From an uncultured delta proteobacterium (GTDB lineage Bacteria; Desulfobacterota; Syntrophia; Syntrophales; UBA2185), in NCBI GenBank assembly GCA_963695875.1, contig CAVOID010000007.1, positions 98,918 to 162,917 on the forward strand: a stretch of DNA of 64,000 bases. The letters are read 5' to 3'. The notes under the pieces were generated by a model. The model ran no database searches. It was not told the DNA's origin and saw only the letters and a program-made list of their open reading frames with translations. Both the position numbers and the translations under genes were made by a program. This document shows, in pieces, positions 1-64,000 of this stretch. Each line of letters begins with the position of its first letter. Positions within the stretch are counted from its first letter, which is position 1.

Positions 1-148
1 TAGAGGGGAAGTTATATTTGTAAAAATACGCTCAAATGATTTAACCGTCAAGGGAAAAACTTCTTCGGGGAATTACTCCTCTTGCTGATTATCACTTGAT
101 GTGATGTATAAAAAGGCAGAAATTGAAAAACATCATTACAGGAAGCAG

Positions 149-281
149 TTGAATATCAGACCTAATTGAAGCTCTCCGCAGTAAACTGCGGAGAATCTCC
201 GATCCATAAGGAATAATAATGTTCCCCATTCGCTCGCTTACCCCGCAGCAAGCTTAGGGATTGCGCTCGCTGCCGGATTCA
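149..281. repeat. Palindromic intergenic repeat (REP/MITE-like) with two related hairpins
   Basis: Hairpin tctccgcag-taaa-ctgcggaga at ~173-193, degenerate second copy ccccgcagcaagcttaggga at ~241-260, repeated cgctcgct, ends ttgaa...ttca. Confidence 0.45.
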
Positions 282-296
282 TATAAATGATTCAAC

Positions 297-1172
297 ATGG
301 AAAATGTATGGATACTACTGGCGTTGATTGCCGCCCTCACTGGCGGAACTTGTGATGCCCTTACAAAGAAGGCTTTACAGCTTCATGATGAATACACAGT
401 CGCATGGTTACGCCAACTGGTTGTTGTCCTGCTTCTCTCGCCATGCCTCTTCTTTATTCCGATCCCGGCACTGGATGGAGATTTTTATAAAGCGTTCTTC
501 TCCGCATTGCCTTTTGAAGTAATTGCATATATCTTTTACATTAAAGCAATTAAAATATCCCCCCTCAGCCTTACGGTGCCGTTTCTGTCTTTAACACCTG
601 TCTGTCTGATCATTATACCTTACATCATGTTGGGAGAATTAGTATCTTTCTGGGGTGGCATCGGCATACTGATGATTGCTTTCGGAAGTTATACTCTGAA
701 TCTGAAAGAAATGAGCAAAGGATTTATGGAACCGATTAAGGCCATCGGGAAAGAAAAGGGTTCCGTCTTTATGATCATCGTCGCCATCCTTTATGGATTC
801 ACCAACACTTTTGGTAAACATGCTCTTAACCATTCATCTGCACTTTTTTTCGGGGTTACATACAATTTGGTATTTTTCATTGTGCTAAGCCCGGTCATTT
901 TCAAGGTTGGCAACATCTATTCACGTGGCTGCATCTGCAAAGAGTCTTTGAAAATCTCTGTTCTACCCGGAATCTTCGCAGCCATAACTGTGATCTTCTA
1001 TACCATTGCCATGAGTCTGGCTAATGTGGCCTACACGGTCGCTGTTTGTCGGCTAAGTCTCCTGGTCGGTGTGATCTACGGTCATTTTCTCTTTAAGGAA
1101 ACGGGCTTCAGAGAAAGACTGGTAGGCACGACTCTAATGCTTGCTGGATTTTTGATCATTGTGCTGGACTAA
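297..1172 (+). CDS. EamA/DMT-family transporter
   Basis: 291 aa, about 10 hydrophobic segments in two repeats; AIKISPLSLTVP, LGE and LFKE motifs typical of DMT. Confidence 0.85.
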   Translation: MENVWILLALIAALTGGTCDALTKKALQLHDEYTVAWLRQLVVVLLLSPCLFFIPIPALDGDFYKAFFSALPFEVIAYIFYIKAIKISPLSLTVPFLSLTPVCLIIIPYIMLGELVSFWGGIGILMIAFGSYTLNLKEMSKGFMEPIKAIGKEKGSVFMIIVAILYGFTNTFGKHALNHSSALFFGVTYNLVFFIVLSPVIFKVGNIYSRGCICKESLKISVLPGIFAAITVIFYTIAMSLANVAYTVAVCRLSLLVGVIYGHFLFKETGFRERLVGTTLMLAGFLIIVLD

Positions 1173-1244
1173 TGTTGACTGAGACAGGAAACAATTCTGC
1201 ACTAGAAAAAAAATGAACGATGCCGCAAATAGTTTCATTGAAGA

Positions 1245-1598
1245 TTATTCAAACAATATAATAGCAATAAGCTCAAGGTCTTTATCTCCATTGTTTTCAA
1301 CAGAATGAAACTCGCCATTGCCGGTACGAACCACATCACCTTTTCTTACTGTTACTCTGATACCATTATCATTTAGAATGCCTTCTCCTTCGAGGATATA
1401 GTACAGCTCAAAATCCCCCTCGTGTTTATGATATCCTATGGAATGTCCGGGGGCTATAACCTCTCTTACACAGAGCCGTCCCTTTCCCGACAATTCATCT
1501 TTTTCAAGCAGATGGAATAACTTTATGTTTCCTTTTCCTCCCTTCATTTCATGCATATGTTCTTCTCTTGTCTCATTTTTCCTTCTAATCATCTTCAC
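1245..1598 (-). CDS. Cupin domain protein
   Basis: Cupin motifs PGHSIGYHKHEGDFELYYILEGEG and GEFHSVEN. Confidence 0.9.
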   Translation of the reverse strand: MKMIRRKNETREEHMHEMKGGKGNIKLFHLLEKDELSGKGRLCVREVIAPGHSIGYHKHEGDFELYYILEGEGILNDNGIRVTVRKGDVVRTGNGEFHSVENNGDKDLELIAIILFE

Positions 1599-1639
1599 AT
1601 CACCTCTACCTTTCTATGGCAATTTTTTTACTAAATGGA

Positions 1640-1848
1640 TTGGTATGCACCCTTATCGGGCGGCTCTTCACGCGAGGGTGCTGATCATGGGCTGGCTGCT
1701 TGGACTTGCTTCAAGCACATTCGGAATTGCCGCCTCCTATAAATGGGATCTGCCGGTGGCTCCGGTCATCGTTGCTTCATTAAGTATACTTTTTTCAGTG
1801 GTTCTATTTGTCATATCAATATTCCGAAAGACCCAACAGTCGGACTGA
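1640..1848 (+). pseudogene. C-terminal remnant of a metal ABC transporter permease (ABC-3/ZnuB-like)
   Basis: GWLLGLASSTFGIAASYKWDLPVAPVIV resembles the last helices of ABC-3 permeases (G..xSY..DLP.G..IV); no N-terminal part present. Confidence 0.5.
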
Positions 1849-1937
1849 AGGATTAAAGATTGCCAGTTGTGATGTTGAATGGATGAGCTGCATCGAACGT
1901 GGGACACGACAGAAAGAAGCCGCTGAAACCCTATTTG

Positions 1938-2606
1938 TTATTTTTTCGTCATTTCCAGCAATCTGCGTCGATATAAGTAAACCAATAAATAAAAGACAGC
2001 TACGAGGCCCAAAATTATGAAAAGGACCACGATCCGCATGGTTCTGACACTATCTCCCGTCAGGGAAAGTAAAATGGTCCCGAATAACCGGCCAACGGTC
2101 GAAACAGCTATAAATATCCAGATATTCATCTGGCTTAAACCTATTATGTAACAAAGTGCGGCTTTAGGAAACCCGGGAATCAGAAAAAGAACAAAGCAAA
2201 CTAAAGGACCCCGCGCTTCTATGAAGTGATCATACCTCTCAATAATTGAAGGGTTTACGAGCCTTCTTACGAGCGGCATTCCGTATACCCGCGAGAGGAT
2301 AAAGGCTAACCATGAACCAATACTAAGACCAATTGTGGAATAGATTGTCCCGACTACGGGACCATAGAGATAGCCACCGATGAATCCGGAGATTTCGGCA
2401 GGTATTGCTCCCGCGACCAATACCTGGAAAATTTGGATAACAATGAAAACAAGATCATCATATGGATGAAAAGATTCAATGAAGGCGACCAGTTTTTGAT
2501 TATAATATGTAAAGTATGCGTAATAATGATAACTGAAGATTAGTTTAATACCGATGACCAAAAGCAATATTAGAATAAAAATCTTGATGATGAGGCGTTT
2601 ATTCAA
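1938..2606 (-). CDS. TVP38/TMEM64 (VTT/DedA-like) membrane protein
   Basis: IPAEISGFIGGYLYG...GLSIGSWLAFILSR...FLIPGFP pattern of the SNARE-associated/VTT domain. Confidence 0.85.
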   Translation of the reverse strand: MNKRLIIKIFILILLLVIGIKLIFSYHYYAYFTYYNQKLVAFIESFHPYDDLVFIVIQIFQVLVAGAIPAEISGFIGGYLYGPVVGTIYSTIGLSIGSWLAFILSRVYGMPLVRRLVNPSIIERYDHFIEARGPLVCFVLFLIPGFPKAALCYIIGLSQMNIWIFIAVSTVGRLFGTILLSLTGDSVRTMRIVVLFIILGLVAVFYLLVYLYRRRLLEMTKK

Positions 2607-2727
2607 CAGGTTTGTCCATGCATTTTGTTCATCGGATGTTCTGTCTTACAGCGACACAGTGGATAAAATAAGGGGCATGGATGAACTTTTTACTATCGAA
2701 CATGCCCCTAAACCAAACCGTATATTA

Positions 2728-2919
2728 TTATTTGTTTTCGCTTTTTTTAGCCTCTGAGGTGTCCTCCGGTATATGTTCCCGCTCATCCATGGCCTTTTTG
2801 AAACCCCTTATGGCCTTGCCGATAGAGTTCCCCAATTCAGGAAGTTTACCTGGACCAAAAATAATCAGGACGATAACCAGTATCACCAAAAGATGCATTG
2901 GTTGGAGAAGCCCACTCAT
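2728..2919 (-). CDS. tatA: Twin-arginine translocase subunit TatA/E
   Basis: N-terminal TM then [25 protein letters not shown]. Confidence 0.95.
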
Positions 2920-3050
2920 TTTTGCCTCCTATGATAGTTTGTTAGACGCTTTTATAACATTTTCCTTGCACCGTCAAACTATCATGTTTGTCAAAAGGCC
3001 TGTAAAATTTCCGCATGAAAAGACATAGTTCTGATTAATAGAAATCAATT

Positions 3051-5984
3051 CTATTCAGCAAAAGGCTTTTCAGTGGCTGCCCGGGCCGCGGCTTCGAGGA
3101 CAATTGCCACCACAGCAGCCCCATAATCAAGGTCAATGTTTGCCACCGTATCATGACTGTCATGATATCCTTTACGGCTGATGTCATAATCTTCCATGAA
3201 AAGAACTACCGGTATACCCGCATCCGAGAAAATCTGGGCGTCGGTATTATAAAGAGTACTCTTGGGATCACAAGGCAAACGAATTTCGCCATCAAGTTTC
3301 AGGTGTGACGCAATTTCCGGGACCGTCTTTCCATCGGAACTTCGTTTTCCTCGAGTACATCTGCGACGGGACGGCCTCACATTCCAAATATCAGTAGAGG
3401 CGTTCCATAGTTCGTTGGCCACATGGGCTTGATAGGCTAACCACAATGATCCCGCCCCCATTCCCGGAGATATTTGAAATTTGTCACGTTCACTGTCATT
3501 GTTATGTGCAACCATATCAAGAATAAACACGCCCTGAATTTGAACACCTGACAGATCTTTTTCTCTATCTTTTGATAAGCGTAATTTCAATGTACCCTCT
3601 ATAATCTGTTGGCAGAGATTGCGTGCCCCGAGACAGTCTGATGGAAATTCCTCGCCGGTCAAATGAATAAGCCAGATGTCGCAGCCGAGCTTTCCCTCCC
3701 GGCTGAGTTCGCAAAAGATCGGAGCGGCACGCATCAGCGCAGCGGTTGCGGAGTGGTTATCATCTGCCCCGGCCGACGCAAGACGCGCGCCGGAACCACC
3801 TTGTTCCTTATAATAAATATCTTCCATGTATGCCGTGTCATAATGATCCGCCATGATAACCGCACGATGGCGATCACGTCCTGGAATCACCATTAGGAGA
3901 TTACGTTCCTCAAGCCGTCCCAGCTGGTTATTTGCCCAACCTCCCCACCAGTCAAAGTCAAAATCAGTTTTCCATCGGAAAGGCAGGTCTCCGACTAGTG
4001 CCTTTCCCTGCATTCCGCATTCAGCGATGACCCGCCTATAGTAGGTAAGCAAGTAATTCCCAAGTCCTTCCAGGTCTCGATGATGATGCTTCAACATCCT
4101 TTGAGTAACAGTGTCCAGGATGCAGTCAGAATTGGCTTTATTCGTATATTCACCTGTCGACAGATGAAGGATATCCCTCCAATATCTCACTTCAAAAGAA
4201 CGAACAGCGGTACGGATAAAAGTCAGCGAGGACAGCAGTCTTTTTCTTCCCGAAATTGGCAGATTCGGCTTTTTGTGTTCGATCTGATCCTGCAATTGAT
4301 TGGCGAGCATTTGACCTTTTTCTTTATTGCCCGCAATCTCCGGCAAAGATTTGAGCCATGCATCAAGAGTCCTATTTTCCGGCAGCATCAATATCTGTCT
4401 TGCAAAAGTGCAAGGAAGCTTTCTATTGCCGATGAGGTCGTGCGCTTCCAACAGATTCAGCGCTCTTGTAACTGTCTTTTGCTCATGTTTTTTATCTTTG
4501 AAAAGTTCAATGACGGCCATGTGTGTGTTTCGTTCGTAAAGGCTCGGCCAGAGTTCGATTGGATTATCTAAATCAACACGCTGCTTCGCGTTATAGGCGG
4601 TAAGATATCCCATAAGAGTGTCATGTAACACGGCCGGCTTATCCGTATTGTGGGGCATGTACGCTATGAGGGGGCGATGCCAGTAGACTTGGTATGATCC
4701 TATGCACATCGGCGGATATTGAAATCTGTATCCGAACATGCCACCTCGATTGACTGACTTGACGGCAGCATCAATTTCGGCTCTGGTCGCATCTGGGCCA
4801 TCGAGCAATAGCTGATAGTCCTGAGTCCAGATCTGGCTGTTGCGCGCCATGGGCTTGCCGTACAGATCCAGGTCTTTTGGATTCGTGCTGAAAAGCACGT
4901 TGGCGATATGATCCTGACGTCCGGGAGTCGCAAGCTCATCTTCGTAACGGTGCACCTTTGCCCAGCGATGGGTTCGCCGGAAGGTACTTCTAATCGGTCC
5001 AAAATCTTCATTGGGCAAAGGATGGTCTTGCCGTGGTATATGCAGCCAACCGGATTGAGGCACACGAAGTCCATAAGGAGACTCATGACGCTCCACAAGA
5101 TTCAACAAGGGAATCTGATTGGCCATCGCTAATTCACGCTGCATTTTGATATAACCGGGGACACCCCAAAAAAGCAAGCTACCCGGGAAAGGCAACAAGT
5201 TTAGTTCCCCCGCGAAATAAGCCCTTTTCAAATCCGCTGGAAGCAATCTCGAATGGTTCAAAGTTCAAGAGATATTTAACACCTTTCAGCGACATTCCCC
5301 GACGCCAGACCAAGGGCGCTGCCCAGACTGGCCGCAGATTATTGTGTGGATCATCATCCCCAACAAAAATGCGGAAGCCGGTACGCATGGAGATCAGATA
5401 ATTTATCGAAAGGTTCGCCGTAGGCAGCATGGAGAAGCGTTCTGATGAAATCCATTGCTCTTTCTGAGGGGAGCTCACTGCCGGTGGGCATGAAAGAAAC
5501 TCTTCCAGAAAGGACGGACGGGCCCCTGTTCACTGCCGCCAAAGAATGTCCACCGTCTCCTGCCTTTGTCGTCATGGGTGAGGGAAAGAGCAAGTGGCAG
5601 AAGCAAAACGAAGCGTTCATGATTTAACGCTCCTGCCTGCTTCGCAAGCTCCGGGGGCCAGTAGGGATTATTGACTAGTTTGTTCTTGGCAAGGTGTTTA
5701 GTGGCTTCGCCGCGAGTCAGATGAACCAGAGACTCCAAAACCTGATGGGCGATATTTTCCAGCCCCGGGCGCAATTCGTAACACTCTTCAAACTCTGTGA
5801 CCGGGAAACCATAAGGGTTCTCTTCAGAGAAGAAGCCGTATGCCCTTCCACCATAAGGTCTGCAGCCCAAATGGATCGACGGCATAAACTCCGAATAAGC
5901 TGCTATCGGATATTGCCCTTGTCCTCTGAACGAACAACTTTCTATTAGATTCTTCAAACCCAGGGGTGGCATGTTATTTTTCAT
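3051..5984 (-). CDS. Large (~980 aa) M28-family metallopeptidase with long unassigned N-terminal region; about 3 apparent frameshifts
   Basis: M28 zinc motifs ADHYD, GADDNHSA, TGEE, LDMV, GYHDSHD in the C-terminal part; ORF pieces 5475-5984, 5354-5620, 5179-5478 and 3051-5261 join across single-base shifts. Confidence 0.75.
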
Positions 5985-6066
5985 GTGGCAACATTTGCAG
6001 ATTGAAACTGGATCAACCCGGCAATGGATTGAAAGATGGGCTTGCAGGTGATTCGGTTTCCTGTAT

Positions 6067-6588
6067 TTAAGTCAGTTCTTTCGAGAACACCAGCTTATCA
6101 TCACCGACTCGGTAAAAATTTTTGATACGCGCCGCCAGGTGGTAGCCGTTCTTCTCGTAAAAACGAATGGTGTCGCTATAAGTTTCCTGCGATGACGTCT
6201 CGATGAGGAGCATGCGCCCACCCCGTTTTGTTACATCACGCTCAACATACTCAAGCAAATACCGTCCATGTCCCTTCCTCTGTGCTGCCGGATCGACTAC
6301 AATCCAGTATAAATCATACACTCCCTGCGTGAGGGGAGTTGGACCATAACAGGCAAACCCATGTAACACAGGATGCTCTTTCCCGTATTCAAGCACAACA
6401 AAGATATAGTCACTCTCATCTCCCTCTTTCAGGGCGTCATCAGCCAGTTCCAGTGCGGTCTCTATCTCGACGTCGTTGAATTTACCTGATGAAACAACCA
6501 TCTCTTCGATTCGGGATCGATCGCGCGGTTCCAGCTGACGGATATGTTCCTTTCGATTCATCTGGTTTTCTTTCGTATACTGTTGCAT
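6067..6588 (-). CDS. GNAT-family N-acetyltransferase
   Basis: Acetyl-CoA motif VDPAAQRKGHG and FYEKNGY. Confidence 0.9.
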   Translation of the reverse strand: MQQYTKENQMNRKEHIRQLEPRDRSRIEEMVVSSGKFNDVEIETALELADDALKEGDESDYIFVVLEYGKEHPVLHGFACYGPTPLTQGVYDLYWIVVDPAAQRKGHGRYLLEYVERDVTKRGGRMLLIETSSQETYSDTIRFYEKNGYHLAARIKNFYRVGDDKLVFSKELT

Positions 6589-6790
6589 GCGGCTCTAGTC
6601 CTTGCGCTTATCCTCTTTTTTCACGCCCAATTTTGTTTCGAGTAAGTTTATAGCATGCAAAATTATATAAGCCTCATCTTTTGTCTGTATGTCAATTCAA
6701 GTTAAAAGAAATACCTACTAATGTTGAAGGTCGTTAGTCGATGAGTACTGCAGATAATTGGCAGAAATATATAATCGGCCGTAAACTGGC

Positions 6791-7360
6791 TCACTTCTTT
6801 TTTGCGAGCCCAGGATATAGTTTATCCTTACATTCCGGACAAATACTGTGGCTAAATTCCGCATCTGTATTATCAATAATGAAGAGCTCTATCTGCTTCC
6901 AGTCACCAGTATCGTCACGAATTTTTTTGCAGGAAGAACAAATGGGTAACAGGCCACTTAATGTTTTTATCTCATCAAGTGCCTTCTGAAGCTGGACTAT
7001 AAGTAATTTGTTATTATCCGAAATAATTTTCTCCTCAGATATCAAGTAAACAACGACTATGAAAAAGCCAAAATGGACAAAAATATTCCAAGATTCAATC
7101 AAATAATTTTGAATAACTTTTCCAGCAAAAAGATTTGCAGTCATTATCGTTGCCGTGCTGATAACCGACATAATAATTCCGGTATTTCTGTTGATAATCC
7201 AAGTTATAAGACTAATAGGTATTAAATAAAAGACTTCAATTCCTATTTGGTAACCTGTTAAATAATCTATAACACCTATAATCAAATTCAACAGAAGACC
7301 AATAACCCAAATAAATGATCGTGGCTTCTTTAAAAGATAGTCAATGAAATACATATTCAC
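6791..7360 (-). CDS. Membrane protein (about 4 TM, DUF4118-like) with C-terminal CxxC...CxxC domain
   Basis: Hydrophobic N-terminus (IDYLTG...FYLIPI), short coil, then LLPICSSCKKIRDD...FSHSICPEC. Confidence 0.75.
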   Translation of the reverse strand: MNMYFIDYLLKKPRSFIWVIGLLLNLIIGVIDYLTGYQIGIEVFYLIPISLITWIINRNTGIIMSVISTATIMTANLFAGKVIQNYLIESWNIFVHFGFFIVVVYLISEEKIISDNNKLLIVQLQKALDEIKTLSGLLPICSSCKKIRDDTGDWKQIELFIIDNTDAEFSHSICPECKDKLYPGLAKKK

Positions 7361-7611
7361 TGTTTCATTATTGCAGGTTATTACGAATTACTACTAATAA
7401 TTTCGCACACATTCCTAAATTCTTCAAATGAAGAGTTCAGGAGGTACGTGATTGGGACTGGGCCAGCGTGATCTCTTAAGAAGTGCAGCATGCGCACCTG
7501 TGCGGCATGTGAAGATTATGAAGAATCTTTTATCAATTCGGGTTTCGCCATGGACTGCCTTTTTCAAACATCAGCTCTTTATTTTTTTGCTTTCCGGAGC
7601 CTGATCCGCTA

Positions 7612-9948
7612 TCAAGAATTCATGGCAATAAGACGTCTTCCTTCCGCCGAAAGGGCCGCTTCAATATATTCAAAACCCGTAAGACAATTCCGGCGTTCAA
7701 CCACTATGACTTTTATTTGCGAGTTCTGCAGAAGCTTCATCAACTTCGGGAGATGGCGAGAACCAATCTCTGTGACAGTTGTTCCGACTTTAATGTCGTG
7801 CAGGTTAGCATATCGCACGGCCTTGGCCATCTGACGGCTTAAATCGGCTCTTTGATCTTCCAATGGCACTCTTGCATAGATGACGGCATTCTCACTTTCC
7901 TCACTGACCTTCGATGCTGTTTCCGCTCTGGCCTTGGCTTCAGCTTCTGCCTCTTCTCTTGCCTTCAACGCGGCGGCCAGCCGCTCAATTTCTTCCGCTT
8001 TAGCTCTGGCTTCTGTCTCCGCCTTGAACCTGGCTTCCTCTTCCGCCCTGAGCCTTGCCTCCACCTCCGCCTTAGCTATCGCTTCTTCCTTTGCTCTCCT
8101 TTCAGTCTCCTCCCTTGCTTTCGCCTCTTCTGTCAATCGTGCTTCTATCCGAGCCCTCACTTTAGCGTCAGCTTCTTCTCTCACCTTCAACTCGGCCATC
8201 AGCCATTCGACTTCTTCCGCCTTTAGACTGAGTTCTGACTCCGTTCTGGCCTTCGCTTCAGTTTCTGCTTCGTCTCTCACTTTCAACTCGGCCGCCAATC
8301 GGGCCACCTCACCCGCTTTAGCACTAGCTTCTATCTCTGCCTTGAGCCTGGCTTCCTCTTCCGCCCTGAGCCTAATTTCTGCCTCTAACCTGGTTCTTGC
8401 TTCTTCCTTTGCTCTCCTTTCCGCTTCTTCCCTTGTCCTCGTCTCTTCTGTCAATCGTGCTTCTATCCCAGCCCTCACATTAGCTTCTGCTTCTTCTCTT
8501 GCTTTAAACTCGGACACCAGCCGCTCGATTTCTTCCGTTTTAGTCCTGGATTCTATCTCTGCCTTGAGCCCTGGCTTTCGCTTCCTCCCTTGCCCTCGTC
8601 TCTTCTGTCAATCGTGCTTCTACCCCAGCCCTCACTTTAGTTTCCGCTTCTTCTCTTGCTTTAAGCTCGGCCGCCAGCCGCTCGACTTTTTCCGCTTTAT
8701 CCCTGGCTTCCATTTCAGCATTAAGCCTGGTTATCTCTTCCGCCCTGAGCCTGATTTCTGCCTCTTCTCTTGCCTTCAACTCGGCCGCCAATCGGGCCAC
8801 CACGTCCGCTTTAGCACTGTCCTCCATCTTTGTTCTGAGTCCGTCTTCCACTTCCGCCCTGAGCCTAGCCTCCGCCTCCGCCCTGGCTTTCGCTTCCTCC
8901 GTTGCTCTTCTTTCAGCCTGCTCCCTTGCGCTCGTTTCTTCTGCCAGCCGTGCCTCTACTTCAGCCCTTACTTTAGCTTCCGCTTCTTCCCTTGCCTTCA
9001 ACTCGGCCACCAGCCGTTCGACTTCTCCCGCTTTAGTCCATGCTTCTATCTCTGCATTAAGCCTGGTTATTTCTTCCGCCTTTAGCCTAATTTCTGTTTC
9101 TTCTTTTGCCTTCAGCTCGTCTGCCAACCGTGCTTCTACTTCAGCCCTAACTTTAGCTTCCGCTTCTTCTCTTGCCTTCAACTCGGCTACCAGGCGTTCG
9201 ACTTCTTCCGTCTTAGTTCTGGCCTCTGTCTCTGTCTGAGCCTGGCTATCGCTTCCTCCCTTGCTTTAGTCTCTTCTGCCAACCGCACTTCTACTTCAGC
9301 CCTTAATTTAGCTTCCACCTCTTCTCTTGTCTTCAACACGGCTGCCAATCGGGCTACCTCGCCCGCTTTAGCACTGGCCTCCATCTTTGTTCTGAGTCCG
9401 GCTACCTTTTCCGCCCGTGCTCTCCTTTCCGCTTCCTCCCTTGCTTTAGTCTCCTCTGCCAACCGCACTTCTACTTCAGCCCTTACTTTAGCTTCCGCTT
9501 CTCCTCTTGCCTTAAACTCGGACACCAGCCGCTCGATTTCTTCCGTTTTGGTCCTGGCTTCTATCTCTGCATTAAGCCTGGCTTCCTCTTCCGCCTTGAG
9601 CCTAATTTCTGCCTTCGCTCTAGCCTTCGCTTCCTCCGTTGCTCTCCTTTCCGCTTCCTTCCTTGCTCTCGCCTCTTCTGCCAATCGTGCTTCTACTTCA
9701 GTCCTCACTTTAGCTTCTGCTTCTTCTCTTGCTTTAAATTCGGACATCAGCCGTTCGACTTCTTCCACCTTGGTTCTGGCTTCCATCTCTGCCGTGAGCC
9801 TGGCTTCCTTTGCTGCCCATGTCTTTTTGCTCGTGACTACTTCTGTCTTTTCGTATTGAGCCGATTCAGAAATTATAACATTTAGTTCATCCAAGAGCAT
9901 TCTATCACTTAGTGGGAGCCAGTTATTGCATGTATCCGTTTTTAACAT
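7612..9948 (-). CDS. ~780-aa E/A/R/K repeat (SAH/coiled-coil) protein fused to an inactivated IS607-type serine recombinase core; two compensating frameshifts
   Basis: ORFs 9187-9948, 8540-9181 and 7612-8517 share the repeat; a missing A near 9237 and an extra G near 8570 account for the frame breaks; C-terminus VIYARVP..DQRADLSRQ..VTEIGS..KLMKLL..IVVERRNCL.GFEYIEAALSAEGR. Confidence 0.75.
7900..9810 (-). repeat. Intragenic imperfect tandem repeat, full unit about 75 aa / 225 nt with modular deletions
   Basis: Recurring ELKAREEAEAKVRAEVEARLAEETKAREEAERRA..EEA.AR..AE.RL.AEEEARL.AEIEARTK.EE.ERL at protein and DNA level. Confidence 0.9.
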
Positions 9949-10021
9949 ATATTTCCCTTCTTTAATTCAGCTTTTAACCCTTTAATCATACAGGTTATGA
10001 CTTTACATAGGTTAACAGTAT

Positions 10022-10055
10022 AAAAAACCCCGCACTCTTCTGAGAAACGGGGTTT
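10022..10055 (-). terminator. Rho-independent terminator in the leader of the repeat-protein gene
   Basis: Minus strand aaaccccg-tttctcagaagagtg-cggggtttttt: GC stem plus U-tract, about 75 nt upstream of the ATG at 9948. Confidence 0.65.
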
Positions 10056-10311
10056 AACTAATTAATCCATAGCACCCTCATGCGGGGTTAATAATTAAAA
10101 AATATAATCTGTTGAAAACGTATTTTTATTATCACGCTTTCTCGATGAAATCTACTATAAAAGAAAAATCACGGTAGCAATAATTACAGGAAACACTAAA
10201 AAAGACTTTCTCGATCAATTGCCCGGAATGAGCTGATGGTGCTACTTTAGCCCAATCGACAGTGACGGATAAGCTTCGCGAAGTTCATGGAGCTAATCCC
10301 GGAAAATGTAA

Positions 10312-10969
10312 TTATTTTTGTGAAAAGACGACATCCTCCGTCAATTGGTTCCCGGAATACAAACCCATCCTGTAAATATAATCCATGACAACTTTTGGGA
10401 CCATATTGTCTATTGATTGATCTGTTTTTATCCTATGCCGTATGTCCGTGGAAGAGATAGATAGCGCCGGTTCTTCAATGATGGTTACATATGGCCGGAA
10501 ATCATCGGGAATTCTTTCTTCTATCTCCTTTCTCTGATAGCCCGGTCTAGTGGCAGCAATAAAATTACAGAGGCCGGGATATGTTTTCGATTTATCCCAG
10601 TTAATGATTGTCAATACGGCATCTAACCCGGTTATGAAATAAATTTCACTGTCTTTGCCATACATTTCTTTAAATGCGCTGATAGTGTCACCGGCATAAG
10701 TCGGGCAGTTACATCCCATCTCGATTTTCGACGCTTCAAAGTAAGAATTTCCCGCAATCGCTGCACTGACCATAGCAAAACGATGCTCTGCTGCTGTTAT
10801 GTCATTCATTGATTTATGGGGAGGACAGTAGGCAGGGACAAAGACAACCTTCTCCAGGTCAAATTTCGATCTGACAAATTCGGCTACTGCAAGATGACCG
10901 AAATGAATGGGATCAAAGGTGCCTCCCATGATGCCGAGCTTGCGATATATTTTTTTTCTCCAGTTCCAT
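10312..10969 (-). CDS. nadD: Nicotinate-nucleotide adenylyltransferase
   Basis: GGTFDPIHFGH, PPHK, GLDA and ISSTDIR motifs; likely start MELEKKIYRKLGIMGG at 10969 with one extra A in an A8 run. Confidence 0.92.
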
Positions 10970-12032
10970 CACAGCCTCAGATCAGACAGATCCACCTTGT
11001 CAATACTATCCGGCTGCCATCTTGGTTGATTGTCCTTGTCGATAAGGCGGGCCCGAATGCCCTCACGAAAGTCCGGATGCCTGATGATAAACTGCATGGC
11101 CATGAAGTCTGCCTCATAAACCTTATTCATGGGAAGATGTTCATTATGACGCAACAGCTTCAAGGTTAAGGCCAACGCTGTCGGAGACCTTTCTGAAAGT
11201 CCCGATGTGATGCCATCACAGGGTGAAAGCAGGATAGGCACACATGAAGAGAATCGATGATCTCCTGCAAGGATGTTTGTCCCGCAAAATATTTCTTCAC
11301 CCATATATCTATATCCGGTTTTGGTACGATATTTCTATCAAAATAGAATTTGATTCTCCTCATCAGCCGGGGCAATATCTCTTTGGAGCTTGAAATTTCC
11401 TTTGTCTTGAATGTCTCGATAGCTTGTATCAGGTCATTAACCTTTTTCGAATGTGTCAAATGCGTAGCGAAACCCACACGGACACACTCGCTTCCCTTCA
11501 TCTCAAAACTTGTGAGTCCCAGATATTCCGGATAGCCCGGCGGACATTTGCTGTACATCCATCCCGTTGCACCCACATCGGGAAAGAATCCTATCCTCGT
11601 TTCCGGCATGGCCATGCGGGTTCTTTCTGTTGCAACCACCCAGTCGGCGCCTGATGCAATGCCAAGCCCGCCGCCCATTGTAATGCCGTCGGCGATTACA
11701 ATCACCGGTTTGGGGAATTGATGAATCACCAGATCAAGGGTGTATTCCTCCAGAAAAAACTGATTTATCTCCTCCATGTTGTCGTTCTGAATACACCAGG
11801 CTACACGCTTTATATCACCGCCGGCGCAGAATGCCATCTCACCCAGACCGTAAAAAAGAATCAACTTGCATTCATCATCCGTGAGTGCCTCATTCAAATA
11901 CCTGGTAATAAGGCGGATCATTTCAAGGTTGAGACTGTTCAATGCCTCTTTTCGATTTAGAATAATCGACATACCTGCGCTTGTACGACGCATTATTACA
12001 GAGGACTTTTCTGAGTCATGGTTATTCGTCAT
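10969..12032 (-). CDS. Enoyl-CoA hydratase/isomerase family, 3-hydroxyisobutyryl-CoA hydrolase-like; frameshifted
   Basis: LNRKEALNSL, AFCAGGDIK, GITMGGGLG, MPETRIGFFPDVG; C-terminal DFREGIRARLIDKDNQPRW lies in another frame. Confidence 0.88.
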
Positions 12033-12213
12033 TATGATCCGGATTTTTAAATTAAAAAATTTATTCCAATGTATATACTCTAAATTTCATTCTGATCGCA
12101 AACTTTTCTTTAATAATAAGTTTAAAAATCTATCTCTTGCTTTGCAAAAAAGTCTTGTAATTCCATGAAAAAATCCTTACTCTAATAGAAAAGAACGGGA
12201 AAGGGGAATTGCC

Positions 12214-13520
12214 ATGGAAACACAACTTGATCCCAAACTTCCGCTTTTGCAGAATGCCGACGTGGAGAATAAAATAGTCCTTTTGCGCGTTGACCATAAT
12301 GTGGTCAAGAAAGGAGCCATCGAAGACCCGTTCAGAATAGATCAAACCATTGGAACTATCTTCAATATCGTTGAAAGGGGCGGCAGACCGATCATTATGA
12401 CGCATATCGGAAGGCCGCGAGACAAGACAGGCAAAATTAAAGTAGACAAATCGACCTCGGTTGAACCCATTGCGGAATATCTGGAGCGTAAGCTTCATAC
12501 AAAGATCTACTGTCCCACATTCAGGCCGGAAGGTGATGAAGGAATAAAAAGCGTCGACACCTCGATAAATCTTGCCGTAAAGAATCTGAAAGAAAAAAGG
12601 ATCGGCGCCATATACCTCCCGAATACGAGATGGTTCACGGGAGAAGAATCGAAAACGGAGTACAGCGACTGACTTTGGCACGCCAATTGGCAGGCCTGGC
12701 CGATGTCTTCGTTAACGATGCGTTCGGCTCCTGGCAGCCGCATGTCTCCACCTATCACATCACGAAGTATCTCCCGTCGTTTGCGGGATATCTCATGCAA
12801 AAGGAAATACAGAATCTTTCGCAGGTTCTGCAACCCGAAAGGCCGTTCATCTCTGTCGTGGCAGGCGCAAAGTACAATACGAAGATCGGACCTCTCAATG
12901 AAATCTATAAGAAAGTGGATAAATTGATCCTCGGCGGGATCATTTACAATACCTACCTGTGTGCAAAATATGATGTCTCAATCAGCGGTATCGAACAGGA
13001 AGATATCGAAGCCGCCGGTAATCTTGTCGAGATGGACAAGGAACAGCACAAGATACTGGAACTTCCATATGTGTATGAATCGGATACCATGGAAGGGAAG
13101 ATTGAGGGAAAATACAGGATCAGGTCGATAAAGGAATTCAAAAAAGGCGCGAAACTTCCTTATATTCTGGATATTGCAAAAGAATCGTTCGAAGATCCGG
13201 AGATATCGGAAGCTCTGAACTCGGCAAGAACCATTTTTGTTAATGCCGTCATGGGATATACGCCGTATTTTACCGAAGGCTCTGCGGCCCTGGACAGCAA
13301 AATCGATCAGAATGCAGCGGCAAATAAGCTCTATGGAGGCGGGGATACGCTTCAGGAATTTAAAAATCTGTGCCCCGGTCTTTATCTATCGACACTTGAT
13401 AATTCGAAATACTATTTCTTCACGGGCGGCGGTACGGTGTTAAAGGCCATTGAGGAAGGTACACCATACGGTCTTGAGGCGGTGAAAGCGCTCATCGATA
13501 ACGGCGGAAAATCTCCGTAA
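12214..13520 (+). CDS. pgk: Phosphoglycerate kinase; one apparent frameshift near 12668
   Basis: LRVDHNV, THIGRP, FVNDAFG, GGGDT, FTGGG motifs across two ORFs. Confidence 0.92.
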
Positions 13521-13647
13521 AATTTACAGGACTAATTCCAATCCCCTCTTGCATGTCTGTGGTTGTTTCCAATTTCCCACCGATCAAGGCGGGAGAGGAT
13601 GCGGCGATTCCTGGATAATATTAATTAATGTTAGAAAGGGCCATAAA

Positions 13648-14839
13648 ATGAAATTACAGATTAAAAGTAACGTATCGTGGGTCGGCAAGGTTGATTGGGA
13701 ACTCAGGAAATTTCACGGGAATGAATTGTCAACGCACCGGGGATCAACCTATAATTCATACTTGATAGAAGAAGAAAAGATTGCTTTGATTGACACGGCC
13801 TGGGCTCCCTTTGCCAAAGAGTACGTATCAAACCTCGGAAATGTCATAGACTTAAAGAAGATCGACTATATCATTGCCAACCACGCGGAGATTGATCACA
13901 GCGGTGCCCTGCCTGAACTGATGAGCTGCATTCCTGATACAGCCGATATACTGCACGGCAAATGGCATCAAGTCCCTTAAAGGCCACTACCATCAGGATT
14001 GGAATTTCCACGCAATAAGAACAGGGGAGCGTCTGAGCTTGGGGAAAAAGGAATTGATTTTTATAGAAGCGCCGATGCTGCACTGGCCGGACAGCATGTT
14101 CTGTTATTTAACGGGCGATAATATTTTATTCAGCAATGATGCCTTCGGCCAGCATTACGCATCCGAGTTTCGATTCAATGACCTCGTTGACCAGGAGGAA
14201 TTAATGGCGGAAGCCATAAAGTATTATGCCAACATCCTGACGCCTTTCAGCCGATTTGTGGACAAAAAGATCAAGGAGGTTTTATCCTTCAAGCTGCCTG
14301 TTGACATTATTTGCACAAGCCACGGCGTTATCTGGCGGGATAATCCGGTGCAGATTATTGAGCAGTATTTGAAATGGGCAAACAAATACAAGGAAAACCA
14401 GATCACCATCGTTTACGATACCATGTGGAACGGCACCCGTATCATGGCTGAAAATATCGCCTCCGGGATAAAGCAGGCTGATCAGAAGGTAAACGTAAAG
14501 CTGTATAATATTGCCAAATCGGACAAGAATGACGTGATTACGGAGATTTTCAAATCCAAGGCCATCCTTGTCGGCTCGCCGACCATCAACAGGGGCATTC
14601 TGACTGCTGTTGCCGGCCTTCTGGAAGAAATAAAAGGCATGAAATTCCAGGACAAAAAGGCGGCTGCTTTTGGCTGCTACGGCTGGAGCGGCGAGTCCGT
14701 AAAGGTCATTTCACAGAACCTTGAATCTGCAGGCTTCCAAGTGGTTGACGGAGGTGTGATGAGCCTGTGGAATCCGGATGGCAAGAGCATTGAGGCCTGC
14801 ATTGAATATGGTAAGAAGGCGGCCGGACTTTTTATGTAA
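13648..14839 (+). CDS. fprA: Flavodiiron protein (FprA/flavorubredoxin-type NO/O2 reductase); frameshifted near 13945
   Basis: [30 protein letters not shown], flavodoxin YDTMWNGT and FGCYGWSG. Confidence 0.9.
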
Positions 14840-14889
14840 TTGATCTGATGCCGGCGTTTAATTGATTGGTCTTGAGAATGGGAAAGAAG

Positions 14890-14930
14890 TGATCATCCGG
14901 GAGGCGGGAGGTTCAACCTCCCGGTTGATC
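14890..14930. terminator. Hairpin between convergent fprA and zraP-like genes
   Basis: gatcatccgggagg...cctcccggttgatc inverted repeat. Confidence 0.5.
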
Positions 14931-14946
14931 GTTTGAAAGGGATTGT

Positions 14947-15500
14947 TTACTCGTTGCCGCCACCCGGGTTCATTCCTGGGCCAGCACCCGGGCCCATTCC
15001 CGGGCCACCACCATGATGGCCTGGGCCGTCATGCCATCCACGACCACCACCCATGCCAGGACCGAAGCCATGCCTCATTTTTAAAGACTTTAACTTTTCC
15101 CGCTGTTCCGGCGTCAGGACATTGAGGACGTCCAGTCGATAACTGGTCATTTTATCCTGCATCTGATCTCGCAGTGTTCCTGATTTCTTTCTGCGCCGCA
15201 ATGATCTTATCCTTGTCCGGATTCGTCTGTAACCAGAGTAACTTTAAATCGCCCCGTCTTGCTGAACATCTTATCCTGAAGGGGTTTTATGTCTTTCAGA
15301 TGGGCCTCACGAAGGGCATTGATTTTAGCCGTCTGTTCGGCAGTCAGGTTAAGTTCGGACAGGGCTGTTATCTCACCACCGTAACAGGGTCCGCCGCCGT
15401 GCCCTCTTCCCCAACCGGGACCGAAGGCGAATGCGGAAGCCGCAAAAGCTGTCACAGCAATCACTGTGACTAATGTCATAATCAATTTCTTCATTTTCAT
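14947..15500 (-). CDS. zraP: Periplasmic Spy/CpxP/ZraP-family protein; frameshifted
   Basis: Signal peptide ending AFA, Gly-rich GPGWGRGHGGG, LNLTAEQ and VLTPEQREKL (LTxxQ) motifs; divergent from a sensor kinase / sigma54 regulator pair. Confidence 0.75.
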
Positions 15501-15540
15501 ATCCTCCTTTAAATATTATTTGTTTTTGATATCAGTAGAG

Positions 15541-15556
15541 AGCAAGCAATGTGCCA
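15541..15556 (-). promoter_or_regulatory. Sigma54 (-24/-12) promoter of the zraP-like gene
   Basis: Minus strand TGGCAC-ATTGC-TTGCT, an exact match to TGGCAC-N5-TTGCW, about 40 nt upstream of the start. Confidence 0.85.
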
Positions 15557-15611
15557 CATAATCGGTATGTTATGTAACATATTTATATTGCTAGCTTCTT
15601 TGCAAATCATT

Positions 15612-15702
15612 TGCACTTTTTAGTCGCTCTTAAATCTACCACATGAAAAAATATGGATAATAAGTATCCAGTTGTGGTATCCAGTTGACTAAAAAGTATC
15701 CA
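15612..15702. promoter_or_regulatory. Putative enhancer (UAS) sites for the NtrC-family regulator
   Basis: Three related sites: tgcactttttagtcgc (15612-15627), tggataataagtatcca (15654-15670), tgactaaaaagtatcca (15686-15702). Confidence 0.55.
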
Positions 15703-15709
15703 GGTAAGC

Positions 15710-17493
15710 ATGATGAATAACAAGAAATCAGAGGCAGCAGAAAGTTCTGGGCCGGTATCTCTCCATGGGTAATCATCGGGGCAGTGGTAATCATTGTGCC
15801 GATCTTTACTGCGATGACTATCGAAAGTATAAACAAACAGAAGGAATACACCATACAACTTTTGGTTGAGAAAGGGAGCGGCACTGATCAGGTCTTTTGA
15901 AGCAGGCGCCCGAACGGGCATCGGAATGCGATGGAGCAGTTTTCAGCTCCAGAAACTATTGATCGAAACGGCACAACAGCCGGACATCGATCATCTGATT
16001 GTCACCGATATCAATGGTACAATCGTGGCTGATAGTGACCCCTCGCTGATAGGGGAAACATACGGAACGGATCTTGATCTTACACGCATAGCCGCGTCGA
16101 AAAAAGTGGAATGGCGTCAGGTCCCCAATACTGAAGGCGCCGATACATTTGAAGTATATCGCCAGTTTTCCCCTACAGAGAAGCCTTTTCAGGGATTTCG
16201 CGGCGGCTCAAAGTCAGATAACCAGCCATCATCATCGGCTAATGATAAATCCGCCGGAGAATCATCAGGATTTATTATTTTTGTCGGCATGGATATGGGC
16301 CCGATCATGGCGGCAAGAGAACAGGATACAGGGCACACAATCTGGATGTCCGTCATCTTTGTTCTGATCGGCATGCTCAGGTGTCATTTCCCTCTTTCTT
16401 GCCCAGGGTTACCGCTCAGCAAAGATCTCTCTCTCGAGGATTAAGGCCTTCTCGGACAGTTTGGTCGAAAACATGCCCATCGGTCTTGTTGCCATAAATG
16501 ATCGGGGAGAGATCATCTCATTTAACCAGACTGCTGAATCCGTCCTGGGATATGCCTATCAGGATGTTCTCGGGAAAAAGGGCGGATGAGATACTGCCCG
16601 CAGCCGTGCAAGGATGATACTGGGAAGCCTTAAAGACGAAAAAAAAATCATCGAAAAGGAAATAGACTGCCCGGTACACGGCGGCAGAATAGTTCCTCTG
16701 GAGGTAATTGCGGCAGACCTTGGAAGAGGATGATGGTGATTTTCTTGGTTATGTAATCCTTTTCCGGGATATTACTGAGGTTCAACACCTAAAAAAAGAA
16801 ATGGAGAGGAGCCAGCGCCTTGCATCCCTCGGAGGTCTTGCGGCAGGGATTGCCCACGAAATCAGGAATCCTCTTGAGTTCCATCAAGGGCTTCGCCACC
16901 TTTTTCAAGGAACGCTACCGGGATAATCCGGAGGATCGGAAGACTGCTGAAATCATGGTGCAGGAGGTGGAGAGACTCAATCGGGTTATCGGCCAGCTTC
17001 TTGAATTTGCGAGGCCGATGGAGATGAACAGGCAGCGGACTTCCATCAACGAGGTGATACGGCACACCCTGAAGATGATCGAAGGCGAAACGCGGGAGAG
17101 AAAAGATCGACATCCGCACGGATCTCTCCCAAGATATCGGGGATGTCCTGATGGATGCGGATAAGATTAAACAGGTACTCCTGAATCTGTACCTCAATTC
17201 CATCGGAGCCATGGAAAGCGGCGGTACACTTTCAATAGCTCGTCTTTCCGCCAGGGCAACCGCATGATCAGGATTGATGTCTCCGATACGGGAAAGGGAA
17301 TTGAAGAAAGAGATCTGGCCCACATCTTTGATCCGTACTTCACGACCAAACCGTCGGGGACCGGCCTTGGACTGGCCATCGTCTACCGGATCATTGAAGC
17401 CCATGATGGTGAGATCAGGGTAAAGAGTAAGCCTGGAAAGGGACCACAGTATCGGTCTTCCTGCCGGTGGGCCATACATCTTTTACTTCTTGA
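15710..17493 (+). CDS. zraS: ZraS/HydH-like PAS sensor histidine kinase; multiple frameshifts
   Basis: TM plus periplasmic domain ([16 protein letters not shown]), PAS, H-box [35 protein letters not shown]. Confidence 0.8.
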
Positions 17494-17509
17494 ACACCTG
17501 TCCATTAAG

Positions 17510-17615
17510 TCTCCCTTTTACAAAGGGAGATTCAGAGGGATTTTTGATGATATAAAACCACCCCCTAACCCCCGCCAGCGGGGGACAGCCTCCTTGCCCC
17601 CTTTAGAAAAGAGGG
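17510..17615. repeat. Cluster of three palindromic REP-like hairpins between kinase and regulator
   Basis: tctccctttt-ac-aaagggaga; cccccgc-ca-gcggggg; cccctttagaaaagaggg. Confidence 0.55.
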
Positions 17616-17644
17616 TGAGTAAATCTCATGGAAGGTTACAAAGT

Positions 17645-19014
17645 ATGAAGGCAAAAAGTACTATTTTAGTTGTGGATGACGATCTTGCGCATAGGACAAT
17701 GCTGCGGACGCTGCTCGGCGGATGGGGCTATGATGTTGCTGAGGCCGATGACGGGGAGAAAGCTATCGAAGCTGTTCATCAGAAGCCTTTTGATCTGATA
17801 CTGATGGATATCCGCATGGTCAGGGTCTCCGGATTGGAAGCCCTCGCAGAGATAAAGAAATTAAATCCCGCCATTCCCGTAGTAATCATGACTGCCTATG
17901 CCTCGGTAGAAACGGCTGTAAAGGCCCTGAAAGAAGGGGCCTACGATTACCTTACCAAGCCACTCGATTTCGACGAACTGAAGTTTACCATCGAGCGGGC
18001 CATGGAACACACCCGCTTGAAGGAGGAAAACCGCCACCTCCGGGAGAGTCTTGCTTCCCAATTTAACAGGCAAAACCTGATCGGGCGCAGTCCCGCTATG
18101 GCAAGACTTATGGACACTATCGCCCAGGTTGCGCCTTCCGAGGCAACGGTTCTGATTACCGGCGAATCCGGTACCGGAAAAGAAATGATCGCGGGAGCCA
18201 TCCATTTTAACAGCCTGCGGAAAGACGGACCTTTTGTGAAAATCAACTGCGCAGCGATTACCGAAACCCTTCTCGAATCCGAGCTCTTCGGCCATGAGAA
18301 AGGCGCCTTTACCGGCGCCGACAGAAGGAAGGAAGGAAAATTCCGGCAGGCCGAAGGCGGCACCATATTCCTGGATGAGGTCAGCGAAATGTCCCCGGCC
18401 ATGCAGGTCAAGTTGTTACGCGTTTTACAGGAAAGAGAAATCACCCGTGTCGGAGGTGATGAAGTTATCAAGGTCGATGTACGGGTTATCGCGGCCACCA
18501 ATAAAGACCTGATACGTGAGATGGAAGCCGGTCGTTTCCGCGATGATCTCTATTACCGTCTGAATGTGGTAACGATTAATGTACCTCCCTTGAGGGAGCG
18601 GAGGGAAGACATACCCCTCATTGCACAGCACTTTCTCAATATGTTTGCTGAAGAAAAATCATAAAAACATCAAGGGATTCACCCCTCAGGTCATGGATCG
18701 GCTTCTGAAATACAACTGGCCGGGCAATGTCCGGGAACTTATGAATGCCGTGGAACGGGGGGTTGTGCTTTCACGCTCGGATTATTTGGATGAAGGAGAG
18801 TTAGTTCTCGCCCTCCGGGACCATATACTGCCGGAAGACAGCCTCTTTACTGAAAATATCAACGGAGGAGATGCCCCTGGAAGCGGTTGAGAAGGAGGCG
18901 ATAATGAAAACACTGGAAATGGCCGGTGGAAACAAAAGCGAAGCAGCCAGGCGGCTCGGCATCACCAGGCGTACCCTGCATATGAAACTAAAAAAATATG
19001 GAATGATGATGTAA
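17645..19014 (+). CDS. zraR: Sigma54-dependent response regulator (ZraR/NtrC family); frameshifted
   Basis: Receiver (VVDDD, DIRM), [23 protein letters not shown]-terminal Fis [20 protein letters not shown]. Confidence 0.88.
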
Positions 19015-19031
19015 AAGTTAATGGAGTTAAA

Positions 19032-19150
19032 TGTCATTCCGGTGAACCGAAGCCCTGAACGTAGTGAAGGGGAATGTGAGGAATCTTTTAATATACCTTC
19101 TTTTGGTCGGGACAAAGATTTCTCAGTCACTCTGTTCCTTCGAAATGACA
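19032..19150. repeat. MITE/REP-like element with terminal inverted repeats
   Basis: TGTCATTCCG...CGAAATGACA ends, inner gaggaatct/agatttctc inverted repeat; related copy near 34103-34192. Confidence 0.6.
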
Positions 19151-19169
19151 CCCTTTTTGCAGTTTGGTA

Positions 19170-20228
19170 CTAAATCAAACCGGCAACAAGGTCGCCTACA
19201 TCGCTTGTTGAATAACCCATCTGGCCGGCACTGAGGCTTTTAATTTTTCCCCCTACAACTATTTTTACAGATTTTTCTACAGCCATTGCAGCCGTTTCTT
19301 CTCCCAATGTCTCCAGCATCATCTGACCGGCCATGATCGCGGCCAGCGGATTGACTACATTCAAGCCTGTATATTTAGGCGCCGAACCGCCAATGGGCTC
19401 GAACATGGAAACACCCTGGGGATTTATATTGCCGCCTGCGGCTATGCCCATACCTCCCTGGATCATCGCCCCAAGGTCTGTTATGATGTCACCGAACATA
19501 TTATCCGTCACGATAACGTCGAACCATTCGGGGTTTTTTACCATCCACATGCAGACCGCATCCACATGGGCGTAATCGGTCTTGATATCGGGATATTCCT
19601 TAGCCACTTCGTAGAATGTCCTTTCCCATAGGTCGAATGCATACGTCAGCACATTCGTCTTACCGCAAAGCGTCAGCTTCTTAGCCTTGTTGCGCTTGCG
19701 GCAGTATTCGAAGGCAAATCTTACACATCGCTCCACTCCCTTGCGCGTGTTTACGGATTCCTGTATGGCGATCTCATCCGGCGTGCCTTTCTTTAAAAAC
19801 CCGCCCGCACCCGCGTAGAGGCCTTCGCTGTTTTCCCGGACAACAACAAAATCTATATCTTCCGGTTTCTTGTCTTTCAAAGGCGTATCCACTCCGGGAT
19901 ACAGTATGACCGGCCTCAGATTTATATACTGGTCCAGGCTGAAACGAAGCTTAAGCAGTATGCCTTTTTCCAGGATGCCCGGGTTGACATCGGGGTGGCC
20001 GATGGCGCCCAGGTAGATTGCGTCATACTTCCTCAGTTCTTCAAGCGTTTCATCGCTCAACACTTCGCCGGTACGCTTATATCGCTCACCACCCAGATCG
20101 TAATGGGAGAGATCCAGTTTGAAGCCGAACCTTGCCGATGCAGCCTTCAGGACTTTCAGTCCTTCTGCAATAACCTCGGGCCCTGTTCCGTCTCCGGGAA
20201 TAACAGCGATTCTGTATGACTTTCCCAT
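19170..20228 (-). CDS. leuB: 3-isopropylmalate dehydrogenase
   Basis: [41 protein letters not shown]. Confidence 0.9.
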
Positions 20229-20257
20229 TATTTTATCCTCCTGCGTGAATAGTTTGC

Positions 20258-20818
20258 TTATAATCCCAGCCGATCGCTGATTTCTTTCATCGCCTGCAGA
20301 CATATCTCTGCAAATTCGTCTAGTGAAAGACCTAGTTTTTCACATTCCATAATCGTATCCCGATTGACGGATGCCGCAAAGGCCTTTTCCTTCATTCTTT
20401 TAGTTACTGACTTTGTCTTGACGCTCGCCAGTTTTTTATCAGGATAGACAAGGGCAGTGGCAACGATCAGGCCGGTGATGGTCTCGCCGGCGGCCAGGGC
20501 GTGATGGAATACAGAATTGCGTTTCATTCCCCAGGCCGTTTCATTGTGCATTTTGATCGCATCGATAATCTCCGGATCGATGCCTCTTTCGCTGAGAATC
20601 CTCTCTGTTTCCAGCGTATGGATGGATAGATCATCATTCACAATTTCCAAATCCAGATCATGGAGCAATCCTGCAATACCCCACTTTTCATCATCTTCCC
20701 CCAACCTGCGAGCCAGTGCCTTCATCACCGCTTCGGATGCATAACAATGAGACAACATTCTCTCATTCTTGATGCGCTGGTTCAACAACTCAATCGCTTC
20801 TTCTCTAGTAATAGTCAT
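20258..20818 (-). CDS. HDIG/HD-domain metal-dependent hydrolase
   Basis: H...GLLHDLD...H...AIKMHN; FAASVNRD. Confidence 0.85.
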   Translation of the reverse strand: MTITREEAIELLNQRIKNERMLSHCYASEAVMKALARRLGEDDEKWGIAGLLHDLDLEIVNDDLSIHTLETERILSERGIDPEIIDAIKMHNETAWGMKRNSVFHHALAAGETITGLIVATALVYPDKKLASVKTKSVTKRMKEKAFAASVNRDTIMECEKLGLSLDEFAEICLQAMKEISDRLGL

Positions 20819-21079
20819 GTGTTATCCCCTGCTTTGAGTTTATTATCGGTTCGTTTTAAAAAATAGTGTCACGCGAGACACGAACCTGCAAAACGGTAGG
20901 ATAGGCATCCCGCCCGTTTGTAAAATTGAATAGAATAAAATTGGTGTTAGTTACTAACACATCCCCGCAACAGTTACAATTTGTTTCCTCTCTTATATAA
21001 AGCGAGGGGTAAAAATGTACTTGTCAAGATTATAATTAATTGTTACAAAATAATAAAAAATCTATAAGGATGGACAGCC

Positions 21080-22015
21080 ATGGGAGAAGGCATTTCGGAC
21101 TATACAAAATTTACCGTCGATCTGCGCAGACACATGTGGAAGGCAGGGGTGGAAATTGAACTGCGCCGGCTCATATGGCAGATCGCTGTCATGGGGAAAT
21201 ACATCTCCGCTAAAATTCATGAGTCAAATCGGAAACTGGCGGGCCTCAGGAACATTTACGGTGAAGAGCAGCTGACTCTGGACAGAAGCGCCGACGAAAT
21301 TCTCAAGAACCAGCTCGAGTATTCAGGGTTTGTCCGGGAATACGCATCAGAAGAACAGGATTCAGTGATTCAGATCGGCAAGGGAGAAGAAAAGTACTTC
21401 ATCACTGCAGATCCCCTGGACGGCTCTTCCTTGGTCGATACCAATCTGGCCATAGGAACGATAATCGGCATTCATAAAGAACCGATATTGGCCGAAGGGA
21501 GAAAAACGTTGGCGGCGGCCATGTACATCACATATGGCCCGCTGATTACGATGGTCTATTCCGCGGGAAAGGGAACCCACGAATTTGTGTTGAATAGAGA
21601 AGGGGAATACGTTCTTTCCGAGGAAAGCATCACTTTGAAGGAAAGGGGAGACATATACGGCTTGGGTGGTTTGAGAAAGGACTGGACTCCGGGACACCTC
21701 AAATATATAGAATTCTTGGAAAACGAAGGATACAAGCTCCGTTACAGCGGAGGGTTTGTGCCCGATATCAACCAGGTGCTGATCAAGAGAGGGGGTATCT
21801 TTACATACCCTGCACTCAAGAAGAGCCCCAATGGGAAGTTACGGCTTCTGTTTGAACTTCAACCCATGGCATTCATCATTGAACAGGCCGGAGGTATGGC
21901 CACGGACGGCAAAAGGGATATCCTATCCATCAACGTGGCGGAACTTAATCAACGTTGTCCGATTTACATCGGAAGCCGTTTTGAGGTGGAAAAGGCGAAG
22001 GAATTTCTTGCCTAA
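21080..22015 (+). CDS. fbp: Fructose-1,6-bisphosphatase class 1
   Basis: ASEE, DPLDGSS, RYSGGFVPD, GKLRLLFE. Confidence 0.95.
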   Translation: MGEGISDYTKFTVDLRRHMWKAGVEIELRRLIWQIAVMGKYISAKIHESNRKLAGLRNIYGEEQLTLDRSADEILKNQLEYSGFVREYASEEQDSVIQIGKGEEKYFITADPLDGSSLVDTNLAIGTIIGIHKEPILAEGRKTLAAAMYITYGPLITMVYSAGKGTHEFVLNREGEYVLSEESITLKERGDIYGLGGLRKDWTPGHLKYIEFLENEGYKLRYSGGFVPDINQVLIKRGGIFTYPALKKSPNGKLRLLFELQPMAFIIEQAGGMATDGKRDILSINVAELNQRCPIYIGSRFEVEKAKEFLA

Positions 22016-22040
22016 AAGCTAATGGTGGAGGGCGAATGCT

Positions 22041-23441
22041 ATGGCTACGACCTATGAAAGCATCGATCAATTGAAAAAAGGCTTGGAAGGGATTCTAAAG
22101 ATTTCAGATGGAGATGTACATGTGCTGGATGGCGTAAAGCTGCGGAGTATCCTCATTGACGACCTTATCTTTACGGCAGTATTCAGTACTCAGGAAGAGA
22201 CCAGGAAAGCCGCCCGGTGGTTGATACGCAGGGCAGGAGCTGCCCTGGAAATTCTTTCAACGTCTATCCAACCCCTTTATGAGGCCATGGGTCGTAAAGA
22301 AGTATCGGGCTTCACGGTACCGGCCATTAATATCAGGGCTCTCACCTATGATGTTGCCCAGGCCGTGCTCCGTGCCGCCATGAAGGGTAAAGCCGGTCCC
22401 GTGATCTTTGAAATTGCCCGTTCGGAAATCGACTATACCCTTCAGCGTCCCGAGGAGTATACCTGTGCAGTGACAGCCGCGGCAATCAAGGTTGGGTATG
22501 AGGGACCTCTCTTCCTCCAGGGCGATCATTTTCAGCTGAGTGCGAAAAAATTTGTCTCCGAGCCTGCTAAGGAAGTTCAGAAAGTTAAAGACCTGATCTG
22601 GGAAGCCATCGAGGCGGGGTTTTACAATATCGACATCGATTCCTCGACTCTTGTGGATTTATCAAAACCGACGGTGATGGAGCAGCAGAAAACGAACTAC
22701 AGCCTTGCCGCGGAGTTGACTACAATGATAAGGGATCTTGAGCCGGCTGGTATGACGATTTCTGTGGGCGGTGAAATCGGAGAGGTTGGCGGGAAAAACA
22801 GTACGGTGGAAGAATTGCAAGCCTTTATGTCCGGCTATTTGAAGGACTTGGAAAAGGGCGGCGAAGATATGAAAGGCATCAGCAAGATCAGTGTGCAGTC
22901 AGGTACAACCCACGGAGGTGTTCCCCTGCCGGATGGAACTATCGCCAAGGTCAAGCTGGACTTTGATACCCTGGAAAAACTGTCCGAAGTTGCAAGGAAA
23001 GAGTACGGTCTTGCCGGCGCTGTCCAGCACGGAGCTTCCACTCTGCCCAATGAGGCTTTTGACAGGTTTCCGAAGACCGGCACAGCGGAAATCCATCTGG
23101 CAACGGGATTTCAAAATATGATCTATGACAGCAAACACCTTCCGGGCGCTCTCAGGGATCAGATATATCAGTACATAAAAAAGGAGCTGATAGGCGAGAA
23201 AAAAGATACGGATACGGAAGAGCAGTTTATCTACAAGACCCGGAAAAAGGGTTTCGGTCCGTTCAAAAAAGAACTGTGGCATCTCCCCAAAGAGGCGTTA
23301 CGGGCTATCAGCGATGAGCTGGAAAACCAGTTTACTTTCCTTTTTGAAAAACTGAACGTCAAAAACAACGCTGCCGTTGTTACGAAATACATTAAGCCCA
23401 TCGATGTCCCGCTAAAAGTGCCTGAAGCCCTGAAGGCATAG
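22041..23441 (+). CDS. fba: Class II fructose-bisphosphate aldolase (long form)
   Basis: VPAINIR, QGDH, DIDSS, GTTHGG, VQHGAS; cotranscribed with fbp. Confidence 0.85.
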   Translation: MATTYESIDQLKKGLEGILKISDGDVHVLDGVKLRSILIDDLIFTAVFSTQEETRKAARWLIRRAGAALEILSTSIQPLYEAMGRKEVSGFTVPAINIRALTYDVAQAVLRAAMKGKAGPVIFEIARSEIDYTLQRPEEYTCAVTAAAIKVGYEGPLFLQGDHFQLSAKKFVSEPAKEVQKVKDLIWEAIEAGFYNIDIDSSTLVDLSKPTVMEQQKTNYSLAAELTTMIRDLEPAGMTISVGGEIGEVGGKNSTVEELQAFMSGYLKDLEKGGEDMKGISKISVQSGTTHGGVPLPDGTIAKVKLDFDTLEKLSEVARKEYGLAGAVQHGASTLPNEAFDRFPKTGTAEIHLATGFQNMIYDSKHLPGALRDQIYQYIKKELIGEKKDTDTEEQFIYKTRKKGFGPFKKELWHLPKEALRAISDELENQFTFLFEKLNVKNNAAVVTKYIKPIDVPLKVPEALKA

Positions 23442-23538
23442 GCCCTTCACTTTCTTTACTAAAGTCAATCTCAGCATCCTTTTCTAACGGGGTTGGGGTA
23501 TTTTAAAAGATATGGCAATTCTGGTGATATAATATCAA

Positions 23539-24480
23539 CTATTCCCCGTTCGTGACCGATTCGTCACGGACTTTCTGTTTCAGCTTCCTGGCCACGCTCA
23601 GAACGGTGCTGGCATAGATGTCACTATGATTGTAAGCAAGGATTACCCGGTGCTGTTTCTTCGCACTGATGCCGCACCTCCAGCCGTGCGCGCTCAGATA
23701 GTTGGCCACACTATGAATGGCGTCCTGTTCTGAAAAGAGGTTGATGAGTCCGTCTTTGTCCGCATCGACACCATACTCAGAAACCTTCGAGGGCATAAAC
23801 TGGCACAGTCCTATGGCCCCATAAAGTGAACCGGGAATACTTAGCGGGTCGATACCCCTTTCCGCGGAATACCTGAGCAGGGCTTTAAGCTCTTCATAAG
23901 CCCATTCGGCCTTTTGGCGGCAGCGCTGCTTCGCAAAATCCTCATTTTTCTTAGTAATCAGATCGGGCGCGAGATAGGGCCGGATGGATTCCAGATCGGA
24001 ACTCGAAGCCATGCTTGCCAGCGTATTGAATGCGCCCCGGTCTCCCAGATTCCGGCCAAGCTCGGTTTCCACCAGCAGGATTGATACGACAATTTCTTTT
24101 GGAACACAGTATTCCTCACTTATTCTCTGCAAAGTCACACTATTTTTCTCTGCATAGGAGCGTGCCCCGGCAATGACATCGGGTCTTAAGAAGCGGGCAT
24201 AGGCGATCCTTATCTTGCGGGCATAAGCAGAGTCATGTTTTTTGGAGCGATTTTTTATGAGTTCCTTCAGTTTACATGACATGACACCCGGATCGAATTG
24301 AACACCCGGCTCGGAAAAAAGTTTTCTTACCGTCTGTTCATCGAATTTATCAGCCACAAGGCGCTCAATAAGCGGTGTCCAGTCCGCACTAGCTGAAGCA
24401 GGAAAAATAAACAGAGCCGCAGAAAAAAGTAAAACCAGAATACGTGAGGATAAATGACAGGCCATCTCAAACCTCTTCAA
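23539..24480 (-). CDS. Lytic murein transglycosylase (MltB/SLT_2 family)
   Basis: ILLVETELG, GSLYGAIGLCQFMPS, DADKDG, SVANYL..HGW, YNHS. Confidence 0.9.
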   Translation of the reverse strand: MKRFEMACHLSSRILVLLFSAALFIFPASASADWTPLIERLVADKFDEQTVRKLFSEPGVQFDPGVMSCKLKELIKNRSKKHDSAYARKIRIAYARFLRPDVIAGARSYAEKNSVTLQRISEEYCVPKEIVVSILLVETELGRNLGDRGAFNTLASMASSSDLESIRPYLAPDLITKKNEDFAKQRCRQKAEWAYEELKALLRYSAERGIDPLSIPGSLYGAIGLCQFMPSKVSEYGVDADKDGLINLFSEQDAIHSVANYLSAHGWRCGISAKKQHRVILAYNHSDIYASTVLSVARKLKQKVRDESVTNGE

Positions 24481-24503
24481 ATGATTTATGGAAACCCACT
24501 TTC

Positions 24504-25355
24504 TTATATATTCGGTAATCTGGAGAAAATATTTAATGCATTTTTACCCAGGACATTTTCCAGATGTTTTTCGGGAACAATCCTTTCAATAAAATCAAGG
24601 TACGCATCAATAGGGGCGAGCGGCCAATCGCTGCCGAAAAGAATTTTATCCCAGCTTATGGCATAAATAAGGGCATGGCGAAATTCATTGAGAACGAGGG
24701 GCTCGTTCCCCATCTCCTGAAAGTAAGTGCGGCTTCCCACCAGGAGCCCCGAAATATCTGTCCATACATTCGGGTTTTTCCGCACGATCTCTGCGGTGTC
24801 CTTTACCCACGGGTCTCCCAGGTGCGCAATGACAAAGATATTCCGCCGGTGCGTCACAGCCAGTTCGTCGATTGCGAGCGGATGGGAATACTTGAGCAGG
24901 CCCCGATCAGAGAAGGTATCCCCGCTGTGAATGACAACAGGAAGATTAAATTGAGCTGCCAGTTCATAGATCGGAGCATAAACCGGATCATTCACGGGGA
25001 AATGATAGTAGCCGGGATACATCTTGATTCCGACAGCCTTGGGATGCCGCAGCGCCTTTTCAATCTTTTCCAGGGACGTATTAGAAAGTTCATGAGGATT
25101 GATCCCCGGGCAGAAATAGAGCTCTTCAGGCCATGAGTCGGACATATCAAGCGTCATCGGATTCGGTGAAGCCGTGTCAGGAAATCCAAGGCGGGATGTT
25201 TCCTGAAGCCCCATTGCAACAGCCGCCCGGACATTATTGCGCGCCAACTCTGTCCGAAGACCGGTAAATGAATAATCGCAGCCTGATTCTTTCTCAGCCG
25301 CTTCCTGGAAGCTTGCTATTTTTGAGAAATGGATATGCGCATCGATGATAAGCAT
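24504..25355 (-). CDS. Amidohydrolase_2 family metal-dependent hydrolase
   Basis: IDAHIH, GIKMYP, IHSG, IAHLG, LFGSDWP. Confidence 0.9.
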   Translation of the reverse strand: MLIIDAHIHFSKIASFQEAAEKESGCDYSFTGLRTELARNNVRAAVAMGLQETSRLGFPDTASPNPMTLDMSDSWPEELYFCPGINPHELSNTSLEKIEKALRHPKAVGIKMYPGYYHFPVNDPVYAPIYELAAQFNLPVVIHSGDTFSDRGLLKYSHPLAIDELAVTHRRNIFVIAHLGDPWVKDTAEIVRKNPNVWTDISGLLVGSRTYFQEMGNEPLVLNEFRHALIYAISWDKILFGSDWPLAPIDAYLDFIERIVPEKHLENVLGKNALNIFSRLPNI

Positions 25356-25592
25356 TGTATGAAATCGTATAAGAGAAATATGTTTGTATGTCAATCAGAA
25401 ATGGTCAAAAAAGCTATTGTATATAGATAAGGAATTGGCGGGGGCCTTCCACCTATGGCGGAAGGTTAAATGTTACACTATAAAAGCCAAGAAGAACTGC
25501 AAGAAAGCTGTGGAAGAACCGGAAAAGACGTGTTAAGGAAGAGACCCGAATAAACCTATCCTACTTACAGCGGAAATAATACCTGATAACTT

Positions 25593-27257
25593 ATGGACTG
25601 GATCAAAAATAAAAAAATTATCTTTTTTGTCATACCATTCATAATTTATGTAGCGCTCCTGGCAGTTATGCCCTTAATGGAGCCGGATGAGGGACGCTAC
25701 AGTACCATCCCCAGCGAAATGAATCATACCGGAGATTATGTAACACCCCATTTAAAGGGAACGGTCTATCTGGAAAAGCCGCCTTTGTGCTACTGGGCGA
25801 CGGCTCTGGCATTTAAAATCTTCGGAGAGAATGAATTCTCTTCCAGGTTGTTTACCGCAGTATGTGCCTGGGGATGCATCCTCCTCGTTTATTCCATAGG
25901 AACTTTTTTTCATGACTCAAAAACAGGGTTTTACGCGGCCGCTGTTCTGACGACATCCCTGTACCATTTCGCTATCGGAAGGATTAATATCCTGGATATG
26001 CCTTTGGCGTTCTTTGTCTGTCTTGCCATATGGTTTGGATATAGATATTTTTCGGGAGGCGAATATGCAAAGAAGAGGATTTATCTTTTTTATCTTTCCT
26101 GCGCTCTCGCTTTTCTGACAAAAGGACTGATCGGTATAGTCTTTCCTTTTGCCGTTATTGTGATATGGCTTTTGTTCTCCAAAAAGTGGCGTGATATATT
26201 CAGACTTTTCTCGCCTGTAGGAATTTTAATCTTCCTGGCCGTTGCCGGGCCCTGGTTGATTCTTGTTCAAAGGGCTAACAAAGACTTCTTCTGGTTTTTC
26301 TTTGTCCAGGAGCATTTCCTCAGATATACAACAACCATGCACTCCAGAAACGAGCCATTTTATTTTTATATCCCGATAATAATTGCGGGTACAATGCCCT
26401 GGTGCGCATTTCTGTTGAGAGCCGTAAAAGAAAGTGGAATAAGAATAATCTCTCTTTTTGATTTCACGGAAAAGGTTTTTTTACTCACATGGGCAGGCTT
26501 TATTTTTCTCTTCTTTTCCATTTCCTCATCCAAGCTTATTCCCTACATCGCCCCTGTTTTCCTGCCGCTGGCGGTCTTCTTGGGTCACATTTTCAGGGTC
26601 CATGACGATGACTGGGAGCGGAATCTTAACAAGAGCCGGCCATCAGGAATTCTCTATCATCTGCCAGCGGTCGTGCAATCGATATTATTCATTGCGGGGC
26701 TTCTCATCCCGTCCTTTCTTAATGAACACAGCATACCTTTTCGGGCGTGGTGGCCATGGGTGATCGTTCCTATTTTATTGGTGATCGCGATGATGACTTT
26801 ACCTGATATCGTCAGGAAAAAATGGGGCAGAGGCTGGTTTATGACAATTTATGCAATCTCGTTCCTTTTTTTGAGTTTGCTGGTATTCCCCATGGCCCAA
26901 TTCATGACACCTTATAAATCCGCCTATCCGGTTGCCAAAATCGTAAAGGATTACGTTCCCGCCGGTAAGGAGCTTTATCAGTATGGGATGTCGCTTTACG
27001 GTATTGATTTTTATACGGGGACGAGAACACCCGTTGTGGATGACATCGGTGAATTGCGGCCTGGTGTGGAAAAACTGCCCCCGGAAGAACGGGCTCATTA
27101 TTTCCTCACTTCTGATGAGTTTTTCAGACGTTATCAGGAAAAGAAAGAAATCTTCTGCGTGACGGAACGTGAAAATGTGGAAAAGCTGAGAAAAAAGGTA
27201 AACTTTTTGAATATTCTGTGGAATAATGATAGTTATTACCTACTACACCTCAAATAG
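25593..27257 (+). CDS. arnT: 4-amino-4-deoxy-L-arabinose transferase (GT83)
   Basis: PDEGRY, YLEKPPL.YW, FLTKGLIG, SKLIPYI; heads the arn operon. Confidence 0.9.
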   Translation: MDWIKNKKIIFFVIPFIIYVALLAVMPLMEPDEGRYSTIPSEMNHTGDYVTPHLKGTVYLEKPPLCYWATALAFKIFGENEFSSRLFTAVCAWGCILLVYSIGTFFHDSKTGFYAAAVLTTSLYHFAIGRINILDMPLAFFVCLAIWFGYRYFSGGEYAKKRIYLFYLSCALAFLTKGLIGIVFPFAVIVIWLLFSKKWRDIFRLFSPVGILIFLAVAGPWLILVQRANKDFFWFFFVQEHFLRYTTTMHSRNEPFYFYIPIIIAGTMPWCAFLLRAVKESGIRIISLFDFTEKVFLLTWAGFIFLFFSISSSKLIPYIAPVFLPLAVFLGHIFRVHDDDWERNLNKSRPSGILYHLPAVVQSILFIAGLLIPSFLNEHSIPFRAWWPWVIVPILLVIAMMTLPDIVRKKWGRGWFMTIYAISFLFLSLLVFPMAQFMTPYKSAYPVAKIVKDYVPAGKELYQYGMSLYGIDFYTGTRTPVVDDIGELRPGVEKLPPEERAHYFLTSDEFFRRYQEKKEIFCVTERENVEKLRKKVNFLNILWNNDSYYLLHLK

Positions 27258-27271
27258 ATAAAAAGCATGAT

Positions 27272-28420
27272 ATGAAGATCAGAGAAGAATTCTTACCGCT
27301 GTCGAGGCCGTCTATTAGCGATAGAGAGATTGAAGGCGTTGTTGAATGTCTGAAATCCGGATGGATTACCACCGGCCCCGTCTGTAAGTCATTTGAAAAT
27401 AAATTCTGTGAATTGACGGGGGCGTTCCATGCGATATCCCTGACTTCCGCCACGGCCGGGATGCACCTTGTGCTTCTTGCCCTGGGCGTCGGCGAAGGTG
27501 ATGAGATCATAACACCCTCCATGACATTCGCCTCCACGATTAATATGATTGCCATGCTTAAAGCGGAACCGGTTTTTGTTGATATCCACTATGACACCTT
27601 AAACATAAATGCAGATAAGATAGAGGGAAAAATCAGCCGCAAAACTAAGGCCATTATACCGGTTCATTTTGCCGGCGCGCCTGTCGATATGGACGGGATT
27701 ATTGAAATTGCGAAACGACACCGTCTTGCCATTATTGAGGATGCAGCCCATGCCGTCGGTACGTATTATAAAGGCATCCATGCGGGGGGATTCGGACAGA
27801 TCGCCATTTTTTCTTTTCATCCGATAAAGAATATTACCAGCGGTGAGGGTGGTATGATAACGCACAGTGATGAAAAACTGGAAAATCAGTTAAGACTTTT
27901 AAGATTTCATGGTATTGAAAGAGATGCATGGAAGCGTTACGGGAAAGGGGGAAACCCGGAGTATGATATTCATCGGCCGGGGTTCAAGTACAATCTGACG
28001 GATATACAGGCGGCCCTAGGGCTTGCCCAGTTGTCAAGACTGGATGAGATCAATCATCGCAGAAGTGAAATCGCCGGATTGTACATGGAAGGGCTGAAAG
28101 GTGCAGAAGGTCTTGAATTGCCCGGAGTACCGGATTATCCGCATGTTCATGCGTGGCACCTGTTTATCGTTAAGATTCTGTCCATGGATCGGGGCAACTT
28201 TATGGAAAAACTCTCTCAGTACAATATCGGCTATGGTCTTCATTTCCCGGCCTGTCACCTTTTAAGTTATGTCAAAAAACAGTTTGCAACCGGCATGGGG
28301 ATGCTTCCCGAAACGGAGCGCGCCGCGGATAAGATCATTTCCCTTCCGCTTTTTCCTGACATGAAGAATGATGATGTTTTCTATGTTTGCGAGGCGATAA
28401 GGGAGATATTAAAAGGTTAG
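27272..28420 (+). CDS. arnB: UDP-4-amino-4-deoxy-L-arabinose aminotransferase (DegT family)
   Basis: SGWITTGP, SATAGMH, IEDAAHA, FSFHPIKNITSGEGG. Confidence 0.9.
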   Translation: MKIREEFLPLSRPSISDREIEGVVECLKSGWITTGPVCKSFENKFCELTGAFHAISLTSATAGMHLVLLALGVGEGDEIITPSMTFASTINMIAMLKAEPVFVDIHYDTLNINADKIEGKISRKTKAIIPVHFAGAPVDMDGIIEIAKRHRLAIIEDAAHAVGTYYKGIHAGGFGQIAIFSFHPIKNITSGEGGMITHSDEKLENQLRLLRFHGIERDAWKRYGKGGNPEYDIHRPGFKYNLTDIQAALGLAQLSRLDEINHRRSEIAGLYMEGLKGAEGLELPGVPDYPHVHAWHLFIVKILSMDRGNFMEKLSQYNIGYGLHFPACHLLSYVKKQFATGMGMLPETERAADKIISLPLFPDMKNDDVFYVCEAIREILKG

Positions 28421-28478
28421 TTGCCGCGGAACTGAGTTTGGCACGGCTGATTCATTCAAAAAGAATAGAGGTTATTTC

Positions 28479-29438
28479 ATGATTTCACAATCAATGATTT
28501 CTCTGGTCATCCCTGTTTATAATGAAGAAGAGAACCTGAACAAATTGATGGAACGTATTCGGCCGGTCATGCAAAGCATGGACAGGCCTTATGAGATAAT
28601 TTTAATAGATGACGGCAGCCGGGATAGTTCCCTTTCCATATTAAGAAGTCTCACAAAATACCCCGAGGTCAGAGTTGTAGAACTTGTCAGAAACTATGGG
28701 CAACATGCGGCAATCCTTGCCGGCTTTTCTATAGTCAGAGGCGATATTGTTATCACGTTGGATGCCGATCTGCAAAACCCTCCCGAAGAGATACCGAAGC
28801 TTGTGAAAGAGATGGAAGCCGGCAGCTATGACGTGGTGGGTACAATAAGAAAAGGCCGTAAGGATTCCTTATTAAGGATAATACCGTCAAAGATCATTAA
28901 TATAATCACGCGAAGAATAACTAAGGTCAGGATGACCGACTGGGGATGCATGCTGCGGGCTTATCGACGCCCCGTGGTCGAGCGCATGATCGCCTGTCAC
29001 GAGCACGCAACGTTTATCCCGGCGCTGGCTACTTATTTGGGAAAGCGGGTGACGGAAATTGAGGTTGCCCACGAAGAGAGAGCCGGAGGAACATCGAACT
29101 ATCCCTTACGCAAGCTTATCAATCTTCAGTTCGACCTTGTTTCATCATTTTCCGATCTGCCCATGAAGCTCATCATGTACGGGGGCATTTGGATGGCGAT
29201 CGGAGGCGTTTGCTTCGGTATCTTCCTTGTGGTTGCCAGACTCGTCTATGGAGCTCTGTGGGCTGCCCAGGGTGTTTTTACACTCTTTGCGATTTTGTTT
29301 GTCTTTATGGGTCTTCAGTTTTTTGCCTTCGGCATTCTCGGGGAATACATCGGCCGGATTTACAGGGAAGTAAGAAAGAGGCCGGCGTATGTTATTGAAA
29401 AGGTACATTCATCGGAGAATGCCGGAGACAATCCGTGA
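28479..29438 (+). CDS. arnC: Undecaprenyl-phosphate Ara4FN transferase (GT2)
   Basis: IPVYNEE, DDGSRD, RNYGQHAAI, DADLQNPPEEIP, GCMLRAY; two C-terminal TMs. Confidence 0.9.
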   Translation: MISQSMISLVIPVYNEEENLNKLMERIRPVMQSMDRPYEIILIDDGSRDSSLSILRSLTKYPEVRVVELVRNYGQHAAILAGFSIVRGDIVITLDADLQNPPEEIPKLVKEMEAGSYDVVGTIRKGRKDSLLRIIPSKIINIITRRITKVRMTDWGCMLRAYRRPVVERMIACHEHATFIPALATYLGKRVTEIEVAHEERAGGTSNYPLRKLINLQFDLVSSFSDLPMKLIMYGGIWMAIGGVCFGIFLVVARLVYGALWAAQGVFTLFAILFVFMGLQFFAFGILGEYIGRIYREVRKRPAYVIEKVHSSENAGDNP

Positions 29439-30361
29439 AGGCTGTTGTATTTGCCTATCACAATATGGGTGTTGCCGGACTTGAGGCCCTAAGACACGCG
29501 GGCTTTAACATCACAGCCATTTTTTCCCATGAGGATGATCCCGGAGAAAATGTCTGGTTTGATTCGGTCACAGAATGGGCGAAGAAAAATGAGATCGAGG
29601 TATTCTGCCCCGATGATGTAAACAAACCGGAATGGATTCAGAAAATTTCTCGTCTGTCTCCCGATATTATTTTTTCCTTCTATTACCGGCATATGATAAG
29701 TAAGGAGATCTTAGGTATACCGCCATCAGGGGCATACAATCTCCATGGATCACTTCTGCCCGCCTACCGGGGAAGGGTCCCGGTAAACTGGGTTCTTGTG
29801 AATGGTGAGAAGCAGACAGGAGTCACACTCCATCACATGATCGACAAACCGGACGCAGGCGATATCGTCGGGCAGAAAGCCGTTGACATAGATTTTAGCG
29901 ATACAGCACGTACACTTTATGACAAGCTCTGCAAAGCTGCCGGGAAATTGCTTGAGGAAATCCTTCCACTCATGAGGGAGGGTAAAGCCCCGCGGATCCC
30001 GCAGGATCTGACGAAGGGAAGCTATTTTGGCGGTCGCAGGCCGGAAGATGGACGTATTGACTGGAGATGGCCGGCAGTACGCATCTATAATCTCATCCGA
30101 GCGGTGACTGAGCCCTATCCGGGTGCTTTTGCTTTCTTGCCCGGAGACGAAAAGATTATGATCTGGTGGGCTGTTCCTAGAAGATAGGGGCGGCAGCGAA
30201 TCATCTTCCAGGACAGATAGAGGTTGAGTCCGGCAGTGTTTTGGTCGGAACGGGTCAGGGACGACATAAGGCTTCTGGACATCGAAGTGGCCGGAGCAAG
30301 AATGAAAAATGACCTGATATTTAATTATTTTAAGAGCAAGAAAGGGTTAGTCTTGATATGA
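29435..30361 (+). CDS. arnA: UDP-L-Ara4N formyltransferase (stand-alone N-terminal half of ArnA); frameshifted near the 3' end
   Basis: MKAVVFAYH, FSFYYR, NLHGSLLP.YRGR.PVNW, PYPGAF; likely stop TGA 30359-30361. Confidence 0.85.
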
Positions 30362-31375
30362 AGATTTTGATTCTTGGGGTAAATGGATTTATCGGTCATC
30401 ATCTGACCAATCGGATACTCGCTCAGACGGACTGGACCGTTTATCGGTATGGACCTTTCCGATGACCGCCTCGGTAATGCAGTGAACAACACCCGTTTCC
30501 ATTTTCTTGAAGGTGATATATCGATCAATAAGGAATGGATCGAGTATCACGTAAAGAAATGCGACGTCGTCTTGCCCCTTGTGGCCATCGCCACACCCAA
30601 ACTCTATGTCGAAGACCCCATCGGCGTCTATAACCTGGATTTTGAGATGAATCTCGGCGTCATCAAGCAGTGTGTGAAATATCATAAACGGGTGGTATTC
30701 CCATCCACATCGGAGGTCTACGGGGCATGTACCGATCAGGAATTCAAAGAGGATGAGAGCTTCCTGGTTGTCGGACCGATTCAAAAAGAGCGTTGGATAT
30801 ATTCTTGCTGTAAGCAGCTTTTGGATCGTGTCATCTATGCCTATGGCACGCGGGGACACCTCGAATTCACCCTGTTTAGACCCTTCAACTGGGTTGGACC
30901 CAGACTGGATTCCTTGTATGCGGCAAAAGAAGGCAGTTCCAGGGTTGTCACACAATTTATTGCCGAACTGCTCATGAAACGGTCTATTTCCCTTGTTGAC
31001 GGCGGTCATCAGAAGCGATGTTTCACGTACGTGGATGACGGCATCTCCGCGTTGATGAAAATCCTGGAAAACAAAAATGATATATGCAGGAATGAGATTA
31101 TCAATATCGGCAATCCGTATAATGAGTGTTCCGTGAAGGAACTGGCGCATATTCTAAAAAAGCTCTTTATGGAACATCCGGATCACAGGCATGATCGCGA
31201 ATATTCTGAAATTATTGAAACATCTTCTGAATCCTACTATGGCAAAGGCTATCAGGATATTTATTCGAGAAATCCAAGTATTGAGAAGGCAAGAGCGCTG
31301 CTCAATTGGGAACCGGAGATAGGCCTGGAGGATGCCCTCAGGATGACACTGCATTCTTTTCTGGAGGAAAACTGA
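30358..31375 (+). CDS. arnA: UDP-glucuronate dehydrogenase/decarboxylase (stand-alone C-terminal half of ArnA); frameshift near 30440
   Basis: MKILILGVNGFIGHHL at 30358, LPLVAIATP, FPSTSEVYG, RWIYSCCKQLLDR, FRPFNW. Confidence 0.88.
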
Positions 31376-31376
31376 G

Positions 31377-32249
31377 GTGTCGTCTGATGCAAAAAAGGTT
31401 TTGGGGATAAAGATTGACGTTGATACTTACATGGGTATGAAAAATGGTGTACCCCGTCTTCTTGACATCCTTAAAAAATTTGATGTTAAAGGAACTTTTT
31501 TCCTGAGTGTTGGTCCCGATGCCTCCGGCAGGGCTATCCTTCAGCTCATCAAAAATCCCCTCTTTCTGAAAAAGATGATCAGGACGAATGCCGTCGGTCT
31601 CTATGGCATGAAGACGGCCCTTTACGGGACTCTCCTTCCTTCGCCAATGATTGCCCTTTCATTTCCGGAAATCATCCGGCAGATTCGGTCCGAAGGTCAT
31701 GAGATTCAATTTCATGCCTGGGATCACCGGCGCTGGCAGGATGAATTGCACATCAGATCGACGCAGTGGATAAAAGATTGGTTCGAAAAAGGTATCCAGG
31801 CATTCACAAAACTGACCGGTAACACACCCTCGGCATTTGGAGCACCGGCCTGGCTAATTGATGATCGGGTTATGGATATTCTAGAAGATTACCGGTTTGA
31901 TTATCTGAGCTGCACACGGGCCCCAAAACCGTTCACACATGAGAAAATAGGTCTTATGGAAATACCATCGGACCTCCCGTGTTTCGAGGAAGTTGGAGTT
32001 CATGACGGCATATCAACCATAACCTATAATCTCAAAGACGAAGAGATCCATGTGCTGCCTGTCCATGCCGAGGTCGAAGGAGGCATCTGGAGCATGCACT
32101 TCATACAGTTGCTTGAACAAGTCAAAATGATAAATTACCGTATAACAACCCTTTCAGAAATAAAAGGACTCATTCCGACAGAGAAGTTGACCGTACGAAA
32201 GTATAAAATGGAATTGCTGCCCGGACGTTCTGTCCCATGCGCGGTCTGA
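31377..32249 (+). CDS. arnD: Undecaprenyl-phosphate-Ara4FN deformylase (polysaccharide deacetylase fold)
   Basis: KIDVDT..G...GVPRL, FFLSVGPD, HAWDH..WQ, HAEVEG. Confidence 0.88.
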   Translation: MSSDAKKVLGIKIDVDTYMGMKNGVPRLLDILKKFDVKGTFFLSVGPDASGRAILQLIKNPLFLKKMIRTNAVGLYGMKTALYGTLLPSPMIALSFPEIIRQIRSEGHEIQFHAWDHRRWQDELHIRSTQWIKDWFEKGIQAFTKLTGNTPSAFGAPAWLIDDRVMDILEDYRFDYLSCTRAPKPFTHEKIGLMEIPSDLPCFEEVGVHDGISTITYNLKDEEIHVLPVHAEVEGGIWSMHFIQLLEQVKMINYRITTLSEIKGLIPTEKLTVRKYKMELLPGRSVPCAV

Positions 32250-32285
32250 TCGAAAGAAATCCTGATTGGAGATTACGGCTCGATT

Positions 32286-34043
32286 CTATTTACCATAATT
32301 TGGAATCGGTGCGTTGACGACAGGACGTTTGTTTTGCATTTTGGACCTGTGCTTCATGGCCTGCGCTTCTTCCAGTGCTTTGGCTGCCTCGTTTTTTTCA
32401 TAGACAAAACAGGGTTCGTAGGCCCATCCTTTAGCCAGTCTTTCTTCCTCTCTCTTCAGGGCAAAAAAGGCAAACCTGCCGAAAAGCGGCGCTATGAGCC
32501 TTGTTTTCCATCCAAGTGTAGCATAGATATCCTTCAGTAGTTTGTCCGCCTTTTCGGCGATAGGCTTATCGTTGCGATACCACTTCCTTGTGGCCCAAAC
32601 GGCGCCGGCATACGTTGAGTGTAAAGGAAAAACCTCCCAGGCAAAACGCTCCCTCACGCGCTGGGTATCATCCTTATACATCTGCCATCCGTTCAACAGC
32701 ACCCGTATCAAGCGAAGCAAACTGGGGCCGTTGAATTTGAAGTCACGCCAAAACGCCTCCAAAATATATTTTTCTTCCTGCCCGTCCTTAATATGCTGAT
32801 GACGGTAATTGAAGCGATATTGTCCGTGGGAATCTGCATCGGAGAATTCCGATTCCGGTAATAGCGTTCCTTCCTGCTTGTGCCTTTCATACAGGGGTGT
32901 TCCTGAAATGGGCGTATAAAGCATAAACTGGTGAAAAACAGTTTCATGCCCGACGGCATAATCGATGATGGCGTCCATATTTTCAGGTCTGTGGTCTTCG
33001 AGACCGATGATTGACGATCCCAGCACACGGATACCGTGAGACTGCAAGAGCCTCACCAGGGCTTGCGTATTAACGCCATTGAGCTTATTGTAGCTGCTGC
33101 TTTCCCCTTCCAGACCCATCCAGACCCAGCCAATGCCGAGTCCCACCAGTTGGTCAATCGTATAGGATTGCAGAACCCGTGCGGAGCTGAATACGAATAT
33201 TGCCCAACTCTTGTTGTTGGCCTCCATCAGTTCGAGGAGCCGCAAAGCTCTTTTCTTGTGGAGGAGAAAATTTTCGTCCAGAGTAAAAAAGGATCGGACT
33301 TTGAGCTTCTTTTCAATTTCGCACATGACTGCAAAAAGTTCATCCCCTGTTTCATAGAAATTAATGGAATGCCCTTTACCGCCGAATAGCGCCGATGTTG
33401 AGCAGAAGTTGCAACCAACTGGGCAACCGACGGAGGGGATCAGGATCGCCGCGGTGCGGCCGGGTTTGCTGCCAAGACTGACGCCCATGACCCTGGTTCC
33501 AAACCCTGATATGGCCATCGGGTGTTTGATGGGCGCCTTGTCATCCTGTCCGAGATATCGCTGAAACCACCGGACGCCTTCGCCACGGACAATAAGGTCC
33601 GCATCAATTATCCGATCAATCCCTTCTTTGTTGGTGACATGTCCGCCGATAACAATCGTAGCAGTGGGCTGATGCTGCCGAATCAGCTCACACATCTTCT
33701 TCACCTTACCGATATTGGGAATGATTGCGCTGATGCCGATGACATCGTAGGCACAATGACGAATTTCATCCGTAAAACGTTCAAGGGTAGGGAAATCAAG
33801 CACTGTACATGGGGCTTCGAGATTGGCATGAATCATCAGCAGGCCGAAGGTGCGATGAAACATACGCAGAGAAAACCCTCCCTGGACACGGGTTACTTGA
33901 TTCTGATATAGCTCCATAGGATTTATCTTACGGCTCCCGTAGTCGTCATCCTGGGCATAGGGACCGAAAACACTGGTAAGCAGAATACGGGCGTGGGTGC
34001 CGAGAGGGTGAACCGGGTGGGTTTGTTGAGAACGATTGAGCAT
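32286..34043 (-). CDS. Cobalamin-binding radical SAM protein
   Basis: B12-binding region (IVIGGH...IVRGEG) followed by GCPVGCNFC, DENF, MGLE. Confidence 0.88.
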   Translation of the reverse strand: MLNRSQQTHPVHPLGTHARILLTSVFGPYAQDDDYGSRKINPMELYQNQVTRVQGGFSLRMFHRTFGLLMIHANLEAPCTVLDFPTLERFTDEIRHCAYDVIGISAIIPNIGKVKKMCELIRQHQPTATIVIGGHVTNKEGIDRIIDADLIVRGEGVRWFQRYLGQDDKAPIKHPMAISGFGTRVMGVSLGSKPGRTAAILIPSVGCPVGCNFCSTSALFGGKGHSINFYETGDELFAVMCEIEKKLKVRSFFTLDENFLLHKKRALRLLELMEANNKSWAIFVFSSARVLQSYTIDQLVGLGIGWVWMGLEGESSSYNKLNGVNTQALVRLLQSHGIRVLGSSIIGLEDHRPENMDAIIDYAVGHETVFHQFMLYTPISGTPLYERHKQEGTLLPESEFSDADSHGQYRFNYRHQHIKDGQEEKYILEAFWRDFKFNGPSLLRLIRVLLNGWQMYKDDTQRVRERFAWEVFPLHSTYAGAVWATRKWYRNDKPIAEKADKLLKDIYATLGWKTRLIAPLFGRFAFFALKREEERLAKGWAYEPCFVYEKNEAAKALEEAQAMKHRSKMQNKRPVVNAPIPNYGK

Positions 34044-34102
34044 GTCTTTTACTCCTCTATAATGGGATAAAATATTTGAGACCTTTGAAAAATTGCTCTT
34101 CG

Positions 34103-34192
34103 TGTCATTGCGATGAGTGAAACGACGTGGCAATCTTATCTCTCGTCATTCGAATGTGATGACTCTCTGAGATCCTTACTGTCGAAATGTCA
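34103..34192. repeat. Degenerate copy of the gtcatt...aatct / agat...aatgac palindromic element
   Basis: tgtcattgcga...gtggcaatct...gagatcct...cgaaatgtca, same layout as 19032-19150. Confidence 0.45.
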
Positions 34193-34275
34193 AAGCGGAA
34201 GTTATTCAGAGTTCTCTAATCTAATGGAGGGCAGCTTAGGAAATATTCTTAGAGAAAGATAGTTATAAGTAGGTG

Positions 34276-34295
34276 TTTTACAATACTTTTACAAT
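34276..34295. promoter_or_regulatory. Direct repeat with 11-bp period, candidate OmpR/PhoB-family binding site
   Basis: TTTTACAAT-ac-TTTTACAAT in the divergent promoter upstream of an OmpR-type pair. Confidence 0.55.
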
Positions 34296-34363
34296 GCGGG
34301 AAATTTTGATATAAGGAAGGGCAATTGACGGGAATAAATGCATCATATAAGTTATAGGTAATT

Positions 34364-35335
34364 ATGAAACAGGCGAAATGGTTTTTCCATCCGATTTTTG
34401 TTTTCATCCTCTCAACAGTCGCCCTCGCGTGTTCCCTTTTTTTGTATATTTACTGGTACGTCGGGATAACCGCAGGACTCAAATCGCTCGTCTATCGTTA
34501 CCAACTTGATCCAAACCAATTTTTTGAGGCCAGCCCCTGGGTAGTCATCCTTGTCCTGTCATTGCTGGTCGGCGTCATCCTGGCGGGCATTCTCATCATC
34601 TTCATTTATAACCTGAAAACCCTCCAGCTCTATGGCCTGCAACAAACCTTCATTAGCAACTTTACCCATGAGCTTAAGACCCCGGTAACCTCCCTAAAGC
34701 TTTATCTTGAGACCTTTACCAAGCACGAAATTCCTCGTGACGAGCAACTCAAATATATAAGTTTTATGCTCCAGGATGTAGAACGTCTTTCAAACAATAT
34801 CAACAGTATCCTGAATCTCGCCCGCATTGAGAGCAAGGTTTATGAAGGGGAATTCACGAGCGTCGACCTTGTAGACTTGGTGCAGGGATTTATTGCAAGC
34901 AACCGCCACATTTTCCGGGAGTGTGATATCCATGTGGAGAACCCTTCAGGGAAGAAATTCTATCAGCCTGTTGTCGTATCACTGGTTGAGATGCTCCTGA
35001 TGAACATTTTGACCAATGCCAAGAAATACAACAATTCAAGCAGACCTATTATCCACATCACATTTGAGGAAAGTGAGAATATCCTGCTGATCCGCTTCCG
35101 GGACAACGGGATCGGTATCGAAAAGAAGGAAAGAAAGAAAATATTCAAGAAATTCTATCAGGGCCGAAACCACGATGAGCATGCTGTAGTCGGAGGAAGC
35201 GGCATCGGACTCTATCTTGCTCAGCAGATAGCAAAACTCCATCACGGAAAGCTCAGTGTGGACAGTGAAGGGGCATGGAAAGGATCTGTCTTCACTTTGA
35301 CATTGCCCCTTCAAACCAAAAAGGAACAGCCATGA
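34364..35335 (+). CDS. Two-TM sensor histidine kinase
   Basis: THELKTP, NILTNAKKY, DNGIGI, GSGIGLY. Confidence 0.92.
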   Translation: MKQAKWFFHPIFVFILSTVALACSLFLYIYWYVGITAGLKSLVYRYQLDPNQFFEASPWVVILVLSLLVGVILAGILIIFIYNLKTLQLYGLQQTFISNFTHELKTPVTSLKLYLETFTKHEIPRDEQLKYISFMLQDVERLSNNINSILNLARIESKVYEGEFTSVDLVDLVQGFIASNRHIFRECDIHVENPSGKKFYQPVVVSLVEMLLMNILTNAKKYNNSSRPIIHITFEESENILLIRFRDNGIGIEKKERKKIFKKFYQGRNHDEHAVVGGSGIGLYLAQQIAKLHHGKLSVDSEGAWKGSVFTLTLPLQTKKEQP

Positions 35336-36063
35336 AAGATTTTCTACAGAAGCGCATTCTCATCATCGAGGATGATGAGCATATAGCCCAGGGGCTGCAA
35401 CTGAATCTCTCCCTACAAGGGTACGAGGTATCAATCGCCGGCAACGGAACGTCGGGGCTCCGTATGTGGAAAGAGTGGAATCCCCACCTCATCGTCCTTG
35501 ATATTATGCTGCCCGGTTTGGACGGTCTGTCGGTTTTGCGCCATATACGCCTGGAGGATGAAAAGCTCCCCATCCTTATCCTTTCGGCCAAAGGGGGGCC
35601 TGATGACAGGATCAAGGGATTCTCATACGGAGTCGATGACTACCTCGCCAAACCTTTTAACCTGGAGGAGTTTCTCATGCGTATCGAGCGTCTCATGAAG
35701 AGGTCATCCTGGAGCCGTAATGGTAAGGTCAGTGAGGGACTGGAAGGAGAAGAGAAAAAGGATGCATATGTATTTGGGGCAAACACGATTGACTTCGGAA
35801 CGATGACCGCGCAGGGTGCACATGGGACGATTCATCTGACAGACCAGGAAGCGAGGTTGCTCAAGATATTTATTGCCAACCGGGGGAAACCCTTGTCACG
35901 CAAGGTCCTGCTGGAAGTGGGCTGGGGGTATTCCGGTGAGACGACGACACGCACGGTCGATAACTTCATTGTGCGTCTGAGGAGATACTTTGAGGACGAC
36001 CCGGAAAAGCCGGTCTATTTCAAGAGTATCCGCTCCATCGGGTATGTCTTCGATCACCCATAA
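35332..36063 (+). CDS. OmpR-family response regulator
   Basis: IIEDD, LDIMLPG, KPF, winged helix TRTVDNFIVRLRRYFE...SIRSIGY. Confidence 0.92.
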   Translation: MKDFLQKRILIIEDDEHIAQGLQLNLSLQGYEVSIAGNGTSGLRMWKEWNPHLIVLDIMLPGLDGLSVLRHIRLEDEKLPILILSAKGGPDDRIKGFSYGVDDYLAKPFNLEEFLMRIERLMKRSSWSRNGKVSEGLEGEEKKDAYVFGANTIDFGTMTAQGAHGTIHLTDQEARLLKIFIANRGKPLSRKVLLEVGWGYSGETTTRTVDNFIVRLRRYFEDDPEKPVYFKSIRSIGYVFDHP

Positions 36064-36098
36064 CCAGACTAATCCGAACCGGAGAATTCAGCGACATT

Positions 36099-38603
36099 TT
36101 AACATCCGTTACTTCTTTCCAGCCCGAACTCCATTATCAGGGCGCCCATGGTGGCGAAGAGACCGAATAAGAATACTCTCCATAAACAAGCGATGCCGAG
36201 TTTGAAAACACTCGCGTAATCGTGAAATCCCATCGACGTCGCCAAAATCATATAGAAAAGACCTGTACAAATGCCGAAGACCGCCGCTGTCACAATCCGT
36301 TTTATCATCGGAGCGCCCCCGCATCCGGAGTTAACCATAACACCTCCGAAGAACGGCAGAGCAGCCATAAGCCACCAGATATGTCTCAGATCCGGAATGA
36401 TCCCCGCATATTTGAGATACAGCATATCCGCCACAATCAATACTCCGGCCGCGCCAAGCGCGAGAACCGCCGTATGCCAGTAACGCGGCTTCATCTGCGC
36501 TCTTTTCTTCGCCCGCAGTTCCATGTGCCGGCGAATGGTCAAGGGCCAGTTGTAAAAGAGACAGAAGACACCATGTTCAAGCAAGGCGCCGCTCTCGCCG
36601 AACACCGGTACGGCATGCACAGATTCCGTGGCCCAGTGTCCGGCCATAAACCGCGCCAGCGTTGGGTATCGGTAAGTCATTTGTATGGGGAAGGCAAGAT
36701 ACCCGACGTACTTGAAGAAGGCCAAAAATAAGGCGACGCTGTAATCCTTAAAATTTCTTTCTCTTATCACCAGAAAAAGTACGTACAACCCGCGGGCGAG
36801 TGATCCGGGCGATACCGGTATGACCTGAAACAGGGCGAGAATCCCCAGTCCTATTGCCCAGGCCTGTGCGCGGGGCATGTCCGGGTGCGTCCATATGAAA
36901 TAGACTGCGAGTGCTGTAGCAACCACGTGCGTTGTCGGCATCAGGCAGATATGAACAGCCAGACTCTTGAGGTACTTCTGGATAAACGGCTCTTTGATAG
37001 TCTTGATTATTTCATCCGCATCACTTGTGGTTATGATGCGCTTTTTCTTCCCCTGCTCTACCATGTCGGCCAGCCATTCCTCCCGCATCTGAGCATTAAA
37101 ATAAAGCTGAACGGGCCGCACGAATATAAAAGCCAATGCTGCCTTTGCATATTCCCAGCTTGTCAGGAATTTATAGAGCCCGACCGGGAGGATCGACAAA
37201 GGAAGACGCAGAAGGAAACGCCCAAGAGAATGAGCGAGAACTGGCGCTTCCTCATCAGTTATTCTACCGCCGCGATGCCATGACATCACCCGCTCCAGCC
37301 ATTTGCCTTTAAGCGCTTTGATAAAATATTCCGTAGAGCTGAAACAATTTTTATAATGCTCTCGCCATTGGGCGTGACCACAGGCTTTTCGCAAAATAAC
37401 GCCCAAAAACGGTATCAGGCCAAGGAGGAAGAAAGGCAGGGCAGAGGACTTGTTTTTCTGGAGCCGCTCCTGTGTCGGAGTGTCTATGGTATTCTTGATT
37501 TTCCACCCGGTAATCGCGCTGGAAAAAATGGTGGACCAGAGCTTTCCACTGTAAAGCAGTTTGATGTGATTGTGGGTGATATCGGGAAGCGAATTACGAT
37601 AGATTTCTTCCGCAGCTTTCAGCTCCTCCAGCATGCCCATCATGTCTGTAAATTCATCTTTATGGGCGAGCACAAATGCTTCGAGTGTTTTAAGGTCACC
37701 ACGGTCGAACTGCACGAGAGAGCCTCGGCAAATGCCTTTGAAGATCAGCGAAAAATCACCGGGGCTCATCGGGCCAAAAGGAAGCAATGCCAGACCCGCG
37801 CGAAAATCCATGGCGACCAGGCCCGTATAAGGATCATCGTCGGTTGCATCCAACTTCAGACAGTTTGGTTGGCTCTTGCAGGTGGACCATTCATACTGGC
37901 GCGCGAATTCGTACGCCCCCATATCGTGGAGCAATTTCACAAAATCCGCCATGAATTGTTTTTTTGTTCTGTATTCCGGAGAGCCGAGCGCTTCGGGGGG
38001 AATCTTTTTTCCTTTCTTCCAACTGCTTAAGAGCTCCATGCGGTCGTCAACCTCAAGCTGCCAGGTACGGCCTTCTACCCAGGACGTGATTTCACCACAG
38101 CTTCCTAATGTGGTATCGACAAAGATCGCGTACATATCTTTGACACATGCTTCATTTCCGAACCTGATCTTTGCGCCGCGGCGGATGAATTTCTGCCATA
38201 ACGCTCCGGCCTTTGCTGCTGCGGGATTTGACTGCAACTGAAAAGGCCCTTGAAAACCGATCCAGTAGAGCATGTTTCTGAAGAAGAGCGCCCCTGACGA
38301 CGGCGGAATAAGTATCTTCATTGCATAAGATTCAGCCACCTGCAAACCAGGCAGCGTATCCGGTTCGATGCTTAGGACTTTAACTTTGTAAACCTGTCCT
38401 GCAAAGCCGCCGCCGATAAATTTTTCTATCTGCACGCGAATGCGAGACGTCTTGTCGAACACACCAGGCGCAACCGCGCTCGCATCATATTCCACGATAT
38501 CTCCGGCACAATAGCTCTTTACGGGTAACGGCCTATGCAAGCCAAGCTGCCTGTATTCATTTTCCAGAGTCTTACACATCTCTATCGAATAATCTTTTTT
38601 CAT
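36099..38603 (-). CDS. 834-aa membrane protein with N-terminal kinase-like domain
   Basis: Intact long ORF; IGGGFAGQVYK, YAMK, SWVEG, KSQPNCL, MDFRAG; several C-terminal TM segments. Confidence 0.65.
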   Translation of the reverse strand: MKKDYSIEMCKTLENEYRQLGLHRPLPVKSYCAGDIVEYDASAVAPGVFDKTSRIRVQIEKFIGGGFAGQVYKVKVLSIEPDTLPGLQVAESYAMKILIPPSSGALFFRNMLYWIGFQGPFQLQSNPAAAKAGALWQKFIRRGAKIRFGNEACVKDMYAIFVDTTLGSCGEITSWVEGRTWQLEVDDRMELLSSWKKGKKIPPEALGSPEYRTKKQFMADFVKLLHDMGAYEFARQYEWSTCKSQPNCLKLDATDDDPYTGLVAMDFRAGLALLPFGPMSPGDFSLIFKGICRGSLVQFDRGDLKTLEAFVLAHKDEFTDMMGMLEELKAAEEIYRNSLPDITHNHIKLLYSGKLWSTIFSSAITGWKIKNTIDTPTQERLQKNKSSALPFFLLGLIPFLGVILRKACGHAQWREHYKNCFSSTEYFIKALKGKWLERVMSWHRGGRITDEEAPVLAHSLGRFLLRLPLSILPVGLYKFLTSWEYAKAALAFIFVRPVQLYFNAQMREEWLADMVEQGKKKRIITTSDADEIIKTIKEPFIQKYLKSLAVHICLMPTTHVVATALAVYFIWTHPDMPRAQAWAIGLGILALFQVIPVSPGSLARGLYVLFLVIRERNFKDYSVALFLAFFKYVGYLAFPIQMTYRYPTLARFMAGHWATESVHAVPVFGESGALLEHGVFCLFYNWPLTIRRHMELRAKKRAQMKPRYWHTAVLALGAAGVLIVADMLYLKYAGIIPDLRHIWWLMAALPFFGGVMVNSGCGGAPMIKRIVTAAVFGICTGLFYMILATSMGFHDYASVFKLGIACLWRVFLFGLFATMGALIMEFGLERSNGC

Positions 38604-38648
38604 AATGGCCTATGTAATATTAAAGCCGCAACAGAACGTATTAAGAAA

Positions 38649-38837
38649 TGTCATACCGGACTTGATCCGGTATCCAGTTCTTTATAAATTCCCGCTTGAT
38701 GTCTTATTTCCGGAGCAATAAAGGATGTTCATTTCTGCGGGAGCAAACGAAATAGCTTTTCTCACAGATGCTCCTTCAGGTCAAGACTGCATATTCCTCT
38801 ATCTTGTCATACCGGACTCCGATCCGGTATCTAGTTC
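38649..38837 (+). repeat. Two direct copies of a REP-like palindrome
   Basis: tgtcataccggacttgatccggtatccagttc (38649-38680) and tgtcataccggactccgatccggtatctagttc (38805-38837). Confidence 0.75.
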
Positions 38838-39105
38838 CTTTAATCCTTTCAAAGGCTTTCACAAAAAATGACTTTACGCATTTCTTCTTTAGTTATATTT
38901 TCGCTTAAATTTCAAATGCATATTGAGGACAATATTGTAACCTCCCTTTAACTCATCAACCCAGAGGCACATGATCTAACTACTCGCAACCCCGTTTCTC
39001 CAAAGAAGAATGGGGTTCGTGTTTGTAAGGGAAAAATGATGGTAGTAACATTACCTATTGTACCTTTCTCTCCCCTGTTCTCTCTTTCCAAAAAGAATTC
39101 AGATA

Positions 39106-39134
39106 TTGACCGGAATTTTAATTTCGAGTAGAGT
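39106..39134 (+). promoter_or_regulatory. Sigma70 promoter giving a probably leaderless methyltransferase transcript
   Basis: TTGACC-17 nt-TAGAGT, then 6 nt to the ATG at 39141; no SD. Confidence 0.6.
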
Positions 39135-39140
39135 TGCCCC

Positions 39141-39404
39141 ATGTTTCGGAAGGTAAATATTTCAAAGAAATTTTCCCTGAATGAGCAAATTGTTGTTTAC
39201 TCGGGAGAATGCCTGGATTTGATGAAAGCCATTCCAGACGGCACCCTTCAACTCGTCGTAACGTCTCCTCCTTACAATATTGGCAAAGAGTACGAGAAAA
39301 AACTCAATCTCCATAATTACCTGGTCCAACAGGCAGCAGTGATAAAAGGGTGCGTGAGGGCCCTTTCAGATAGGGGCTGCATTTGTTGGCAAGTTAGTAA
39401 CTAA
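39141..39404 (+). pseudogene. Truncated N4-C/N6-A DNA methyltransferase (beta class, N-terminal 87 aa only)
   Basis: GECLDLM..IPD..LQLVVTSPPYNIGKEYE...ICWQV then stop; no SAM-binding FxGxG part follows. Confidence 0.8.
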
Positions 39405-39428
39405 TTTTTATTTTCGATCTGATGCTTT

Positions 39429-40340
39429 ATGCCAAATCCATTTAAGACATCATTCTTAGAACAATTGGCAAAACAGTATGGCAAACCAAAAAAATTATCA
39501 GGCAGTTTGTCTTTATTTGAGATTGGCGATGGTTTAGCACGTATTTATATAAGATATTCGAAGATACATAAAAGAAATCAAGCCTTTTACGGTTTGAGAC
39601 ATGACGATTTAAAGCAATTAGAAGGTTTCAATTCTCTTATTTGTTTTTTATGGAATAATCAAACAGAACCTGTTTTCATCCCATTTTCTGATTTTGAAGA
39701 CATATTTAATGCCTTAACACCTGCCTCAGATGGTCAATATAAAGTACAAATTTATCAGGACGAAGGCACTGATTTATATATTGCAAATGCTGGTCGTTTC
39801 AACATAGAAGGTTTTTTCGGCTGGCATAACTTAGACAATTTGATTGATAAAAACAAACTTACAGCTCTTCCTGACTTCGGTCATTCTCAAATACAGACTT
39901 TTATTGGTTCAATAGGGGTAATAAAAGGATATGATATTTGGATGCCTCAAAATGATAGAAACAAACTGGATTGGAATTTAACAGAAAGATATGTTTGTAG
40001 AAACGATCTTCCATTAAGATACAATAAGATTGATGACATTGTTAGGGAAGTAGATGTAGTATGGATGAAGAGAGGCTCTAGTGAATTGAAAGCCTTTTTT
40101 GAGGTGGAGCATTCTACACCTATTTACTCAGGTCTATTAAGGTTTAATGATTTACACTTAATTGAACCTAATCTAAATACAAAATTCAGTATTGTATCTA
40201 ACGATATAAGGCGTTCCCTTTTCCTCAGACAGATTAATCGACCTACTTTTAAGATGAGTGGACTAAGCGATGTTTGCAATTTTCTGGAATACAAAGATGT
40301 TTATAGTTGGTTTAACCGGACAAGAGGAATAGCCAAATGA
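39429..40340 (+). CDS. Putative restriction endonuclease, PD-(D/E)XK-like
   Basis: HSQIQ..IG.IG...GYDIW, VDVVW, FEVEHSTPIYSGLLRFNDL, QINRPTF; AT-rich; next to the MTase remnant. Confidence 0.6.
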   Translation: MPNPFKTSFLEQLAKQYGKPKKLSGSLSLFEIGDGLARIYIRYSKIHKRNQAFYGLRHDDLKQLEGFNSLICFLWNNQTEPVFIPFSDFEDIFNALTPASDGQYKVQIYQDEGTDLYIANAGRFNIEGFFGWHNLDNLIDKNKLTALPDFGHSQIQTFIGSIGVIKGYDIWMPQNDRNKLDWNLTERYVCRNDLPLRYNKIDDIVREVDVVWMKRGSSELKAFFEVEHSTPIYSGLLRFNDLHLIEPNLNTKFSIVSNDIRRSLFLRQINRPTFKMSGLSDVCNFLEYKDVYSWFNRTRGIAK

Positions 40341-40528
40341 CAAGAATATGGATTCTGAGTTTAGTAAAAAGAGGATTCCTTCAAGAACCAGAAATTTTTT
40401 ACGATGAGCAGACAGCTTGTAATCGGAAGAATGTATTAATGGATGATTTGAATCCAGATTACGATGAACTCGGTATCTTTGAGAAAACAATTTCTTTTTC
40501 GGGTATTTCAAATTTTAAACATTTATAA
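40337..40528 (+). CDS. Small hypothetical protein
   Basis: 63-aa ORF overlapping the upstream stop (ATGA) with GAGGA SD. Confidence 0.5.
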   Translation: MTRIWILSLVKRGFLQEPEIFYDEQTACNRKNVLMDDLNPDYDELGIFEKTISFSGISNFKHL

Positions 40529-40587
40529 GGGTCTGCAACCTAATGTGTGGCCGCTGTACCTGATTTTCCCACAACTAGAACTCTGAT

Positions 40588-40803
40588 GTGGACAAGACTA
40601 TGCTTACAGTTACCAGAAAAAAGAACAGCCAGATATTTTTTCCCAGTGCAAGCGCAATGTGGAAGTTTATTGGCGCGGCGATTGAAAACAGTATGGCCGT
40701 GGAAATATACAAACAACTACAAAAAGGGAAACTGGATAACGCCGCAAATCTGACCAATGACGAGCAACTGACTGCAGTCTGCGCATGGATATTAAATCTG
40801 TAG
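40588..40803 (+). pseudogene. Probable C-terminal gene remnant of unknown family
   Basis: Protein-like 71-aa stretch without a convincing start/SD, inside the AT-rich islet. Confidence 0.3.
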
Positions 40804-40891
40804 AAGGAAGTAAAGCACCCTGCCATAACAAGGTACTCAACTGTAAATCTGGTGGATCCCGTAGCAATAAGAATACAAGAACATAACATAG

Positions 40892-40938
40892 TTGCATTGT
40901 GCTATTAAATGATATATAATGATACAGAATGTAGCACA
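40892..40938 (+). promoter_or_regulatory. Sigma70 promoter and operator of the TA operon
   Basis: TTGCAT-17 nt-TATAAT (40892-40920); inverted repeat TGTGCTA (40898-40904) / TAGCACA (40932-40938). Confidence 0.7.
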
Positions 40939-40958
40939 TTAAGATGGAGGAGCACGAT

Positions 40959-41177
40959 ATGGCAACAGGGGTAAGGATATCGGAAAAACTTGTAAGTGAG
41001 GCAAGAAAATTCAGCCGCATAGACCATAGGTCCCTGGCTGGTCAAATTGAACATTGGGCTCGCATGGGCAAATGTGCAGAGGAAAATCCGGATTTGACCT
41101 ATTCACTCATTAAGGAAATTCTGATCGGACTGGAGGAATTGGAGCAGGGCGAGAAAACAGAATATAAATTTGGATAA
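40959..41177 (+). CDS. ParD-like type II antitoxin
   Basis: VRISEKLV..AR......RSLAGQIEHWARMG...EENPDL; GGAGGAG SD. Confidence 0.85.
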   Translation: MATGVRISEKLVSEARKFSRIDHRSLAGQIEHWARMGKCAEENPDLTYSLIKEILIGLEELEQGEKTEYKFG

Positions 41178-41181
41178 TCCC

Positions 41182-41463
41182 GTGAGAATATACCAATCAA
41201 GATCCTTTGAGCAAAAAGTAAAGAAGATACCTAAACAGGAAAAACAAATATTGGATAAGGAGATACGAAGAATTGCAGATGATCCTTTGATTGGAGAGGA
41301 GAAGAAAGGAGACCTCAGGGGGGTATTTGTCCATAAGTTCAAACTTAAGACTACCCAATACCTTCTTGCTTATCGAAAGGTTGGAAAGGACTTGGAACTG
41401 ATTATGATAGGTCCTCACGAAAACTACTATCGAGATTTGAAACAGTATCTGAAGAACCGATAA
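41182..41463 (+). CDS. RelE/ParE-family toxin
   Basis: P.IGEEKKGDLRGVFVHKF...LLAY...IGPHENYYRDLK; directly after the antitoxin. Confidence 0.88.
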   Translation: MRIYQSRSFEQKVKKIPKQEKQILDKEIRRIADDPLIGEEKKGDLRGVFVHKFKLKTTQYLLAYRKVGKDLELIMIGPHENYYRDLKQYLKNR

Positions 41464-41549
41464 AATGAGGCAGCAAAGGACTGCCCCAGAGGACTTTTCC
41501 ACAGCAATCCAAAGCCTGCGGTAAGCTCTGACGCCAGTTGTGAAGGAAA

Positions 41550-41963
41550 GTGATCAAGTTCAGTGACATTCAAGATGCATTCTTCTTTGTAAGTTCAGCC
41601 GGATACGGCATGCACACGGCAATTCTCCGTAAAGACACAGGCCAAATCAGCTATCATTCAGAGATGGGTGATCTTGAGGAAATTGATGACGATGATCTCG
41701 ATTGGGATATGTGCATAGAGATTCCCCACAAGAATGATCTCGATATGGGTCAAAGTCTCATCTTTAAGTTTGTCGAAATGCAGTTGCCCGATGACTATCA
41801 TCGTGTGCAGCAGATTTTTCGAAAACGTGGGGCGTATCGACGGTTCAAGGATTTTCTGGAAACAAAGGGACTACTGCAGATGTGGTACGACTTCGAGAGC
41901 AAACGCGAGGAACAGGCTCTGAGGCAATGGTGCTTGGAGAATAAGATAGAATTATCAGATTAA
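41550..41963 (+). CDS. UPF0158-family protein
   Basis: KDTGQI, IFRKRGAYRRFKD.L...W..F......LRQWCLEN.I. Confidence 0.8.
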   Translation: MIKFSDIQDAFFFVSSAGYGMHTAILRKDTGQISYHSEMGDLEEIDDDDLDWDMCIEIPHKNDLDMGQSLIFKFVEMQLPDDYHRVQQIFRKRGAYRRFKDFLETKGLLQMWYDFESKREEQALRQWCLENKIELSD

Positions 41964-41985
41964 AAACCTGTTTGATTGGCCGCCG

Positions 41986-42648
41986 TTATTTTGATTGAAA
42001 AGATTCAATCCGATCCGAGAGCCAGTTGAACCAGTCTTTAAGACCGGCCGATGTCTTACATGAGACTTCGAATATCTTAAGCTTCAGGTTAAGGGTGAGG
42101 GCATCTTTCCTTGCCTTCACCATATCGAAGTCCACGTAGGGAAGAAGATCTATTTTGTTGATAATCATGGCCTCCGACTGCTGGAACATGAGGGGATACT
42201 TCGCCGGCTTGTCGGAACCCTCCGGGGTGCTCAGGACCATCGCCTTTATATTTTCCCCGATTTTGAACTCAGCCGGACAGACGAGATTGCCCACATTCTC
42301 GACAATGAGAAGATCAATCGAAGTGAGATCAAGGCCCGGCAGGGCTTCACGAACCATATTTCCATCTATATGGCACGCGCCTCCCGTATTGATCTGAACT
42401 ACCGGAGTTCCCAGTCTGGCAATCCTCTCTGCGTCAGACGAGCCCTGGATGTCTCCTTCAATAACACCGATTTTATATCGGCCCTGAAGGGCCTCGATAG
42501 TCTTCTCTACAAGTGATGTTTTTCCCGCACCGGGAGAACTCATCAGATTAAGGACATAAATCTTCTCGTTATCGAATAGCTTCCTGTTTTCTTCCGCAAT
42601 CCTGTCATTGGCATCGAGGATGTTTTTTACTATGGTAATTTTGGACAA
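41986..42648 (-). CDS. hypB: Hydrogenase nickel incorporation GTPase
   Basis: SSPGAGKT, GGACH, ENVGNLVCPA, NKIDL. Confidence 0.95.
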   Translation of the reverse strand: MSKITIVKNILDANDRIAEENRKLFDNEKIYVLNLMSSPGAGKTSLVEKTIEALQGRYKIGVIEGDIQGSSDAERIARLGTPVVQINTGGACHIDGNMVREALPGLDLTSIDLLIVENVGNLVCPAEFKIGENIKAMVLSTPEGSDKPAKYPLMFQQSEAMIINKIDLLPYVDFDMVKARKDALTLNLKLKIFEVSCKTSAGLKDWFNWLSDRIESFQSK

Positions 42649-42671
42649 GGTAATTTCTCCTCTTACTATTT

Positions 42672-42902
42672 TCAGTATATCTCATTTTCCATGATCTCTT
42701 TTAAGAGATCCAGCTTTTCCAGGGCAAGGGCCTCATCGATCTTATGAATGGCATAGCCCGCGTGACAGATGACGTAGTCACCGATTGTGACATCCTCATC
42801 AACTATATCAAGACAAACTTCCCGCCTGGTACCGCTGATGTCAATAACGGCAAAATTGTTTTCGTCAATTGATATGATTTTTCCCGGAAATCCAAGGCAC
42901 AT
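42672..42902 (-). CDS. hypC: Hydrogenase maturation chaperone
   Basis: MCLGFPG...GDYVICHAGYAI. Confidence 0.95.
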   Translation of the reverse strand: MCLGFPGKIISIDENNFAVIDISGTRREVCLDIVDEDVTIGDYVICHAGYAIHKIDEALALEKLDLLKEIMENEIY

Positions 42903-42916
42903 ATTACTACTAACCC

Positions 42917-43261
42917 TTAATCGACGTCTATTTCAAGAAGCTGAATTGTCTCCGTGCCGCCGACGAGGAGCACTTCTGAGCCGTTGCATTGCGGACATAC
43001 TGCGGCATATGTTTCCAGTTCGATATCCTTTTCACACACTAAGCAATGAATGATGATTGGTTTAATATCAAACTCAAGTAAAGCCCCTTCCGCTTTTGTA
43101 CCGCTGGATTGTATTTCAAAGGTGAATGCAAGTGCCTGGGGCTCAATGCAGGACAGCCGCCCAAAAGAGAGCTTCAAGGAATTAACATTATTAAATCGAT
43201 GTTCCTCTGCGTATTCTTCGATGATATCAAGTATTGAACAAATTATAGATAACTCATGCAT
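42917..43261 (-). CDS. hypA: Hydrogenase nickel metallochaperone
   Basis: MHELSI, two CxxC motifs. Confidence 0.95.
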   Translation of the reverse strand: MHELSIICSILDIIEEYAEEHRFNNVNSLKLSFGRLSCIEPQALAFTFEIQSSGTKAEGALLEFDIKPIIIHCLVCEKDIELETYAAVCPQCNGSEVLLVGGTETIQLLEIDVD

Positions 43262-43749
43262 TATTTAACTTCAGCGGGATTGATGCCATGGGAAGAAAGC
43301 TCTTGCAAAAGGAGCTTTTCCACTTCGGGAAATTTTTTTCTTATATGAGGTGTCAATTCAAGCCCCATATCCTTGTATTCGTAGGGAACAATGCAGAGAA
43401 AAATGACGTCAGGCAGCTCCTCGATTAGTTCCGCCTTGCAAAGTACATCCTGAAACGATACTTCGTGGGCTGATGTTGGTTGCAGTTCTTGTTCATCAAT
43501 TTCTTCTTTTGTAAAGCGATAAATGGACCCCGGTTCATTTGACTTTATTACGTCGATAACTAGAAGTTTATCGCAACTGCATACCGTATCAAGAAGTTTG
43601 TAACCGAGGGTTCCTCCCTCGACAATCCCAACGCCTTCCGGAAGCCGATAATTCTTCTCGAACCAGCGGACAAAATGGACACCGAATCCTTCATCCTGAA
43701 GAAGGATGTTGCCCAGTCCAAGGATCGTAATGTAATTCTTTTCTGACAT
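43261..43749 (-). CDS. Hydrogenase maturation protease (HyaD/HybD family)
   Basis: GLGNILLQDEGFG, EGGTLG, SAHE. Confidence 0.92.
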   Translation of the reverse strand: MSEKNYITILGLGNILLQDEGFGVHFVRWFEKNYRLPEGVGIVEGGTLGYKLLDTVCSCDKLLVIDVIKSNEPGSIYRFTKEEIDEQELQPTSAHEVSFQDVLCKAELIEELPDVIFLCIVPYEYKDMGLELTPHIRKKFPEVEKLLLQELSSHGINPAEVK

Positions 43750-43829
43750 ATTAGCTACAAGAAAAAAAGAATGGGGGAGAAAAATTTTCTCCCCCTTGAT
43801 ATATCATTTCCTGCTCATTATAAAAGTGA

Positions 43830-44495
43830 CTATTTCTTTTCCTTTTCGAAAAGCAGCCCGCTGATCATGGAAGAGACTGTACCTTCTTTCAGCACTGCGT
43901 CATACCAGAAGGCCATGTATACGTGCACTATGATGAAAAGGATGAAAAGCCACGTGAGGATGTGGTGCACAAAGCGGACGATGGCCAAGCCTCCCAGCAT
44001 ATTCTCCACCGGTTTTAAAATCTTATAGCAAAAAGCGGTGAATCCTGCATGATAACCCGCACCCATGAGGATCAAACCGGTGATGACGATGAGGAAGATC
44101 ATGATAAAAAGGCCGCTGTATGCGATGGATTGCATAGGCCCATAAAGATGGCAGTGTTTAGGCGGTTCCTTCTTGACGAGCAGGTAAAACTTGATCTGGT
44201 CCCAGGTGCATTCGAAGTCGGTCCATGCAAAGAAATCCTTCCAGTCAGCATTGAACTTCGAGAAAAAGGCAAGATAAGCCCTCCATATGAAAATGAACAT
44301 GAGGAGAATCCCGGAGATGATGTGCACATAGCGCATGTTCCCCATGAAGAACTTGTTCACCGTCTCTCCTGCATAGATTGTAAAAGGGGTAGCGATATAG
44401 AAACCCGTTACAATCAGGACAAGTGTAGATATTGCCATGGCCCAGTGATTGATCATAATTGCCGCAGACCATTCTTTTACAGGTTTTATTTCCAT
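43830..44495 (-). CDS. Ni/Fe-hydrogenase b-type cytochrome subunit
   Basis: NHW...TGFYI, RYVH, RFVHH, IVHVY; four TMs. Confidence 0.92.
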   Translation of the reverse strand: MEIKPVKEWSAAIMINHWAMAISTLVLIVTGFYIATPFTIYAGETVNKFFMGNMRYVHIISGILLMFIFIWRAYLAFFSKFNADWKDFFAWTDFECTWDQIKFYLLVKKEPPKHCHLYGPMQSIAYSGLFIMIFLIVITGLILMGAGYHAGFTAFCYKILKPVENMLGGLAIVRFVHHILTWLFILFIIVHVYMAFWYDAVLKEGTVSSMISGLLFEKEKK

Positions 44496-44513
44496 GGTTT
44501 TCCTCCCCTTTCT

Positions 44514-46190
44514 CTAAGCCACCCTGAATTTCCTGATTTCGTTGGTCTTTGGGTCGATGATATGAACCGCACAGGCCATACAGGGATCGAAGGAATGAAT
44601 GGTTCTCAAGATTTCCAGAGGCTGGTCCACTTTAGCAAGCCTCGTTCCGATGAGGGATTCCTCGTACGGTCCGCGTTTCCCCAACTTATCTCTTGGGGAG
44701 CAGTTCCAGGTGGAAGGAACTACAGCCTGATAATTCGCAATGACTTTGTTTTCAATTCTTACCCAGTGGCCTAATGCTCCTCGCGGTGGCTCCGTCATGC
44801 CGCGGCCCTGAACAGGTTTCCCCGGTACATCGCAGCGCGTCCATGTCCGGGTGTCCCCTTTCTTGATATTGGCAATGAGTTCATTGACCCAACCCTCAAT
44901 ATGGTCGGCCACGTACTTGGTCTCTATGCACCGTGATGCAGTTCTGCCCAGAGTGGAGAAAAGGGCGCTCACCGGAATGCTTGCTGCCTTAAGGGTTGCA
45001 TCCACAAGTCCCTTGATTTCCTCATTACCTACGGCATATCCGACAAGCATACGGGACAGAGGACCTACCTCATGGGGCTGCCCGTTATATCTCGGCGCTT
45101 TGCACCAGGAGTACTTTCCATCTCCCTTCAAGTTGCCTTTGTCATCATAGCCTGTGTATTCCGGATCAGTCGTGCCCTTGTAAGGATGTGCAGGCTCCGT
45201 GCCCTTGTACCAGGAGTGTGTTGCCTCTTCCGTAATCTTTTCCTCATCCAGTTTCAAGGGTTTGGCAATATCCCTGTTCTGGACCACGCCCCTCGGGAAT
45301 AGGAAGGTATTCATGTCGTCGTCAAGTGGGAAACCGCCATAACTCAGGTAATTTTTCACTCCCCCCCCGATGCCGGCTGCGCCTTCACCCTTGTAATAGG
45401 TTGCAGCGAGCAGTACATCGGGAATGTAGGCGGTTTCAATAAAGTTTTGCAGCTCTTTCAGACGGAAAACAAACTGGCCGAGACGATTGGCATCCAGGGC
45501 ATCCATCACACAGGTAACACCGCCGACAACCAGGGACTGTGGATGGGGGTTCTTTCCGCCGAAGATGGTCTGCATCTGGGCAGCTACCTTGGATACCTGA
45601 AGGGCATCCAGATAGTGGGAAACTATGATCAGGTTTGCCTCGGGAGGAAGCTTGTAGGAGGGATTTCCCCAGTAGGCGTTTGCAAAAGGTCCGAGACGCC
45701 CTGACTTCACAAATTTTGTGAGGCGCTGCTGGACGGCTTTGTAATGCGTTTCCGAGCAATTGTAGGGATCGGGACTATAGCCCCTGGCCATATCTACCGC
45801 CTTCTTCGGGTCCGCGGAAAGGGCGCTCACAATATCCACCCAGTCAAGTCCGTGGAGATGGTAGAATTGCATGATATGATCACCCAGGTACCAGGAGCCC
45901 TGAATCAGGTTTCTTATAATACGGGCATTGGGGGGCGGTTTGATACCGAATGCATCTTCAACAGCCATGGTGCTCGCTTCATAGTGGACATAGGTACATA
46001 CACCGCAGAATCTCTGGCAAATGAGCCCCGCATCCCGTGGGTCTCGACCTTTCAGGATCGTCTCTATACCCCGCCACAGGGTGATGCTGCTCCAGGCGTC
46101 GCTGATCGTATTTTTATCATCAACTTCACATTCTATTCTTAGATGTCCTTCAATCCTGGTTATGGGATCTACGATAATTCTTTTAGCCAT
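44514..46190 (-). CDS. [NiFe] hydrogenase large subunit, group 1 (1b-like)
   Basis: DPITRIEGH, L1 QRFCGVCTYVH, L2 SFDPCMACAVH plus cleavable tail. Confidence 0.95.
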   Translation of the reverse strand: MAKRIIVDPITRIEGHLRIECEVDDKNTISDAWSSITLWRGIETILKGRDPRDAGLICQRFCGVCTYVHYEASTMAVEDAFGIKPPPNARIIRNLIQGSWYLGDHIMQFYHLHGLDWVDIVSALSADPKKAVDMARGYSPDPYNCSETHYKAVQQRLTKFVKSGRLGPFANAYWGNPSYKLPPEANLIIVSHYLDALQVSKVAAQMQTIFGGKNPHPQSLVVGGVTCVMDALDANRLGQFVFRLKELQNFIETAYIPDVLLAATYYKGEGAAGIGGGVKNYLSYGGFPLDDDMNTFLFPRGVVQNRDIAKPLKLDEEKITEEATHSWYKGTEPAHPYKGTTDPEYTGYDDKGNLKGDGKYSWCKAPRYNGQPHEVGPLSRMLVGYAVGNEEIKGLVDATLKAASIPVSALFSTLGRTASRCIETKYVADHIEGWVNELIANIKKGDTRTWTRCDVPGKPVQGRGMTEPPRGALGHWVRIENKVIANYQAVVPSTWNCSPRDKLGKRGPYEESLIGTRLAKVDQPLEILRTIHSFDPCMACAVHIIDPKTNEIRKFRVA

Positions 46191-47370
46191 GGTTTGCCTC
46201 CTCATCTTTTCCCTTGTGACGGATTGCACTGGCGACCGCATGCACTGCAACACCCGCTGCTGTTATACCTGTCAGGGCGAGCCCAATGTTATCAACTGTG
46301 CGCTCCCCACCTCCAATCGAAGCTTCGGCGATTGGCTTTTCCAGCGGAGCCATAGTGTCCCAGAATCCCGGTTCCGTGCATCCTATACAGCCATGACCAG
46401 CCATGACGGGCCAGGAGACGCCATCATTAAATCGCACTTTGCCGCAATTGGCAAAAGTATAAGGGCCTTTGCAGCCGACGTTGTATAGGCACCAGCCTTT
46501 TTTGGCTCCCTCATCGCCCCACTCTTCTACGAACTCAGCAGCATCGTAGTGGGACCTTCTCTCGCAAACATCGTGGATCCTCTGTCCGTATGCCCAGATC
46601 GGTCTTCCTATCGAATCCAAAGCAGGCATGCCGCCGAACATGAGATAGTGAAGCAGTGTGCCAACAAAATTGACGGTATTAGGGGGGCAACCGGCGATGT
46701 TGACTGTTTCTATGCCCAGTACCTTGCTGATTCCTGCGGCGTCTGTGGGATTGGGCCTTGCAGCTTGTATATTCCCGTTGCAGGCGCAGGCGCCAATGCA
46801 AACGGTGGCGGCAGCCTTATGAGTCACCTCTTTAGCCACCTGGATTGATGTCTTACCTTTTGGACCGAGGGTTAGATATTTTCCATCTAATCCGCGGGGT
46901 ATAGCGCCTTCGATGACACAGACAAACTTTTTCTTGAAATCAGCCATGGCCTTTTCCAGATTCTGTTCCGCCTGATAGCCTGCGGCAGCCATAACTGTTT
47001 CATGGTATTCGAGGGAGATAGTCTCCAGGACGATGTCGGCGACATTCGGATACGAAGAACGGAGAAATGCTTCAGTGCATCCTGTACATTCAGCAAAGTG
47101 GAGCCATACAATGGGAAGGCGGCTGAAATTTTCTGCGGCCTTCGCCAGGGCAGGCTGGAAAATTGGGGGCAACATCAATGCGGATGTCATGATGGAAGTC
47201 CATTTGATGAAATCCCTTCTGCTAACGCCGCGTTCCCCTAAAAGCTCATTTAAATCTTCCCTTGGCGGTGGGAGCTCTCTGTCCAAGCGTTCCTGATTGA
47301 CTTTGCAGTATTCCATCAGTTGTTTATAATGATTGCTTACAGTCTTACTGTACTCATCGGAACCTTTCAT
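46183..47370 (-). CDS. [NiFe] hydrogenase small subunit with Tat signal and C-terminal anchor
   Basis: SRRDFIK, ECTGC, GCPP, HDVCERR, GCKGP, GHGCIGC, C-terminal TM. Confidence 0.95.
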   Translation of the reverse strand: MKGSDEYSKTVSNHYKQLMEYCKVNQERLDRELPPPREDLNELLGERGVSRRDFIKWTSIMTSALMLPPIFQPALAKAAENFSRLPIVWLHFAECTGCTEAFLRSSYPNVADIVLETISLEYHETVMAAAGYQAEQNLEKAMADFKKKFVCVIEGAIPRGLDGKYLTLGPKGKTSIQVAKEVTHKAAATVCIGACACNGNIQAARPNPTDAAGISKVLGIETVNIAGCPPNTVNFVGTLLHYLMFGGMPALDSIGRPIWAYGQRIHDVCERRSHYDAAEFVEEWGDEGAKKGWCLYNVGCKGPYTFANCGKVRFNDGVSWPVMAGHGCIGCTEPGFWDTMAPLEKPIAEASIGGGERTVDNIGLALTGITAAGVAVHAVASAIRHKGKDEEANHG

Positions 47371-47924
47371 ATTACCTCCTTCCATCATCTTAAATATTTT
47401 TCCCAAAAGGTTTTAGTTTCTTTTGAGATTTTGGAGAGTTAGTAAAGATCTGGTGTTTGCCAACGAACGCAGGGATACATGAGGCATAAACAGTATGCAT
47501 GCCACATTCGCAGGGGTTGACATATGTCATATTCAACATAATGTCAATAAAAATCTGTCTGCCAGCTTTATCCTTTTATATGTAAAAATTGTTACATCTC
47601 TCAGGATTTTTTATCCATAGGGAAAATACGTGAAGGCGATGGTCAAATATCTCATTTATCTGTCAGGAAATGGATGATAGATGCATAAGCACAAAAGATG
47701 CAGTACGCATCAGGGATGTTTCCAGTCTGGAAGGATGGCAGTAGGCGAGTCTTGTCCAGTAAAAAGGAAATTTAAATGCAAACGGCCAAAGGAATGAAGC
47801 ATAGAGATTCCTGACAGGATGGATCTGTAAAAAATGCTGGTAATTTGTCCATACATAGAATACAAATTCCTGGTTTAGAAAAATATCCGGCGTTCCTACG
47901 CCACTTTTATAAAAGGAGTTTTTT

Positions 47925-48770
47925 ATGAGTCAAGAAAACCGTTCTTTTCGCGGGGGTTCCAAATATGTTCTCGATGATGAACTGGCAAAGATTGTGAATG
48001 TTTCCATGGCCCTGGAGATGCCCCTTCTGCTCAAGGGTGAACCGGGTACAGGCAAGACGATGCTCGCCCATGCCATTTCCGAAAGTCTTGAAGATGCCCC
48101 TGATCGTGCTGAACGTGAAGTCCAGCATGAAGCTGGTGGATGCCCTTGTATCAGTACGATACCCTGACGCGCCTCAACGACAGCCGCTTCGGGGATTCCA
48201 AGCGGGATGTGAGCAACATCGAAGAATACATCCGGATGGGGAAAATCGGGCAGGCCTTCGTGTCGGAGGTGCGAACGGTGCTCCTGATCGATGAGATCGA
48301 CAAGGCCGACAGCGATTTTCAGGATGACATGCTCGATGTCCTCGACCAGATGCAGTTCGATATCATAGAGATTGACAAGACCATCACAGCCCGTAACCGG
48401 CCGGTGATAGTCATTACGTCCAACGCCAAGAAGGACCTCTCCGATCCCTTCCTGGGCCGCTGCAATTTCCACCACATTGCCTTTCCCGATGTCGGGATGA
48501 TGCGGCTTATTGTGGATGTTCATTTTCCCAATCTGAGCAAAGAGATGGTCTGATTCCTGCATCGAGGCCTTCTACCGCTTGCGTGAATTCAAGGGAATTG
48601 AAAAGAAACCGGCCACGCGGGAGTTGATCAACTGGATTCGCGCCCTGAAAACGGACCCTGATTTTCAAGTGAAATCGCTTAACCGGGGGAATTTGCCCTA
48701 TCTGGGCATCCTCTTCAAGAAAAGCGCCGATCTGACGGCGGCTGCCCAGCAGGTCGCGAGAATGCGCTGA
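47925..48770 (+). CDS. MoxR-family AAA+ ATPase; frameshifted
   Basis: GEPGTGKT, LLIDEIDKAD, ITSNAKKDLSDPFLGRC, KKPATRELINW across three ORFs. Confidence 0.88.
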
Positions 48771-48776
48771 GAGGAA

Positions 48777-49978
48777 TTGGAATTGTTTGTCGAATTTTTT
48801 TATACGTTGCGTGAACGGGGGATTCCCGTATCTCCCACGTCTTTTTTGCGGCTGCAGAAAGCGTTGAGCCTTGGCGTGATCAAATCCGTTGATGATTTTT
48901 ACACGGCCGCCCGGGCGATCCTCGTCAAAAGCGAGCGCTATTTCGATATGTACGATCAGGTATTTGCTCATTTTTTCAAGGGTGATTGCATTGCAGGCAC
49001 CCGACGAGATTGAACTGACGGAGATCGTTAGGGCGCTCCTGGAAGAATGGCTGAAGAATCCGGTCGGAAATCGCCGAGGCTCTTGGTCTGGATGAGTCAA
49101 CGCTGAAAAAAATGACACCTGAGGAGCTGGTCCAATATTTTCTGGACCGTCTCAAGGATCAGACGGAAGCCCACCATGGAGGAAACCGCTGGATCGGTAC
49201 GGGCGGCACGTCGCCTGTAGGGCATTCGGGCTATCATCCCGGCGGCATGCGTGTGGGCGGGCGGTCCCGCAATAAATCGGCCATCAAAGTTGCCATGGAA
49301 CGGCGATACAAGGATTATTCCCAGGAAGGACCCCTGACGGAGGTTCAGATGAGCGAGGCCCTGAAGCGCTTGCGCCGGATGGTGCCCTCGGGGCCGAAAG
49401 ACGTGGTCAATGTGGATAAGACCATTTATGAGACGATGAGGAATGCCGGAGAAATCGAAATCATCTTTGACCGACATCTGGCGGACCGTCTCAAGATTAT
49501 CCTGATGATCGACAACGGCGGCTGGTCCATGGACCCATACATAGAGGTGGTGCAAACCCTGTTTCATTATGCCCGGAGCCAGTTCAAGGATCTGAAGATA
49601 TACTTCTTCCATAACACCATTTACAGCCGTGTCTGGCAGGACCCGGAGCGACGATACAAACCGGAGTTGATCGAAGATTTTATCCGCAAAGATCCGGAAA
49701 CGCGGTTGATCATCGTGGGAGACGCAAGCATGGCTCCCTATGAGCTGATCCATAGCAACGGCTCGATATATGTCGATGAGATCGAAGTAGGGACCGGCCT
49801 GGACCGTTTGAAATTTCTCGCACATACCTTCCGCCATGCCGTCTGGCTCAATCCCCAGTGCGAGCAGGAGTGGCGCCATACTTATACTATCGGCATCATC
49901 CGGCAGGTCTTCCCCATGTTCGAATTGACCCTGGACGGCCTGGAGAAGGCTGTTCAATGCCTCATGGCCAGACACTGA
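48777..49978 (+). CDS. VWA/CoxE-like partner of MoxR; frameshifted
   Basis: HHGGNRWIGTGGTSP.GH.G, MIDAS-like DNGGWSM, VGDASMAPYEL, WLNP. Confidence 0.85.
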
Positions 49979-50167
49979 TACACTTCACCAGATCGGTTAC
50001 TGCTTAATGTAGGGCGACAGTTGGGGTAATTGAGAGCCCTGGGATAGTGCCGCAATCACGAAGACTGCTTCTTCGTTACTTCTTGGGGGAGAATTATTAC
50101 CGCGCACATACGCTCGTTCTGGAGATCAATTGGTCCGAAGACAGCAGGCAGCGCCTGCCATCCAGGA

Positions 50168-51553
50168 TCAACCTAGGGGGGATGCCTTCGCCGTGCTGTC
50201 CAAGGTTGATACCGCCTCTGCGAAGAGGTCGTAGTCACCGGCAGCGGTGATTTTGCAGATCATGATATCTCCGATGGTGAGGCTTTTCCCTTTCACATAG
50301 GTGATCCCGTCGATTTCCAGGGCCTGTCTCCGGCACCGTCCGGTATAGTGGAAATCGGGGCCTCCGCTCGTTCCTTCGATCATGACTTCCTGGATCGACC
50401 CAATCAGAGACTGGTTGATATCATACGAGATGACCGCCTGCTCTTCCATGAGGAGCTGTCTCCGGGATTCTTTTTCCCTCTCTGTAATACGGGAAGGATA
50501 AGATGCGGCTTTCGTGCCTTCTTCTCGGGAGTAGGTGAAGACACCCAGATGATCAAACCGTGTTTCTCTTACAAAGGACAGCAGCCGGGTGAATTTTGTC
50601 TGTGTTTCTCCCGGAAACCCAACGATAATGGATGTTCTCAGGGCTACACCAGGAATTATTTCTCTCGCTTTTTGGGTGGCTTTTCTGATCAGGTCACTCC
50701 TGCCGCGTCTCTTCATGGCCGCCAGTATTTCATCGTCTATGTGCTGGATCGGGATATCAATGTAGTTGCATATATTTTCTTCATTGGCGATTGTTTTAAG
50801 AATCTCATCAGTGAGTCCGGCGGGATGAGTATAAAGAAGTCTTATCCAGTGCAGCCCTTTTATGTATGCCAGTTTTTTAAGTAGAACGCTGAGGGACGGT
50901 TTTCCTTTCAGGTCACGCCCGTAGGCCGTTGTGTCCTGGGCGGTGATGATGATCTCTTTAACCCCGCCTCTTACAAGGGTTTCAGCTTCCGTCAGTATAT
51001 CATCAATATCCCTGCTCCTGGCTTTTCCACGTATCGCCGGGATCACACAGTAGGAACAACGGTTGGAACAGCCTTCGGCAATCTTGAGGTAGGAGGTGTA
51101 AAAAGGTGTCGTTGTGAGGCGGGGATAGCTTGCATCCATCAGGAAGGAAGGTTTGCCGACGACGGATCTCCTGTCTGTTGGCTCAGAAAGAGCCAAGTTG
51201 TCCAGGTATTGCGCAATCTTCGGAACTTCACCCACCCCCAGGAAGAGGTCTACTTCCGGCAACTCTTTTTCTAAAATCCTTCCGTATCGCTGAGGAAGGC
51301 ATCCTGTTACGACCAGGTGGGTGCAGGGTCCCTTTCGTCCTTTTTTCCATTCGGCCATCCTCAGGATTTCATCGATGGATTCTTCTTTTGCAGGCAGAAT
51401 GAAAGCGCAGGTATTGACCAGGATGATATCCGCTCTTTCCGCTTTAGGTATGATGCGGTAGCCGCTCTTTGAGAGGAGTGCGGCCATAACCTCGGAGTCA
51501 ACCAGATTTTTCGGACAGCCGAGGCTTACGATGTGTACCTTTCTACATTTCAA
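50168..51553 (-). CDS. rimO: Ribosomal protein S12 methylthiotransferase
   Basis: SLGCPKNLVDSE, NTCAFI, KIAEGCSNRCSYC, TRAM domain ..EIDG. Confidence 0.95.
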   Translation of the reverse strand: MKCRKVHIVSLGCPKNLVDSEVMAALLSKSGYRIIPKAERADIILVNTCAFILPAKEESIDEILRMAEWKKGRKGPCTHLVVTGCLPQRYGRILEKELPEVDLFLGVGEVPKIAQYLDNLALSEPTDRRSVVGKPSFLMDASYPRLTTTPFYTSYLKIAEGCSNRCSYCVIPAIRGKARSRDIDDILTEAETLVRGGVKEIIITAQDTTAYGRDLKGKPSLSVLLKKLAYIKGLHWIRLLYTHPAGLTDEILKTIANEENICNYIDIPIQHIDDEILAAMKRRGRSDLIRKATQKAREIIPGVALRTSIIVGFPGETQTKFTRLLSFVRETRFDHLGVFTYSREEGTKAASYPSRITEREKESRRQLLMEEQAVISYDINQSLIGSIQEVMIEGTSGGPDFHYTGRCRRQALEIDGITYVKGKSLTIGDIMICKITAAGDYDLFAEAVSTLDSTAKASPLG

Positions 51554-53751
51554 CGGTGGATCTTTCTGGCCAGCACTTTTCTTGGTTTAACGCCATCGGA
51601 GGGACCGACGATTCCTTCTGATTCCATGCGCTCTATCATACGAGCAGCGCGGTTGTAACCGACTTTCAGGTATCGCTGCACCAGGGAGATAGATGCCTGC
51701 CCCAATTCAGTTACCAGTTCGACAGCTTCGTCGTATTTTTCATCAAAATCTTTATCCTGTTGTTCGCCTTCCTTTGAATCTGGATGATATTCCGATATAG
51801 ACTCATCGTATGCCGGCATGGCCTGCTTTTTCACGAAATCTACAATTCTCTCTATCTCTTTTTCAGATACATATGGCCCATGTATGCGGACCAGTTTCGA
51901 TGTGCCGGGGGGCATATAGAGCATGTCCCCAAAGCCTAAGAGGTTTTCAGCACCTAACTGATCGAGAATCGTCCGCGAGTCAACCTTTGATGAGACCTGA
52001 AAGGAGATGCGTGTGGGGAAATTGGCTTTTATGACCCCTGTAATGACGTCGACGGATGGTCTCTGTGTGGCTAATATAAGATGAATCCCGGCTGCCCTCG
52101 CCATCTGGGCGAGGCGGGCAAGGGATTCTTCGACGTTTCTCTGTGCGACCATCATCAGGTCCGCAAGTTCATCGATGATTATGATGATAAAGGGCAGTTT
52201 AACTGGCAATTCCTTATCAGCTTCCTGTTTTCCATCGATATCATCAGTCTTAAGTGTTTTTTCTTTCGGCTTCTTTTCGATGAGCTTGTTATATGCCTCA
52301 ATGTTTTTAACACCTAATTCGACAATTGTCTTGTATCGCTTTTCCATCTCTTCGACGGCCCATTTGAGAACCTGAGAGGCTTTTTGGGGGTCAACTACAA
52401 CCGGATGGAGAAGGTGTGGTATCCCTTCGTATGCAGAAAGTTCGAGCCTTTTAGGATCAATCATGAGGAATTTGGCGTCATCAGGTGGAGCCTTGAAAAG
52501 AATGCTGCAGATCATGGCGTTTAGGGAGACGCTCTTCCCTGATCCCGTTGTTCCGGCTATCAATAGATGCGGCATCCTGGTGAGATCGGTGATCACGGGG
52601 GTTCCTACAATATCTTCCCCGAGGGCGATGGGGAGCTTGAACTGTGATTCAAGAAATGCATCGTTATCTAAAACATCTTTCAGGTGTACAGGTTCCCTTT
52701 CATGATTGGGTATTTCAATACCAATGACCGCTTTTCCGGGAATAGGGGCAATTATCCTGATGCTCGGTGCCCGAAGTGCTAAAGCCAGGTCGTCAGAGAG
52801 GTTAGTGATTTTAGTGATCTTAACACCGGGCGCAGGTTCCAGTTCATACATGGTAATAAGGGGACCAGGTTTGACTTCAACTACCTTTCCTTCGACGCCG
52901 AAATCGGCAAGCTTTTTTTCAAGGATCCGGGAATTCATAATGAGGCTGTCCCGCTTTATCCTCGTGTCTTTCCGTTCAACCTGGTCTAAGAGTGTCAGAG
53001 GCGGCAGTTTAAAGACGCCGTTCTTTTGAAGGAATTCAAAGTGGGTCTGTTCCGACTTTTTCCTTCGCGTTTTTTCCGTCGATAGTAATGTGGCATCAAT
53101 CACAGGAACAGTTTTCTTTTTTTCATCTTCGATTCTTCCCTTTATTCCGTTCAGCATTTGCGTGCTTTTGGAAGTGAGTCTTTTTAACCCGTCCCATGAC
53201 ACAATAGTAATGTCTTTACATCTTCTGCAGAGAGACACGAGGGATAAATTGACTATAACGATGAGGGATATAATAAGGATAAGCACGAGGAGTATATATG
53301 TGCCTGTCCGATTGAGATACTCATTAAGGAATTCTGCAGATACACGTCCCAGGAGACCTCCTGCACCGAGTTTGACGCCATAGACCTGAACTTCGGCTAA
53401 GCCTGCTGAGAGGAAGGTAGAGGTGGAGAATATGAGGCCAATGAATCCAGCTACCCCCGCAAGACTGATTCTAAAATCTTCATCAAGAAAGTACCTGAAG
53501 GAAATTATTAACAGGGCAAGAGGAATGACAAATGCCCCTATCCCAAAAATCCTGATGAGGGAATCAGCGGTATGTGATCCGACAGAACCTATGAGGTTGT
53601 GCGTCTTCATATCGTCGGTTAAAAAATGCGTAAAGGATGGATCCTGAGGATGGTAAGAAGCTAAGCACAGCAACAGGAATATGGCACATGCCAGGCAAAT
53701 CGCTCCCGATATTTCTCTTAACTTTCTGTCGTCCAATATCGCTTCTTTCAT
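51550..53751 (-). CDS. ftsK: DNA translocase FtsK
   Basis: N-terminal TMs, PHLLIAGTTGSGKS, IDELADLM, ATQRPS, gamma domain GYNRAAR. Confidence 0.95.
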   Translation of the reverse strand: MKEAILDDRKLREISGAICLACAIFLLLCLASYHPQDPSFTHFLTDDMKTHNLIGSVGSHTADSLIRIFGIGAFVIPLALLIISFRYFLDEDFRISLAGVAGFIGLIFSTSTFLSAGLAEVQVYGVKLGAGGLLGRVSAEFLNEYLNRTGTYILLVLILIISLIVIVNLSLVSLCRRCKDITIVSWDGLKRLTSKSTQMLNGIKGRIEDEKKKTVPVIDATLLSTEKTRRKKSEQTHFEFLQKNGVFKLPPLTLLDQVERKDTRIKRDSLIMNSRILEKKLADFGVEGKVVEVKPGPLITMYELEPAPGVKITKITNLSDDLALALRAPSIRIIAPIPGKAVIGIEIPNHEREPVHLKDVLDNDAFLESQFKLPIALGEDIVGTPVITDLTRMPHLLIAGTTGSGKSVSLNAMICSILFKAPPDDAKFLMIDPKRLELSAYEGIPHLLHPVVVDPQKASQVLKWAVEEMEKRYKTIVELGVKNIEAYNKLIEKKPKEKTLKTDDIDGKQEADKELPVKLPFIIIIIDELADLMMVAQRNVEESLARLAQMARAAGIHLILATQRPSVDVITGVIKANFPTRISFQVSSKVDSRTILDQLGAENLLGFGDMLYMPPGTSKLVRIHGPYVSEKEIERIVDFVKKQAMPAYDESISEYHPDSKEGEQQDKDFDEKYDEAVELVTELGQASISLVQRYLKVGYNRAARMIERMESEGIVGPSDGVKPRKVLARKIHR

Positions 53752-53779
53752 CTAAATTGATTAAAGATTTTCCAAGAGA

Positions 53780-54502
53780 TTACCCTGCTTTGGCAGTCCT
53801 TGTGTCTTCATAATTTCTGGTAATGATATTTTGTATCCTGTCAATGAGGTCCTGTCGGGTTTCAATGGAATATCCGCTGACATCTACAGGCCTGTCAATG
53901 ACCATGATTATCTTCCCGGGCTTTATCACTAGAGATCGCTTGGGCATAATTTCTCCAGCACCTATAATGGATATAGGGACGATAGGGACTCCTGACTTTA
54001 TGGCCAGGTAAAACATGCCCTGTTTAAAGGGCTTGATCTTTCCATCTTTGCTTCTTGTTCCTTCTGGGAAAGACATCACGGACTTCCCTTCCCGGATTTT
54101 CCGGGCTGCTTCTTCAAGGCTCATCATCGCTCTTTCACGGCTTTGCCTGTCAATCTCTATGTATCCGGCATTCCGCATTGCTTTTCCAAAGAGTGGGATA
54201 TTGAAGAGTTCCTTTTTAACAATCCAGCGAAATTGGCCGTGCAAATGAGCGAGAACGATGAAAATGTCGAAATCACTTTGATGATTGGCCATAAATATCT
54301 GCGGCCTTTCCATCAAAACGTTTTCCGCACCTATAATCTCTACCCTGATATTGGTTAATGTGAGGAGCATCTTGGCCCAGATGTTGGCCACCCTGTGGAT
54401 TACGTTTTCATCCGGAGTAATATAAGCAAAAACGACGGCACATCCGGACATGAATGCAGTAACCGCCACACCGATTATTAATATAAGAACAGATCTGAAC
54501 AT
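53780..54502 (-). CDS. plsC: 1-acyl-sn-glycerol-3-phosphate acyltransferase
   Basis: NHQSDFD and FPEGTRS. Confidence 0.92.
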   Translation of the reverse strand: MFRSVLILIIGVAVTAFMSGCAVVFAYITPDENVIHRVANIWAKMLLTLTNIRVEIIGAENVLMERPQIFMANHQSDFDIFIVLAHLHGQFRWIVKKELFNIPLFGKAMRNAGYIEIDRQSRERAMMSLEEAARKIREGKSVMSFPEGTRSKDGKIKPFKQGMFYLAIKSGVPIVPISIIGAGEIMPKRSLVIKPGKIIMVIDRPVDVSGYSIETRQDLIDRIQNIITRNYEDTRTAKAG

Positions 54503-54627
54503 GGATCAATCCTTAATATGATCGATAACTTTTACGTTTGGTGGATATTTTTTACTTGATAATATAGGCGAAGTCAATAAGGATTATTCCACCCGTTCAG
54601 TATAGATACTATATCCTGAGAAAAGGA

Positions 54628-54656
54628 TTGACAAAAGATGGTCATGATAATAGCAT
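54628..54656 (+). promoter_or_regulatory. Sigma70 promoter for the rfaE1 operon
   Basis: TTGACA-17 nt-TAGCAT. Confidence 0.55.
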
Positions 54657-54762
54657 TACCACCCCAAGAAAATGCAGGATATTTTTTGCTGTGGAAATTT
54701 ATGCAGTAAGCAGGTGAGGTTTAGTATATTTTTCTTTTTACTCTATTGTGACAATGTTTTCT

Positions 54763-55752
54763 ATGAAAAAAGTTGTTAATAAAAAAAGGGCCTTAGAAAT
54801 AATTAGAAACTTTTCCAGATCAAGGGTTTTAGTGATCGGGGATATAATGGTCGATCATTTTATATGGGGCAGGGTATCACGGATTTCACCGGAGGCTCCC
54901 GTTCCCGTCGTGGAGGTCCAATCAGACAATTTTATGCTGGGTGGGTGTGCCAATGTGTTGAATAATATCTTTTCCTTGGGGGGCAAAGTATATGCAACCA
55001 GCGTTATTGGCTCCGATGACATGGGGGAAAAGTTGTTGGGGGAATTTCGCAAGAGACATATAGATACGGAAGGGATTATAGCGGAAGCAAACCGTCCGAC
55101 CACGCTGAAGACCAGGATAGTGGCCCATAGTCAACAAGTTGTGAGATTTGATCAGGAAAGCAAAAAGTCTATTGAGCCAAAGAGTGTGGAGAAAATAATA
55201 AAATATGTAAAAAAGGTGATGGATGTACTGGATGCCATAGTTATCTCAGATTACAATAAAGGGGTTATTACAAAGCCTCTTATGGAAGGTATTCGTGAAG
55301 CAATATCAGGGAAAGGTATCCCTGTTTGTGTCGATCCCAAGCAGAATGATTTTTCCCTATATCAGGGCTTTGACATAGTTACGCCTAATAATTATGAGGC
55401 CGGACGCGCCGCCGGTATGGATATTATGGATGGGCAGGATATCGCCAGAGTTGGGAAAATGCTTCTTGACCGGTTTAATTTCAGGGCGCTTCTTATTACG
55501 CGCGGCGAAGAGGGAATGAGCCTTTTCGAAAAGAATGGCAAAATCATCCATACTGCCTTTCCGGCTGAAGCCAGGGAAGTTTTTGATGTGACCGGTGCCG
55601 GGGATACAGTCATTGGCGTCTTTGCTCTCTGTGTCGCCTCCGGGGCAACCTTTAAAGAGGCAGCAGCTCTGGCAAATTACGCTGCCGGAATTGTTGTAGG
55701 AAAGGTGGGAACGGCCATAATTTCTCAGGATGAATTAAGAGAGGTGCTATGA
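54763..55752 (+). CDS. rfaE1: D-glycero-beta-D-manno-heptose-7-phosphate kinase (stand-alone)
   Basis: RISPEAPVPV, SDYNKG, VDPK, TPN, DVTGAGDTV. Confidence 0.92.
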   Translation: MKKVVNKKRALEIIRNFSRSRVLVIGDIMVDHFIWGRVSRISPEAPVPVVEVQSDNFMLGGCANVLNNIFSLGGKVYATSVIGSDDMGEKLLGEFRKRHIDTEGIIAEANRPTTLKTRIVAHSQQVVRFDQESKKSIEPKSVEKIIKYVKKVMDVLDAIVISDYNKGVITKPLMEGIREAISGKGIPVCVDPKQNDFSLYQGFDIVTPNNYEAGRAAGMDIMDGQDIARVGKMLLDRFNFRALLITRGEEGMSLFEKNGKIIHTAFPAEAREVFDVTGAGDTVIGVFALCVASGATFKEAAALANYAAGIVVGKVGTAIISQDELREVL

Positions 55753-56273
55753 GCAAACCGCGGCCTGCAGAGGCAGTAAAGCTGCTCATGAGCACAATTT
55801 ATGCGGATGATGATTTAGTAAAAAAGTTTCTTGACATATTATCTGAACACTACGGAGGTATTGACTTAATCAGTACCCGGATGCCCTTTCATTATACCGA
55901 CTATTATACGGGGGAAATGGGATCACGTCTTGTAAGGCGGGTTGTTGTTTTCGATACTTTGATCCGGCCTGAATCATTACCGGATGTTAAGCTGTTCACA
56001 AATGATGTGGAAGACAGATTTTCTGTAACTGGAAAAAGACAGGTTAATATTGATCCTGGCTATATATCGCAGGCTCATTTGATCCTTGCAACAGGCAAGG
56101 GTTATACTCATCGCCCCTACCTAAGGGATGGTATTTATGCCGATCTGACTCTGATTTACAGAGGAAAGTCCTTTCATTCCCTGCCGTGGACTTACCCGGA
56201 TTATGCAGAAAAACCTGCTATAGATATGCTTAACAGGATAAGATCGAGATATCTCATGCAGTTGAAACACTAA
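55749..56273 (+). CDS. DUF4416-family protein
   Basis: TDYY..EMG, RQVNIDPGY, LATGK...HRPYL, WTYPDY. Confidence 0.82.
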   Translation: MSKPRPAEAVKLLMSTIYADDDLVKKFLDILSEHYGGIDLISTRMPFHYTDYYTGEMGSRLVRRVVVFDTLIRPESLPDVKLFTNDVEDRFSVTGKRQVNIDPGYISQAHLILATGKGYTHRPYLRDGIYADLTLIYRGKSFHSLPWTYPDYAEKPAIDMLNRIRSRYLMQLKH

Positions 56274-56359
56274 AAAAGACAGGACACAGGAGGCAGGAGT
56301 CAAAAGGAAGGGTGATAATTTCTGTTTCCTGAGTTCTGCATTATCATTGGTAGGAGTAT

Positions 56360-57247
56360 GTGATGATTCAAAGTATGACCGGCTATGGCAGGACTGAAGC
56401 TGTTCTGAATGGTAAAAGATATACTGTGGAAATCAAATCTCTCAATCATCGTTATCTCGAGATTTCCCTTCGGCTTCCTGCTGTTCTTTCCACTCTCGAG
56501 TTGGAGATTAAAAAAAAGATTAGTGGAAAGTTAAGCCGTGGCAGGACAGAAGTGAACATCAGGATGGATTCTGAATACGGTTCCGTAAGTGAAGGCAGGT
56601 ATGAGTTAAATCTTCCACTTATTCGGAATTATTATGAACTGCTTGGGCAATTGAGAGGGGAGCTTGGACTTAAAGAGGAGATTACTTTAAATATGGTCGC
56701 CGGGTTTAGAGATGCGTTTATTCTGAAGGAACCTGGTCTTGATTTATCCGTTATCTGGGAAGAATTGGAAGTGGTACTTAATAAGGCAATGGATGCTTTA
56801 TTGGAGATGAGAAAAAAGGAGGGGGAAGTCATCTACCATGATTTGATTCTGAGAATAGATCTGATCATGAAGTCCCTCAATTCAATCGAATCACGGGCAC
56901 CGCAGGTAGTCTTAGAATATCGGAAGCGACTTGGCGAGCGGGTAAAGGAGCTTACCGGGGGGATAGTGGTTGATGACCTTCGATTGGCCCAGGAAGTTGC
57001 CATTATGGCTGAAAAGAGCGACATAACGGAGGAGATTGTCCGCCTAAAAAGCCACATAATTCAGTTTGGCGATTTATTAAAAGGTAACGATGCCGTCGGA
57101 AGAAACATAGATTTCTTAATACAGGAGATGATCAGAGAGATAAATACCATGGGCTCTAAAAGCAGTGATGCAGAGATATCAAAGATGGTTATTGATATCA
57201 AGAGTGAGCTTGCCAGAATAAGAGAGCAGGCACAGAACATTGAATGA
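56360..57247 (+). CDS. yicC: YicC/YloC-family endoribonuclease
   Basis: SMTGYG, S.NHRYL, DITEEIVRL, QEM.RE.NT.GSK, REQ.QNIE. Confidence 0.93.
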   Translation: MMIQSMTGYGRTEAVLNGKRYTVEIKSLNHRYLEISLRLPAVLSTLELEIKKKISGKLSRGRTEVNIRMDSEYGSVSEGRYELNLPLIRNYYELLGQLRGELGLKEEITLNMVAGFRDAFILKEPGLDLSVIWEELEVVLNKAMDALLEMRKKEGEVIYHDLILRIDLIMKSLNSIESRAPQVVLEYRKRLGERVKELTGGIVVDDLRLAQEVAIMAEKSDITEEIVRLKSHIIQFGDLLKGNDAVGRNIDFLIQEMIREINTMGSKSSDAEISKMVIDIKSELARIREQAQNIE

Positions 57248-57863
57248 AAACTTTTTAAATAAGTCGGAAGGATTGTATATTGTAGTTTCTGCACCTTCAG
57301 GTACTGGAAAGACTTCTATTTTGCGAGAGGTCTTGAAGACATGTCCGAACATGCTTTTTTCTGTTTCCTATACTACTAGGCCACCGCGTCAAGGTGAGGA
57401 AGACGGGAAAGATTATTATTTTGTTTCCGAGGAGTCTTTCAGAGACAGGATATCCCTGGGAGAATTCGCTGAGTGGGAAGAAAATTATGGATGTCTCTAT
57501 GGGACATCGGCAAATACGATGAAGACATTTTTAGAGAAAGGGTTTGATCTGATACTGGATCTTGAGTCCCGGGGTGCAAAGACGTTAAAAAAGGATTACC
57601 CGGGTGGCGTATTTGTATTTATCCTTCCCCCATCAATTGATGAGTTAAAGAAAAGATTGAAAAGAAGGGGGTTTGAAAGTGAACAAACGGTGAACAAACG
57701 CATGGATAAGGCTTTAGATGAAATCAGGGAGATTATATGGTATGATTATGTAATTGTTAATGATGAAATAGAAACTGCTGTTGATGTTCTGAGGTCGATA
57801 TATGTGGCAGAAAAAAGTAGAAGGGAAAGATTAGTGAATAAAATAAAGGATTTTCTAGTATGA
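57240..57863 (+). CDS. gmk: Guanylate kinase
   Basis: SAPSGTGKT, SYTTRPPR.GE.DG.DY, YGT. Confidence 0.95.
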   Translation: MNENFLNKSEGLYIVVSAPSGTGKTSILREVLKTCPNMLFSVSYTTRPPRQGEEDGKDYYFVSEESFRDRISLGEFAEWEENYGCLYGTSANTMKTFLEKGFDLILDLESRGAKTLKKDYPGGVFVFILPPSIDELKKRLKRRGFESEQTVNKRMDKALDEIREIIWYDYVIVNDEIETAVDVLRSIYVAEKSRRERLVNKIKDFLV

Positions 57864-57879
57864 GGAGGTCATTAGAAAG

Positions 57880-58152
57880 ATGGCGAGAATTACCGTTGAA
57901 GACTCATTGAAGGTGGCAAAAAACAGATTTGCTTTAGTTGTTTTGACTGCAAAAAGAACAAGACAACTACTTAAAGGTTCGAAACCTCTGACGGATATAA
58001 AAAATAACAGGGAAATTGTGGCTGCCCTCAGGGAAATCGCCGCCGAAAAAGTAATGTATGCCAATCCTGAATATTTACAGGGCATCAAAGTAGATTATAA
58101 ACCCCTATTAGACGATACGGAATTTATTGATGATGAGGAGTACCTTGAATAG
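57880..58152 (+). CDS. rpoZ: RNA polymerase omega subunit
   Basis: MARITVED...NRFALV...KR.RQL...ALREIA. Confidence 0.95.
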   Translation: MARITVEDSLKVAKNRFALVVLTAKRTRQLLKGSKPLTDIKNNREIVAALREIAAEKVMYANPEYLQGIKVDYKPLLDDTEFIDDEEYLE

Positions 58153-58895
58153 AAATCCACGGGAGATGCTTATTTTTGCCCTTGATGTTGGGAAGGGTAT
58201 AGACGAGGCAATCTCATGGGTCGAACGGCTCAAGGATACTGTAGAAATATTTAAGGTAGGAAAGGAATGCTTTACCCGCTATGGTCCTTGTGTCATTGAT
58301 ATGATAAGGGAAAGAGGTAAAAAAGTCTTTCTCGACCTAAAGTTTCATGATATTCCGCATACAGTAGCCGGTGCTGCTGCTGGGGCTGTGGAACACGGGG
58401 TTTACATGTTTAACGTTCATGCACTTGGCGGGAGAAAGATGATGGAGGAAACTGTTACCGCAGTTAATAGGGCAGTCAAGGAAGTTGGCGTGTCGATGCC
58501 CATAATCCTAGCGGTAACCGTGTTGACGAGTTTAAATGACAGTGATCTAATGCAACTGGGATTTAATTGCTCAGCGGATGAACTTGCAACACGTCTGGCA
58601 AGAATTGCGCAGGAATCCGGTAGTTTCCGGTGTTGTAGCATCAGCCCATGATATTGATAATATTCGCAGGGCATGTGGATATGATTTTATAATTGTGACA
58701 CCTGGTATTAGAGATGCAGTCGCAGTGGATGATGATCAGAAAAGAACATCTACGGTTAGAGATGCCATAATGCGAGGTGCTGATTACATAGTAGTTGGTA
58801 GACCCATCAGGAAAGCAACAGATCCGGTTCGTAAGGCAGAAGAGATTGTGCGCGAGATTACTGAAGGTCTTGCAATGCGACAAGAAGTAGTATAA
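58145..58895 (+). CDS. pyrF: Orotidine-5'-phosphate decarboxylase; one frameshift near 58620
   Basis: ALD, FKVG, DLKFHDIP.TV, VTVLTS, VTPGIR, DDQKR, VVGRPI. Confidence 0.93.
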
Positions 58896-58978
58896 TATTA
58901 CGGAGCTTTTTTCCGAAGAGCTCATTGTCATATCAAGTGTACGTTCATAGATGTTGCGGTTATTGATGGAGCAATGGT

Positions 58979-59725
58979 TTGCAGGTAATCTTTGGGATTA
59001 ATCCTCTGCTGGAGGCTCTTAAGAGTCAGAAAGAGGGGATCGAAAAAGTCGTTGTTGCCCAGGGAAGAGGAGGAGCTGCTATCCAGAAAATCCTGAATCT
59101 TGCTAAGCAGGGAGTGATTCCCGTTGAGTTCAGGGAAAGGAGCTATTTAGACAGGCAGGCAGGTCATAAATTCCATCAGGGTGTTATTGGTATTTGTGAA
59201 AATTTCGCTTATGTGAGTGTGGATGACGTTATTGCAAACCGTCATGTCGATTTTACAAATGATTTGATTCTGGTACTTGATGGTATTACGGATCCTCAAA
59301 ATTTGGGTTCTCTCATAAGAAGCGCCCATTGTTTCGGTGCCAATGGGGTTATCATACCTGAGAATCGTTCGGCGGCAGTGACAGCGACAGTGGTAAAAGC
59401 ATCTGCAGGGGCTGTTCACCATATACCTATTGCCACGGTTGTCAACCTGTCTAATACTATTGAGTATTTAAAGGAAAAAGGATTTTGGATATACGGTACA
59501 GATCCTGTATTCGGCAAAAATATCAGTACATTTGATTATAAGGGTCACATTGGTCTTGTCATGGGTAGCGAAGGAAAGGGCATGAGGCCGCTAATCAAAA
59601 AAAAATGTGACTTTCTACTTTCGATACCAACGATGGGCAAGATAGACTCACTGAATGTTTCAGTAGCAGCGGGAATTATCCTCTATGAGGATATTGAGAT
59701 CATGGGGGAAAGTCTGAGGGTTTGA
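58979..59725 (+). CDS. rlmB: 23S rRNA Gm2251 methyltransferase
   Basis: HQGV, LDGITDPQNLGSLIRSA, GSEGKG, SLNVSVA. Confidence 0.92.
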   Translation: MQVIFGINPLLEALKSQKEGIEKVVVAQGRGGAAIQKILNLAKQGVIPVEFRERSYLDRQAGHKFHQGVIGICENFAYVSVDDVIANRHVDFTNDLILVLDGITDPQNLGSLIRSAHCFGANGVIIPENRSAAVTATVVKASAGAVHHIPIATVVNLSNTIEYLKEKGFWIYGTDPVFGKNISTFDYKGHIGLVMGSEGKGMRPLIKKKCDFLLSIPTMGKIDSLNVSVAAGIILYEDIEIMGESLRV

Positions 59726-59737
59726 AGGGGGTCAATT

Positions 59738-60949
59738 ATGGCAGTATTCATTTGGGAAGCAGCAACAAAAAGGGGTGAGATAAAAAAAGGCGAAATGGAT
59801 GCCACTGATGAAACTGTGGTCAGGGGACTCCTTCGTAGGCAGGGCTTGAAATCAATCACCGTAAAGCAAAAGCCAAAGGATCTCTTGGAATATTTGCCTT
59901 TTCTGAAGCAGAAGGTTAAGGAGAAAAACATAGTTGTTTTTGCTCGAATATTTTCCACCATGATTAATGCAGGTCTCCCCCTTATCCAGTGTCTCGATTT
60001 GCTGGCCCAGCAGGAAGAGAACAAAACATTTGCCAAAATCATAACGTCAGTGAAGGAAGATATTGAAGGTGGATCGACTTTGCAGGATGCCTTGAAAAAG
60101 TACCCCGCGGTCTTTGATGAACTTTTTGTCAATCTCGTTGCCGCCGGGGAAAGTGGAGGTATTCTCGACGTTATTCTCATTCGTCTTTCAAACTACATGG
60201 AAAAGACAATGAAGTTAAAAAGCAAGGTCAAAGGCTCGTTGGTCTACCCTATCATTGTTCTTGTTGTCTCCATAGCAGTCATCACCCTTTTACTAGTTTA
60301 CGTTATACCGGTTTTCAAGAAAATGTTCGAAGGCATGGGCGGTCAGTTGCCGGGTCCCACGCAATTTCTTATCAGTGTCAGCGATTATGCGGTTAGCTAT
60401 TTCCCCTATGTAGTTGGCGGTTTTGTCTTATTCGTATTTCTCTTTCGAAGATATTACCGCACGGAAAAGGGGAGACTTACAATTGATGCCCTCGTGTTGA
60501 AGGCGCCGATATTCGGGCCGTTACTTACAAAAGTTGCTGTAGCGAAATTTACCCGAACCCTTTCTACCATGATGGCTAGCGGAGTTCCGATTCTCGAGGG
60601 ACTCAATATTGTTAGTAAGACCGCTGGCAATGTAATTGTCGAGAATGCTATAATGAAGACAAGGCAGAGCATCAGTGAGGGGAGAACTATTGCAGAGCCC
60701 CTTGCGGAAACAAAAATCTTTCCCCCCATGGTGGTTCAAATGATTGCCGTTGGTGAAGCTACAGGTGCCCTCGATGCGATGCTGGCCAAAATTGCAGATT
60801 TTTATGACGACGAAGTAGACGCTGCGGTAGCAGCAATGACGACAATGCTCGAACCTTTTATGATGGTTTTTCTCGGGATTGTTGTGGGAGGAATGATCAT
60901 TTGCATGTACCTTCCCATCTTCAAGATGGCTTCGGTGGTTGCCGGTTAA
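59738..60949 (+). CDS. pilC: Type IV pilus inner-membrane platform protein (T2SSF family)
   Basis: STMINAGLPL, AGESGG.LD, YP, QMIAVGEATG.LD.ML.KIADFY, MYLPIF. Confidence 0.92.
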   Translation: MAVFIWEAATKRGEIKKGEMDATDETVVRGLLRRQGLKSITVKQKPKDLLEYLPFLKQKVKEKNIVVFARIFSTMINAGLPLIQCLDLLAQQEENKTFAKIITSVKEDIEGGSTLQDALKKYPAVFDELFVNLVAAGESGGILDVILIRLSNYMEKTMKLKSKVKGSLVYPIIVLVVSIAVITLLLVYVIPVFKKMFEGMGGQLPGPTQFLISVSDYAVSYFPYVVGGFVLFVFLFRRYYRTEKGRLTIDALVLKAPIFGPLLTKVAVAKFTRTLSTMMASGVPILEGLNIVSKTAGNVIVENAIMKTRQSISEGRTIAEPLAETKIFPPMVVQMIAVGEATGALDAMLAKIADFYDDEVDAAVAAMTTMLEPFMMVFLGIVVGGMIICMYLPIFKMASVVAG

Positions 60950-61100
60950 TACTTGATACTTCAGGGATAAACTATAAGCACGAAGTCTGAGATACTAAAA
61001 CTATATCAAAATCTAAATGACCACAACATTTAGAACTTTGATAACAGTGGTATTTAATATGTTTAGGAGTTACATGTGGTATTTATGATTTATATTGGAA

Positions 61101-61177
61101 TGGTCGGGATGGCGCGATTTGAACGCGCGACTCCTGCGTCCCGAACGCAGTGCCCTACCGGACTGGGCCACATCCCG
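61101..61177 (-). tRNA. tRNA-Pro(CGG)
   Basis: Minus strand CGGGATG...CTGCG-TT-CGG-GA-CGCAG...GTTCAAATC...CATCCCG-ACCA; full cloverleaf with encoded CCA. Confidence 0.97.
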
Positions 61178-61228
61178 ACACGATGTGAAAGATATATAAT
61201 TAGATAGTAAATGTCCATAATTATTTTT

Positions 61229-61374
61229 ACCGTTTTGTAAAAAGTCTATATTCTGCGTTGCGCTTCGTCCTTTGTCACTGTAGCGTATGACACTGTACGA
61301 CTCATTCCTCCAGTGAGTGTATCCTGAGCCTGACGAAGGACATGCCGTGTAACTTAAGCTTTCTACTCTGCCGT
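61229..61374 (+). repeat. MITE-like element, copy 1, with nested palindrome
   Basis: gtaaaaagtc...ttgcgcttcgtcctttgtcactgtagcgta...tacgactcat; imperfect terminal inverted repeats; aligns with the reverse complement of 62021-62098. Confidence 0.6.
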
Positions 61375-61444
61375 TCTTTGCCACAGGTTTTTTAACTTGA
61401 TTTGCTGACATTATTTTTTGAGTATTCATGGGAGAACATAGCCA

Positions 61445-61861
61445 GTGATAATATATGACCTCAAATGTGAAAAAGGACATAAATTCGAGGGATGGTTTAA
61501 AGACAGAAGTGCATTTGAAAATCAGAAATCCAAAAGGCTTATAACCTGTCCCGTTTGTGGGAATTCTGATGTAGAGATGATACCTTCCACAATGTCTATC
61601 ATGGCAAGAGACACCAAGGCAATTAACAGGGAAAATGTAGAGGAATTATCTATGCCGAGGGCCATAAAGTTATTCCATGAATACCTCAATAAGAATTTTG
61701 ATGATGTAGGCAAAAAGTTTACCGATATAGCCTTGAAGATGCACCATGGGGAGGAAGAGAAAAGAAATATCAAAGGGACTACTACTGAAAGTGAAGAAGA
61801 TATTCTCAGGGAAGAAGGCGTTCAATTCTTCAAAATTCCCGTGACCAAATTTGACAGCTAA
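61445..61861 (+). CDS. DUF1178-family protein
   Basis: MIIYDLKC..GHKFEGWF, CPVCG, VG.KF...A.KMH.GE, IKG. Confidence 0.88.
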   Translation: MIIYDLKCEKGHKFEGWFKDRSAFENQKSKRLITCPVCGNSDVEMIPSTMSIMARDTKAINRENVEELSMPRAIKLFHEYLNKNFDDVGKKFTDIALKMHHGEEEKRNIKGTTTESEEDILREEGVQFFKIPVTKFDS

Positions 61862-61913
61862 AGTTGAATGATCTGTGTTGATCTCGTAGACGGTTGTATT
61901 CCAGATTAATATA

Positions 61914-62098
61914 GGCGGCTTTATAGAAAGTTACATAGGCAGGATACGTGGCGCTGGCCAACGACGAGCACTAGACAATCCTGATCAAGTTTTCTTAAGC
62001 CCTGGCTGTAAGGATTTATGGATGAGGCATAAAGAGACGTAACCCTCAGTAACGAGGGATGAAGTGCAAACTAAGCGTTTGGACTTTTACGAAGCCCC
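61914..62098 (-). repeat. MITE-like element, copy 2 (inverted relative to copy 1)
   Basis: Reverse complement gcttcgtaaaagtcc...ttgcacttcatccctcgttactgagggtta...tatgcctcat matches copy 1. Confidence 0.55.
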
Positions 62099-62154
62099 AA
62101 TCTTTTTACTTTGTGAAGTCTGTTGTATCTATCCTTTTTATCAGTAATAACATC

Positions 62155-64000
62155 ATGCAAAGAACAAATAGGAGCATCATAGATACTATCGGGAATACCC
62201 CCCTCGTGGAAATTCATAAGCTGAATCCTAACAATAAGGTTAAAATTTATGCGAAACTTGAGAGTTTCAATCCCGGGGGATCCGTAAAGGACAGGATAGC
62301 TCTTTATATGGTTAATGAAGCGGAAAAGAGGGGTGAACTGTCGAAGGGATAAGATCATTCTGGAGGCAACGAGTGGAAATACGGGTATCGGTCTTGCACT
62401 CATTGCTGCCGCCAAAGGGTTACAGATTGTGTCTGACTATGTCTGAATCCGTCAGTGAGGAAAGAAAAAAAATTCTTAAGGCGATGGGAGCAGAATTGTA
62501 CTTAACGCCGGCAAATCTCGGTACAGATGGTGCCATCGAAGTTGCATACAATATGATGCTGCAGAATCCGGGAAAGTATTTTGGGACGGACCAGTTTAAT
62601 AACTATGATAATATGATGGCGCATTATCATGGTACCGGTGAAGAGATCTGGCAGCAGACGAGAGGAGCTGTGACAATGGTGGTGGCAACCCTCGGCACGA
62701 CAGGGACAGCCATGGGAATTTCCAAGCGTCTTAAGGAATATAATCCTGAAATCCAGATCGTCGGAGTCGAGCCTTACCTGAAGCATAAAATCCAGGGGCT
62801 GAAGAATATGAAGGAATCTTACCGTCCCGGAATCTTTGACAAGAATAAGCTGGATGAGAAGATTAATATCCTCGATGAAGATGCGTTTGAAATGGCCAGA
62901 AAGCTGGCCCGGCAAGAGGGAATACTTGCAGGTATGAGTTCAGGTGCTGCCATGCATGTAGCTGTGCAGAAAGCCAGGGAAATGGATCATGGTTTCATCG
63001 TTGTGATTTTCCCTGACAGCGGTGAGCGGTATCTCAGCACCGAACTCTTTACCGATAAGGAACAATCTACGCTCCGTATATATAATACATTGACTAGGGA
63101 AAAGGAATTTTTCAAGCCGATTCAAGCCGAAGAGATCCTTATGCATTCGTGCGGTCCGACTGTTCATGAAGTACCGCATGTCGGAAACTATCGCCGGTTT
63201 GTCGTTTCCGACATGGTGAGGCGCTATCTTGAGTTTAAGGATTATAAAGTCAAACACGTGATGAATATTATTGATCTGGGACGACAGGTCTATCAAAGAA
63301 GCGGAACAGGCCAATATGGAACTGTCCGTATATACGGAAAGATGTACAAATGAGTTTTTCAACGATATCGTGAAAATTGAATTTAATACAGGAAGAGATC
63401 TATCCCCGAGCAAGCAAAAATGTTGAGACCATGGTGAAGCTTGTTGAGAAACTTGTGGAAAAGGGTTATGCATATGAAAAATTGAGGTCTGTATACTTCG
63501 ACATATCGAAGATCGATGATTACGGCCGTCTGTCACGTATTGACCTGAAAAAAGTTAAGGCCGGTAAAACGATTGATCTTGATGATTATGAAAAAGACAG
63601 CCCCATGGACTTTACTCTCCTGAAGCGATCTACTTTGAATGAATTAAAGAGGGGCATTTATTTCAAGACCCGCTGGGGAAATGTAAGGCCGAGCTGGCAT
63701 CTCGAATGTGCGGCCATTTCCCTTAGATATTTAGCGGATACCTTTGATATTCATGCCAGCGGAACGGATGTCGTCTTTCCACACTGTGAAAATATCATGG
63801 CCATTGGGAAAGCTGCCACAGGAAAGCGCATGGCGAACTACTGGATCAATACTGAACTGGTTATGGTGGACGGTAAAAAAATGTCCCGCTCCTTGAACAA
63901 TGATAACACTATTGAAGATTTGGAAGGAATGGGATATGGCGGCAGGGATATAAGATTTTTTCTTTTGAATACGCACTATCGCAAGCCGCTCAATTTTTCT
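62155..64000 (+). CDS. cysS: Cysteine synthase (CysK/CysM) fused to cysteinyl-tRNA synthetase; 3'-partial, several frameshifts
   Basis: [35 protein letters not shown] runs in frame into [17 protein letters not shown]; later [25 protein letters not shown]. Confidence 0.85.

Follow-up and report, generated by a model that had tools for sequence, protein, structure and literature searches.

Documented domestication of prokaryotic transposon proteins has so far concerned mainly the RNA-guided TnpB and IscB nucleases. In serine recombinases, as is familiar from the resolvase literature, an Asp-Arg pair, a neighbouring Arg and the GSGLNG..RP loop have a catalytic role. For TnpA, the serine transposase of IS607 elements, a published account places the interface of the IS1535 and ISC1926 core dimers at helices B and D, the active-site serine at Ser59 of IS1535 and a crosslinked position of the core interface at F126 of the same protein, and describes a mutant ending at β4 that still makes DNA complex 1 (PMC6188088).

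In known proteins with a single α-helix (SAH), the helix is a spacer between functional end domains. SAHs have a charge periodicity of ~6-9 residues. An alternating sequence of another kind, EAK16, was derived from a repeat of yeast zuotin and makes β-sheet scaffolds (PMC7889856; PMC2387071).

The locus described here occupies positions 7612-9948 of the window, that is, of the whole stretch of 64,000 nucleotides that was analysed. It is one gene, encoding a cytoplasmic protein of ~778 aa made of a conserved N-terminal motif, a long rod of charged repeats and a dead IS607 TnpA core (Table 1). In the assembly, the gene is divided among three ORFs, whose stop-to-stop open frames of 259, 241 and 331 aa overlap at both junctions (9190-9265 and 8543-8607). 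Adding one base near 9236 and removing one at 8569-8571 gives a single 2337-nt frame coding for 778 aa, in agreement with the first-pass annotation, which had joined the ORFs into ~780 aa through one missing and one extra base and had placed the repeat-to-domain junction inside one uninterrupted ORF, as is indeed seen in ORF 3.

Table 1. Features of the rod gene and its surroundings in window coordinates
Feature	Position	Strand	Basis or remark
G+C-rich hairpin then T run, downstream of nadD-like gene	10022..10055	-	by eye
Purine-rich RBS-like stretch AAGAAGGGA	9954..9963	-	5-14 nt upstream of ATG; by eye
ATG start (at 9948) with the conserved N-terminal motif of 35 aa	9844..9948	-	orthologue alignment
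ORF 1	9948..9187	-	253 aa
ORF 2	9181..8540	-	213 aa
ORF 3	8517..7612	-	301 aa; contains rod-to-core junction
Frame break 1: one base missing vs repeat consensus and relative's contig	9236..9237	-	frame overlap
Frame break 2: one surplus G in GGG run (minus strand)	8569..8571	-	frame overlap
Rod, ~640 aa, Pro-free E/A/R/K repeats, predicted helical	7924..9843	-	sequence and AF2
Non-repeat linker ETASKVSEESEN between rod and core	7888..7923	-	sequence
91-aa core, β1 to β4 with helices A, B and D	7615..7887	-	profile, PDB, AF2
Stop codon of gene	7612-7614	-	sequence

The two single-base indels of the window copy are probably assembly errors, because relatives' contigs from three other sequencing runs and the orthologue L002 lack them and other genes of the same assembly are split as well. 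At break 1, one contig of run X4 carries one extra letter behind 9236 at a depth of 4.8 of 4.8, slightly below our caution line of 5, and the orthologue L002 is likewise one base longer here in a blastn alignment; at break 2, one contig of run X2 and one of X3 miss one letter at 8569 at full depth (5.19 and 5.21). In the window, pgk falls into pieces of 152 + 296 aa and an enoyl-CoA hydratase gene into 288 + 111 aa, the intact L002 counterparts being 434 and 354 aa long; a related rod gene on contig C3, described below, likewise consists of two overlapping ORFs. It is rather unlikely, on these comparisons, that the family is functional and this genome's copy is a genuine pseudogene, giving a 253-aa N-terminal product or nothing, all the more as the three frames are, besides the two indels, stop-free over 2.3 kb. 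That view draws on the given assembly, which contains both indels, on a decayed remnant in G001, which shows that loss occurs in the genus, and on run X1, the best-matching one and perhaps the source sample, whose reads cover neither site (zero depth at each), which leaves some room for a strain-level pseudogene. No RNA runs were found in a search for this stretch. Two plus-strand ORFs (7880..9085, 401 aa, and 7490..7834, 114 aa) mirror the repeats or the domain; as antisense genes they were rejected, since in L002, L003 and L005 they are interrupted in other ways and the synonymous changes follow the minus-strand frame.

The N-terminal motif has the consensus MxKTDTxxNWxPLSDRxLxxELNxIIxExAQxEK, with 23 of 36 alignment columns invariant among four orthologues and a dN/dS of 0.08-0.18 (6 pairs). 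As had been noted, no signal peptide or transmembrane segment is visible at this end, and a Pfam search of the N-terminal 36-53 aa gave no match at E<=10. A diverged TnpA HTH was considered for the motif and rejected (hhalign probability 0.1 against the TnpA alignment, with Pfam also empty). Searching for other proteins of 85-2000 aa with this motif produced four candidates, none of which passed, which is weak evidence. Upstream, the hairpin and T run after the nadD-like gene suggest that the rod gene probably begins its own transcript; this hairpin is missing from the terminator scan because its loop exceeds 8 nt, and the counts of the terminator and promoter scan were not above those of shuffled sequence. 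Contigs of all four runs match only 10024-10055 of this area, with differing flanks. The window gene is accompanied by nadD and a GNAT/membrane-protein block, L003 by a nitroreductase and TRAP-T, L005 by Cache and histidine kinase genes, and the G001 remnant by a pilin-like and a HAMP protein; a conserved operon partner, sought across the loci of the species, was not found, and a neighbourhood that is different in every species offers no functional clue.

Sequence and fold agree in assigning the C-terminal domain to the IS607-type serine recombinases, as the annotation had proposed. The last 101 aa match the NCBIfam IS607 transposase model NF033518 (E 2.2e-18, model positions 51-152 of 187, with a score of 66.5 bits that is under the 110-bit cut-off), Pfam Resolvase PF00239 (E 2.1e-5, 25.1 bits, cut-off 23.3) and the IS1535 TnpA catalytic domain, PDB 6dgb (E 4.7e-17). 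The AF2 model of the core (pLDDT 87.2, pTM 0.79; residues 1-6 of the domain model have pLDDT <50) matches 6dgb_A in Foldseek with a TM of 0.81 and an rmsd of 1.5 Å. The nucleophile has become Pro, encoded by CCA at 7866-7864, and in 7/7 family sequences Pro (codon CCA or CCG) is aligned to the first Ser of VSS. The EHRDRLxRF segment of TnpA reads ERRNCLT--G and the GSGLNG..RP loop reads GS---R[HY]LP in all orthologues, which bears out the reported change of DR to NC and the in-frame deletion of the GLN and RF residues, seen as 3- and 2-residue gaps in the TnpA alignment. Still present are the R of YARV (Arg16) and the motif DQ..DL.RQ. In the window, L002 and L005 the protein ends with GRRLIAMNS, short of the helix E region, and in L003 it ends with GRRLIAINPR. 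The HTH and the C-terminal helix are lost and tnpB is lacking, as had been claimed: tblastn with four TnpAs over 6001-10500 gave, for a remnant of the HTH or helix E outside the core, a best E of 0.24, and the TnpB zinc ribbon PF07282 is absent from the whole 2.86-Mb assembly (82.6% complete), in which the core is single-copy. A second NF033518 match, on contig C9, was set aside as an ordinary small serine recombinase of 217 aa with Ser present and a C-terminal HTH; the ESM Atlas gave no usable match.

Three further contigs or genomes from the window's Syntrophales genus carry intact fusion ORFs, of 711 aa in L002, 811 aa in L003 (the same locus as G002, with an 841-aa open frame without stops) and 900 aa in L005, and fragments of the fusion occur in L004, P0001, P0010 and P0160. 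The junction is found wherever it is covered, and the Ser-to-Pro change, the NC pair and both deletions in all of them. Judged by its substitutions, the core evolves under purifying selection: dN/dS (NG86) is 0.09-0.22 in 10/10 pairs, at a dS of 0.16-0.63, as compared with 0.218 for nadD between the window and L002, and 32 of the 88 codon columns have synonymous changes only, as against 26 with residue changes. P18, N77 and C78 are invariant (alignment A4), as are residues 81-98 in five orthologues; five sequences read through the core without stop or frameshift, and the stop codon has the same position where it was read (window, L002, L003 and L005). Values of dS of 0.3-0.6 between orthologues exclude one recent clone. 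The annotation had read the domain as a retained dead transposase fold and had named outcomes that would speak against this (a neutrally evolving domain with no homologue carrying the fusion, no match to serine recombinases, frameshifts upheld by reads); each was examined and none was found.

A core search of 60 relatives returned one match, the G002 orthologue, and among the species representatives scanned the TnpA-headed gene occurs in one other genome and only in genus g1, so that on this coverage the rod-core family is confined to one Syntrophales genus. The hosts are a small group of uncultured bacteria from peat and sediment. So narrow a family, together with the disappearance of catalytic residues, helix E and HTH as in a decaying IS, would suit a repeat gene that runs by chance into a degenerating IS607 copy, its core being a translated fossil with no role. 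We find this hardly credible in view of dN/dS values that are low in every pair at a dS of up to 0.63, of inactivating residues that are themselves invariant, of a core free of stops and frameshifts (n=5) with a constant end, and of a fold predicted at pLDDT 87.

Regarding what the core may have been kept for, its homodimer model scored 0.47, as against 0.00 for the best control, with three runs agreeing in 100% of contacts and a partner pLDDT of 82. The mark was reached by 20/30 solved homo-pairs and 1/23 single chains, counts that are only roughly valid, as the alignment was our own. In the 101-aa query, the interface comprises residues 55-66 and 79-94, which correspond to the model helices H57-64 and H82-91. 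The earlier suggestion of an oligomerisation head is thereby made more specific, as a modelled homodimer that uses the published TnpA interface; the pass may derive from model memory of solved TnpA dimers. F126 of IS1535 aligns to the RF pair deleted in the rod-protein core, and conservation is not enriched at the interface, with 16/21 positions invariant there and 47/68 elsewhere in the core.

That P18, N77 and C78 of the one-time active site are invariant, that Arg16 and DQ..DL.RQ are kept, and that the loss of helix E exposes a face covered in TnpA by the E bundle (PMC6188088) would also be expected if the head formed no homodimer and bound another protein or a nucleic acid through the active-site face. 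We hold this to be unlikely: no conserved partner gene lies nearby, the DNA-binding part of TnpA is not the core alone (PMC6188088), the rod is negatively charged and the homodimer model passes. Far less probable still is a dominant-negative regulator, in which the dead core would pair with an active IS607 TnpA through helices B and D and poison transposition. Inhibitors of this sort, namely truncated transposases, occur in other elements, conservation with active TnpAs is highest in B and D, and the predicted interface is that of TnpA; but the own genome has no IS607 TnpA to inhibit (NF033518 finds this core and the C9 recombinase only), the search of 60 relatives gave the G002 orthologue alone, although IS607 TnpAs, at <=54% identity, may escape it, TnpB was not found, and an inhibitor needs neither a 630-aa rod nor an N-terminal motif. 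A homodimerising head is the role that we favour for the core.

The rod, which had been described as ~630 aa of Pro-free E/A/R/K repeats, proved to be of that kind, with these four residues making up ~70% of it, 0-2 Pro in the orthologues, and DNA repeat periods of 155-180 and 318-335 nt. Its composition is E+D 26-27%, K+R 22-23%, Ala ~23% and Leu/Ile/Val/Met/Phe ~19%. Apolar residues (mostly Ala, Val and Leu) and charged ones alternate in a single register over 560-750 aa, so that 71% of the residues at one parity are apolar and 12-15% at the other in the window rod pieces w1-w3. The dominant period is 2.0 (period-2 signal, z 94-187), followed by a charge period of 7.5 residues (z 25-44), which falls within the range of SAHs; hydrophobic periods of 3.5, 3.6 and 3.67 have z <2.5 in 3/3 orthologues, and there is no heptad or hendecad seam, nor a peak at 3.5 or 2.33. 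Opposite-charge pairs in L002 number 95+96 at i+4 and 23+39 at i+3. The full-length AF2 model (pLDDT 65.9, pTM 0.23, from a 6-row alignment) predicts, at low confidence, four helices of 118-166 aa broken at Gly-containing hinges, and for this reason the rod length of 90-100 nm given in the annotation holds only as a maximum, for a molecule stretched out completely. A full-length search with L002, capped at 8000 candidates, yielded, among the matches listed, composition-driven ones only (AsmA-like and others, E 1e-18 or weaker); the true orthologues are not among them, and the search is uninformative on distribution.

Strict polar/apolar alternation is the pattern of β-forming peptides such as EAK16, and its extension in one register over the whole rod, the charge period of 7.5-7.8, near the 8-residue period of AEAEAKAK, and a content of larger hydrophobic residues of 19%, above that of classical ER/K helices, would be in keeping with a rod that self-associates, as β fibres of the EAK16 type or as packed helices, into a filament or gel cross-linked by the TnpA core, the relatives with MORN ends doing likewise. 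The chances of this seem to us slim, as AF2 predicts helices, albeit at low confidence, Ala, Glu, Arg and Lys have a high helix propensity, and the i/i+4 opposite-charge pattern is what stabilises single helices. The zuotin segment is itself helical in the native protein. We consider the single helix to be the better description of the rod.

Flanked by MORN repeats, the same rod recurs in 20/21 other genomes of the bacterial family, covering 7/7 genera: such proteins lie in G000 (contigs C11 and C3), G001, G002 and 18 further genomes, and paralogues of this type reside in the same genome as the window gene. Their rods are 50-62% identical to the window-type rod, alternate likewise in a single register and have a charge period of 7.7-7.8, and their MORN ends match Pfam PF02493 at E 6.6e-16 to 2.3e-52. 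The rod would then be a module common to MORN-repeat rod proteins of the whole family. A plausible course is that, in a TnpA-like gene, the short interdomain linker was replaced or expanded by the rod and the active site lost afterwards. G001, the third species of the genus, holds a rod-less, frame-broken remnant in which the N-terminal motif is joined directly to the start of a TnpA core with Ser-Ser, which suggests that rod gain preceded active-site loss.

Taken together, we think it moderately probable that this is one gene exapted from TnpA, with a dimerising head, a single-helix spacer and a rod of an origin shared with the MORN proteins. The core would no longer be able to cut DNA and would have been retained as a homodimerisation knob working through the TnpA helix B/helix D interface; the rod would be an SAH-type spacer with a few Gly hinges and no coiled coil; and the molecule would form a tether or spacer with two arms, reaching at most ~2 x 90 nm, whose distal N-terminal motifs might bind a partner. 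A scaffold, cytoskeletal or nucleoid role had been inferred by the first-pass annotation; the net charge of the rod, -18 to -30, argues against a nucleoid or DNA-binding function. More speculatively, and with clearly less confidence, the rods may represent an undescribed class of helices hundreds of residues long, built on an apolar/charged two-residue lattice with --++ blocks and acting as length-setting tethers with exchangeable adaptors: MORN repeats across the family or, in one genus, a whole captured transposase in which the linker between DNA-binding domain and core was replaced by the rod, the chemistry erased and only the B/D interface kept.

The core of the serine transposase was apparently retained for its fold and interface after the loss of every catalytic element and, if true, this would be the first IS607 TnpA core exapted as a purely structural dimerisation module; the case for selection is clean, and what may be an intermediate is still carried by a sister species (G001). 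What is new here, on the sequences compared, is the single-register rod (560-750 aa, charge period 7.5, no heptads) and the family-wide rods with MORN ends. This is an extreme case of natural binary patterning, kept in one register for up to ~750 residues and conserved across a bacterial family, and it could be used to test what separates single helices, coiled coils and β-forming alternating sequences, supply long, rigid, genetically encoded spacers, and provide a lead to how the cells of syntrophic anaerobes from peat and sediment are built, within the limits set by a narrow host range and uncultured hosts.

Among the systems to which the rod may be compared, TolA domain II and A/E/K-rich linkers show a weak, composition-driven likeness (TIGR02794, E 1.2e-7), and TolA was rejected as an assignment, with 31.4 bits under a cut-off of 59.45, a match confined to the repeats, and neither membrane anchor nor domain III. 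Intermediate-filament-like coiled-coil proteins have a heptad a/d repeat, which the rod lacks. With SAH or ER-K helices (myosin VI/X, INCENP, CAF-1 KER) the rod shares a high content of E, R and K, dense i/i+4 opposite-charge pairs, the lack of a heptad seam or Pro and the prediction of long helices. It differs from them in having, for hundreds of residues without a change of register, an apolar residue at every second position, and in being net negative, whereas the CAF-1 KER helix binds DNA; to our knowledge, such a two-residue apolar/charged register has not been described for SAHs, and the characterised ones that we know of are several times shorter than 560-750 aa. EAK16 and the (AEAEAKAK)n of zuotin have the alternation, the --++ charge blocks and the period of ~8 in common with the rod, which is natural, 35-45 times longer, contains Arg besides Lys and Val and Leu besides Ala, and is predicted to be helical. 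The MORN-rod proteins carry the same rod, ending in MORN repeats instead of the N-terminal motif and the dead TnpA core. The core itself has the fold of IS607 TnpA (IS1535, PDB 6DGB; ISC1926, 6DGC) at 43-54% identity, with the same order of an N-terminal part followed by the core and with helices B and D also kept; TnpA, however, has helix E and a winged-helix DNA-binding domain, both missing here, and is part of an IS element with tnpB, whereas the rod-protein core is single-copy and stands at the end of a ~630-aa rod in a chromosomal gene.

The rod-core gene of the window spans three successive open reading frames (table below), which the first-pass annotation had joined, after one missing and one extra base, into a product of about 780 aa. 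Given their lengths, the stop-to-stop frames overlap at 9190-9265 and 8543-8607; adding one base in the former overlap and removing one in the latter does give a single 2337-nt frame of 778 aa. A unique segment of ~48 aa opens the product; Pro-free E/A/R/K repeats follow, whose DNA has periods of 155-180 and 318-335 nt (70-85% matches), and the end reads ...AVIYARVPLEDQRADLSRQ...GFEYIEAALSAEGRRLIAMNS. This end is located in the uninterrupted ORF 3, placing the repeat-to-domain junction within one unbroken frame, as had been claimed.

Features of the rod-core gene, its surroundings and related loci (G000, the window's own assembly; G001, a third species of the genus; L002, a locus with an intact orthologue)
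Feature	Location	Coordinates	Strand	Frame or product
ORF 1 of rod-core gene	window	9948..9187	-	stop-to-stop frame 259 aa
ORF 2 of rod-core gene	window	9181..8540	-	stop-to-stop frame 241 aa
ORF 3 of rod-core gene	window	8517..7612	-	stop-to-stop frame 331 aa
pgk	window	12214..13520	+	split, 152 + 296 aa; intact 434 aa in L002
enoyl-CoA hydratase gene	window	10969..12032	-	split, 288 + 111 aa; intact 354 aa in L002
block absent from L002	window	1650-7440		
G+C-rich hairpin	window	10024-10055		
MORN-rod gene	G000 C11, L041	658..2460	-	600 aa
MORN-rod-MORN gene	G000 C3, L046	463..1788 + 1652..2410	-	two overlapping ORFs
N-motif/core remnant	G001 C436, L038	1390..1629	-	79 aa
serine recombinase	G000 C9, L048	1507..2160	+	217 aa

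Both frame breaks are quite probably assembly errors, since several observations converge. In the public sequencing runs X2 and X3, one contig each is without one letter at 8569, at full local depth (5.19 and 5.21), and one contig of X4 has an extra letter behind 9236 at a depth of 4.8 of 4.8, slightly below the caution line of 5; the comparison rests on these contigs, the best-matching run, X1, having zero cover at both sites. The pgk and enoyl-CoA hydratase genes are also split, by single-base indels relative to L002, which suggests an assembly prone to indels, and the MORN-rod gene on C3 likewise lies in two overlapping ORFs, probably another assembly frameshift, in a 16-contig assembly with only 82.6% completeness. 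Over 159-245 aligned bases, the X2-X4 contigs depart from the window at 5-7 further letters and therefore come from close relatives, not necessarily from the same strain; a strain-specific pseudogene in the window strain is a possible alternative to assembly error.

Over its last 101 aa, the protein matches NCBIfam's model of IS607 transposases, NF033518 (E 2.2e-18; 66.5 bits, cut-off 110; model positions 51-152 of 187), Pfam Resolvase (E 2.1e-5) and 6dgb, the solved catalytic domain of IS1535 TnpA (E 4.7e-17), in keeping with the proposed serine recombinase origin. The AlphaFold2 model of the core (111 sequences) is confident (pLDDT 87.2, pTM 0.79), with strands at 11-17, 44-51, 70-74 and 95-99 and helices at 20-39, 57-64 and 82-91; its closest structures, 6dgb_A (TM 0.81, rmsd 1.5 A) followed by 6dgc, 3lhk, 3lhf and 3ilx, are all IS607-type cores. 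When the core is aligned with IS607 TnpAs, the nucleophilic Ser, which is Ser59 of IS1535 TnpA in the 6dgb alignment (numbering of PMC6188088), is replaced by Pro, DR by NC, and gaps remove three residues from the GSGLNG loop and two at RF, all as first described. The stop codon comes immediately behind beta4, and hence the helix E region is wholly absent. Neither an HTH nor a helix E remnant was found near the core, nor a TnpB zinc-ribbon in the 82.6% complete assembly, which agrees with the earlier description of a replaced HTH, a missing C-terminal helix and no nearby tnpB. With the catalytic residues, helix E, HTH and TnpB lost, the protein is a homologue of IS607 TnpA that retains none of the functional marks of one. 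The assembly contains one other NF033518-like match, an ordinary small serine recombinase with intact Ser and a C-terminal HTH, the sole other resolvase-type gene detected there. Six separate core-like stretches (24% identity, E 3.9e-9) occur in P0053, a 2416-aa library protein, perhaps a resolvase-like, multi-copy repeat protein.

The distribution of close relatives shows that the repeat-core fusion is real and conserved. When 1.84 billion representative proteins were scanned, a single cluster rose above 54% identity to the core; it is a fragment of 150 aa, 96% identical, in which the repeats meet the domain at the same junction. The other 256 matches with E<=0.001 belong to ordinary TnpA-like proteins. 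A metagenome scan gave 32 loci, comprising four relatives (L002-L005) at 78-95% identity and 28 others at <=56%. The L002 orthologue is an unbroken 711 aa long; as in the window, its gene comes after enoyl-CoA hydratase and nadD, in that order, and the flanks are ~92-93% identical at the nucleotide level. The orthologues of L003 and L005 measure 811 and 900 aa; every inactivating change, including Ser to Pro, is common to all fusion sequences, so the orthologues that the first-pass annotation proposed to look for do exist. Among 60 relatives' genomes the domain is present in one, G002 of the same genus, where it ends an 841-aa open frame without stops; G002 is also the only match to dead-core-specific patterns among species representatives. 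The orthologues share the N-motif MxKTDTxxNWxPLSDRxLxxELNxIIxExAQxEK, with 23 of 36 columns invariant (n=4); within the order, the motif turned up in 3 of 301 genomes, each of them from this genus. Gene neighbourhoods differ in each species and give no pathway clue.

Between the rod gene and a cupin gene, the window carries a ~5.8-kb block that L002, syntenic in other respects, lacks. Its contents are a VTT/DedA-like gene, a protein with an M28 peptidase domain, an ORF of 169 aa, a GNAT acetyltransferase and a 189-aa membrane protein that has a C-terminal CxxC...CxxC and no Pfam match. Downstream of the nadD-like gene, the hairpin alone is matched by several contigs of X1-X4, whose flanks to either side are unrelated; the hairpin could be REP-like or a repeated terminator, common to various organisms.

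The dead core is nevertheless under selection. Its dN/dS is 0.09-0.22 in all 10 pairs of five sequences (dS 0.16-0.63; Nei-Gojobori, 88 codons), not the neutral value that decay would predict, next to 0.08-0.18 for the N-motif (6 pairs) and 0.218 for nadD (window against L002). Residue changes affect 26 of these codon columns and 32 show synonymous variation alone, the other 30 being identical. The inactivating Pro is encoded by CCA in four sequences and by CCG in L003 and contigs of three runs, Asn77 by AAT or AAC, and P18, N77, C78 and the entire stretch 81-98 are invariant in five sequences. The low dN/dS, the synonymous variation and the invariance of the inactivating residues lead us to reject a translated fossil, produced by read-through into a decayed IS.

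The rod, 563-752 aa long in the three intact orthologues, consists of 23-26% E, 22-24% A, 12-13% R, 10-11% K and 19-20% larger hydrophobics, with 0-2 Pro. Since its net charge is -18 to -30, the nucleoid role once suggested for the protein is unlikely. In a Fourier analysis against 300 shuffles, periods of 3.5, 3.6 and 3.67 residues do not stand out (z <2.5); charge peaks sharply at 7.5 residues (z 25-44) and apolar against polar residues, far more strongly, at exactly 2.0 residues (z 94-187, Ala counted). Apolar occupancy is 68-73% at one parity and 15-20% at the other, and phase maps show no register switch in L003 and L005 and one in L002; the window's three rod pieces alternate in the same way. 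The two-residue lattice and the --++ blocks place an opposite charge at i+4 of every charged residue (in L002, 95 E->K/R and 96 K/R->E pairs, against 23 and 39 at i+3), a stabilising pattern of charged single alpha helices (SAH), and the apolar positions are scattered around the helix without a seam. The pattern, clear in itself, thus speaks in favour of a rod of the SAH type rather than a canonical coiled coil. The same alternation and charge blocks are those of EAK16, a beta-forming peptide from zuotin (PMC7889856), and for this reason beta or lateral assembly is kept as a rival. The full-length L002 model (6-row alignment) is helical at low confidence (pLDDT 65.9, pTM 0.23), with four helices (13-160, 170-289, 301-418, 444-609) separated by Gly-containing hinges. 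A segmented single helix serving as a spacer is the reading we moderately favour.

As regards the head, IS607-family TnpA cores dimerise through helices B and D over a flat, hydrophobic interface of 924-961 A2, helix E forming a separate bundle (PMC6188088). A TnpA mutant cut at the end of beta4, the very end point of our core, is described there as defective in paired-end complexes, with traces only at very high protein concentration, and as still forming DNA complex 1. Compared with active TnpAs, helices B (PKLMKLL) and D (FEYIEAALSA) are nearly unchanged in the core. Two-copy complex prediction gave a median of 0.47 in three runs (best control 0.00), with 100% contact agreement, partner pLDDT 82 and contacts at residues 55-66 and 79-94, that is, helices B and D; solved homo-pairs attain the mark in 20 of 30 cases and single chains in 1 of 23, counts that are rough because the alignment was custom-made. 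As similar dimers have been solved, this pass may reflect model memory, and it shows likeness rather than proof of binding. It is further weakened because F126 of IS1535, an interface crosslink site (PMC6188088), aligns to the deleted RF pair, and because the interface is no more conserved (16/21 invariant) than the rest of the domain (47/68). A B/D homodimerisation knob has at most an even chance; with the N-motif as cargo or anchor end, the protein would, more tentatively still, form a two-armed tether.

The rod itself is not unique to the TnpA-headed gene. In the same genome, the C11 gene has the same rod behind N-terminal MORN repeats, and the C3 gene has MORN repeats at both ends; both rods show single-register alternation, as in the rod-core gene, and a charge period of 7.7. 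Of 21 other genomes of the family, 20 have MORN-rod genes, with all 7 genera represented; the open frames of these genes reach 1212 aa, the pattern is the same and charge periods, including those of L050-L054, are 7.7-7.8. In G001, one short ORF, with a pilin-like (N_methyl) and a HAMP-domain gene as neighbours, joins a diverged N-motif through LDKKTLATNE directly to the start of the TnpA core, without rod. Two neighbouring frames, reading NTVIYSQVSS and EDHKADINGQISML, combine to VIY..VSS.D.KAD...Q, with Ser-Ser intact and the frame broken; no further part of the core can be detected in G001. This ORF may be an ancestral or a decayed form; as both positions match the TnpA consensus, unlike the P[LM] of rod-bearing genes, we read it as retaining the older state. 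From this one remnant we infer an order in which the N-part and core would first have been connected through a short linker like that between the TnpA domains (3-11 residues; PMC6188088), the rod would then have been inserted or expanded there, possibly from a MORN-rod paralogue, and catalytic chemistry would have been lost last.

All together, the comparisons show one conserved gene and support the first-pass reading of a rod protein with a dead transposase core. In the literature searched, as far as it was accessible, we found no description of an exapted IS607 TnpA core, the domestication papers there concerning TnpB. The TnpA-headed form has a narrow range of uncultured hosts, and its binary-patterned rod links it to a family-wide set of MORN proteins; the protein is a variation on two familiar types, the exapted transposase domain and the charged helical spacer.
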